The notes: a model not told the origin generated them from the letters alone. A stretch of DNA of 62,789 nt, filler included, from Sluysia triapertura (GCA_046118255.1; 5 parts of 5 records of this genome joined end to end with filler, not necessarily neighbours in it), one strand, 5' to 3'. Shown: positions 1-62,789, counted from the first letter of the whole stretch. A program made the numbers and translations.

Positions 1-930
1 TTAATTTATTATGAGATGTAATTTGGTGAAGTGTGAGTTGGAAAAGTGTTATGGTTGTGTATGTTATTGTTTTATGAGATGAGTTGAGTGGTGTTTTCTG
101 TTTGAAGGGTGTGATGAGTGGTGTTGTTTTGTGTGATGAATTTTTATTTTCTTATTGAGTTAAGGGGTTGGTCACTACATCTCTGATAGGTGGTTACAGG
201 CACAAATAAAACTTTGAGGAGTTGACTAAGTCAAACGGTAACGGTATTTAAAGCAATCTCAACGTCAATTGAAATTGAATTCGATAAGTTTTCGTAAGAT
301 TAGACATAAGTTATTAATGCATTTGTTAGTTAAAACTTACAATATTAAAACTTTATTAAATTGATTAATTTATATTTTTAATACAATGTATTTTATTCAC
401 TAATAAAGTTTTCATAACTTGTAAAACAAAATATGCAATATTAACTTTATAATTTAATTTCTCTAAGAATTTGAGTGCAATAAACTGAAAATATGTATTA
501 TTAATTATCAATGAATGAACAATTAGTTTTACTGTATTTTTATTATTTAATTTTCGAAAATTTATATTCACTTTAAATATTATTCCTTTTAACAACACAT
601 TCAATATTTTATCCACATTCATTTCGAATTCTGTACTCCTTACTTTTAATTTCGATTCTGACGATACCAACATAAATAATAATGGACCAAGTACTGATTT
701 CTGAGGAACACCATACTTTATGTTTACTTCATTTGACTTCACAATGTTTTCTTTTTAAGAATAATTCAACTCACTGCATCAAAAGCTGTAGATACAACAA
801 ACAATATCATCAAAACACTTATATTACGACTAAAAACCATTTAAAATATAATAACAGTTTCCTTTTAGTGATAAGTCTTGCAGCTAGACTGATACATTGT
901 AAGCAGTTTATTTTAGTCTAAATACAAAAA
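1..930 (-). mobile_element. Degenerate non-LTR retrotransposon (L2/CR1-type) reverse transcriptase fragment
   Basis: ORF 365-742 begins GVPQKSVLGPLLF (RT motif GVPQGSxLGPLLF). Upstream minus frame at ~760-795 reads STAFDAVS*IIL (cf. DxxKAFDxVxHxIL). Stops and deletions present. Confidence 0.75.
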
Positions 931-3900
931 TTGTTATAAGTCGCTGAGTGTGATTTATAAAAAAATACAGTTCGAACATTTTAATACTCATCACAAATTT
1001 AAAAATCATATTTATCACAATGAATATAAATTAAAATGGGGCATGAAATAACAAATATTAAATTAAGATTACTTCGTATGTCATGTCAAACAAAAAGTCA
1101 AAAAAGCATCTTTTATTTAAAAATGATAAATTCATGTTAAATTTAAAAAATAAATTGGAATTCACTGAAGTTTTAGTAATAAATTTGTTCATCATAGTAT
1201 TTACATTTAGTTAAATGCGAAAATTTTCCTAAATAGGCAAAATACTTATTCGCTAAATTCATGAAATTTTTTCATTTATAATTAAAATATTTCGTTATTG
1301 ATTTATAAAATTAAATAAATTTTATTTTTGTTTAAATATTTCGATAAAATTTAGAAAAAGTGCAGCAAAATGCACAAACGAATTTGACAGACAAACTGTT
1401 CAGAAAAGTATTCCACAATGAATCAGTGGCTGTTATAACAAGTTAATGTAAATTCAATAATTTTAAATTATATCATTTGATTATTTAGTTAAATAAATAT
1501 GATGGCTTATTTGGATAATCAAATGAAAATAGGTGTAAGATCAAATAAGCATGACAATTCACTTGTTTTTCAGAATTTATTTTAATATCGCAATTATCGT
1601 TAAAGTGAGTATTAAAGGGTTATGCATAATTTCAAAAATCGACAATTTGTAGCATTGTAATTTTAAAGTCCAAATGTACAACAGTTCGATATTGAAGAAT
1701 ATATCAAGAATATGAAGTTTGTGCCTGCAATATGTTATATATACTGCATAACATTACATTGAAAATGAGATTAATTTAATTATTTAAATATTTCAAGTTT
1801 ATATTTAATTAATATTATATTTTTATATTCAAATATGCAGATCTCGTACTTGCCCATTAACTTATGTTATTGGCTAGATATCAAAAAAACTCTTCATTAA
1901 TGAAAGTAGAAGGAATATACGTCAATATAATGTAAGATTTACTTATTGCATAATTACCACTACGTTGTATGTTAAAACAAATAAGTTGTTTTAATAATTA
2001 ACATAACAAATTTCGTGATGTTATCTATGCATTATGCATACAACTTTTTTTTATCACAAACTTCAAAATTCAAAGAGAAGGTTAAATTGAAAAGTTTTCT
2101 ATAATGTTTTGAATTAAAGTGTAATTGCAAGATCACTTGTAACACTTTATGATAATAAAGTCTGAGTATTTTCCGTAAAAACAGTTCTATGGGAAATTTC
2201 TAAAGCATACCAAGAAATTTATTCAAGCATTTGTGGTAAAAAAGCAGTTTCTGTGATAAGTGTAATAATGTCGTCATTTCTAGTCAAGAATCAATAATGA
2301 TGACTATTTTGTGATATCCATTCAAAATTCAAATAATTATTTTTATATTAGAATATTTAAGCACGATTTCAATGAAATGATGTCTAATGTGATAATTAGA
2401 AACGACTTTTAATGCCTTTAATATTCTTGAAAATATCTTACGTAGTTAAAATGGAATTGCATTCATTGTTAATTGACTGTTGATTATTGCGTCTATTACA
2501 GTAACATTTTCAGTCGATCTATCATCGGACGCATTACCGACATATTTATAACCTGTTTTGAACATCATAACTATTAAAATTTAAAATACTATGAGAAACG
2601 TTAAAAAATGTATGGTATATAATAGTTTTGAAATAGTAGCTCCTGCGTATGATTTGATGGTAAGTCTTCTCTGGTGTAACTAATGAAGAAACTATAGTTA
2701 TTCGGCATTAGGAACATCAGCAAGTTGTGTTTTTATAAAGGAATAATATCAACATTCATAAATACCAATGAACTTTAAATAAAATATTGGACAAAACTTT
2801 TCCATTATTGAAGAAATAATATATTAAATTCATAAATGGGAACTTTTATTTTATAAGGTAAAATTTGTGTTAAAAAATTAACTTCAGATTACATCAAAAT
2901 GGTTTTTTAAGAACGCATATTTATTTATTGTATATTGTAGAAATTAGAATTTTTATATATTTATTAACAATTTTTTAAAAATATAATTACAATGTGTAGT
3001 AACATTCATACAAAATATTGTACATTTGTAAAGCTCTAATAAAAATAAATATTTTTATTTTTATTATTCGATAATATTTTAATTCGGAATGTCTGAATTT
3101 AAGATGATTAAAATTATGTATTTAAGTATTAATGTAGATGATTTGAAAATCGTTTACTATATTCTAGAGTTGAAACACGACCTTTCTCGACCTCCTTGAT
3201 AAGAACTAAGTACATTTTTCAAGAACGAAATATATATAAAATAAATAAAACACAATTAAGAAGCAGAAGTTCTTGTCATTAATTAACTGTGAATAGTACT
3301 TTTTCCAAATTTCGTAATACGATATCTGATAAACATTTTCATATCTTACCAAATACTGTGTCATTTTCGAATTTCTAAGTACTTAATTTTCAAATTACAT
3401 TGAGCTCCACGAAAATAATTTAAAGTTCAATAATCTCAATGTTATAAGAACAAAATAATCACTCATTTTCAATTGCGCAACCACTGATCTTAAATTTGAT
3501 TTCTATTTCTATATTTTATTATTTTGTTTTATAAAAGTATTTATTAGTAATAAATATGTAATAAGGTCATAAAAGTATGGAAAACTACTTTTGATTTAAT
3601 TATTCAATTATTTGATTTAATTATTTAAAAAAGCTTCAAGTAAAAAATAACCTTAGAAATGTAAATGATTAACTCAAAAAGATAAAATTTAATAATCAAT
3701 ACTCTGAAATATTTACAATTATTCTATTCTTAATGATTCACTTACCATTAATTCATGAACATTTTCAAGTGCTGTTTTAAATGATGTTGAAAGTGGCTGG
3801 GATAATACAAAAATATTACAAATTACAAAAAAACCTTAATTATATTTCCAAAAGCATTAAAAATTATATCACTAAAAATAGGGTATTATTGGTGAATCAA

Positions 3901-4483
3901 AATTGAAGTAATTAATATTTAATTAACTCATAAAAAGTGGGGAATTAAACACCGAAATTTTAGAGTATGAAATAAGTTAATGATTAATTTTAATTTGGAA
4001 TGTCAAATAATTTAAAAATTTTAAAACTTATGTTAAGTTTTATTTTACTTTAATATAGCCATCAATTTCAGTGTAGAAATATTTAGTAATTCGATTTTTG
4101 ACAATTATAATTTACACAATAAATGTATAGAATATTATTGAGTTTGAAAGAATAATTTAAAAATATAGTATAGTACGAATATTAGTAAATAAAAATACTT
4201 TAAATAAGGCTTAATGGAAAATGTATTGCTTCATAAGTATGACAACATTCAAGTGTGTTGCTTTCAAAACCAAATCTAAATCAAAAAAGGTTATATTTAA
4301 AATACAAGATAAGGCTTCACATCAAATATAAAATTACGTCATGTATTATATAAGATTATGAAGTGTTTCAAAGTGTTAAATTATTTCTAAAAAGTTAATA
4401 AGATTTGTTATAACCAATCAAAATATAATAAAATATTACAAAATTGGCTTTGTATTTTATCTTTGAAAAAGTTCATTTTTAAT

Positions 4484-6925
4484 ATGGCTGTCGAAAAGAA
4501 AAGGTTTTACGAAAATCTTATTTCTCAATTAGAATCAGTACCTGAAATCCATTGGTTTGTGCAACCAGTATTGGATAATGATGCGCCAAGATACAGTACT
4601 GAAATCTTTGACTCAATAGCAATAAGTGATATAAAAAGGAAATTAAAACAAGATTATTATGAAGATCCATGGCTTCTTATTGAAGACTTTTACCAAATGT
4701 TTCAAAATTGTTATTTTTATAACAGTGAACATGATCAAGTGTATCTGGATTGTTTAAAGGTAATCCAAATTAGTTTTATTTTAATATATATTAGATTGAA
4801 GATTTGTTTCTACAAATTGTAGACCCGTGGATGAAAGAACAAGGTTACTGCTGTGGTAAAGTTAAAAGTAAGAAAGTGTCAGAGCTCATTTGTGCAACAT
4901 CAAAGAAATGTAAAATTTTGTCAAATCACATTTATTATAAATGTGTTTATAAGTAATATAATGTAATTTAATTATATTATGCATTGATAGATATAAAGAA
5001 CAACATGTATGTTCAAAATGTTACGAGAAATCCAGTGCAGAGGTAGAATTGCATAATATGTAATTTGTATAATTTATATATATAATGTATCTAGAAAAAT
5101 ACAGAAACGTTGTCTGCAAAAAATTAAAAAGAAGTTTATCAAAGAAATACAAATAAAATGTATACAATGTAATCGAAAATTTCATAGATCTTGTGTTGTT
5201 TATCCTGACACGGATGATTACATTTGTAATACTTGTTGCAGTATGTTTAAAACGACTAATAACAAATTAACAATTGAATCATTCCCAATGAGTATATTTT
5301 CATCATATGCACAAAAATCGATTCGAGAATTATTAACAGAAAAAGGTGTTGATGATTCTAATGTATTTATAAGAGATTTTCTTAGTCCAGAAAAAACTTT
5401 AGAAGTTAATGAGAAATTTCAAGCATTTTATAATGTTCATTATAATATTAATGTACCGTATCGTGTAAGAACTGTTACAGCGATACAAAAATCAAACAAC
5501 TGCGAAGTAATATTTTTCATGTTTCAATGTCACGAATTTTCAAATAACGATAGACGAAATTTAAATAACAACACCATTTACTTTTCATTTATGGATTCTA
5601 TTCAATATTTCTATCCAAATCATTTAAAAACGGAAGTTTATCGGGAAATTTTATTTGCATACATGAAATATGCACAACAACGGGGCTATGAAAAAATGTT
5701 TCTGTGGATGAGTCCACCAAAGCACACAGATACTTATCTTTTTCCAATGCGTCCCAAACATCAAAAACTTCCTAATGCTCAAAGACTGCGCAGTTGGTAT
5801 ATTACTACCTTTAGTGAAGCTAAAGAGAGAGATATCATTGATGATTTTTATTCAGTCGATGAATATTACTTAAATAATGAAACTAAATTAGTAAATTCAA
5901 TTGCAGATTTAAACTATTATCATGGTGATATTTTTGAACAGTATTTGGAGGATATGTATCGCGCTGCTATTAATACAGTTAATAGATCCGATTCAGTTAA
6001 TTTAACAGTTACAAGTCAAAAACGAACAAAGAAAAATCTTCATAAAACTTCAAATTTGGAGGATATTGAACCAGAAAAGTTTACACTTATCAGTGATGAA
6101 TTAAATAAAAAAATTTCAAATTTTATAATTAATAATAAAAATGAATATTTGATAATTAAATTTAAAATTCAAACGATGCTGAACAGTTATATTAAAAATA
6201 ATATGTTACAATCAGAAAAAATTATTTCCAAGACTTTATCTTGTCGAGATGACTTATTATCGTTTTATAGTCATAATTTATTGGATTTTAGCACTTTGGA
6301 GAATGCATGTTATGCTACATCATGTGTCTTGAATTTAGCATTGTTAGAAACACGTGATGAAAACGTTATTTGTTCGAATTGCAAAGAGCAGAAGAAAACG
6401 AACTGCAAGAACTGCTTCGAATGCATATGTACTTCTTATTGTTGTGGGGAAAGACCGCATCAAATTCTACCACATGAAGAATTGGAAACAAAGAAATATT
6501 TAAAACTATTCAAACATTGTTTTGAATGCAGAAAACAATGCTGTTTAATTTTAGGTTGTTTGGAACTTAAACGCAATATTTTTCACACTATTTATTGTCA
6601 TATAACAAATTGTGGAAATTGTTACATTGTCAAATATTTATTTAATTTATACTACAAATTAGGCAAATGCAATTTTACACAAAGTTGTAGATCTCCTAAT
6701 GAAACATGTCAAGTTCCACAAAACAATGTTTCGAGAAAACGCTTTGCGAGTCAAAATCTATCAGAACCTTTACAAAAACTAATTAAAGTCTTCTCTTTTA
6801 ATGAAAGTTTATCAAAAAACATACCAAAAGTTCCACAAAACACGACAAAAATTGTTCCAGATTATACGGAAGAAACTGACAAAGCTATAAATTCACTTTT
6901 ATTTGATGAATACATAAATTCATAA
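4484..6925 (+). CDS. CBP/p300-like: Miniature CBP/p300-like (KAT3) histone acetyltransferase, ~777 aa; exons 4484-4759, 4795-4952, 4991-5059, 5095-6925
   Basis: GT..AG introns of 35, 38 and 35 nt join one frame. Domains: bromodomain (IKRKLKQDYYEDPW..MFQNCYFYN), DPWMKEQGYCCG, RING-like segment, PHD (CIQCNRKFHRSCV..ICNTC), HAT (YFSFMDS; LWMSPP..DTYLF; QKLP..RLRSWY; YYHGD), then Cys-rich ZZ-like and TAZ2-like segments. Confidence 0.92.
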
Positions 6926-9866
6926 ACAACCGAATATTAATCAGTTTTGTTTTTAGATTTATTCAGAAATTGCAATTCTATAAACCAAATGTTCCAGAAC
7001 TGCAAACTAATTATACCTTTTCATTATATTTAGTCTCATTATTTATTATTCAAATAGACATTCAAGTAAATATTAATATGTTCGCTACTAGCGTTGCACA
7101 TGTGCGACATATCAGTTCTTAATTTTGAGCCCAGCGTCGCAAATGTGTGGTCTGTCTACATTATCAGTACTATTTATTAATCATAGTGCAACACCTTATC
7201 GAACTGATAGTGATATTTAAAAATGTTCAATATATCTTGCTTCATTGTGTTACTATTTTGTTAATTAATTAATATATGTATTTGTAACGTTAAATTAATA
7301 ATTCCAATATTATGTTTAATAATTCTTTTAAATTCGTTTTTAAAAATTACCAATTTATTGTACAGAATTTTCATTATGTACTTCAATTGCACACTAATGC
7401 TCGAATATGATTTTCTTTATTATACTTGCTAGATCTAACGAACATTCATAATTATCAGCATTTTAACTTAATAGATATTAATTATATGCTGTAAAATTGT
7501 TTTACTGGATTTTAACATTTAAATAATAAAATCAAAAATGTCTAATAAATGTTTTTATAATATGCTTAGCTGTTTGGTTAATTTAATGAATCTAATTTTT
7601 GTTTTTCATTCTGTTATAACTTAATTTATTTTCAGTTTTTGAGCTAGTAATTTATAATTAGTACAAAAGTTATAATTTATAAAGTAGATGTGCATTATGA
7701 AAAAGTGAACTTTTAATTTTACCTTTGTTGACTTTATAAATACACTAATTTATTAATTTTTAAGTGCATTTTCATGGAGCACAAATATACTTTTTAACAG
7801 TTATTCTGTGATTGGGTCAGAGGCCCAGCAAATGAAACGGGCAACCCAATAGTTTAGCAACCAAGTTAATAATAGTTCCAGATTAAATGGCATATAACAA
7901 TAAAATACTTTAGTGCATTGAGTTTTACAAAGACAAGAATAGACTGCATTTTGTTTAAAAAATCACAATAACACTACAAAAATAAAGAAGGAAATATACT
8001 GCAAATAACATTTTATCAGACAAATCAAGAAAAAATAATTAATTATGTTATAATGATTATTAATTTAAAATATATTTCCCAGAAATGATCAAAATAATAA
8101 CATGAAGATTTCCGGAAAATGTTGTTTAGAAGGGAAACCATTACCTTATTAGTGCAAAACACAAAAACATGATTAATGATGAACCATTATTTTCGTCTAC
8201 TTTACTCGGCTTATTTCTCTAAATTAACTTGTCGCATTAAAAAACAGTCACTAGCATGAAAAATGAATTTAACTTACTTTTTTTCACACTCAATTTTCTT
8301 ATGAATAATGTTTAAAGTTCTTAAGTGTTTCTAAACAGATCATTTTAGAAACGCTTAATATTGTCTAGATTCTTCACTTTCATGCCAATCAACTCACATT
8401 CAATTCTTTAACCTTTCATTATTATCAAACATTAAACATTTAATATTTTAGAATTTAGAGTTCATTAAAATTTGACTTTGCTTAATATTAAGGTTTTCCT
8501 TGCATGAACTCGGTCAAACCATAGATCCACGCACAATCACAACGTTAAATCAAGAAGCCTACTATGATAAATGGAGAATTATCTGACAATTTTTCCTGTG
8601 ATCTAAGACTTGTGGAGTATCTTATCAACAGGATTTTGTAAGGTAAAGACAAATGTTAAATTTATTAACAATATTAACTTGTGTGTGATTACGCAACTCA
8701 TTTTCAGTGTGTTATTGTGTTAATAAATAACGGCTATGTACTTTTGTGTTTTATTTATGACTGATGTTATATATTCTAATATAAGTTTAATTATAATATA
8801 ACGTAAATACTTAATTAATTTTATTTTACAAATGATTTTCAATCTCTATTAAAATATGATTTTAACTCTGATTAAAACGACATATCAAATCAATTAAGAA
8901 GCCATATTTTAGATAATTTTTTAATATTATATTACTCTTGACTTTAAATCTGTTTAAAATGAAGTGTGAAAATACGCGATTAATTTTACAAGCAAAAATA
9001 ACTAATAATGGAGTTAACTACTTGATACAATTTTAATGTAGCAAGAATGAAAGAAGAATAGTGATTTTATTTATTTAAAGATTTGGGTATTTAAATAATT
9101 GCTAAATTTATTTTTATAGGATTTTATCCTGTTAATTAAAATTACTGTGCAAATATTGCAAAATAATTTCGAGTCTATTTTCTATGCTTTTTAAACTTAA
9201 AAAGAATTAAACTAACTGTAAACATGGACAATATTTGAATTAGATGCAATGTTTTGGCCGTAATGAATTAAATTTCAAAAAAATAGTGGTGTGTTTGTGT
9301 GTATAATTAGATAATTTAGTCCTAGTAAAAGTGAAATGTTAATTGATTAAGTCCTCTTTCGAAAAATATTTGAACCGTTTATGCAGAAAATTGTCTCTAC
9401 AATAAAGTAGCTGAGATTATATATCAAATTCAGTGTTTATTGCTAACTGATTTTGTGATATTTTTTATTGTAAATTAAAAATTTTCAAATTTCTATTATG
9501 AAGCTTTTTTATTTCTTTTGATAAAAATTTTCATTGTTTTAGATTTAACTATTGTTAGTTTTTAAAATTGTTTTCATAATTTCAATGGGTTCGCCTATAG
9601 TAAAAAAGACTTGTGATTTTAATTAACATTTTTTAATGATTATTATGTAATTACATTTTAGGTACAATTAATTGTGAAGTTAAATATGATGTATTTGTTT
9701 GATGCGTATGTTGCGTGTATGTGCTTCTTATATCTGAAGATTCCGTGATAAAACTATAGTTTTGTTATACTTGTTTTAAATTCGTTTGAATGTATGTTTA
9801 CTATACGTCGAATGTTTAACAGTAGCTCTATCGTGTATTTCATAGAAAGGTAGAAGCGGTTTAAGT

Positions 9867-10325
9867 TTGAAAGATTTTGATGACTTAATGTCAAAAGTTG
9901 AAGGGGTAATATTATATAAATTACGTTCATTTTTTGTAAGAATAACCAAATCATTTTGTTTAAAATCATACCGTGTATGTTTTACTCAAGATAAATTATG
10001 TGTCAATCATAACTGCGACAATTGTATGAATAATTTTAGTCATAAAGAAGATCGTTCGTCAGTCTTATTGAGAATTTTGGATAAAAATCCAAAGTCAATC
10101 GTACCTAAAGTAGTTTGTGGACACCGACATAAGTCACATCATGAGGAATGTAACTGTAAACGATCAGCACGTCTGAAAAATTATAATGAGAGTCAAATGA
10201 TGACATCCAAAATAATCACCGCAAGATACCAAATGACCGAAATGGGAGAATGCTCCGGATATGGGAAAAATTGTAGAATTGTCATAGAGTTTTCGAATTC
10301 CAAGATATTTATAGTCATGTATTAA
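9867..10325 (+). pseudogene. LIN54-like: Degenerate LIN54/tesmin (CRC/CXC domain) copy
   Basis: TKSFCLKSYRVCF..CVNHNCDNCMNN..ILDKNPKSIVPKV..CNCKRSARLKNYNE follows the CXC-linker(RNPxAFxPK)-CXC layout, but several Cys are lost and the second CXC breaks off. Confidence 0.7.
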
Positions 10326-10986
10326 ACGGCAATGATCACTACGTAAGAATACAAACTCTCTTGTTGACCTTTTGAATCAAATTGCATTTGGAACAATTAT
10401 CTGTAGAAGATATTAAAGTTATTGATGACAATTGCAGCAACGTTTCATTCGCCTTCGAAATATACAACGAACCAGAAGTAATTATATACTTTTCATTAAA
10501 TTTTGTTAATTTGAACTATTTTATGTGTTTAATTTATTTTAGAAGAACTTGTGAATTTATCTTGTGGTGTATTCAAAGAAAATTAGGACAGTGTATAAAG
10601 AAATAGTGTTCTTATAAATTTATAATTAAAACAGATAAATTTTCTTTATATTTTCAATTATTAATAGACATTAATAAATTTAGATTAATTTTTGTAACAA
10701 AGTTTTTAAATAAACGTAATTTTAGTGATAATTTTCAATTTTCAATAATAGGTTTTAATGAAATTAAATATTAATGAAATTAAATATTAACTTCCTTTAT
10801 TTAAATAATTTTTTCAGATTAAATATTTTTTAATATTAATTAAATTAAATTATTTCAAAAAAGTATAATCTAAATGGTATAATACCAAAGCACTGTAAAG
10901 AAAAAACGTTATTTAATTTATTATGATGTGTTTTATTATCTACTTACACTAACAATTACAAAATTATATTTATGGGTTTATATTAC

Positions 10987-11141
10987 TGTTAGACGTCGTA
11001 AAATGGACTGACCGGGGATCGAACCCCGGACCTATAGCTGCACAGTTCGATGCTCTACCACTGAGCTATTAGACCCATCTAACGATTTTATTTTATTAGT
11101 CAGTTTTACCAAATGGCACTTTAGGCCTTTTTATCCCAACA
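10987..11141 (-). mobile_element. Short tRNA-containing element, copy 1 (TGTT..AACA termini, TSD TTAC)
   Basis: TTAC flanks both ends (10983-86, 11142-45). Internal A box TAGCTCAGTGGTAGAGC and B box GGTTCGATCC on the minus strand. Confidence 0.85.
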
Positions 11142-11350
11142 TTACTACGAGAAGAATCCCTAATCACTGCTACGAAATATTTTATGAGTAGGATTATACT
11201 ATATCTCTCAATCTCTTAATTCTTAACGTAAATGAGAGTTGTAATATACTGCAAGTTGTATTATACTCTTTTATAAATAAAATTTATGGAATTTCTTTGA
11301 AATTTATTAAGGATTAATGAGATTTCTCAAATCTTTTAATCTTAAATTAA

Positions 11351-11633
11351 CCATTTAACCGCCTGTGAGCGCATGTTTGCGAACATAAATTTATTTGAGA
11401 GATTATATGAAATATATATGAAAAAAGCCATTAAAAAGCTGGCGCCACTTGCNNNNNNNNNNNNNNNNNNNNNNNNNNNNNNNNNNNNNNNNNNNNTTAA
11501 TTAATTAANNNNNNNNNNNNNNNNNNNNNNNNNNNNNNNNNNNNNNNNNNNNATATAGTTTAGTAAATAATGCAGCAATAAAAAAATGAGTTTTTTTGGA
11601 CGTTTTTTTGAAAAAAAATTGAACGTTAAAGGG
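11351..11633. mobile_element. piggyBac-type non-autonomous element spanning a gap
   Basis: TTAA|CCATTTAAC at the left end and GTTAAAGGG|TTAA at the right end: near-perfect TIR with a TTAA target site. Confidence 0.65.
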
Positions 11634-12148
11634 TTAATCACGTACATCTAGATTTATAACCCCGCAAAATTATTATTATTATTATTATAAATATATTCTT
11701 GACACATTAAAGACAATATACGAAGAAAAGCACATATAAAAAAGTGAAATCACATCATCCAACCTCATTGTGTTAAAATACATAGACAACGTTCATTGTA
11801 TGCTTTTGAATTTATAATGCTTACACTAGGATGTATTTTAAAAAAATATATACATTATATATGTATAATATATATAAGCATAATAAAAATAATGAAATAA
11901 TAAACAAAATTCAAACATTAAAATATTTATTTTTAGAGTTTTCATTAAAATATTTATTTTTAGAGTTTTGTTTAAATATTTTATATAAAAATGTATAAAT
12001 TTATAATTAGAAATGTGTTAAATTATATTAAATTAGTTTATAAAATATAAAATGTATAAGAATTATTAAAATATTACTAAAAAATAGTGTTTCACAAATT
12101 TAGTAAAAGTATATTTTTAATCATTTAAGTAACATTACTATTTAAAAA

Positions 12149-12523
12149 ATGATTGAATTTAGTGAAGAAAATTTGTCATATTTAATTGAAAATGAACAAA
12201 ATAAATTTAAAGTAAAGTGCAGTCGTTGTAATTCCATAATAATCAAACCAGTAACTGCATTTTATGTTGATGAAATTTTGGAATTGCCAACAATGCATAG
12301 TAAGAATGAAATTGGAAATGCAGATACGTTTCCAGTTGAAACGTTAAAAGGTTGTTGGTTATTAAAGGATATGTATGACTTTGAGAACATTGGATTTTCT
12401 CATGAAAGAGATAACAAGAAATATTTATTATGTGCTGATTGTGAAATTGGACCAATTGGATATCAAGATTTAAGCCGCCCGAATCGTTTTCTTGTCTCAT
12501 TATCCAGAGTTGAACATATATAG
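12149..12523 (+). CDS. RABIF: Guanine nucleotide exchange factor MSS4 (RABIF), intronless, 124 aa
   Basis: CSRC..W..DMYDFENIGFS..KYLLCADCEIGPIGY is the Mss4 signature. AATAAA follows the stop codon. Confidence 0.95.
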   Translation: MIEFSEENLSYLIENEQNKFKVKCSRCNSIIIKPVTAFYVDEILELPTMHSKNEIGNADTFPVETLKGCWLLKDMYDFENIGFSHERDNKKYLLCADCEIGPIGYQDLSRPNRFLVSLSRVEHI

Positions 12524-15500
12524 AGTTTTATAAATAAAATTTTATTTTAGCTTATAATCCGGATATAAAATAAAAATTCAGTAATAAATTGCACTACTAT
12601 TTGTTATTTTATCCTTTAAGATGAAATTTTTAGACATATCTATTCTCTGAACTTTAGAACAAAATTTACATTTGTTTCTCTTGTGTATTATGGTAAGAAT
12701 AGATCATTTTGATATTTGCTAATCGTTTATTGTTTTACCAATATTTGAAATTTTATATCCTTTTATCCATTATTTACAAATTAATAAAGGTGTAATGAAA
12801 ATTCAAAGTTGTACATTGAATAATAAATGTCAGTTTTTATGTTTTAATAAATTTAATAGAAAGACGTTGAATAATTCGAAGTGACCGAAATTAAATAAAA
12901 ATAAGTTTTAATGCAACTAACGTAATGTAAAAAACGAAATTCAGTGTTTAGTGTTGCATTTTATCGTTAAATGTAAGGATTAAAATTTAAAAAACGTTTT
13001 TATGCTTAGGTGCACTTATTCTTATCAAACAAAAATATTTAAACTAAATGAGTTTAGTTTATAACATTACTAAAATATTTTAGATTTATCTGAAATTGTT
13101 TATGTTTAGTTATTCAATTCGCTACATGTGAAAACATTTATTGGTACTGTTCTTTTTGCAAATTAAATGTATAATCTCATACTTAAAATAATTGTTTTTG
13201 TTTTACATCAAAGCCAGGCGCAAATATTCGTAATTATTCCATCGTTGATAATCTTATTAAGAGATTACGAATTTTTAATAATCTAGTGTTGGTAAGATTT
13301 AACAAAATATAAATTATCAAAATCAATTGTATAAGTTTCTCGATAGTCTGTATTTCCGACTACAATTAATTGATCCGACATTTCTGTTTGTAACTGCATA
13401 ATTTTTGATACTTGCGTAGTAATATATTATTTATAAATCAATAAAATGTACATCTATAAATCTATTTTAAAAATTGTATATGCAAGACAAAATAATAGCA
13501 TAATTATATATATTCGATTGTTCTTATCTATCCTAATTAAATATTGTTGCATAGTCAACTTATTTCAAATTAAACAATGTAATAACAATTTGACAAAATT
13601 AAATGAGATAAATACCATAATTTGAGATACTCGATTTACTAAAGAACTATGCAATTTGCGTTTAGTGTTGAAAGGCACGTTGTATTGTAAAAATAATGAT
13701 AGTACGACTGTTAATGATAGTTCTTTAGATTTGGTTACGAATTGTTAAGCATGTAGATTCTGTAAGCATGTATGTTATTGTGATTTGAGTGCAGATGAGT
13801 GTAAAAATAAAGGTGCGTGATTGAATGTATATTGTTGGTGTTTGTATTATTGTAAATTGATGGTTTTGGGGGTTGTGACTCACTACTACTTACGTGTTAA
13901 CATTAGCAATCTTGCGATTTAAATTAAAGTGCAAGGAAGTATTTTAATTAAATCTAAGTGTTGACAGAATTATTTATCACAGAATAATCGAATAAATTAG
14001 AAACATATATCAAGTTGTAATTCAATTTATAATTAATTTGTTTTAGGAGATTTAAACGTATGCTTTTCCTTTCTGTGGATATTATTAATATTAGGAGTCA
14101 TATTTCTAATATGCCCCTGAACTTAGTATAGAAGTGAAAAATATAATAACAGAAATAAGTATGAAGATTGATTAGACATAGAATTATGGATTCAATAAAA
14201 ACAGTAAAATATATGAGCTATAGTAAACAATAGTTCAATCCACACTTATTTTATTTTTAAGTTAAATGATACTTTGCATTTAGTAAAAATTTACAACAAT
14301 TGATCAGTCGTTACCTTTTGTTTCTTTAATTAAATAATGCTTATAAACCTCTAACCAGATAATAACTCCAACTTATAAACAAAATTGAGTGAGAAATGCA
14401 ATTTTCACGTCTTTACATACTTATTTTTATCTGTCTTCATGTTGTTTGGTTTGACTGGTTTATAAGTTTTCCGTAGGATCTAATTGCATATTAATTTATT
14501 AACACATCGTAGGAAAAAAAAGTAGGAAAAGATCAGTAATTCTCATTGAGCGAAAAATACCAAATTTTTAATCAGAATTTACCAACACAATAATTACTAT
14601 TAACTGTTGTCAGTACGATATACCAGGTATAAATCCGATGAAAACAATAATGGTAATACCTAAAATAAAAAATGATAATTACTTGGATTCCATATAGTGT
14701 GGAGAAGTTTTACTTAGAATAAAAGCGAAAACTTATTGTAAGTTCACCAACCTACTGGGCTTACCAGCTAGGGCCAGACGTTGGATTTTTTGATAAGTTA
14801 AAAGAAAGTCTTAAAAGATGTAATGTGTATTAAAAAACACTTAGTTGTCTGGAGGCAATTAAATTTTAGAAGAATTTAATAATGTAAATAATATAATCTT
14901 TTACTCGTAAAATGAAAATATTAAATTTTTGTATAAATTATAAATATTAAAATTTTATTAAAAAATATTGATTTTATTTAATTTGTAAATAATATAATCT
15001 TTTACTTGAAAATATTAAGTTTTTTGTATAAATTATAAATATTAAAATTTTATTAAAAAAATATTAATTCTATTTAATTAATTATAAAATTGTAAAAAGG
15101 AAATAAAATGAATAAATATTTATTATGTACATAAAACAAATGATTATATTTATCTTTATTTATAATTATTACAAAGGATATTATGATTAAATTTTTAATT
15201 GTTTATTCAAAAAAATCGTAACTAAATGGATATTTATATTATAACTAAATATTCAATTATCAAAGTATAAAACTAGAAAAAGGTATATAAGGTTCAATAT
15301 AAATTAAGTCATTTTAGAATTTATAAAAACGACAAGAGTAAAAAGTCAAGCTACGAGAATTTCTAAAGTTTGGTAATATTCGATCTACAATTTTGGGATA
15401 TTCGATCCATAATCTTGGTATACATATTTTAGGGTACATATTAAAAAGATAAAGAATACAGTTGGTGCATAAAATAACTAGCATTTTTGACCTTCAGTTA

Positions 15501-15613
15501 TTATTTGAAAAAACCTACGTGAACGTCCTTATAGGTAAGATAAATCGTTTAGCGTAGGCGGACCCAGCTCTACATATATTTTTATAATTGTTCGAGTAGT
15601 AAGAAAACCCAAC

Positions 15614-15647
<34 letters not shown>

Positions 15648-17590
15648 CACAATACTTAAAACATCTAAGATTAAGATACTTACATTTCCAGACACACTTA
15701 TAACTTATAAAATAGCCATTGTGATTTCTTTATTGCTTTTAAACTATCAAAAACTTTTATAAAACTACAGGAAAGAATATGACGGCCAATTATTAAGCAT
15801 TGTTTTATTTTAAGAATAAAGATAAATCCATTGTATTATGTATTGTGTTACATTTAGCTTTAATTTTCTACTATTCTTATACTATTCTACTTCTTATACT
15901 ACCATATATCATATTTATTCCAAATTCTTTTTGAAATTACTGCATTTATTTCATTAAGATTTAATAAAAATTATTTTAGTTTTTTAGATTGATATTCATC
16001 GATAAATATTACATTTTCTTCAACTAAACGTTTGATAATTAATACTATTAATTTATTAAATTAAAAGTTATTCTTAATTAAATATTATTTATTAAATCTA
16101 TATATTTGATACCTCAAATATTCTTTTTACTTCGGATATACCACTTTTAGTACGATACTTAAACATTCATTGTTTTTTATAAATATTTGTCAAAAATAAA
16201 TCGATATATATAACATTGTTTATAATGTACATACTAATATTTATTTTTTCATTTTACTATCTATTGTTTTTTTAAAGATTATTTTAGTCCAAATGCTAAT
16301 GTACGCACACACACACACGAACGCAGAGAAAGTCTAATTCAACATGACATTTTAAATAAATGTCAAATATGATATTAAAAGTCATTAAAGTTCAAAAATA
16401 ATTTAATTTTAAAAAATTTAACATATAATATTTATATTGTGAATAAAATTATCTCAGTCGAAAATTGAAGTAGTATAGAATTTTAGTAAAGTAGAAATGA
16501 AGAAAATGAATAATGTGGAAAAAAATTAAATGATATACAGATAATGGAAGATATAAATAAAGAATAAATGGTTAAAGAATGGAAGGTATCATATTATAAT
16601 ACAATAGAGTAGAAACTACTGTAACAAGAAGGAAGACAACACTAGTAAATAATGTATTCAATTTTAAAGACAGTTTAATTCTGATTTAACGATACTTTAG
16701 GATGAAAAAGGTAAAATGAAGGAATGAATGTTTTCGCATTGGTTTTGATGGTTTAAATATGATATTAAGTAAATTAATTTTAAATTTTTGATTAATTTAG
16801 TTAACTTTGTGAAGTTAAAAATTTATTAAAATTAAATATTGTTTAGATTAAGAAAGACTTCACATTTTTTATTATTAATACAGTACTCGCAGTGACAACA
16901 CGTTAAGTGATAGGTTATATATCGTTTATGTTTATTACAGAGAATATTATTGCGGTGAATTCAACCACGAAACAAAATTATCATAAAGAAGATTTTAAAT
17001 GAACTTCAACTCAACCTAACGCATTCGTTAAAAATCAACAAATAACATTCAATCAATACAACAACTAACAATTCAAAATAATTTCATAATAATGACTACA
17101 ATACTTTAAAATTCATTTTTATTATTCTCTTATTCTATTCAGTTGATTTTACATTTATCACAGTCACTTAAATCATTAACAGAAGACGAACTCTTATATT
17201 ATATAAAAACTTATTGTAATTTTACACTTATGAATCAGATGTTTTAGTATCTACATATTCAAAAAAATTACAAAATCTATTTTAAAGATATTAAAATCGA
17301 TAATGTTACAAGTGTTTTATGGGTTAACAATAAGAAACAAAGTTAAAAAATAAATTTGGATTAATAAAGTATTGATTAATTATTAATGAATCAAAATAAA
17401 TAACATGAGAAATTTAAAATATGTTTAACAACTACTCTAATAATTTAAGAAAATGTTATTAAAACTAAATGTTAATATACGTACTATAAAGTGAAACTTT
17501 ACATTGAAAAACAACAAACAAAAATGATTTTAGTTTTCATAAATTTTTTCAACTTGGAGTTTATATTTTAATATTTAATTTTAAAATTGT

Positions 17591-17707
17591 TGTTAGACTT
17601 CATAAAATGGATTGACCGGGATTCGAATCTGGACCCTCTTGGTTCACAGATAATCTACCATCCCCGTATAACAATTTTATTTTATAGCCAATCATTATAC
17701 CTCAACA
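17591..17707 (-). mobile_element. Short tRNA-containing element, degenerate copy
   Basis: Starts TGTTAGACTTCATAAAATGGATTGACCGGG, collinear with the other copies, and ends ..CTCAACA. TSD imperfect; internal deletions. Confidence 0.6.
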
Positions 17708-19712
17708 TTAATATTAAATTAATATTAATATATAAATCAAATAAAAATATATGTTATAGAAAGAATTTAAAACTAAAAATGAATTTTATTATAGCTTAGT
17801 TTTATTCTAATTTTTCCAGCAACAACTAAAAAACTGTTATATTTACTCAATAAATATAAATTGACAGAATAAACTGAAGCGATAATACTATAAAATTTAT
17901 CAAATGGTTGATGCGAAATCATCAACATCAATTAAAGGAAATTTCTCTATATTTTAGTACAAATCAGAGTTACATTGTTAATCGCTATATAAATAAATTA
18001 AAAATATACAAAAACATAGAAATTAAGTATAAGAGTGAACCCACCGATTTTATACTGATATTCGTGATTATTTAATTTTCAGTTGTTCATAATAATATCC
18101 TCGGATATCCACATTTACTGCTACTCTTAATTTACACGCAATTATCGGGCCTTTATATTTTTTTTTATATTTATATTTATTTATTACCGTTGATTTTTCA
18201 ACAACTTATCCATAATCTGAACCAGTGATAACGGAGAATACATTCTATTTATTTGTAATCGTAAGTTATATTTTGATAAGATTTGTCCCTTAAATAAATT
18301 AAGAGTTAATATTTTACTTAAATTATCTTAAATTAATTTTAATTAGTATAAAAAACTAGTATTAAAATCACATCAAAATTTCAACTTTATTAAGAGTGAT
18401 CTAATAATAAATTATTAATTATTGCTGTGTATTTATATAACTATCTTTTGTTGTACTTTTTATATAAAGGCTTATTTGTAATAAATTTATTCATTGACTT
18501 TATTTCGTTCTTTATATGTTACATTGATGAAAAGAAATTATTAAGGCTGGCCTCGATTTACAATAAAGAGAGATAATTATTGTGTTAAATTCTCACAATG
18601 TCTTCCCAATGGATTTAAATCGTTGATTGTATGTATACTCAGATAATCTATAATTTTGTTTTCAGTAATTAGAGAAAAACACCAACAATTCTTTTTTACG
18701 TACAACACCGTCATATATAAAATAAAAGACACAAATAGAAAAAAAGTAGAATCAGATAATATTAAGAAACACCGTTGAGCATTGTCAAAAACTGACATTA
18801 AGATAGATTTAGCCATTCAAATACAAAATAATTTAGCCGGTGAATGATATGACTCAAGCAGAGATTAGAAAGCATCATATTGAAAATACAAAAAAATTTA
18901 TCAGTTGTGAAATGTACTAAATTTATCGCTCAGGTACAAAGAGTCATACCTAATGCGTTAAATATAATGCATGTTCCTTTTTAAATAATAAGTTTTGTTC
19001 TTTAGTGTTTATAGTGTGTTTTAATTTATTCCCGTCTTATATATTTTATAACAGTAATTTTAAATTTTATATTTAAATGTTTGTTTGTATATGTTCTACT
19101 TCAAAATTTTTATTACTAAACTGAAATTGTTTAATCCCATTTTGAAGCTGTAAAAGTATGATTAAATTCATTTGCTTTGAATCTTATAATAATATATAAC
19201 TTTGCACAAGTTCTTCAACCTTATTTAAAAATTTGCTACATATTTATCGACAGTAAAACTAGATTATTCAGTTTTTGGACCTAATGATAGTAATAATAAT
19301 AAACTTTCAGTTAATAATTCGTGCCTTTGTTCATATTTTTCGTTTTATAGTAATGCAGATTCAAAGTCGGCACATATAACAAATATTTGTGTTATTCATT
19401 TGCTGTAATCATTAAATTCATTAATAATTATTATTACGTAGCATGGTATATAAATTTGCTTACTACGTAAAGTAATGAGAAATCTTTCCTAATCCTCTTA
19501 AACATTTATACACCACTTAAACCTTAATCTATTATTATGAAACAGTATACCTTTATATTCATACGAAAGACATCCCTACAGGATTTAAAACAAAGTTTTC
19601 TTCTGATAGTTGGGAAGAATCAAGTATGCTTCTGTTGGTTAGTTGACACGATAATTTTAAAATTTTTAGTGCTCCATCCGAGGTCCGCCTCCTAGTTTGC
19701 GCACCTTTGTAG

Positions 19713-19828
19713 TGTTGGGGTAAAAAAGGCCTAAGGTGCAATTTGGTAGCTCAGTGGTAGAGCATTCGAACTGCACAGAGAAGGTCCCGGGTTCGATCTC
19801 CGGTCAGTCCATTTTACGAAGTCTAACA
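19713..19828 (+). mobile_element. Short tRNA-containing element, copy 2 (TSD GTAG, internal deletion)
   Basis: gtag|TGTTGGGG...GTCTAACA|gtag, with A and B boxes intact. Confidence 0.85.
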
Positions 19829-20799
19829 GTAGTGATATATTGTGAGCAGTTTCAATTGCTTCCAAATTTCATGTTAATTGTTCCTTTTGGCAATTTCCTA
19901 TTGTTAGATCCCACCAAAAGTGTTTGCAGGATAGCACTTAAATTTCTGTACTTTACTCCAGAACGTTTGATTTCCATGATTTAAGTTATTACAAAAATTA
20001 CAAATTTCAATAATTGCTAGTTATTTAAATTATTTTATGATTCTATTGTTCATAAACAAATTACTTATTGTCATCATATATTGATAAGTTAGCAATAAAT
20101 TTCAAATGAGACAATCATTTTTGAATAGAGGTAGTATACTAGAGAGCCTTCTCTGTGATCTTTTGTGATAATGTGGTCGCTGCAACAACTTTGACTTTAT
20201 AATTTAAACATTTAAATCTGATTCGTCTATGTATACACTTTTCACTTCTATTTTACATATCACATTTTGTTGCCTTCTTTCTCCTTGTTAATTAAGTCTG
20301 TTGACTAAGTTCAATTCTACATTTTCCCTTTTATTTTTGAATATTCGACCTATCATAAGAAAGCTACAGTTCTCTGAATTATTGTTCCCATTTCATCACA
20401 GTTTTATTTGAATCTCTTGTAATAATACAATGTAAAGAAAAAATTTGAAAAATATATTATCTTAATAAAACCAATCAAATAAAATAAATATCGAAATAGA
20501 TGTCAATTAAGGTAAGACGAAAAATTAAAAATAAATTCAAGTAATTCGTGATTCTACAAATTTAGTACTATCTATTTATGTGCAAGGTGATTAGCTGAGA
20601 TCATTAACTAGAAGAATAGGTTCTATTATTGAGCATCTCTAGAAGAACTCCAACAGTCCAACCAATTCGAATACCGACAATTTCACGGAGTACCTAAATA
20701 ATTTACACAAATAATTTACTGACATAAATATTATAAGTAAACATTTACATTATAAAACCAAATATAAACAATTTACTAAATTAAAGAAAATGATTCTGC

Positions 20800-21425
20800 T
20801 ATTCAAAGACACACTAGTACGAGAAATATAGGCTGTTATGTGGAATCACAAATGAACATGGAAGAAAATATTAATTGTACTGCTAGAAAGTGTATTTATC
20901 AATTAAATAAAATATCAAATATTCGAAAATTTATTGTTAATTAAGTGATAATCAGCAACATAGATTTTAACAATGATTTGTTGTACTCCATTTTATGTAG
21001 AAAAGTGAAAAAATTACAATTAATAATTAATCAAGCAATAAGACTAATTTTCCAAGTTGGAAGAAGATCGCATGTAACAACTTATCTTAAGTAATTACAT
21101 TGGTTGCCAATAAAAGCAAGAATAGAATTCAAAGTCGTGACAATCATTTACATTACAGAAATCCTGAATATCTCGTAGAAATAATAAAACATTTGGAAAC
21201 CAAGATAAACATTTCATTGAGACATGATAGATTGTATACTGTTTATGTTTCAAAAATATTCAATCAATTCAGTTACCAGAAAATGTCAAATTACTGGAAG
21301 ATTATGAAATATTTAAGAAAAAGGCAAAGTTTCAGAAATATTATAGTGATTTATTTTAAGCGCTTTTGAGTACTTACCTTGTAATAAATATGAGCACAAT
21401 ATAAATTAATATATTATTATTAATA
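20800..21425 (+). mobile_element. L2/CR1-type LINE 3' fragment
   Basis: ~21068-21138 reads SHVTTYLK*LHWLPIKARIEFKV (HITPxLxxLHWLPxxxRIxFK motif). Ends in a short ATT repeat. Confidence 0.75.
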
Positions 21426-22786
21426 TCAAAATAAAAGTTTAAAATAAAGTTAAGTAAGGAATAACTAAAAAAACATTCAACCTAAAGAAAATAAATAATA
21501 AAAATAGAATTATAGGAAAAGGTGTGGATTAAAAAACGTTATTCTAATAAAATGAAAATAAAAATAAACACACAATTGCCAAATTGTATGGGCCAAACTA
21601 ATATTATAACAAAAACTTAATCAATATATAGAAATAGTTCATACTTTACTATGGAAATGAACTGCCTATATAAAATATGAATTAATAACTTAGTATTATA
21701 ATTTCAAAAAATTAGTGGTCATAATAAAACAACAGTGAAAAATACCATATAAAGTAAATTCTATGCAGTTAAACACATCCTTGTCATTTTCACGTCTAAG
21801 TACATTCATAAATCTTTGTTAGATTAACCCTTATTTTATCTTGAGACTTGGAAAGAAAATTTTTAATTCAAAGCTTCCAAGCACTTCTATTTCTTAAATC
21901 AGAGACGAGTAAAGTAATAACAGACTGGATAAATAAATTAAAGTTATGGAAAATAAAAGTAGAACTATTTGGATAAAAGTCAAGAATCATTACTGAAGTC
22001 TGCGAATACTTTTGAAGTAGTAAGAGAAGCCCATAAAGGTTTATTACATATTTATAGAAATATTGTACATTATTTCTTTGCGAATTAAGCATTACATTTG
22101 TTATTTGAGTAAAAATAAATGTTGCACTTCCACCTCTACCAAGAGAGACAATTTGTAGTCTAATTTAAGTGACAAAAGATAAACAAAACCAACTCACATT
22201 TCCTACGACAATAAATTACTAAAGCATTGAATAAATAAAATAGTTTTTAATAACATTGACGCAGTACTTGCTTAATCAAACAAATTTAACTCCTAGAAAC
22301 ATTTTATCGACTACCAAATTATGGTGCTTCATATTCTGACATAGAACTCAACAAATCAATCTATATCTTCATGTATTTCTAACAGCAATTTGTACAATTA
22401 CCTTACATCTTAAGTTTACGTATGCTACATTTAGCTTCACAAACTGAGCCCCAGAATTTCTAATTACTACCTTTAGGTAGCAGCACTATATCTGGGTCAA
22501 TATTATGCTTCGTATACAATGTATCAAGACTTTCAGTTCGAGCTTTGTTATCTAGGATAAACTGTATATTCAATATATATATAAATAATTAACGCATAGT
22601 TCACAGATAACTATATTAGACCTATACGCAATAGGCCACATTGTGCTCATTGCTTTTTATAATTTTATTAGCATTAATATCTACTATAAAATAAATTACT
22701 CTTAATATTTTAAATAAATTTCTATTAAATAAGGTAGGTGATAGGTTGTATACAGTTTGTTTCAAACATATACAACCAGTTACCAG

Positions 22787-22897
22787 ATAATGTCAAATTG
22801 CTGGAAGATTATGAAATACTTAAGAAAAAAACAAAGTTCTTTCTGTTTCAGAAATATTATAGTGAATGATTTATTTTAAGCACTTTTGAATACTTAC

Positions 22898-22970
<73 letters not shown>
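22787..22970 (+). mobile_element. Second copy of the same LINE 3' end with an (ATT)n tail
   Basis: Closely similar to ~21270-21378 (cagttaccaga..aatgtcaaatt..ggaagattatgaaata..gaaatattatagtga), followed by a long (ATT)n run into the gap. Confidence 0.75.
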
Positions 22971-23070
22971 NNNNNNNNNNNNNNNNNNNNNNNNNNNNNN
23001 NNNNNNNNNNNNNNTTAATTAATTAANNNNNNNNNNNNNNNNNNNNNNNNNNNNNNNNNNNNNNNNNNNN

Positions 23071-23135
<65 letters not shown>

Positions 23136-23147
23136 ATAATAATAATA
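23071..23147. repeat. (AAT)n microsatellite
   Basis: Direct reading. Similar tracts at ~15615-15647, 23981-24038, 25519-25582 and 35723-35770. Confidence 0.95.
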
Positions 23148-23978
23148 CCAATTTGTTCAAAATAAGCTTTTATTTTTAGTATTAGCTAATAATTATAGAA
23201 ACACATAAAATTACATATAATTAAAATATATTTTTAGAACTAATTTAACATGTTAAATCGATTAATCAATGTTAGTACATAATTTAGATAGTAATTTAGT
23301 TAGACTTGATTTAGTTAATTGACAAAATATTATATCAACATAATGTTATTTAAATTTTACACTTGCCTAAAAATTATAATTCAAAAAAATCATCAATTAT
23401 CAAAAATAGGTATCACTTTAATTTTATTGAAATTTTGAGTATGCATTAATTAAATAAATACAAAGTTTTTAAAAAACTTTACGTGGATTTTATTTAATTT
23501 TTTAAATTAATTCTATAATAGTATAAACTAACGAATGATCAGCGACAAATTTATATCAACAAGAACTTTCAGTATATGGTTTTTGCAACTTTTATTAAAT
23601 GATTCCGATTTAACTGACGTTCCGATTTAAGAACGTAATGGCAATTGTATTGATAATTAAAACATATAAAATTTCGTATAAAAATAATCTTCTCTGTGAA
23701 TTAACTGACTTTAACAATATTTAAAAATGGTTTCAAATGATTAAAATTGTTGAATTTGAGTTGATTATTTATATTTTTTTCTTAAGTTTGACCTGAATTG
23801 CTTATGATTCATTACTAATACTTTTATGATTAACAATTCTAAAGTACTTTTTACAATAATTTTTTCAATGATTAATATTTTTTATTAATATAATTTAAAA
23901 ATAATTTCAACAGCTAATAATACATTTTTAGTATGATATTAATAATATTAATAATTTTAATAAGTAAAATAATAATTA

Positions 23979-24041
<63 letters not shown>

Positions 24042-25517
24042 GTAACACCTATTTAAATTAACTATTAAATTTTACATTTAACATTTTCTTTTACAACTTT
24101 ATTTTACCTTTACAATAGTATTCTAAATCATGTTTTTAAGATAATTTTAATCGGATATTATGTTCATATTATTGTTATTGATTCTTAATTTAAAATTATT
24201 TGTTCACTATAATAATGTGGATATTTTTCGCTACTTTTTGCTTTCTTACTCACTAAAGGGACATCGCGTAGATTGGCAGCGTCAAAAGAAAATAATATGG
24301 ATAATTGGAGGTAAAGAATGTTAACTAGTCTATCGTTTTTGTGCAATAAATTTTGATTGAAAACGATCTACTAATTATCATTGGAATAGATTTTTAATAA
24401 TTTTATGACTATTAACTTACTACAATTTCTTTTTTGTTAATGTTTAATTCAATCGAACAAAAAAATTGGCAAACAAAAATTTATCCAATAATAATAAATA
24501 TTATTAATTACACTTTTGTAACGATCAAAATAAAAACTATTATATAACAAAATTATTCGATATACTTTACAAAAGAAAAATGTTCGATCAATATTCAGGT
24601 TAATAATACAAGAAAAATGTTATTAATATTAATTTTTTTAATTAATATTCAAATGTAGTATTTTAACTGATAATTTATGTAATGAATAAATTTTATTAAA
24701 TACAAAAATGATTAAAATATGTTGATTTTATTATTTTATCAAATAATATATATTAGTATGTGAAACTAACGATAAAATAAATAGTCAATCAGCCAATACA
24801 ATGATTCTAATGAAAATTAATTTCTTGATCATGAACAAATAATGATCCCAGTAAAAATTAATGTTTAAACAGTCCAAATAATTTAACAATAATTATCAAT
24901 TCTGAATTCTTTGTCAACAGCTATTTATAGTAAATTTGTAAAGTTTAAACAAATGATTAAACAATTAAACAAATGGTTTTAATAAACAATTTAGTAATTT
25001 CAACAATTTTTAGAATAATTTAATATTTCGATTTTCTAATAATTTCTATAATTTCAATTTTTATAATAATTTCGATATTTTTCAATAACATTAAATATTA
25101 TTAATTTCGATATTTTTATTATTTTTTTAATAAATATTACATATTCGATATTATTAAATCAATATTAATATTACATGCAATTTACAATAAAACTATTAAT
25201 TTATAAAATTTACAATTACAAACAACTATAACAATAGTAAAGTTTGATGCTTATAAATTTTAATTTCAGATTGTCTTTATAGAATCTTATTTAGGATGAT
25301 TTGAGATTGTTATTTGTTACTAAAGTCTAAATTTATATTCATTTAAGTTAAGTTAATATAATAGTATTATAATTTCAGTGATAATGATTTTAATTCTAAT
25401 TTTGAAATTAAAATAAATAATTAAAAATGAATAAAAATTTGAAAATTTAAATAAATGAACATTTTATTTAAATTAAGAATTTAAAAATTTGAAGAGTAAA
25501 TGAACACTATGCTACGA

Positions 25518-25573
<56 letters not shown>

Positions 25574-26099
25574 ATTATTATTACCACTACTATTAAATTA
25601 ATTCAAGCTGATTTTTCAAATTAAACTGCATAAATTAACATAATTATTGACCATTAAGTTTATTGTTTCCATTATTAAAAATTAATTCTTTATAAAATGT
25701 TTCTTTGCTTTTTTTTCTTGATGTAAATTAATATTTTTACTTTTGGTTTTTTGTTATTTCAAAAATTCATTTGAATAATTTTATTGCAGTACATATTGAT
25801 CGAAAATAAATGATGTTAGGAAGTCATATTATTGTTGGATCCAAATTTAATTTTGAATCATTTCTACATATGTTGTGTAATTTCAAAAATGCTTTATTAT
25901 TTTTATAAAATAAGTCTTGCTAAAATTATTGAATTTATAATGTTTTCTTGGTACCGAAAAGCTTGAGAAATCTTGCTTTATCTTAATTGAATATCTAATA
26001 TAAAATTCTTTTATTTGATATTTGAGTCCGTGATTCAGCATTATATTAATCCTACCAACTAAGTACCGTTACATTTTATCAATTAATTCATCAATTTAT

Positions 26100-27454
26100 A
26101 GTTTCTTTTAATATCCTTAATATCCCGAAAAAGTAATCGGGACATAATTTTAAGAGCCTTGTAATATTAATTATAGCTATAATTCTTTATTAATATTTAA
26201 TTAACTATTTAATGTTATTTGAAAGATATTTCGTTTATAAGTTTTTATTGTATTTACATTTGTCATTATATATATATATTTACCTATAAATCAGTTTTAT
26301 GTAATGAAAACTTAAAAATTAATATGAATTGAAATTAAAAAATTAACATAAAGCTCGAATGATGTAAAACTCATAAATCTCCATTAATTTAAGTAAAATT
26401 TTTCTCTAACATAAGACATAACAAACCTCTAGAGTATTATCTTCATTTATTATGTGGAATAATGGATTAAATTGCATGGATTCCAATTATATTCATTGTA
26501 ATAAAATTTAAATGTAAGATTTTTTTAAATTCTCTTTTTTACTTTTATTAGCTTAAGAAAATTAAAAAATTTTTTTCTTTATAGTAAACTTTGAGATACG
26601 GTTGTAAATTACATCGAGGGTATCTTTTTATTCAAAGTAATGCAAATGCCCCAGGAGACAAGTTTTGGAACAGCAATTGGTTTTGTATCTTCTACAGAAT
26701 TAATTCTTTTAGACTTCAACATATCAGTACTATGTTTGGCCTTTAAATGTGTATGGAGTCTGCTAGTAGATCCTCAATTATTCTTAATTATTCTTGAGCA
26801 TTTTATACATTGTGTTTCCATATTCTTTTCATCAAATAAGTAGTGCTTCCAAACAGAAGTAGCATCATTCAATTTTATGTTCTTTGAAGTTATTCTTATT
26901 CATTTAAGGGGGATAAATATTTTTTTATATATGTACAGGTTCAATCCCTACAGAGGACGTTTTTTCATTTTTTAATAGAAAAGTAAATCTAACGATGATC
27001 GTATTGAAGTCTTAAAAAATAAAAAACTATATAAATAAACTTTATCAAAAAGATTAAAAGAATCATCAATGTTCCATTATTAATATTAAAACAAATATGA
27101 GATTAAAAGTATATAATGATAGTATTGTATAGACGAGTTTTAGTATGGAATGTTCAAATAAGTTTTTTATGATTATATTTTTATTTTGTCAAATATATAT
27201 TTTGTCGTCCTAACAATTTTTTTGCACAGATAAAAATATCTAACAGTGAAATTGAAATATATTGCCGATATTAGATCATCGTAAACATTCATAGGATATT
27301 TCTTCCTTCTTGATCACGCGAAATGTTTCACACAATTTAACTAAAATCTCCATAAAAATTTTCTGCTGATACCGAAAAACCAGTATTTTAAAGCTGCGAA
27401 TACCGGTATTACGAAATCGAAAAAAGGTCCGGTATCCCGGTATTGGAAACACTA
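26100..27454 (-). mobile_element. hAT transposon remnant with BED zinc finger
   Basis: Minus frame ~26725-26865 reads SVWKHYLFDEKNMETQCIKCSRIIKNN*GSTSRLHTHLKAKH (BED finger). Terminus TAGTGTTTCCAATACCGGGATACCGG with ATACCGG subterminal repeats ends at 27454. Left boundary approximate. Confidence 0.7.
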
Positions 27455-28079
27455 GTTGTAATATTTTACTTAAACTGTCTAAGTATTATGAATTTTGAAC
27501 TTCAGGAAATGATAAATGATCTGCATTTTATATGAATTTATAATTAATCTCTAAAATGTAGACGTGAGTTTGAACTCGTCTTTGATTTTAAAATTAAAAT
27601 AAGTCAAAATTTAAATTCACTTAGCTTAAGGACAAATCAAACACTAACATACTGAGATATATCTTAACCAAATATTTATATATAAATATACTTTTTAATA
27701 CAGGGTCCACGCATAATTTTCATAAAATATTATTGAAGATGAATAGAAACTTTTATTTATCTAGAATATTTTTATGACTTCACAAAAATATAACACTAAA
27801 TATTTCGCGGCTCATATATATCGGTGTTAACTATCTAATGAAATCATTCGAATGAGAGTTATCTTAGTTTTGATATAAGAATGAAAATGAAAATTATTAA
27901 TTACAGTATTAATTATTCGATTTTTCACATATAAATGATGTGCGTATTATGCATCAATATAATTTTTATTTAAATTTTTAATGAAATATAACAATAATTA
28001 TAATTAATTTGTCACTAATTCTTAATAAAATTATTGTTAAGATAAATCAAGAATGTTTATTTAAAAAGTTTATTCAAAT

Positions 28080-29290
28080 ATTTCTAAAATATTTCAAATA
28101 TATCCAACGGAACTGAAAATGATGTGTCCTCATCATAGTAAATGTTCATTTCAACATTTTCTTTAATAGAGCTATCTTTTCTCATGTTTTTCCTTTGGGG
28201 ATTTATAGATGAATGATGGGAACTTTATTTGGTTATTAGGTTATATAAGTTTTGATGTCTGAAAATTGAACAAGAAACATTCGTTTACATGTCAAATAGA
28301 TAATGAGTTACAAATTTAATGAGTTTGCAAGGATTAATTAACATTATTTCTAAAATTAATTGTTTATTGAAGTTAATTCTTGTATTAATATGTAGAATTC
28401 TAAATTTTAAGGCAAATATGAAATCTATTAAAATCCCTTTTATGAAAAATAAAAAACGGGGATAAATTTCCAATTTATTAGGTAAAATAAAACGAAAAGA
28501 AGAAGTAATAAAAAACAATTTAGAAGGGTTATCAAACAAATTTACAAAATTATCAGGATTACAAACATTTCTTACTTTGGATTGGTAGGCAGGTTCACAA
28601 ATGATGAAGCAAACTAAGGCTCTAATTGAATCTCGAATCTCCTCATCGACTCTATCGTAGATATTTGAGTTGCACTTCACTGAAATGTTTTGATGTTTGT
28701 CAAAGTTCGAATCATCAAGGCAGTTTTTGTTTATTTCATCTATTTCGGTGTTTCGATCACACAAGTGGAGTGAATGATTGGTTCGGCGTTTATACTGAAT
28801 TGTTTTTAGTTGAACAACTTTCATCGAAATTATTTACATTATAGGCATAATAGTTGACACATTTATAACACGATGGTTGACAGAAACTTTAAAAGCATCA
28901 TAAAAGCATCTGAATGATCTGCATTATAGGCGTAATGTTTGATACCAACTTTGATATCGATTTCAGAAATTTGTCTTGATGTTTTTTTTATTTATTCTTT
29001 AGTTGAGAAAAAAGGAAAAATGATAGAAAGTTAAGAGGAATTGAAATTGTTTATACAGAAATCTCGTTCTTATTAAAACTGTTTGATTTTATGTTTTTGA
29101 GGTATTGCGTATTTTAATATTTTGTGAGTTAAATGTTATGTTTTGTTTATTTGTGTTTGGTGAAATTTTAAATGACAGGTTTGAACCATCACATTTCCGC
29201 CTACGGTTGGGTAATAGGGGTAAATTAATCCAAATGGAGTAAAAGTGAAATTTTTTTGTGGGTAATGACGATGAACAAAAATTCAAATAG
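28080..29290 (-). pseudogene. Broken ORF of unknown function, possibly related to the LTR-associated ORF family
   Basis: Locally higher GC with ORF pieces 29089-29286 and 28285-28824; no recognised domain. Confidence 0.35.
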
Positions 29291-30101
29291 TTTTAATTTT
29301 CAAAAATGAAAAAAGTTTTAAAAAATTTACCATTACCAAACATTTAACAAGAAAAAATTTTTACTGTATAAGGTAGTTTTAAATTGCAGAAATCAGAATA
29401 GTTTATAATTTAGTACTTTAGTCTTTCTCTAATCTTAAAAATATTCTGTTGCATGCATTTTAGGATTTAGTTTAGTCATTTCCGATTTCAAGTTGTAACA
29501 ATGTAGTGGATTTTAATCTATGTGTGGGTATAGTGTAAAAACGGTTAAATCCGTTAAAACTGTAGGGCTAAATTACCAAATCATTTGGAGGTAAAAGTTG
29601 TCCGATCACGGATCTATGGCATTTGAAATTTTACATTTACAAAAACCTTAAAATGATTTCTTTATCGAGTTCCTTCTATGCTTCTACGAGCATACAATGT
29701 GTTCTGAATAATTATTATAAATGAAAAACATCGATAAATAGCAACCTAATTGTTTTCTTGATTTTAGAAATTAATAGGAAATGTGCATTATGCACGTTCA
29801 AATGCGGTATTATTAAAAAGATTAAACTTTATTATAAAATTATTGTAATCATTTTTTAAATATATTTTTATTAAACATTAATGATGTTTTAAGGTTTGAA
29901 TGTCTAATTGTAATTTTGCAACACAATAGATTATTTGCATCTATTTTTATCCATCATACTTCTAAATTTGTTAGTAATATTATTCATTAATAATTTATAG
30001 TGAATAAATCTTAAGTATATCTATTATATTTTTCTACAATAATACAGTTTGCTTAAAAATGATTGTAATTTATCATTATATTTACATTGATTTTAATTCA
30101 G

Positions 30102-33100
30102 AAGATTTAAATTGTTCCGACACATTATTATCAGAAATTCATGACTTCATAGGACCGATATTGACTCAAATGTCACAAACACTTTTCAAAAATTTAGATA
30201 AAATGTGAGTTTTTCAATTAAATCATTGTATTTTGAGTATGAAATTAATTTACAATTAAAGCTCATAAATAAATGGACTAAAATTTTTTACTACAAATTT
30301 ACAACTATAAAAACAAAAATAATTTGTTTAATGTATCATAATAGCAATAAAAATATTAAGATATAATACATTACGATTTATTCACTGACGGAATGCTTCC
30401 TTAAGTTTGGTGATTTATTTTGAATTTGAAAAGCACATATACACACTTATTTGGAAATAAAACCTTACTTAATAACAATTTATTTGAAATGCAAGCTCTT
30501 TCAACAATATGATATTTAATTTAATAAGACAAAATATAATTCCTCGAGTATGGAATATCTAAAAATTAAAAGTAATACAAAATGATGTCTTGGGGAACAT
30601 TTCAAAATTTTTTCTGTTTTAATTTGTAAATCTATCAAATTGTCAGGCTATTTTCTCGCAATTGATGATAAGACAGTTTTGTGACAAGCTGTTTCTTTGA
30701 TTAATTTTAATTTGGAAGAATTTCACTGTGTTATCGTTAACACTACCGGTAAAGTTAAAAATTGAGTCATTATGTAATGAATTTTAGAGGCTGTTTGAGA
30801 CTGTTGCATGAATTTAACTTTGCACGAATTTTTTAACTTTGCTGTTGAGATAATTTCTTTAAATGAGTATAAAACATTTCAAATCGAAGTAGTTGAATCT
30901 TAAAGCTAGGTGAAATATTGAAGGGATATCATGATCTTCTCAGAATATTTTCATCAAATGACGTGACGAAATATCCATGCTATGAGCACTTTTATTGAAT
31001 GGATTCAAATATAATAGTTAAATGAATAATTATTAAATTCATTATTTTATAATACATCTCGAGAATGAAACATTCAATGTTTTCAATGAACCAATCTACT
31101 TAAAATTCCAAAAGTATCTTTGGGAAGCGATTCAATATTCCGTGCAGGTGATAACTCAAGGACATTGTTTTTAATGAACCTCAATTATTCCTTAAGTTCT
31201 AGAATTTAGATTGGAAATGACGAAAACATATCAACCGATTTTTCTGATTTCAGGAGTAACTTGCATAATTTTCGAAAGTGCATCAAGAGTTTGGAGTATT
31301 TTATGTTATACTGTTAGGAAAATAATTGTTGAAAATTGTTCAAGTTTTTAGTTTCTCATTACTCATAATTTCTTCCATTTAAGGGTAAATATGCAGTATT
31401 TTGACTTATGCAGGTTTGACTTATTTCCAATAACATTGTGCAAAACATTTCATAGTTGAAAAAAGCAAAATTTTTCCCTAAGTGTTGATAAAATTGCATG
31501 ACACTGCTGTTTATCACATCAACATAACAATAAAAGCAATTTACAAATCTATCAGACATATTTTTTCCAGTTCTTGATTAGGCGACACTCATATTCACAG
31601 ACCAATCGTAACCTTGATCGCACAGTTTTGATAGATCAGTTAAAATTTCAATAATCTTATGGCTCGGAAAGGTAAATTATTTTTAAATTTACTCTATGTC
31701 GTAACAATAACTGTAGTTGAATCACTTTCCCATCGATAATAAATCTTGCAAGAAATTCCATATTGGTTTGATTTTTCAGTTTTTATTAAATGTGATAGGC
31801 CAAATGTTTCTCTTACGAAGGCTAAATTACAATTCATACTAGCAAATATTTTTCTTTGTTGAATAATGCAACCATTGTCTTAATTTTGATGCAATTTATG
31901 CTAATAACTTTTATGTTTTTGCTTTTATTTTAGTTAGTTTAATCTTTAAGGAATGACTCCTTTGATTGAAATGGAAAACAAAAAATATTTTGATAGCAAA
32001 ATATAAAAATATTTTGTTTCAAGCATTAATTGGTTTCAATAAATGCAAAAATGTGTTGGTTAATGTCTATTTAAGATGAGTATTAACAGTAATTTCGGCG
32101 TTTTAAACTTTGAATAATTTTTCTAAATGTAGAATAATTAAAGTTAAGAAAAATGATATATAATGTAAAGATAATAAATCTAGTACTTAATTTTAAGTTG
32201 TCTTTTGTTTGCTATCGAGGATAAAAATGAACATATTTCCAAGAAAATATGAACTTCAATAGTCAAACGTATATTTTAATCTAAGTTCATAACAGATTTG
32301 ACGTATAGTCGTATAGTAAACCAAAATAATGGTCCATAAATTTTCTTCCTAAATGTGAATTTTATATATTAAGTTTACAGTTGTTTTTCCGAATCAATTC
32401 TTAAACTATATAACAATATAACTCGTTATTCTATCTCTAAATCTATCAAAAAATTAAAAATAAAAATTTTAGAAGCCTAATTAGGCGAAAACCTTCAAAC
32501 AATTGTATATTTGTTTCTTGCATAATCTTTACTTTATTATTAAATAAGTGAAATTCGCTAGTCAAGGGGTTAATCGTATTTTGATTAGTGCATTTCTAAA
32601 ACTTATGTGCATTGGTTAATTTTCATTGCACGGAGGTACTAAGGCAAAGCTTGCTTAATAAATTATGTTCCTTCTGGTATCCTAATTATCTTTATAATGT
32701 ATAAATAATAAATATTTATTTATTACATCTTGTATCTCATAAAACATTTATTACAAGAAAAATGAGGAAATATTACAGCTATAAATACTTTGAATGATCT
32801 TTTTTCTATATTTATAAAACGCCTAAAACTTAACTTAACATGATTTTTATATAATACGATTTAAAGGAAACCTAAATTAGGTTTTATTTTTATTGAAATA
32901 AATAATAACTAAAGGCAAATTCACATAATATATCAGTTCATTTTTTACGATATGTTAAGATTAAATTAATCTTCTAATAGGAAATGGATTTTCTTTTACA
33001 ACTCATTTTAACATAGTTTTCGTTTTGATTTATGTAATTTTATAATAACTTTGTATTATTTTAATATTAAAAATACCATATATATATTAAGTCAGTTTTA

Positions 33101-35688
33101 AAACATTTTGATTTTCTAATTTTCATTTACATTTGATAATTTTACTTACATATTGTCTTTACAGTTCATGATAATGAATAACTGAAATGAAACTGAAGTA
33201 GGTAGTTTGCTCTTTCTCAAAATCAGCAAAATTACAAATCTCAATAGATTATTATATTATTATTATTTTAACTTACACAATTATTAGAATATTTATACTA
33301 AAATCATTAATTAATTTATTTATTAGACCTACAGATAGTCCTTATCGATATCTTTATTGGAATCCTGATACTCTTTCTGTTAAATGTACTTTATTTCCCA
33401 CTCGACAATTTAAACCAGTTTGTTTATCATTTGTACCTGCTGATGTTATGGATCTTCTTACAAGTGTTACTACAGAAATGTGTGGCAGGTTGTTTTATTT
33501 AAATTAAATATTGTATTTGAAATGTTAATTAAATTTATGTGGAAATATTTATTATCATAATACTGTTCATTATTTATTTCCAAATTGAAATTATTTTTAT
33601 ATATAAAGTCTATGAAATTATTAACTTGGTTGTAACGAACATTAAAGTAACGACATCCACGAAAGAACAATACAGTTGATGTATCGAAAATGCGTATAAT
33701 TTATTTAATGTGATTTAATTGTTTAAAATATACTTCATTTAATTTTAGTATTACTTTTAATTTATGATAAATAGTCTGTCAACTATTAAAATTATTGTTA
33801 ATAATATAGTCAAATTGACTCTTGCTAATTGAATCTATCGATTTAAGGTCTTTAATATAAATGTTACAATTACATTACGACTTAAGATCACTACACCTTC
33901 AAAAACTAAATTTATTAAGTTTTAGTTTTGGGTGCTCAAGTCAAAGCATAAGGTTCGTTTAATTTATTAAAATCGTTACAAAAGTTTTTGTCAACATTAT
34001 TACATAAAAATAAATGTTCTAAATATTTAAATTTAAAATAGTCTGTATTTTAAATTTAATTTTAAAAATTTAATTTTAAGTTTAAATTTAATTTTGATAT
34101 TATTAAAGGTGAATTTTCACAAGTCCGTAAATTATCTAATTCTGATGAATTTTGAATAATTTTCGCAAAACTTAGAAATGAATCAACGTAATAAAAAGCG
34201 CACTCGTACTTCGCTTGACTCCACCAGTGCTTGAAGCGTACGAGCAATATTCATTTATTTTTAGTAAAGCAAGTAAAAAGTGAAAATCTTCGAATTAAAT
34301 TGTGGTAAACTTAAAACCTTCAAACTCATTAAACACCTATATTCTAATAAAATAACAAAAATGACAGCGATATGAGGACCAGATATTTTACATAGACTTA
34401 AAAACGTTTACATCAAAAAGTTACAATCAAGTAGACTTAGAATAAAATTGTACAAGAAATCGTGAATATAGTTTAAATGCTTATAATACCAATGCGCATG
34501 AATATTCAAAACTGTTTTGATGTGTGAGGTGTTTCAAAATATTACAAACTTTCTTTTCTTCGTTCAACCTACGTTTCAGCATGACCATTTTAAGAGCAAT
34601 AATCATAGTTATTTACTTCATTAACAAACTATGCAAATGTTTATTAGCAAGTACTGAATCGGAATATTTTATAGTAAATTATTCATCTTTTCAGAAATAT
34701 CGTTCGGACAATCTTTACAATCAATCTTACTAGTTGAATTTACATTAGAATTATTAACGGTGGCTTTAAAAATTTCGAAATTTTTTGGGAAACATCAAAT
34801 TTATATATGTATTCATTTCATATATAATTTTGTGAATTAATAATGAAATAAAATTTCAAAAATTAAATCAAATAAATATCTTTCACTGTTTGTTATTTTA
34901 GTAGCATATAGTGAATTTTTCACGACTAGCTTTTGAAGGCATCACCAAAATGGCTTTCTATAAGTTATTGTCTCTTGTAATTGTCCAAAAACCATTTTCT
35001 ACATCTGACTTAGTACTTTTAACATCGATTTCAAATAATGAGTATAAAATTATGTAATTCTACCTTTTCCTTGATTATTAAAAACTTTATACATAAAAGA
35101 GATTTTGATAGAAAAGTTAGTTCTATTTCAAATAAAGTTCAAATCATAAATCTTATAATAACTCAAATAAAATAAAATAATAAAAGTAAATTAATAGCGA
35201 CATTAATAATAACAATGAAAATAATAAAAATAAAATTTTATAATATTTAAAATGATGAAAATATATAATAAAATATTTTAAATGATTGAATTTTTATTAA
35301 TTGACTTAAATTTAGAAGTTTTATGTAGGGGAAAGTTGTAGAAAATCAATAAATGTTTAAGAGTATGAAAGAGTAAAGATGAAAATGAAACAGTGAATAA
35401 TAGAATAATTGAAATGATGTATTAGGGTTTTATATGAATGATTATTTTATATTTTATATTAAGGAAAATATAATTTCCAGAACTGATTTTAATAATTATT
35501 TATTTTATTAAATAATATATAAATTATTTAATTTAGTCCACCGTATGAAATGAACGAATTGAATGATGATGTAAAAGAATTTGGTGTGAAACTTAATTCT
35601 GATTCATGGGTTGTTTGTATGAAGCAAAACTATCGGCATTTGATATTGGCTATTAATAAAAGAAATTTTTCGTTGGTCGATGTATCAC
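30102..35688 (+). CDS. CCZ1: Vacuolar fusion protein CCZ1, C-terminal exons 30102-30204, 33327-33488, 35537-35688 (partial gene)
   Basis: Phase-compatible AG/GT exons give ..EIHDFIGPILTQM.. / PYRYLYWNPDTLSVKCTL..LSFVPADVMDLL / EFGVKLNSDSWVVCMKQNYRHLILAINKRNFSLVDV. This matches the CCZ1 third longin domain (FIYFNHMNLAEKST; EIIVKAMSDYWVV..NANLIEV). Confidence 0.85.
30450..32000 (-). mobile_element. hAT (ZMYM1/THAP12-like) transposase pseudogene inside a CCZ1 intron
   Basis: Minus ~31585-31625 reads LCDQGYDWSVNMS (cf. CRGQGYDGASNMSG). ~30695-30755 reads TLPVVLTITQ*NSSKLKLIK (hAT dimerisation motif). Boundaries approximate. Confidence 0.7.
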
Positions 35689-35719
35689 GTTAGTACTTTT
35701 ATTTTATTTTATAATATAT

Positions 35720-35779
<60 letters not shown>

Positions 35780-36997
35780 CTAATTCATTAATAATCATGA
35801 TATTTAGTTATCTATAGATTATATAATCAAAAATTTAGATAATTAAACAGAATAAATTTAGTTCTAAGATAATAATAACAACAGTAATGATTAGAAAAGC
35901 TTTTATACAATTATTGAACTTGTAATAATCAAATAATCAAATAATCAAATAATTAAAATGTAGACTGTTAGAAACCTTTTCACCTGAATTTTAATTTCTA
36001 TTTTAATTACAAAATTATAATGTAAAAGTTAAGGAAATAATATAAATTGTACTTTGTTAGTTTCACAATATGAAAAGATTCCTGAAAATTTATTTTATAG
36101 TATAAAACTATGAAAACATTTTAAAAAATTCAAGAAAAGAACTTCAAAAATATTATAAGCACTCAGAAACACCAGGTAGGAATCAGAAATTGGCAAACAT
36201 TATGAAGGTTGAATGTTATACTTAATTAGTATTTACACTATCGTAACTTGTGTAACGAAATAAAGATCAACAATTATTCTTTTTTAAGTTTAAAATTAAG
36301 TAAGGTAAATATTATAATATTTAAATCAAATACAATTAATAAAGATAGGATACTAAAAAGAATCGTGTGCGATGCTCAATTAAGTAAGTATTAATGAAAT
36401 TCTGCGTATACAAATTGTAGAAAGTTATTCTAATTTCTATCAAGAACCTTTTAATGAGTATACTTTAGGAATGAAATGCATTACCAATTTCTTTTTTCAA
36501 AATTTCTAAACACAGTTAAGACACATACAAATACAACAATTTCCACTCGATTTCCGAGATTTGCATCTAATGTTAGAACTCTCGACATAGTATGGACATT
36601 ACAAAAAGTTCTAATTTAATGATACAAGCAAGCCTCAGATATCTATGATCACGCTCATCAAATTCTTTTTCAAGTTGTACGTCATAATTTGTAATCGCTT
36701 ATTTTCAATACGACAAATATCAGACCACTTAAATTGTTTTAATGAATCATTATAAATTTTTAAAATCATTTAAAATTTTTCTCTCATTCACGTGCATACC
36801 GTTTTGTTTACATTCAATTATTAAAATATGTACAATTTAATCATTTTTTACATTTAATTATTTTTTAAAATAATTATTTAACGTGAATCAATGGTTCTTG
36901 ACCTTTCTTTACAAATGAGATGATCAGTAATCAAATGTATTGGTATTTAGTTAATTTCAGTTTTGTCACTGCAAATGGTTAATTTCATAGTGTAAAT

Positions 36998-37076
36998 CAG
37001 TGGTGTCAAACCTTTTTGCTTTACGGGCCGCATGATTTGCATCCGTGGGCCGCCACTTTGAAATAAATTAATGTAC
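36998..37076 (+). mobile_element. hAT-Charlie-like element terminus cut by a gap
   Basis: CAGTGGTGTCAAAC...CGGGCCGCA...GGGCCGC is typical of Charlie-type ends. Confidence 0.55.
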
Positions 37077-37639
37077 NNNNNNNNNNNNNNNNNNNNNNNN
37101 NNNNNNNNNNNNNNNNNNNNTTAATTAATTAANNNNNNNNNNNNNNNNNNNNNNNNNNNNNNNNNNNNNNNNNNNNTATATTGAAAAAGGAAAGCTACAT
37201 AATTAATATTAACTGACTTTAAGATAACTCCAGAAGTAAGATAGTTATAAGATTGACTTTACTAGGCAAACCTCGCACTTTATATAGTAGAAATCCAACG
37301 GCTGGCCCTCACTGGTAAGTCCAGTACGTTGGTGAACTCACCTTAAATTTTAAAATCTTTTTTATTTTTATTCTCTCACATAATTATAAACCACAGTATT
37401 TTGATATTGTTGTGGTTTCTTAATGCTAAACCTACTGCCAAATAAAAATTGAGGAGGGTCCGGTTACAGTAAACGTCTTCCAACTAGTGGTTGGCGTTTC
37501 TTTAACTAATAAGTTGAGAATCTTACTTTCAAAAAATCTTAATTTAAAAAATATCACAATAAAAATTAACTATTTTAATTTTATTAACCAAACTCAACAA
37601 AATTTAAGTTATTAGAACAGAAAGTAAAAGAGAATAAAA

Positions 37640-37793
37640 TGCTAGACTTCAAAAATGGACTGACCGGTGATCGAACCCGGGACCTTCGCTGCGCAGTTCG
37701 GAAGCTCTATCACTGAGCTATCAGCCCCGTCTAACAATTTTATTTTATTTAGTCAATTTTACCAAATGGCACTTTAGGATTTTTACCCCAACA
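37640..37793 (-). mobile_element. Short tRNA-containing element, copy 3 (TSD AAAA)
   Basis: aaaa|TGCTAGAC...CCCCAACA|aaaa. Best-preserved acceptor stem (GGGCTGA/TCAGTCC) followed by A and TTTTT. Confidence 0.85.
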
Positions 37794-38193
37794 AAAAGCA
37801 TTTCGATTTTAAAATCAAATCTTTTTTCGGATCTTTGATTTGTTTTCTAATTTTATTTGAGTAAGAAATTTTCTCTCAATATATCGGAATCCTTACAATA
37901 ATGATATTTAAATTTTATTTTAAGTGTATTTTAGGATCTTGGCTTATCAAAAGTCAAAATCTCTTAAAAAAACAATTTACTCTTTCATGCATATTTGATC
38001 AAAAGCTCCCGATACGACTTGTATCTGGATTTCTAATACACTGAGTGAATTTAAAAAAACTAGTTTGAGTACTGCAAAACTACTGAGAATTGAAAATTGA
38101 CAAAAATTGTAAGATGGCGATAAATTATGAAACGGCGATTATAATTAAACTGATGCTAGTTTATATACTACTCATCATCCAATGAAAATCGAT

Positions 38194-38223
38194 GGAATGT
38201 TCTAGAACATTCTAGAAGCTTCT
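38194..38223. promoter_or_regulatory. Six-unit heat-shock element in LTR copy A
   Basis: GAAtgTTCtaGAAcaTTCtaGAAgcTTC. A CCAAT (38179-83) and a minus-strand TATATAAA (~38160-67) lie just downstream. Confidence 0.7.
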
Positions 38224-38519
38224 ATTCTATTTATAGAAGCAAATTTTCTTTTTAGAATTTCTACTTTCTTTTTTGGAAAATTAATATTTTTTTGGTGTTT
38301 TTTGACAAATAATTTTAAAATATTGTGAGATTTTAAAGGGTTGTGATGGTAGACCTAACATCAGTTCCCCGTTCAAAATAATTTGTCCACAAATTTCAAA
38401 AATTTATAAAAATTAAAAAAAGTAAAATATACATACACTAAAAACATTATATACATATTTATAACAACATATTATTTATTATGTTATCAGTTATATTATT
38501 ATATGAATCATTGTAAATG

Positions 38520-39775
38520 TTAAAAAATACCTATGTTCACTTCGTCTCCACAATAAAAAGTGTCCGTTGGACCAAGCCATTCATCTTCGGAGTCATCTAG
38601 ATCGATTCCCGGTGACCGATGTTCTGTGGCACACGGTAAAATCAGTGGTTCTTGATGTTGGTAGTCTGGATGAAGAGAAGACGGCGCGTGGAATTGATCG
38701 ATAAATTGGCCTGTGGACTCAGATTCGGTGGAGAAAAGTAGTTGAGTAAGAAGAGAATGAGAAGAAGATGATAGAACAGGAGAAATAAAAGAAGAATGAG
38801 GAATGGTTGGAGGCAGACATTTCGGAAGGAAAGTTGGATCTTTCGCCCTAAGGTGATCAAACAAGAAAATCAAGTTCTGAATGAGATCCATACAAGTCAT
38901 TTTAGGTAAAAATGGATATAATTTCAAGATTTGTTTCCCCCTAATAATGGGATCGGCAGATGAAAAAGACATGAGATGCATGTTGGTGAGGTTCACTATC
39001 CCTCTCAATCAACCATAATGAATATTTAATGTTTTTATAATTAATTCGGGGTAAAGACAAACCAAAAATTTATCGTGCAAAGATACGAGCCAAAAGCACC
39101 TAATATCCTCAATGTCCTTAGCCGATATTAGATTTTGATCGATGAGTCCGTGTATTTCTTTGTAAAAATTCTGGACGCGAACTCGTGGTCTTATGATGTC
39201 AATAGAATGAGATTTCCTATGTTCATTATTGACATCTAAGATGTGGTGAAATGCCAAAAAGATAAATGTGTTCTCAAAAATTGGTAAGAACGGAATATAG
39301 GCGAAAGTTAAATGTTATTGCCACGCGTCAAAATGTTGTACATCGGTGTCATATAAAGGATTAAGACACGATTTCGACTTCCTAGGAGGGATAGGAAAAG
39401 CGCTACAAATGTCGTGGGATATTCGTCAGATTCCACTCTTATAGTATGAGAAGGGTGAGAATACCCATAAAGACAAAAATGAAGAGGGGACGAATTAACT
39501 ATCAAAGTAACCTTGAGAACACCTCGTGAGGCTGCTATAATAAAACTGTAGTTCGTTGGAAAACCAAATAATTCATTAATAGAAACTGATGGGAAGATAG
39601 ACGATAAACTAAAAAGATGTGTGGCAATATTTTCATTAATTTCGGGCTTAAGGGGGTTAGGTGTTGATTTAGAATTTAAAAATGAAGTAGAAGGGACATT
39701 ATGTTTGGCCAAGCGGTCAATGCCTCCATTAAACGCTTTAGTTTGAGAAAAGATTTTGCCATTGGGTTGTGACAT
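38520..39775 (-). pseudogene. Unknown ~400-codon ORF broken into three pieces, upstream of LTR copy A
   Basis: ORFs 39308-39775, 39009-39257 and 38520-39008; the last two are in one frame separated by a single TGA. A homologous copy lies at ~49.2-49.8 kb. Confidence 0.6.
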
Positions 39776-40007
39776 CTAGAATTACATGACATATACCTAA
39801 AAAGAAGATAAAACATAATTACGAAATAAAATACAAACATAAAAATGTATAAGGGTAAATTATTTTTTATTAATAAACTATCATTTATTTACAACCTAAA
39901 TATGTAATTTTAAAGAGAAAATTAGAAGAGACCAGTGCGTTTTAAGAAAGGATTCGGTTTATTATTCCTTCGTTTTTTATAAAGACCATTGGCCTTGTAG
40001 AAACGTT

Positions 40008-40406
40008 TCAGCTCTCTCCTCCGCCTATGTCGCTTTTGAGATTTTGTGAGGCCGGAGGTGTGTGAAATAGGTGGCTTAATAAGTTGCTAGTTAGAAGTGG
40101 AAATTGAAGGAAGACAAGTTTTATCCGAAGGTTGAGAAACAGTAATAGAAAATGAAGTAAGTGACATAGATTATGAAGATGAAATATGAACTGTATCAAA
40201 AATATATTGGTGTTTATATCGATTTTTGTAGAAAATTTTGCAAGACGTGATCGTTGATCTGCGTAAGGGTCAGGATGGATAGTCAGTGGCGCATTGTCAT
40301 ACAGAAAGAAGATACACCTAAAATGAAAGCGATGGGTGCAAAGCATCGCGCGAGCTTGATATTTGCGTAGAGGCCTAAGGCAGATTGAGCAGCGATAAAA
40401 GCTCAT
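40008..40406 (-). pseudogene. RING-H2-like finger ORF (truncated or frameshifted)
   Basis: CSICLRPLRKYQARAMLCTHRFHFRCI = C-x2-C...C-x-H-x2-H-x2-C; the final Cys pair is missing in this frame. Confidence 0.6.
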
Positions 40407-40855
40407 AAAAGGAATTAAGTTAAATTAAATGAAATTAATTAAATTTAATGGAAAATTAATAAAATCCTAAAACTATTAATGTATTTGTTGGTGCTACGAA
40501 AAGATATTGTACATTTTCGAGTAATTAAGACCAGGTGAATGGTGAATATACTTTTTCTAAACTTCTATAACATGTTTATGCTGTCGTGTTAAAAAGAGAT
40601 GGAATCAAATAGCTCCAACCGTAAGATTGGTTTCAAGCAGAGCGAAAAGTATAAAGATATTTTATCAATATGGTCAAAATAAAGATTTTTACCATCAAAT
40701 GTGTTTGAATAAGGTTTAAAATTGAAAATTTCACCTCATAATGAAAACAATACAGTAATTTTCAGTTGAAATATAATGTGAGCAAAATAAAAACAAAATA
40801 AACGTGCAATAGAATTTATAATTAATCGCATTATACCAATATAATAGGAAAATAT

Positions 40856-41626
40856 TGCTGTTTTTGAAACACTTAACATACAGCAAAAGATTTTTGAACA
40901 GGTCCCGTTACAGTAAACGATTTATAACGTAGAGTGGGCGTTCTCTTAACTATAAGGTAACAAATCTGAACGAAAAATTTAACTTTGACTTAAAAATAAA
41001 ATTTCTACTTATGTGTGTTTCTTAAGTATTATTTCGTGGATTGTCTTAAATCTAATTACTCAACAATAATAATCTTTTACTAAATTCTTCATCTATTTGT
41101 AGTAATGAGATTATAAGTCAAAAATGCTTTTTATTAAAAATTACAAAAATTAAAATTTACAAAGATTTTCTTAAAGTAATGTTACAAGAGATAAAGTAAA
41201 TAAAAATGAATAGAAAAATTAGATTTTTCAATTAATTGTTTTTTATAATAAAATAAATTTGAGTATATCAGGGAAACTTAATATATACTTTAAAAATGAA
41301 TTTTCGTTGTTTTTAGAATGCCAATTTATATAAATGAGAATCTTATTCATAAAAAAACTTACGACAAGTATGGATTGATTCGAATAAAAATTACTGTCAA
41401 AGATATTGAATAATAATTGTACTTTTTTAACTAAGATTGAATTGATTGCGAATTGATTGAAATAAGTATTTAACTTTGTGACAAACGCTTAAAAAACAAT
41501 AAGGCGAATAGGAATCGATGGAATGTTCTATTTTTAGAAACGAAAATTTTTTTCGAAAATAAATTTCTCTTTTGGAAAAAATAATATTTTTTAAATGATT
41601 TAGGAAGTTGTCATGGCAACCCAACA
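40856..41626 (-). mobile_element. LTR-like repeat copy B (TSD ATAT)
   Basis: atat|TGCTG...CCCAACA|atat, 771 bp, with the shared family blocks. Confidence 0.75.
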
Positions 41627-44303
41627 ATATAATGTACTGTAAAATCCCGAATTGGCATATTATAAACAAACTTCAACCGAATGTAACACAGTTAATCAAA
41701 ATCAAACAAATAACACACAAAAATCGGAAATACTAATAACACAATACAACTCAAAAACCAACATATTCTCACGACAACAGTTATAACATTAATAATAATA
41801 ATTACATTAATATTCACAACACATCTACAATCTACTACTTAATGTTATTATAATTCTGAATGTTACTTTCATCGTATTATTGTTTTTGCCTTTCTATCTT
41901 CCTATTTTACCATATTATTGTTGATGTTATCTTTCTATCCTTTTGTCCTTGTTATTTTAGATTATTTATTTGTTAAATCGAAACAAATTTGAAATGAAGT
42001 ATTAATTTTTAATTAGAAATATTTAAAAAAATTGAAACAAACAATAGTATTTATAACTTTATTTTTATTTATAACTTTATAGTTATTTATCATAATACTA
42101 CTAGTAAATAGGAATTACGCGAATAAGACTTTTTGGAATAGAGTTATTTATAATTTTACTTATTATTCGAACCCGAATTTTAAAAATGATATTACGTGTT
42201 CGAATTGAATATTGGGAATTACAGTGGTAACGTTGTAGGAGGTAACGTTGATTTCGATTTGACGTAAAAATTTCCTATTCGTTAGTATTATCTGGTAAGA
42301 ACGATACAGTTCATACATCCAATAATATGTATGCTTTAATAAAAATGATTATTTAATCAAGTCTTAAAAGTAATGATATGTTAGAAAAATTGAACAGGTC
42401 ATATTTAACTTAATCCTTTATAAATATTATTAGTCATTTTAAACGTGTTTTATTATATTAACTGTAATTTATATTTTTATACATTTTGTCATCCACATAA
42501 GGCAGATGTAATTTAGCATGTAATTATTTTATGTGAATTTAAAGTATTTTTGTACAGATATTCAGCAATATTCGTTAATTTATGTTTCAAACAATGTATG
42601 AAAATTATGTATAAAAAATTAATGTTCATTTAAATAAATGAAAAAAATTTCAGTGTTTAAATAGCTAAAATCAAAAATTATGTTATGCTGAAGCAAGGAT
42701 TAGCAGTCATAAATAACACAAGTATAATGTTGTTTGTTTACAGATATGTAATTAAAATAAAACTAAAAAATTCATAAATAAATAATCAATTTCGAAGATT
42801 TACTAAGTAACATCTAATTAAAACATCTAATCGTTTTCTGTGCCTTTCTGTGTCTTTGGTTCGAAATCTACTTTAAAATTTCATTTAAAGAAATAATATT
42901 TTTTGCACTTTTTTGATGTTTTTATATATCTTTTGAAATAAATTCNNNNNNNNNNNNNNNNNNNNNNNNNNNNNNNNNNNNNNNNNNNNNNNNNNNNNNN
43001 NNNNNNNNNNNNNNNNNNNNNNNNNNNNNNNNNNNNNNNNNNNNNNNNNNNNNNNNNNNNNNNNNNNNNNNNNNNNNNNNNNNNNNNNATTTTTCTAAAT
43101 TAAATAATTATTATAACTTATTAAATTGAAGTTTGGATTAAAATTTCATTTACAAAATTATTATTTAAGAATACACAATTACATATAAATTAATAAAAAC
43201 ACTGAACAAAGAGACTACAGTTTGTTTACTTTGTACTATTATTGTTAAGAAAATTAATAGTTGATTCCCTTGATGATTTCTTTTCAGACTTAAAAAATTA
43301 ATTATGAGACTTAAAGACATACATGAACTTTATAAATCTTTATTTAAAGAAATTATAATATTCTAAAAATAGCAATTTTCATTTTCTTGTCAAATAATTT
43401 TTCTTTCACATAATTCAAATGTTACATTCAATCAGTTAAAATACATATAATCCACATTCAGAAATTACATTCACCCAAACAATTAATATTAATATTTCAT
43501 AAATTATGTATATAAGTCATTTTTCATACCTTTTAATTATATTACATAATTATAAATTAATTTCAAGTTTAAATTATATAAATTTATATTACTTTTAAAT
43601 TAATTTTGTCCTAATTAGCTTCAACATCATATTTATTTTATAATTGTAATTATTAATTATATATCACATTAATTAATTGTAAATTTTATTAGTTTTGTTT
43701 CTTTTCCAATGAATAATAAAACCCACATTAATAATTTAAGAGAGTAAAAAACAAACTGAGAAATTAAAGAAAAAGTTCAAAAATCAAAAGAATAAAATTA
43801 AATCATGTGTGTTAATATTTAAAATCATTTTTATATGAAGTGAACCATTCCATAATCAATAACTTGTTTTTTTGACAAACATTTTATTAATGAAATAAAA
43901 ATTAATTGATACTTTTTTCAAAATTTGTTATATTTCTGAAAATGAAAACCCAATTAGTTTACATAATGCCACGCGTCAAATTGTTAAATTTTGTATACAT
44001 TTTAAAATTAATTAAATAAAATGATAAGTATAAGTAAAGAAGTTTTTGAATGACAAAACAACCAAAAATTAACAATTTTAATTTATATCTTCCAAAATTA
44101 ATTTAAATAAGTTAAAAAGATCGAAGGATATTCAATTTTTACATAATTTTATATCTCTTTCAATAATAAGTATCGCTTGTTTAATGCAAGCTTCTAAAAT
44201 CAAAGTGAAGTCGTTAATGTGTTGATAAAACTGCTTTTTATCAAGCCTGAAGCTTTTCTACAAGATTTTATTATTTGTGATCTTTATTACTAAATGAAAT
44301 AAT

Positions 44304-45075
44304 TGCTGTGGTTTTCTTAACTCTTAACCTATGACCTAATAAAATTGAGCAGGGTCCAGTTACAATTAATGATTTGTTCTTGTGCGTTCTTGTAATGTGA
44401 GATTATTTTTGCTCAACTTAACTTACATATGTTGCTCTAATGATTATTCTTATTTTACGAATTTAATCCTACGATCTACAACAATCTAAGCTCATTATAA
44501 ACTCGTAATGTTTACTAAAATATCAAAAATAATTCAATATTAAATGAACATAAGAAACTACAAGGTTTATTAGAGTATAAGAATTATTTTTTTAACAGAT
44601 ATTATAAAATATTCAAGGATAAAATAAATATTTTATAATTTAAATTTAATTTAAATTTTAATTATAAAATTTTGCCCTCATTAAATCGGGATGGGAAAAT
44701 AAACTAAATAAAAGAATTTACTTTAATATTCCGATTCTTTGCATTGAAACGGCCTTATAAAAAACAACTTACTAAAAACATGGATTTTCTAAAGGATATT
44801 GTCCAAGGTCACCTGATGCGAGTAATATAAAATGTAATATAAATTTGTATTAACTGATGCCAATATACATTCCAGCCATCAGCCAACGGAAATTGATGGA
44901 AGTTTCTGGAAAATTCTAGAATTTTCGATTTATTTCTTAGAAAGTAGTATTTTATTTTTTCGAAAATAAGTTTTCTTTTTTTGGAAAATAATTTTCTTTT
45001 AAGGAATTTAATGATTTTAATTGCTTTTTTGTATTAAATTTAGTGATTTTAAAGGGTTGTGATGATGATCTAACA
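44304..45075 (-). mobile_element. Solo LTR-like repeat copy C (TSD TAAT)
   Basis: taat|TGCTGTGG...TCTAACA|taat, 772 bp. Confidence 0.8.
44898..44927. promoter_or_regulatory. Six-unit heat-shock element in LTR copy C
   Basis: GAAgtTTCtgGAAaaTTCtaGAAttTTC. Confidence 0.7.
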
Positions 45076-45122
45076 TAATTATCAAATTGAAGACAAGAAC
45101 CTTTTTTATTAGTACAATATAT

Positions 45123-45807
45123 TGCTTAACTCTTAACCTATGATAAAATAAATTTTATCAGGGTCCAGTTACAGTAAACGACTTACAAAGTAAAGCGGAT
45201 GTTTCTGTAACTAAAAATAGCAAATAGTGAAATGTAACTTTCATTTTATTTCTCTTTAATGTACTTTGTATGTCTTAACTTATGTAAGCTACTTTATTCT
45301 TGAATTTCTAATGTGATCTCTCTCGATTTAGTTAGTTGTAATTTATATTTTAGTAGAGGATCTGAAATTTCTTGTTCCCTATTCATTTATCAATTTTATT
45401 AACGAAATCAAATAAAAGAGTTTTAGACAACAAAAATAAGTTAAATAACAGTTAAGCAATAAAAATATTATTTTATAATTAAATGTACTTAATTCAAAAT
45501 CCTAAAGGTTTTAGTTGTAAATTTTTGGCTTCATAAAATCGGTGTTTAAAAATTACTGCTGATTTTGCTGAGACTAAAACCATATCTTTGATGAAAAATT
45601 ATGCAAAAAAATTATTCATAACCAGAACTATGAATAACTTGTGATTCACAACAACTAGCATCAATACTAGCTATCAGCCAATCAAAATAAATTGAATTCT
45701 AGAATATTATTTTTCTTTTTTAAAAAATACACTTTTCTTTTTGAGGAAACTTATTTTCTATTTTTGTTTTCTAAAAGATTTTAAAGGGTTGTGATGACAA
45801 CTTAACA
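45123..45807 (-). mobile_element. Solo LTR-like repeat copy D (TSD ATAT)
   Basis: atat|TGCTTAACTCTTAACC...CTTAACA|atat; partial HSE at ~45697-45709. Confidence 0.75.
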
Positions 45808-46342
45808 ATATAAAAATACAATTATCAAACGGGTTGTTTAAAATACTACGTGAAATTGGTTCTAAAATATGTTACAAATTATATTTTACAAATTTAAGTT
45901 TACATAAAATGACTTAAAACGCCAAATTATTGTTGTATTTCCTTGAATAAAATAATTCCTGATTGATCACGTCATTCTTAATTCTCATTAAAATTTTTTG
46001 GACAATAAACGAATATTAAATTTTATCTATTATATAAATATATTCCTTTATTATTATTGATTTTTCTATATTTTCTGATTATTAATTACCAAATTATTAT
46101 TACATTATTAATATAGATAAATTTTCTATTTGTTGATTATTTAACAATAGTTGTTTGTCGAGCATTAGTTGTTCATATAATTGTTATTTGTGTTACCACT
46201 AAAATCTGATTAAGCTTGATTAAAACTACTTAATATTTCATTTACACCTTTTTTTATTATATTGTATTTTTTACTAGAACACCTATTATTATTTTATTCA
46301 AAGAATAAAACTTCGTTTTAAATTAAATATTTAAATATTTAG

Positions 46343-47137
46343 GTAACAACAATTTACGTATATTATCTACTAAATTCTCCAACTGTGTTTTAAAACTTCC
46401 TAACACAGCACCTAAGTACAAGAATTGCGATCGAGTAAAATTGGCTTCATTCTTATATCGAGATAATTGTGCTAATTTTATTGGATGGTTACGAGAATTT
46501 GGATTTTCGAATAGTATCTTATTTGAAACAGAAGATTTAATATCTCGTAAAAATGTGAGAAATGTAGTTTTATCTTTGCTAGAGTTAGCTAGAGTTGGTG
46601 GGTTTTTTGGATTGTCTGTTCCAGTGTTAGTGCAATTTGAAAGAGAAATAGATGCAGAGATAGCTGCTGAAAATGAATTTGTGGTTGAAGAAGAAGAAGA
46701 AAAGTTTTTTAAAACAAATCTATGTACAGATGAAATAAATAATATACAAAACGATTATCAAAATGATACTAATTATTGTATAAATAGCAACAATGACATT
46801 AGTAACATGGACAGTTTGAGTCAAAATATAATTTGTAATAATATCACTGGACCAGAGAATGATTATTGTAATAATAATAATAATAATAATAATTTCTATA
46901 ATAATAGTAATAATGAATCTATGATTGATCATAAATATGATGAAGTACATGATCCAGAAAAAAAATCGACATGTGATAATTAGTAAACCTTATGTAGCAC
47001 CTTGTGATGTTCAGTCACTCGATGATCTGGTTCGAAAAATCATTCAACAATGCGAATGTCCTAATTTATTTCCTATGACCAGATTGTCAGAAGGAAAATA
47101 TTTATTTGGTGACAAGAACACTTTGATTTTTGTACGG
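46343..47137 (+). CDS. GAS2-like: GAS2-family (CH + GAR domain) internal exon with an apparent +1 frameshift
   Basis: CH part: FLYRDNCANFIGW..LFETEDL..VVLSLLELAR..LVQFEREI. GAR part: LDDLV..CECP..FPM..LSEGKY..IFVR|gttagt. Acceptor AG at 46341-42. Flanking exons not located. Confidence 0.85.
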
Positions 47138-49164
47138 GTTAGTCAAACTAAATTGATTTTTGAATAATTAAATTGACACAAAATATTCGTAATAAACTAT
47201 TTTATTCGTGAATTATTTTAACTTTTGTATGTGTTGCAATTTTGTCACTTAAAATATTCGTTTGAAAAAGTAATTTACTTCATTAATAGTATTATTTTTT
47301 CCAATTTTCCAAATAAATTTAATAAAAATTCTCATAAGATCGTGCGACTTGTACTTTGACTTTTCATTTTATTACTTAAAATCTATTCTTTAAAATTGTC
47401 AAAGTTAATCTTAAGGTTAAAGTTTCTACACCTCTCTGATGTACAAGATGGAAGTGCTTCTGGTTATTTTATAAATTTAAAATTTCAAACTTTCTCCTGA
47501 ACTTAAACGAAACAAAGACTTATTTATGACATAACATTTATTGAACACAAAACGGTATATAAAAAATACGTTTAACACAGTTAAGAGTACCACATGATTT
47601 TGAATCCTATTTTATATTAATTTATTCAATAAGTTTATTGTTGAATTCTCTTAATTAAATTAAATATAATTTGAAGTTTTAATTATAATTAATAGTCTTC
47701 AATTGAATTGTTACACATCTGATAATGATTGTGGTAAGTTTTCAATATCTTCAATATAAACCTTATAATATTGCGATAGTATAGTGCAATTTTTTGGTCG
47801 TTATATACTATTTACAAATTTAATTCCATAATAATTATTCCAATATTAATAAATTTTATAGTTAGTATTTATTTCAATAATTCCAATTTCACTATACTAT
47901 AAATTCTAATATTAATAATTTCTATAGTTATTCTATAATAACTATTTTATAACAATAATTTCTATAATAATTGTATACTATGAATTTAATTTAACTTAAG
48001 TAATTTTTAATTTAATATAATAATTTGTATAATAGTTTGTAATTTATTTCATAATTTTAAAATTTTTATTTTATTTGACTTTTGTGTAAAAAAAACTTGG
48101 GTTTTTCTTCTTTATTATCTTGGGTTTCACACTTATTACTGGAGGTTATAGTTCGCTCGTTTCTGATGTAAGAGATGGAAGTGCGAATTAAATTTTTTTG
48201 AGAATCTAGAATTCAAGTTTTCTAATTAACTGAGATTTTAAGATTCAAAATTTAGATATTTATAAAAATTCGGAATCTCATTATCGAACAGATTAATTAT
48301 CAGAGTTAAAATTCAAATTTATTTATTGTGAAATCAGTAATATTTAAATTCTCTCTTCTGAAAATTGTAATAGTAAACAAATTGATTAGAATTACAAAAC
48401 TTAAAAATTAAATTCTTTGTTAAATGCTTGAAATTCAAAACTAGATCCACTAAAACTTTACTAAACACATACAAAATGATTTATTAAAACAATGATAAAA
48501 GGATTAATCAAATTTATCAAATAACACCATGCGTAATTAAGAAATTTATATTTATTAGTTTAAGTTAAAGATTATTCTGATAATTATCAATTAAAATGTT
48601 GGAATTCTCGTAAAAATCTTTAATAAAATTTTACCTTTTTTTGTCTTTTTACAATAACTTCACCTTATTCTTCCTTTTTTCTCTTCCTTCTTCTTCAATA
48701 ATAATGGTGGTAAATGGTGACAGTGTATTTATATCTATTTTCTATGGTTTATTGTTTTTTAATAATGCAGTTATTATAAAATTATTATTTTAATAGCAAT
48801 GAAATAATATCCATTGTGTTTTTCTGAATAATGAATTCGTATCAATTGTAATAATAATAAGAGTTTTAATTATTAATTATATTTGTAACAATAATGCTTT
48901 TATAATAGAATAAGAATATTTACATTTTTTAATAGGATCTAATATTTTTATAATATTTTTAATTTTAATATAGTGAAAAATAATATTTTTAACACTATTT
49001 ACATTTTTTGATTTATATTTGTATAATATTTATTTCTAACAGATATTACGTTACAGTTTTAATAAAGTAATATTTCTAACATAATATAATGGGATTTTTA
49101 ATAGATTAAGCACGAATTAGAGTGTTAAAAGTAAGATCCATTACATAATACATTAACATAATTT

Positions 49165-49850
49165 TTAAACATCAAATGATTTACTGATAATTATTTTTTG
49201 AACATATTTGCCAACTAGAGGAAGAAAGTAAAGTAGATTTACAAAAATATTGTCCCTTTTTCTGAGGATGTCAAATAAGGAAATTAGGTCATAAGTGATT
49301 TGTTCTAATAATGAAGTCAGATGAAGCAAAAGATATGAGATTGTGCATGTGAGATTAACCAATGTCATAAGGGTTTTGCATATAATGACGTCAACCAGTG
49401 TTGACGTATGTCTGCAATACCTTTGCGTCCTTAAGGTTCTCTTCTCTCTTCCGTTTCTATGGAATGATTTGGTTTTTCTCCTTAACTGTGATGAAAATGA
49501 GATTAATCTCGTTGAATATAGGGATATAAGGAAACTGTATGAAAGTGATTTGTTATGATTTACATCATTGTTAATTTAGAGCAGAGGATGGAAAATGATA
49601 TCAGAAATTCATCCACATAAACTCTTACAATGCAATTTCTAAAAGCATTTTTGTACCATCGTATATAGTGTTGCGTGATCCTTCGAAAAGTTGTTAACTA
49701 TGAGTGAGGAGCGAAAATGATCCCGCTCAAATTTATCTGCAGTTCCGAAAATTTGGAGTTTGACTTTAAGAGAGAATTTTAAAAGTCCTTATCTATCCAA
49801 AGATAAATGTAATCGAATGATTAATATATTAGGCTATTTTACCGAATACA
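49165..49850 (-). pseudogene. Second, diverged copy of the unknown LTR-associated ORF
   Basis: LIVNN..H..LY..IVRVYVDEF; ICKTL..VNLT; LISFASSDFIIR; LISLFDILRKRD align in order with LIVNS..H..LY..IRVESDEY; IIKTL..VNLT; LMSFSSADPIIR; LIFLFDHLRAKD at 38.8-39.5 kb. Confidence 0.65.
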
Positions 49851-50549
49851 CAATTTTAATTTTATTCAGATTTTAAACCTAGACTTAAACTAGGTAAAAG
49901 AAATATATTTTTTAAGTGTTATTTTGACAATTAGAACTTACTACTTAATTTCACAAATTAAAATAAATGAAATAATCCGCAAAGTTTTTTGAAATTGAGT
50001 TTTTTTCTTTAATATTATTTCTTTGTCCGTTGATTTTTCTTTCACAACGATAATTTTTCTCGCTTTTTTGCGCGAGATTTTTTTAAACGTTTTAGACTTA
50101 TATATAGTTTTTTTAATTTGGATAGATGAAAACTTTATTGCTTTATGATATAAAATTATTTTCGAATTTAATATGATAAAAATACATAAACGTAAATTAT
50201 TGTTATCATTGTATAAAAATAAACATAAAATTTATTATTGTTAATTACAAACTCTAAAAATTATTATTTTATTATTTTCATAAAAATAATTATTTTGTTA
50301 TTGTCATAAAAATAAATCCAATTTTATTATCACTATTATTAATTGTAGTTAGTTATGACAATGTGCAGTTAGTGATCACATATCTTATTACTATGTGGTA
50401 ATTGCATATCTAAAGTATTATTTAAAATGATTAAGATTAATTAGTATACTAAGTATACAATAGTGTATTAATGTATAAAAAAAGATTAATGTTGTATTTA
50501 ATCAAAATCTTAATATAATTAGTATAAGTATGTTGCTGAAGAAGTAAAA

Positions 50550-51900
50550 TTAATTTAAAAGTAATTTAAATTTATATTATCAGTTATTTTATTTTAACCT
50601 AACTCGATTTCTTGCGAAATTTAGTGTATCACTAATTGGCTTCGCCTATATATGCGATATGTACTCGTTCGAGATACTTATTTCTAGGAATGTCTGTAAC
50701 GAATATACGTTAGGGTTTCTTCAACTATTGATGATCATACGAAAGTTTTGTTTATTGTAATTAACAATATAACCTCGTTTATAACTCACTTATCTCTTCC
50801 TTAAAGAAGAATGTAAACTTAAGGAATCAAAAGTTTGTACACAAATTGGTAATTTCGAGCATTCGATTATAATATTCGTAATAATAATTTGGTCTACTGG
50901 AATCGGTAAATAATTTTTCACAACAAAAGCAGTAACGCGTTGTAAAATTGTCTTATTAAATTTCTTTTTTGAGTGCTTATAAGGACGGTCAGTCTTTTTG
51001 TTTTATATATTTATCTGTTAATTAATTATCATTAATTTGTTAGTAGGTATTATTATTCTTGTAATTGGTTTGGAAGAGGCTTGTTGTTTTCCATAGCTTA
51101 TTCATTTATGCATTCATTTTCATGCCTTATAGATACATTTAGAAGTATATAAAACTTCGCCCATGAGTCTACCGAAAGGAATTTCTAATGGAAGAACCTC
51201 TTTTTCATGTTCCATCTAGTAATACATTGCCACATGTCCATATATTGTAAATCATCTTTTTGTTATTTTTAATTTTTAATCCTTAGTTAATATACTCTGT
51301 TTCAAATACGTCCCGGTAATTGTTTGGTACTATTTTAAATGTTTTCAATATATTTCAAATGTCAATTATTGATGAATGAATATGGTGTCTGCAATATCAT
51401 ATAACCACCGATCTTTTAACTGAGAATTCTCTTATTGGAGTCATAATATTTTAGTATATTTTATTCGTACTCTATTCGGTCTTGATTCTCTATAATGTTT
51501 GGTATCTAATAATGAAAATTTCCTTCCTATTTGAAGTTGGTTGCATTCAAAGGCCTATTAATCCCAAACATGTCTACTAAAATTATTATAAATAGTATAC
51601 TATTTATAGAGGCTCCCAAATGTGGAACATTTCTTTTTAATAATTCCTTAATGTTGAGTAAATTTGTAATTATATAGAACGACTCGTTTAAATTGTTTAT
51701 TTCTTTTCTTTAATAATATTTCTCCATGTACTAAGTTTCTTTTCTACGAAATTGATAACTTTATCCATTTTCTTTTATTGTAGTTTCATTGCATTGGAAG
51801 ATATATAATCTACCTTATTTTATTGTGTATAAGCAGAACTTCATATATAGCCCACATTATAAAAAGCAACTATTTTTAATATAACCCGCACACATATATA
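50550..51900 (-). mobile_element. Highly decayed Ty3/Gypsy pol remnant (RNase H / integrase zinc region)
   Basis: Fragmentary motifs: GRKFSLLDTKH (cf. GRxFxxxTDH), DRWLYDI, and GHVAM..ITRW..KRFF (HHCC region). Many stops. Confidence 0.45.
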
Positions 51901-52739
51901 ATAAATAGATAANNNNNNNNNNNNNNNNNNNNNNNNNNNNNNNNNNNNNNNNNNNNTTAATTAATTAANNNNNNNNNNNNNNNNNNNNNNNNNNNNNNNN
52001 NNNNNNNNNNNNCTTATTAAAGGACATTATAAATCGCCGAAGAGTGTTCAAATAGTGTTTAGGATCCTCAGATTGTAAATATAAATATATATATATTGAC
52101 GATACAGATACCGATATTCCGTAATTCAATTCTTCTTTGTAAAGTATAATTATTGTAATTAAATTCCTTCTCTAGTACAGATACTCGCGATAAGTTTTGA
52201 TTCCTGCTACTGTTATTTCTCGATTATGGCAATTTGTGGAGAAGATGCGCTTTATTTATACGCTATTCATTTTTCTATTTTTGAATTTTGATAAATATTT
52301 AATAATTTTGATGAATCAACATCCGCATAAATACCCGTAATTATCATAAATTGTTAGATTTCCGTTTTTAAAATAAAGTATTAATTAAAATTTTTTAATA
52401 TAAACAATTTAAAACAAATTAAATGAGATAATTAATTGAATTAAAATTAATTTTTTTCTATTATATAAGATTTATAAAATTAATTATATGAGATTTATTT
52501 TTCTAGAATTTTACATAGAATTTTACAGTATTTATACAGAATTTTACAGTATTCACAATACTAAGTTCAGTACAAATTAATAACTTATTGTTAATAAGTT
52601 ATTAACAATAAAGTGACCAAAAATTAAAGCGGAAAATTTTCATTAAGCTTTTTATTAAATCAATTTAAATATTATACAAATATGGCTCTTTTAGTCAGTT
52701 AAACCTTGACGTGGTACCAGAATACCGATTTGTTAAGAA

Positions 52740-53432
52740 GGTAGCACCATTTATGGTGAAGATTATACAGCTGTAAAAATGTATGATAAATTTGATGATA
52801 ATTGCTCACAAAATAATAATAAAGAAACACATTTCTCTAGAGAACATTTAGACTTCTGTCGGCAACAATTAGTACCAATTCATTCAATAATATCATGTAA
52901 ATCACCAAGTGAGAAATGCTTTAAAACATAATTTTAAAGTAATGAAAAGTATCAGTATACCAAATGTCGTGTTTCGAATCTTCCATTATCCATCAAAGAT
53001 ATATCAAATGATCAGAACAATCTTTTCAAACGTGTTTAATCCTAATCGCGATACATCGTATGATTTTAGTATTCAAACGCGATTGATTCTTTGACATCTT
53101 GTCCAATTGATATGGAAAGCAATTACAAAATAAGTCAATTTGATAATAAATTTAAGATTCCAAAATACGCATTTTGCCTACTTCAAGTCACAACATCAGG
53201 ACGATGTACGAAATATGGCGATCTATGTCCATATGCCCATGATTTGAATGTGTTGGTATCAATTTCTGAAAATTCAATTCGGCCATCATATTTCAGTACC
53301 AAAAATTTTAATAAAGTAATTTGTGATTCTTTTGAACATTATATTACTCTTAAATTTAATGTGCGTAATTATAATTTCATAATTTTACTTTTAGGATATG
53401 ATCAAATGTTTTTTAGTATGCTCGAACAATAA
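52740..53432 (+). CDS. CCCH zinc-finger gene or pseudogene fragment (exon structure uncertain)
   Basis: KYAFCLLQVTTSGRCTKYGDLCPYAH resembles a TIS11/ZFP36-type finger. Candidate 31-38 nt introns could link upstream frames. Confidence 0.5.
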
Positions 53433-54540
53433 AAGAAAAAATTTTTATATAACTTATAGTCGTATTATAAATAAATGTTTAGTAATCAATTTGATGTTTT
53501 GTATTAACGAATTTGGTGAAGCTTTATATAAATTCAATAACATTCAAAATTTCAATAAAATCTGTTGATTTTTTCATGTATAACAAAATCTTAATTCAAA
53601 ATAAACATTTTAAAAATATAATACACCAAAAAATATATCGTTAATTGGACTTCTATTTATCTTTTAACTAAATTTGTTATATTAAACGAATTTATTGTAT
53701 ACTGTTAAAGGAAACTAAAATCACGGTTAGATAAATATAAAATTCTTATTCGTAAATTGAAAATTATTAATTATCTTAAGAAAGTCGAGTAATATACTCA
53801 ATAATTCCTGTAATATTCAACATTCCACAGCAAGCGATTAAATAATATAGTCATAAATTTGATAAATTCAAGTGTATAATAGAGAAGTTTAATTTTAAAT
53901 CCAATTTGAGGTCTATTTAGATCAAATATAAACTACTGAAAACAAGTAGAAGTGCTATAATTAGCGAAATTGAAATCAATCAACAATTATCTTTCAACCT
54001 CCAGTACTTGCATTTCTTTAAACGCTGACATATATACATTGGCTCTTCAGTGTTTAAGCCCGGTGTCGTAGAGGACTCACGAATGTATTATTGTATAACT
54101 GGTTATGAATAAGTATAACATTTCCGAGATAGCGATATATGATCATTGGAAACTCAATTACTATTGAAGATTGTCGGAAAACAAATGGTTTAGTTCTTAT
54201 CTTGTAATACCGTATAAAGATAGTCCTGGAGTCACTCTAAGAATCATATTCTAATTCCATAGTTATTGTCACACTAATTAGTTGATATTCAGCAAGATCA
54301 ATACAAGATATAAACAAATTGAAATCCTGTTTACTTGCCCTTGTTTCAATTTCACAACAATCCAATATATAACATTTTATTTGAACGGAAAATAATTTAA
54401 TTTTGTCTGTTAATATTTTAGCATAAACATCTTTCTGGTTAGATACTAGATTATTCTAGGTGAGTTGTTTTCTTATAAATAAGTTGTGCTTGGTATACAA
54501 GATAGATAGATACATATCAAGATTGTAGATTTAACTTGAG

Positions 54541-55796
54541 TCATTTGCCAGTCTCCGTATATGAGCGGTATTTGATTATTTGTAGCGTATTCATAAATTG
54601 GAGATGGAAGTATTGGCATGCCTGGAGGAGGAGCGTAATTGTTTCTATGTGGAACTTTAAACGCATCGTCGTCGTCATTATTATTGTTATGTGGTAAACA
54701 TGGATATCGACATTTATTCGAGCAAACATAATAATAGTCAATACCACTATAGCTAAAGCGATTACGAACAGTATTGCCGCCACAATTAATATCACTAACG
54801 CTGGATCATTACGTAATATTTCTAATATTGTTAGATGTTTTCTTGTTCCTTTAAATGAAAAATGCAAGTATTTTGATGAGTGACGGATTTTCACTATAAT
54901 ATGTCCATCTTCGACAGGTAAAATATCTGAGCAAACCATGACTGGATATCTCAATTCACTATTAATATAATTTTCATATATGATCCATGAACTAAAATTA
55001 AGTCTGGCAGGTTTTAAACATGCAAATTTGGCATGAATATTTTGATTCAATATCTTAACTTTTACTTCATTGTTTTTATTATAGAATTCAAAATATTCCG
55101 TGTTAAAAGATTGTTCGTGACATTGAACTACTGTAATTATCATAATTAAAATCAAAGGTATAAGATTTTTATTATTCGCAGAAACCCGTATTTTCCTACC
55201 TATTTGAGATAAATAGGGTATGGTCCAAAATATGTATAGTACCGCAAAAATTAGTAATATTATAAAGAATTTATAAGAGTGTCCTGTCGTACCTTCTGTA
55301 GTTGAATTTTTAAGTTACTTATTTGTTTTTTAGTTGTACTATGATTGGACAAGGTTATTTGTGTTTTCGTTGTTTCTCCATCTCTCAAGTGATCTATTAG
55401 CTTGATAAATTTCCAGATGTCTCGTGTATTTCTTGAGGTGTCTAGAGAAAGGTTATCAGCATCGGTCTATAACCGTAATGTAGACAATGTGGGATGCCAT
55501 TTAAATGATGTGGTTTTTCCACTAATAATGGCTTTAAATAAATACAATAAATTTCAAATTTATGTCGTAGAATCATTTTTTTAGAAATGAATTCGAATTT
55601 CCAATATTGAATGTAAATGTCGGTAATCATTATTTTCTGTTCCCTGCCATGATTTGTAGCTATATTCATATTCCGTTGCCATGACATTAGTTATAAGTGA
55701 TAGAAGAATCACAATTAAGATAGAAAGCCAACAAGTTATTTTCCCAAAACGATTTTTATTAAGATAATTTCCTTTTCTTATATTAGTCATTATCAT
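54541..55796 (-). pseudogene. Membrane-protein ORF fragments downstream of integrase
   Basis: Signal-like WLSILIVILLSLITNVMA and ILIMIITVVQC; TM ALVILIVAAILFVIALAIVVLTIIMFA; frameshifted. Confidence 0.55.
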
Positions 55797-55814
55797 TACT
55801 GCATCCTGAATGTC

Positions 55815-56325
55815 TCAGCTGATTCCTGAATCTGAATTCTCTTCTGATGTAATTGTTGATGGCGATCCCCATGACACATCTGATAGATGGAGTTTAGATT
55901 CGACGATGTCAGGTAATGGTAAGTCTGGAACTTGTAATGGTGGATTTGACATAGGCATTTGGTATAAAGTTAATTCGTCACCAACTTGTGGAACTAATAT
56001 TTGCGGTATAATTATATTTGAACCTGGAGGTACTTTTATAAATCCATATTTTCTGTGAATAACCATATCTTCCAATCTGTTGATAACATCCATTCCTAAT
56101 ATTAATTCATATGGGCTACTATCCCAAACATTTACTAGAATTTGTACATAGTGTTCTAATACTTCTATATAACATGATAGAGTTCCATTGATATACATGG
56201 GTGTTTGATTTACATTATATGTTACTAGACTTGGTCTGTTTAAGAATATTGATTCCCAAGTAGTTAGAAAATTTTTATGAACCACACTAATAGTAGCTGC
56301 AACCCATCGTCAGTTAAACCGCACA
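55815..56325 (-). pseudogene. Second retropepsin-like domain after integrase
   Basis: GLTDDG(frameshift)AATISVVHKNF...ING...ELILGMDVINRL matches the LxDxGAxxSxx and ILGxD motifs. Confidence 0.55.
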
Positions 56326-56485
56326 TTTTGCATTATATGAGCTAGGTCATTTCCACATGTTTTTTCCTTAGTGCATGAATTGACGGTGGTTTATCTCGGT
56401 CTTTATGTATTGGCTGAATTTTCAATTTTGATTTTTGTACCTTTCTATTTCTTAAGTTATATTCCTCTTTCGGTGCCATTTTACA

Positions 56486-57450
56486 TCAGTTGACATGTAC
56501 TACAAACGTTTCAGAATTAATTTTATTAGGATCCTTAACAAAAACATTTGTATCTGTAACTTTTGTTATTAGATAAGGGCCTTTAAAAGATTTATGTAAT
56601 TTTGGTGAGTGGCCAGGTTTAGTTATCGGATAGTCTATAATAACTTGGTCACCTATTTTAAATGTATGTTCTTTCGCTGTTTTATCGTATGCATCTTTAT
56701 ATATTCCTTGAGAATACTTAATTTGAAGACCTGCCCGTTCTCTCAATGTAGTTACATATTCTGGAATTTCTAAGTACTGTGAAGTAGGTGGTACCCATTC
56801 TAAATCCACTGGCATGTTGGAGTGTCTACCGTACATTAAATAGAATGGAGTGAAATTAGTTGGTGGATGTACAGAACTTCTACATGCAAAAAGACATGGT
56901 GCTATATATAGGTCCCAGTCGGATTGTCTATCGTTTACATAAGATTGGATCATATTAATAAGTGTTCTGTTAAAACGTTCTACTAATCCGTCAGTTTGTG
57001 GATGGTAAGGTGATGTGTAAATTCGAAGAATATTAAAGATTTTAGCTACTGATTTGATCACATCGCTGGTAAAGTTAGTTCCTTGATCTGTTAGTAATTT
57101 ACGAGGAGTTCCATATCTATATATTATCTTTACCACCAGTATCTGCGCTACTGTTTCAGCCTTTTGATTAGGCATCGGGTATGCCTCTGGCCATTTTGTC
57201 AAATAATCGGCGAATACGATTATATACTTATTACCGTTGGTAGTTTCTCGAAGAGGACCCATAATGTCCATAGCGGTAAATTCCATTGGTGATAATGACA
57301 CTGGCATAGGCTTTAGTGGTACTTTAGTTTTTTTTGTCCTGTATTCTTTCGTCGACAACATATTGAACAATCTTTACACCATTTCCTTATATCCGATTCC
57401 ATATTTTCCCCGCAGTATTTACTTGTAATTCTTGATAATATCTTTCTTGT
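56486..57450 (-). pseudogene. Gypsy integrase
   Basis: WCKDCSIC zinc remnant; DDE triad in AMDIMGP, LLTDQG and GLVERFNRTL; C-terminal FKGPY. Confidence 0.95.
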
Positions 57451-57500
57451 TGATAGACATTCGTTAAATGCCTTTGTTTGTTCTTCGGTTCATTTAAATA

Positions 57501-58405
57501 CTACATCCTTCTTAGTTTTCTAAGAGGGCTTGCTATTTTTGCGAAATTTTTAACAAACCTCCTGTAATAATTAGCCAGACCTAGAAAACTCTGAACCTTT
57601 TTAACATTATCTGGTTGAGGAAACTTAATTACTTTCTCAATATTTCTTGGGTTTGGTTTAATACCATCATTAGATACTATGTGTCCTAAGAATTTGACTT
57701 TTTCTTCTGCCCATACACATTTTGTAGGTTTAATCTTAAGTCTTGCAACTTCTATTCTTTTCAAGATATTATCTAAATCTTCCAAGTGAGTTTTAAAATC
57801 CTTTGAAAATATTATAATGTCATCTATGTATACCATGACATTGTTACATCTTGATAGTACAAAATTCATACAACGTAGGAAAGTTGCTGATGCGTCGGCT
57901 AGACCAAAAGACATCTTTTCGCATTCGTATAACTCATTTCCACATGTAAACGCTGCTTTATGTTTATATTTTTCTGCTATTTCAATCTGCCAATACCCGC
58001 TTTGTAAGTCTAACGTAGTAAAATACGTAGCGTTCCCTAGTTTGTCTAGCATTTCATCTATTTGTGGTAGTGGGAATACATCTTTTCGTGTTATCTTATT
58101 CAATTCCCTAAAATCTATAAAGAATCGCATCGTGCCATCTTTCTTTTTAACTAATAATACTGGTGATGAAACAGGAGAGAAACTCGGTCGCATTACTCCA
58201 GCTTTCTTCATAGTGTCGATTTGATCTTGCATTTCTTTTTGATTGAAAATAGGAATTCTATAAGGTTTTCTTCGAATTACCTTATCTTCTGTTAATGGTA
58301 TCTCATGTTTTATAATTACCGAATCTCCAATATCGTATTTATTTTTTGAAATTGCTCTTGGATATCGATATATAACTTCATATAGTTGTTCTTTTTGTCT
58401 TTTAG
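57501..58405 (-). pseudogene. Gypsy reverse transcriptase (RNase H deleted)
   Basis: SPVLLVKKKDG..IDFRELN; LDLQSGYWQI; YIDDIIIFS; FLGH; FLGLANYYRRFV. Confidence 0.95.
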
Positions 58406-59150
58406 TTAGATTTTGTTGTTAATTTGAATTTCTCCATAATCTTCTTCTTGTATGTCACGTTGTAATTTTATTATGTTACTTTTCGTATCTGTTACTATAT
58501 TAATATGCGTCGGCATTTTATAATTAACAATCCTCCTTAATTTAGTTCCGGTGAATAACCATTTATTGTTGTTGGTATAATTTATAAGTCGAACAGGTAT
58601 TTTTCCTTCGCAATTATTACAAAGTGAATCTGCAATACCTATGCCCAATTTCTCTTGATTAGTTTCTGAAGCTATAAACATAATTCTGCCAGTTAATGAA
58701 CTTTTGGTTTTTGCAGGCATTATGTATTCGGTTCTACTTAATAACCATAGTAGTTCGTCAATGTAAACACCATCGTCGTCGTCGTCGATAGTTCTCTTTG
58801 AATAACTTTCCATTAGTTTGACACTATCAAAATCTAGTATTTCTCCTTTTTGTTGTGGCAGTATATCCATCCCAAGATCATATCTTCTGGACATTTTTTC
58901 ATCACTCTCAATTTTACTTCTACTTTATTCTGTCCTATTTCGCATACGGCTTTCATTACTCCAACAATGTGTATGACATCTCCAGTGACTCCTGATAAGT
59001 GTGAAAAATGATTTGAAAGGTTCCCATGTTCTTCTTCTGTTAATTGATTTTCATTAATTAATGATGCCACTGCTCCTGTATCCACAAGTGCCAATATCGT
59101 TCTTCCATTGATTTTGACGTTGGCTATTGATCTTTTAGAAATATTATAGT
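58406..59150 (-). pseudogene. Aspartic protease and PR-RT linker
   Basis: INGRTILALVDTGAVASLI...DMILG; linker GKIPVRLINY. Confidence 0.9.
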
Positions 59151-59359
59151 TATTATTTGCACATATTATCATATAAACCACATTCGGTATTGGTGCTGTT
59201 GGGGGATTTGGATAAATTTTATCCTTCTGCGATCTTTTAAGATTTTCCTTTAATTCTTCAATCTCTTCATTTTCATCATTTTGAATTGTTTGTAATGTCA
59301 CATTTTCATTTTCAGTTCTTGTTCTTTCTTTTCTTAACTCATTTATTTGTGAACCAGCA

Positions 59360-60370
59360 TGATGGTGTAACAAGTACATCGCCAAAATGGAAAGCAGCCT
59401 ATTATCAATTTCAATGTAAAACCTGAAATCTTATAAATTCCGACAACAGAGAAAACTTGAGATATTATTAATGCTACCACCTTAATTATTATATAAATAC
59501 CAATTAACCCTGAAAAGGCTTGGCCTATAATTAAAAAATTACCCAAAATGTGTTTTAGTGTATTTTGTGCGGCTCTTTTAAAATGATCCGGTCCTAATAG
59601 CAATTCGAAATTAATTCTTCCATCTTTTTCTACTGTTGCCTTATCTAATTTTGATTTTTTTATAGGGAAAAGTATCTCCCGCCACGCCGCTTGTATATCT
59701 TCGTTTCTATACATACCTGAATGGGGTGTATTTTTTGTTGCTAAAAATTTCAAATTTCCTTTTAACTACGTTAATCGAATAATTTCCGGTACTTTGACTT
59801 GAATTCTGTGTGGTAATGAAATCCATAAGTTTTCATCTATTCTATATACCGGAGCCATTACATTTGAACAGTGCATTAACTTTGGTTTAATCTTATCACT
59901 AGGAAATTTTACTTTTGTTACTGGTAATATTCCTTACAAAATTTTCTTGAGAGACGCATTCGATTGATCCTTGTTCACAAGTTCCATCTGTTAGTATGTT
60001 TCCGGCAGATCTAATATTATAGATAATTTTGTCCTTAGAATAATCCTATATAACCGGTTTCGAAGGCATCTCTACAATTATTCGGTAATTGTAATAGGTG
60101 TGACAATTCTATTATAGATGAATGACTATGGTGACCACAATACCATATCGCTACCGATATTTTTACCATACATACTCTAACCAGTGCTGTTATTAAATTT
60201 CCTTCTTAGTATACACTAAAGAATCTTATTTGGTCTTGATTCCGGGCAGTCTTCTGTATCCAGTAATGAGAACTTCCTACCAACTGTGGCTGATTATAGT
60301 CAAAAGTTTTTATTGCAAAGGTTTATTTATACCAAACATGGCCAACAATATTATCACAAAGAGCATGTTG
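59360..60370 (-). pseudogene. env-like: Chuvirus-like (class III-type) envelope glycoprotein, internally deleted
   Basis: Signal MLFVIILLAMFG, then IKTFD..FSLLDTEDCPE; VCMVKISVAIWYCGHHSHSSI; AGNILTDGTCEQG; CSNVMAPVYRIDENLW; SGMYRNEDIQAAWREILFP; long C-terminal hydrophobic region GQAFSGLIGIYIIIKVV..GFTLKLIIG. Confidence 0.8.
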
Positions 60371-61949
60371 TTTGTTGAATTTCCTAATCGTGGTATAGCT
60401 GTATTTAACATATTATTGTTTCCGAATAGATTTGCAAATAAATTTGATGTTTCTTCGGTTTTCTGATTCTTTTTTCTTTTAATTATATTTATCCAACTTC
60501 CTTGTTCTTCAATCATAACTTTGTTTTCTTATTAATAAAATCTATAACCTTATTTATTTTATTCTTATTAATTATCCTTTCCTTATTGCATTGAAACACA
60601 GTGTAAGCTAAAATTATTTTAAATCTTTCTCTATTTATCCCCTTACCAAGTTGTTTATTAATAATTAATTTATACTGTCCATTCTCTATAAAATCACAAC
60701 ATCTTTGTCCTTATATTTCTCCTCTATTTGTTTTATAAGTTTTATTATTATGCTATTATAGTCTTTTAGTTTGGGTAATAATTTCTTATATTTACTAGAG
60801 TTTGTAAACGTATTAGATAAAAACGCATAAACTATGTTTCTTGTATTCAATTCTATTGATTCTTCTTCACTTTCGTCTATTATTTTTGTCAAATCTATAA
60901 TGTTTCTTCTAATGGGATTAGGTGCTATTAGTACATCATCTTCATTTTTTCTTGGGCGACTAGGCCGTCTTTTAATCGTATTAGTTTCTTTATCACTTGT
61001 TTCAGTATGTGGATTTCTATTCACATCAACTATATAATCAGGCTCTTCTACCGGGTCATTACTTTTCGTTATTTCATTATCGTTCTCATCCATTAATATG
61101 AATGATTGAGGGTTCATATTTACTTCATCATCCGATATATTTTCGAATAAGGTTTCACATTCAGTAGTTTTGTTAGTAGTAACAGCGTTTATTATTTTCT
61201 CGTGGTTTCCTAATGGATGACCATAATCGTTAAGAAAGTCTGTAGGTATTATCGTAGAATAAGTCTACATTCAGAATTGATGGATCATTCGATTTTATTA
61301 TATTAATAATGACTTGAACCAAAAAATTTACTGGTTATTCCATGAAAATATTGACAAGTCCATTTAATGACATATTAATTTTCATTAATATTCGTGGATC
61401 TGTTTTGCTTTCCATTAATGCAATCTTTTAATAATTTTCTTGCTTTATATTGCTGGCTTCACTTAATATGACCAAACTTGGTTTGATACTCTGTGCATTA
61501 AACATATTTAAATCTAAATTTAAAATCGTATCCAGATTTTTATCGATATCATCGTTCTTTTCTACTTCAGCTAATGATGGTTCGGGTTTGTCTGTTTTTC
61601 CAGGTTATCCAAGTCAACTGTTTGCTCTTTCTCTTCATTGCCTAATATAATTTTTGAATCTAAATCTTCAATTATATCATCAACTAAGTCATCTTCATTA
61701 ATTGACTCATCTGTTTGGGTGGTTAACTCTTCTTCGTTTATTATATTATTATCTTGTTCCCATCTTCTAATAATTGCTTCGATTTTTTTACCTCTATCTC
61801 TTGAGTTGTTTTTTCTGTTTTTCTTTCATTACTTTCAACGTTTTCTTTTTATCTTTATTCACCTTTTTCCGAAAAACGTAGTTGATGAATGTTTCATCCT
61901 CGTCTTCTTGTTCTATCTTTGTCTTTCTCCTTTCTTCTCACATATCCAT

Positions 61950-62328
61950 ACTATCTAGCTTTGCTCTGCAAAAATCACTTCATTTGTTAGTCTTCTTGGA
62001 TATTTTTCGTAACCAAAATCTTCGTAATATTCATCGTAATTACAATTAATCTGTCCCTTGTCTTCAAACTTTACTCTTCTTGGAGAGCTTTGTCTGTTTT
62101 TATTAAGATTTTGTTTGAAAGTTTCGAATTTCAATTTGTCGCATAGTGTCCTGGTTTATTATTATTTTTATCAGTTATTATTATTTCTCCTTCGGTATTA
62201 ATTCTTATTTTGTAATTATTATAATTTGGTCTAGATGGACTTTTATTTCTATCGTAATTATTTCTTTGTCTATCATTACTTGACCATCTGGGAAGCGGTC
62301 TTCGCTCATTGTAGTGGCCAACACTCAT
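61950..62328 (-). pseudogene. gag C-terminal (nucleocapsid) remnant
   Basis: R/N/S-rich stretch followed by GEIII..NNKPGHYATN, a decayed CCHC knuckle. Confidence 0.55.
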
Positions 62329-62334
62329 AATTTA

Positions 62335-62789
62335 AAATTAATCAAAATTCATATTTAACATTCATAAATTAAATTTCACCAAAATTCAATTTTCAAAACA
62401 ATCACACTTTTTACTATCGAACTACACCAACACAAAAATCATAAAAACAACACTCGATATTTATAACACCTCATCAACATACACATATCAACAATTCAAC
62501 TAACATTTTTAACCATCCATAGTACAACAAACTCCGACATTTAATCTCGAATAATTCACAATATCCACTCATAAGATATTTTAACAAACAAATTACAATC
62601 ACAATATAAAATACACAAATCATAAACATAGTAGCATTATTCAACAACGCTAGCAACTACCTTAGAAACATAAATCATTTTTATCAAAATCCTTAATCAA
62701 CTACACCAACCGAAATCCACTTTATATACACATATTCATCATTAACAATTACTCGTAATAACATCATAAATACTTTAAGATTCATTTTG
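62335..62789 (+). mobile_element. A/C-rich LINE-like remnant truncating the Gypsy element
   Basis: Strong A/C skew like the element at the window start; fragmentary TPT..TLDI motif resembling an APE endonuclease C-terminus. Confidence 0.35.

Follow-up and report, generated by a model that had tools for sequence, protein, structure and literature searches.

Results

A broken Gypsy-type element lies on the minus strand

The window, by which we mean the whole stretch of 62,789 nucleotides (filler included) analysed from Sluysia triapertura (GCA_046118255.1), is AT-rich and animal-like, with a GC content of about 24% overall and 30-33% over the element described here, and it contains scaffold gaps. 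Its minus strand carries a broken retroelement between about 62330 and 54000, with a visible span, after deletions, of about 8.3 kb (Table 1). Read along that strand, a faint gag remnant and a stretch resembling BCL2 are followed by an envelope glycoprotein (env) of the chuvirus/gB type (class III; family PF24664), a protease (PR), a reverse transcriptase (RT) and an integrase (IN). Pfam names four of these, namely the PF24664 fusion glycoprotein, the aspartic protease, RT and integrase. An earlier note on this DNA had given the order as gag knuckle, spacer, glycoprotein, PR, RT and integrase. That order stands, with the gag knuckle present only as a weak trace. The span then proposed, 58834 to 62330, takes in env and PR but leaves RT and integrase outside, and the element reaches past the integrase to about 54000. 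The 5' end of the element is at or beyond the window edge. No LTRs were seen in the window, and there is no long direct repeat among those listed. Positions 62340-62789 hold an unrelated, strongly skewed stretch with 3% G on the plus strand; a reading of this stretch as mitochondrial DNA found no support under table 9.

Table 1. Features of the element and of a related remnant in the window
Feature	Position	Strand	Basis
Degenerate gag end: R/N/S-rich nucleocapsid-like stretch, knuckle remnant	62101..62331	-	weak; position fits
Spacer X, acidic, low-complexity, broken	60686..62100	-	reading frames
BCL2-like remnant directly ahead of env, split over two frames	60448..60710	-	profile of 4 relatives
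Predicted internal env signal peptide	60310..60375	-	hydrophobic run; same place as in relatives
Env N-terminal part (gB domains I-II region), three frames with stops	59947..60310	-	PF24664 E 4e-5; profile positions 30-165
Env C-terminal part, one strong hydrophobic segment (59540-59484), after internal deletion	59343..59933	-	PF24664 E 6e-16; profile 433-618, E 1e-58; hydropathy
Stop-free ORF: env tail, linker, aspartic protease (DTG)	58834..59430	-	Pfam; env-tail frame score
PR end and PR-RT linker domain	58406..58924	-	tblastn to P0121 2244-2361, 32%
Reverse transcriptase (YIDD) and connection; RNase H deleted after	57423..58418	-	PF00078; 50-55% to relatives
Integrase: partial zinc finger, core, GPY-type C-terminus	56390..57456	-	PF00665; 56% to P0121 2990-3314
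Second, degenerate protease-like domain	55815..56309	-	relatives' PR profile E 8e-10 at 56297-56070
Broken run of signal-peptide/ectodomain/transmembrane units	54050..55814	-	hydrophobic segments; contig cover
Second, more decayed env remnant, sister subfamily, beyond scaffold gap	51030..51822	-	env profile E 1e-8

This copy is dead. About 270 residues are missing from the middle of its env, its RNase H has been lost altogether, and numerous stops and frame breaks interrupt both env itself and the stretches between PR, linker, RT and integrase. It is not one ORF: env, interrupted by stops, is scattered across three frames, and the frame also changes among PR, the PR-RT linker, RT and integrase.

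The pol order is PR-RT-(RH)-IN, with the integrase after RT, as in Ty3/Gypsy elements. PF00078 matches the RT at 57504-58418 (E 2e-32) and PF00665 the integrase core at 56489-57373 (E 1e-12). The RT is closest to Gypsy RTs, its best matches being Gypsy-type pol proteins, and the integrase has a GPY/F-type C-terminus, with FKGPY present in its ORF; the earlier assignment of the pol part to Gypsy thus agrees with both domains. RNase H is missing: by tblastn, the match to the relative P0121 breaks off at residue 2707 and resumes at 2950, at about 57440. RNase H is present in all relatives with RT. The domain that links PR and RT is conserved in the window and has no relevant Pfam match; the corresponding domain of Burro has been called dUTPase-like. 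Bel/Pao elements of mosquitoes with a chuvirus glycoprotein, reportedly described by Dezordi in 2020, have the glycoprotein family PF24664 in common with the window, whereas their backbone is Bel/Pao and that of the window is Gypsy RT and integrase with env before PR. The window does not fit a Bel/Pao element with a chuviral glycoprotein, Pfam and the nearest relatives both being of Gypsy type.

The envelope belongs to the chuvirus/gB-type fusion proteins

PF24664 (Monjiviricetes_fusion) matches two pieces of the window, one at 59346-59765 (E 6e-16, profile 466-590) and one, under the curated cut-off, at 60038-60205 (E 4e-5). The C-terminal part holds one stop (59768-59766) and a frame break near 59385. 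All three glycoprotein motifs that had been noticed from the sequence are there: YCGHHSH in 60035-60205, SLLDTEDC in 60216-60293 and SGMYRNEDIQAAWREILFP in 59343-59765. An env profile built from eight relatives maps to its positions 30-165 and 433-618 of 637 with nothing collinear between, which is why we put the loss in the middle of env at the length given above.

An AlphaFold model of the env of relative P0129 (pLDDT 81, 46-row alignment) has chuvirus G as its best match (Tacheng tick virus 4; Foldseek E 1e-44, TM 0.55), and herpesvirus gB is the best among solved structures (E 3e-14, TM 0.33-0.35, with a large rmsd). A PDB sequence search with the env alignment gave 0 matches. With PF24664 in the window and this model of a relative, the env is of the gB-type class III kind found in GAG-ENV-POL errantiviruses, and the chuvirus-like class III identity suggested earlier holds up. 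The furin motif R-x-K/R-R is missing from eight of nine envs, and one strong hydrophobic segment stands at the env end in the window and in all five polyproteins checked (5/5); as far as sequence can tell, both are as expected of a single-pass class III fusogen. Searching by words with the C-terminal piece of env gave no match. Among related loci, metagenomes gave one decayed 1.8 kb env piece, and viral contigs gave none.

Weak BCL2-like and gag traces precede the envelope

Upstream of env the element is poorly preserved. The gag trace (62313-62101) scores E 0.36 with a gag profile of six relatives, as the second-best match in the window and at the expected place; the surrounding stretch has no Pfam match, and no capsid region was found in the window. 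No Pfam family scores above cut-off in spacer X. A profile of a ubiquitin-like-looking stretch of the relatives finds nothing in the window's spacer, and neither Pfam nor profile searches find Ubi/SUMO-like, BIR, RING, MATH or ankyrin domains in its spacer pieces.

Directly ahead of env, a profile of four relatives gives the BCL2-like remnant 13.4 bits, a score reached by 0/1000 shuffles in a position-specific comparison with X read at the break; it is not significant in a blind scan of the whole window. At the same place in relatives P0129 and P0125, PF00452 (Bcl-2) matches weakly (E 1e-3 and 0.2). A BCL2-like domain directly ahead of env, the arrangement of Burro, is thus found in the window by a weak, position-specific test.

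The env tail reads in the protease frame

The stop-free run from AMYLLHHH at the end of the glycoprotein into ALVDTGA, which the earlier note had pointed out, is real: both strings are held by the minus-strand ORF 58834-59430 (198 aa), where Pfam finds an aspartic protease at residues 99-188 (E 1e-7). The envs of relatives have a conserved tail behind the transmembrane region. Scored on the relatives' profile, the window's env tail reaches 61.9 bits when read in the protease frame, against 42.8 in that of env and 45.0 in the remaining one; for the protease frame, one in 1000 shuffles does as well. When the break is placed two codons off, the score is 51.0 bits and 59/1000 shuffles reach it. 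Because the env tail scores in the protease frame, the break near 59385 falls inside env, and env ran into PR.

The intact relatives have the same continuity. An RT search returned five relatives at 53-55% identity. P0121, a cluster mate of one of them, is a single ORF of 3735 aa that holds Gag with two CCHC knuckles, a spacer, a PF24664 env (E 1e-91), protease, RT, RNase H and integrase. By Pfam, env and RT share one stop-free ORF in P0121, P0123, P0128, P0132, P0237 and P0239, the last of which (4844 aa) has ankyrin repeats too. CCHC knuckles precede env in the same ORF in P0121 and P0128 (3735 and 2627 aa), and Gag knuckles lie ahead of env in five relatives. A HMMER library search with env gave 114 matches, one of which, P0163, is an unrelated SdrD repeat protein. 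Among the best 15 matches, 12 continue into a protease-like domain in the same ORF and three end 3-32 residues after the env tail. When 28 matches were examined, 13 reached a protease-like domain, 42-303 aa beyond the env tail, 10 ended within 81 aa of the tail and five had no tail; of the 86 more distant matches, one has a protease-like domain. Most of the short matches look like fragments, and a separate env ORF in some lineages is possible.

The same gene order could also have come with env as its own ORF, or with pol reached by frameshifting, in which case the run from env tail to PR would be an accident of decay. The window's env frame does stop at 59343 with PR in another frame, P0129 and P0137 end just past the env transmembrane region, and in the available text of PMC13524379 three ORFs are arranged GAG-ENV-POL, the words ‘polyprotein’ and ‘fused’ being absent from its main text. 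However, the tail's preference for the protease frame places the break within env rather than at its border with pol, the closest relatives read through without interruption, and the tail of P0129 is garbled as if by a break. We therefore regard either arrangement as very improbable. Env in frame with PR in one polyprotein, as in Burro, is what both the frame score of the tail and the relatives point to, and they likewise bear out the Gag-X-Env-Pol polyprotein proposed earlier. That this exact family had one ORF we infer from intact relatives, and not from sister copies. As to the position of env between gag and pol, env lies ahead of PR in the window, where gag itself is weak. The domain order, the env family, the joint inheritance of env and RT and the decay of the copy are shown, as are the env fold, on one relative, and the single ORF, in relatives.

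Env and RT were inherited together

Env could conceivably have entered an ordinary Gypsy element as a one-off nested insertion, whether a chuvirus EVE or a Bel/Pao piece, or have been brought there by a mis-join. Such an origin has some basis, as mosquito Bel/Pao elements carry chuvirus-like glycoproteins (PMC13524379, in the text available), the window is fragmented by gaps and the copy is rearranged. Yet the best env and the best RT matches converge on the same elements, and the env-PR fusion recurs in 13 proteins. The RT phylogeny that had been suggested was a quick IQ-TREE of 127 rows, with authentic Burro, Schmidtea and nematode RTs left out. It places the window in one group of 14 rows with all six RTs from ORFs that also hold env (SH-aLRT 86). 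Within it the window sits on a long branch and belongs to no starred group, and the long-branch P0120 falls among the same 14 rows. As the RTs of the env-carrying relatives group with the window RT, env was inherited and not nested.

Further copies point the same way. The second env remnant is 61% identical in DNA to 59966-60621 over 685 nt, including the stretch upstream of env, and so keeps its upstream context; read in single frames, it gave no significant result in the BCL2-like test (35/500 shuffles at best). From run X1, possibly the window's own sample, 21,252 contigs aligned, of which 16,635 are under 95% alike. Their summed depth, which is not a copy number, is 33,000-58,000 in env bins and 50,000-190,000 in pol bins, with 280-560 in the flank at 52020-53814. 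One divergent contig of this run (n=1) spans 59324-59647 and so bridges the junction of env tail and linker. Taken together, the converging env and RT searches, the shared ORFs, the RT tree, the X1 contigs and the second env remnant make a one-off insertion very unlikely. Nested insertion and mis-join are largely refuted, and we hold either to be extremely improbable.

Protease-like domains and putative membrane proteins follow the integrase

PR-like domains after the integrase, of which the window has one, are found in relatives P0123 and P0239 as well, and the number of protease-like domains per relative runs from 1 to 7. Beyond this domain the window has hydrophobic segments at 55748-55671, 55278-55207 and 54819-54703, in a region (54050..55814) that many divergent contigs cover, like the rest of the element. 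The relatives end in membrane proteins. A tandem module of P0008 folds at pLDDT 85 with FN3 domains as its best matches (Z 8-9.2, which is modest), and the Atlas score for fn3 clusters, 0.92, agrees with this. On the relatives' module profile the three ectodomains of the window are not significant, with 326, 25 and 160 of 500 shuffles scoring as high, and an Atlas search with the second of them gave only clusters under 0.8.

Among the features of these elements, two seen in intact relatives are less described: protease-like domains in numbers up to seven, and membrane proteins of FN3 fold behind the integrase. Our literature search surfaced no description of repeated proteases or FN3 modules in such elements. 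Burro-2 is said to have been annotated with an FNIII-like domain (Grohme, in 2018), which would lower the novelty of the FN3 modules. In the available part of the Burro account (PMC6431247), repeated proteases and post-integrase membrane proteins are absent, and ‘FNIII’ and ‘fibronectin’ have 0 occurrences in the whole paper.

Discussion

The element very probably belongs to the Burro-like GAG-ENV-POL kind of Ty3/Gypsy elements, as a genomic copy in decay. In its intact relatives Gag, spacer, a gB-fold (class III) env, one or more proteases, RT, RNase H and integrase lie in one ORF, likely processed at the ER membrane. The premise that env always lies 3' of pol is outdated. In the planarian element Burro/GYPSM1, as its 2019 account describes it in the part available (PMC6431247), env stands in frame between BCL2-like and protease domains, in one ORF that comprises Gag with CCHC knuckles, the BCL2-like domain, an env related to mononegavirus fusion proteins, PR, a PR-RT linker domain, RT, RH and IN, within an internal region of up to 25 kb. 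The order BCL2-like, env, PR is common to Burro and the window. Burro/GYPSM1 also has Ubi/SUMO-like, BIR, RING, MATH and ankyrin domains in that account, whereas none was found in the spacer pieces of the window, where they may have been lost or never present. We do not file the element as Burro proper, since the searches gave no BIR, RING, MATH, ankyrin or ubiquitin-like domain and the tree contains no authentic Burro RT.

GAG-ENV-POL errantiviruses with a gB-type env were reported in 2026 from Nematoda, Bryozoa and Platyhelminthes (PMC13524379, which we cite throughout for the text available). Its Platyhelminthes C1a group, Smed_errantivirus_1-6, has a Gypsy pol and a gB-type env upstream of pol, like the window, and its elements are multi-copy, with up to 215 copies listed; these six are intact, whereas the window copy is decayed (PMC13524379). 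By eye, the six Schmidtea env rows share the pattern YxVYQExD...CGxHSxSS (domain I-II) with the window and its relatives (PMC13524379). In the main text of that source we found no discussion of a single polyprotein, a BCL2-like domain or extra modules (PMC13524379). Judged on its domains, the element would work like Burro, and it fits the gB-type GAG-ENV-POL group. The GAG-ENV-POL architecture has already been described, and the element is a further, decayed member; with the gene order already in print, this copy adds little.

Some nematode genomes are AT-rich and compact, as the window is, and nematode elements with a continuous gag-env-pro-pol ORF have reportedly been described (by Sacco et al. 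in 2022). Nematode endogenous retroviruses also have the same gene order, with env ahead of pol, captured from an RNA-virus glycoprotein (as cited in PMC13524379). The element might on these grounds be placed in the nematode GAG-ENV-POL clade and not in the flatworm Burro-like one. However, the env sequences of the nematode C1 group look unlike the window env by eye, the 19 Nematoda_C1 rows (a comparison that left out Nematoda C2 rows) being without the YxVYQExD...CGxHSxSS pattern (PMC13524379), and a BCL2-like domain ahead of env is the Burro layout (PMC6431247, in the part available). We consider a nematode placement decidedly improbable and keep to the Burro-like assignment; the type of env would, as a guess, suggest a flatworm host.

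For intact members, the layout suggests how such a polyprotein may be handled. Gag and spacer would be translated first, in the cytosol. By way of the internal signal peptide the env ectodomain would then be threaded into the ER, where signal peptidase would likely free Gag-spacer, and the single transmembrane helix would bring the chain back to the cytosol. PR-RT-RH-IN would in this way begin as a cytoplasmic extension of Env, and the element's protease would then sever Pol from it. We infer that signal peptidase and PR together would release the fusion protein. Pol would reach the budding site via Env and not via a Gag-Pol frameshift product, in a 1:1:1 ratio with Gag and Env. A further signal peptide after the integrase may yield small type I membrane proteins, with an FN3 fold in relatives. 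Like gB or chuvirus G, Env would form trimers and bring about membrane fusion, in this case without furin cleavage, so that the element could move from cell to cell, and the BCL2-like domain may modulate host-cell apoptosis, as suggested for Burro. The decayed copy itself cannot carry out any of these steps.

A bolder and rather unlikely proposal is that a single polyprotein, threaded through the membrane, gives the clade an envelope of two components. One would be a gB-type fusogen, with a Pol-carrying cytoplasmic tail replacing the Gag-Pol fusion, and the other, its attachment or receptor-decoy partner, would be the post-integrase FN3-fold type I proteins. Up to seven duplicated proteases would each serve one junction, and the clade may reach beyond planarians. 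Were this so, a retroelement would contain a herpes-like split of binding and fusion. If the repeated proteases and FN3 membrane proteins serve entry, they would amount to an unusual accessory envelope system for a retroelement. The compact intact relatives (2600-4800 aa) make the question of Burro-like packaging testable, in which Gag would likely be separated from Pol by signal peptidase with all three proteins made in equal amounts.

Other features of the window

The remaining features are collected in the table below. The bromodomain and acetyltransferase domain of the CBP/p300-like gene sit in one long exon. ARAGORN called no tRNA at either of the two tRNA-like Rfam matches, and the sequence downstream is common to both; these are probably tRNA-derived SINEs. 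The internal deletion of the second env remnant differs from that of the main env copy.

Additional features of the window
Feature	Position	Strand	Remarks
CBP/p300-like gene, divergent	4391-6925	+	bromodomain, E 5e-12; KAT11 acetyltransferase, E 3e-17
CXC/TCR domain piece	9846-10325	+	
tRNA-like Rfam match	11004-11075	-	
MSS4-like gene	12146-12523	+	PF04421 carried by its matches
RING finger piece	40008-40424	-	
tRNA-like Rfam match	37656-37727	-	
CH domain piece	46327-46983	+	
Second env remnant, decayed, sister subfamily	51030-51822	-	separated from main element by scaffold gap

At the window's end, a stretch with strong strand skew (62340-62789; 3% G and 45% A on the + strand) occupies the place of the gag capsid region. 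Summed contig depth, which is not a copy number, is high over it, and neither Pfam under table 9 nor Rfam gave a match there.

Domain content of relatives

Among the relatives, P0239, P0126, P0123 and P0125 carry 3 to 7 protease-like domain repeats in a single polyprotein, placed upstream of RT and downstream of integrase and mostly bearing a D-T-G/A motif. P0239 additionally matches ankyrin and C2H2.

The complete Gag-Env-Pol Gypsy polyprotein P0128 (HBK71150.1) belongs to a record assigned to a Flavobacteriaceae MAG, a bin in which animal DNA is most likely present.

Past the integrase, the C-termini of P0008, P0009, P0121, P0123, P0128, P0237 and P0239 hold a signal peptide, one or two modules of predicted FN3 fold (judged from the modeled tandem module of P0008) and a transmembrane helix. 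P0009 has a further such unit at its N-terminus, upstream of protease.
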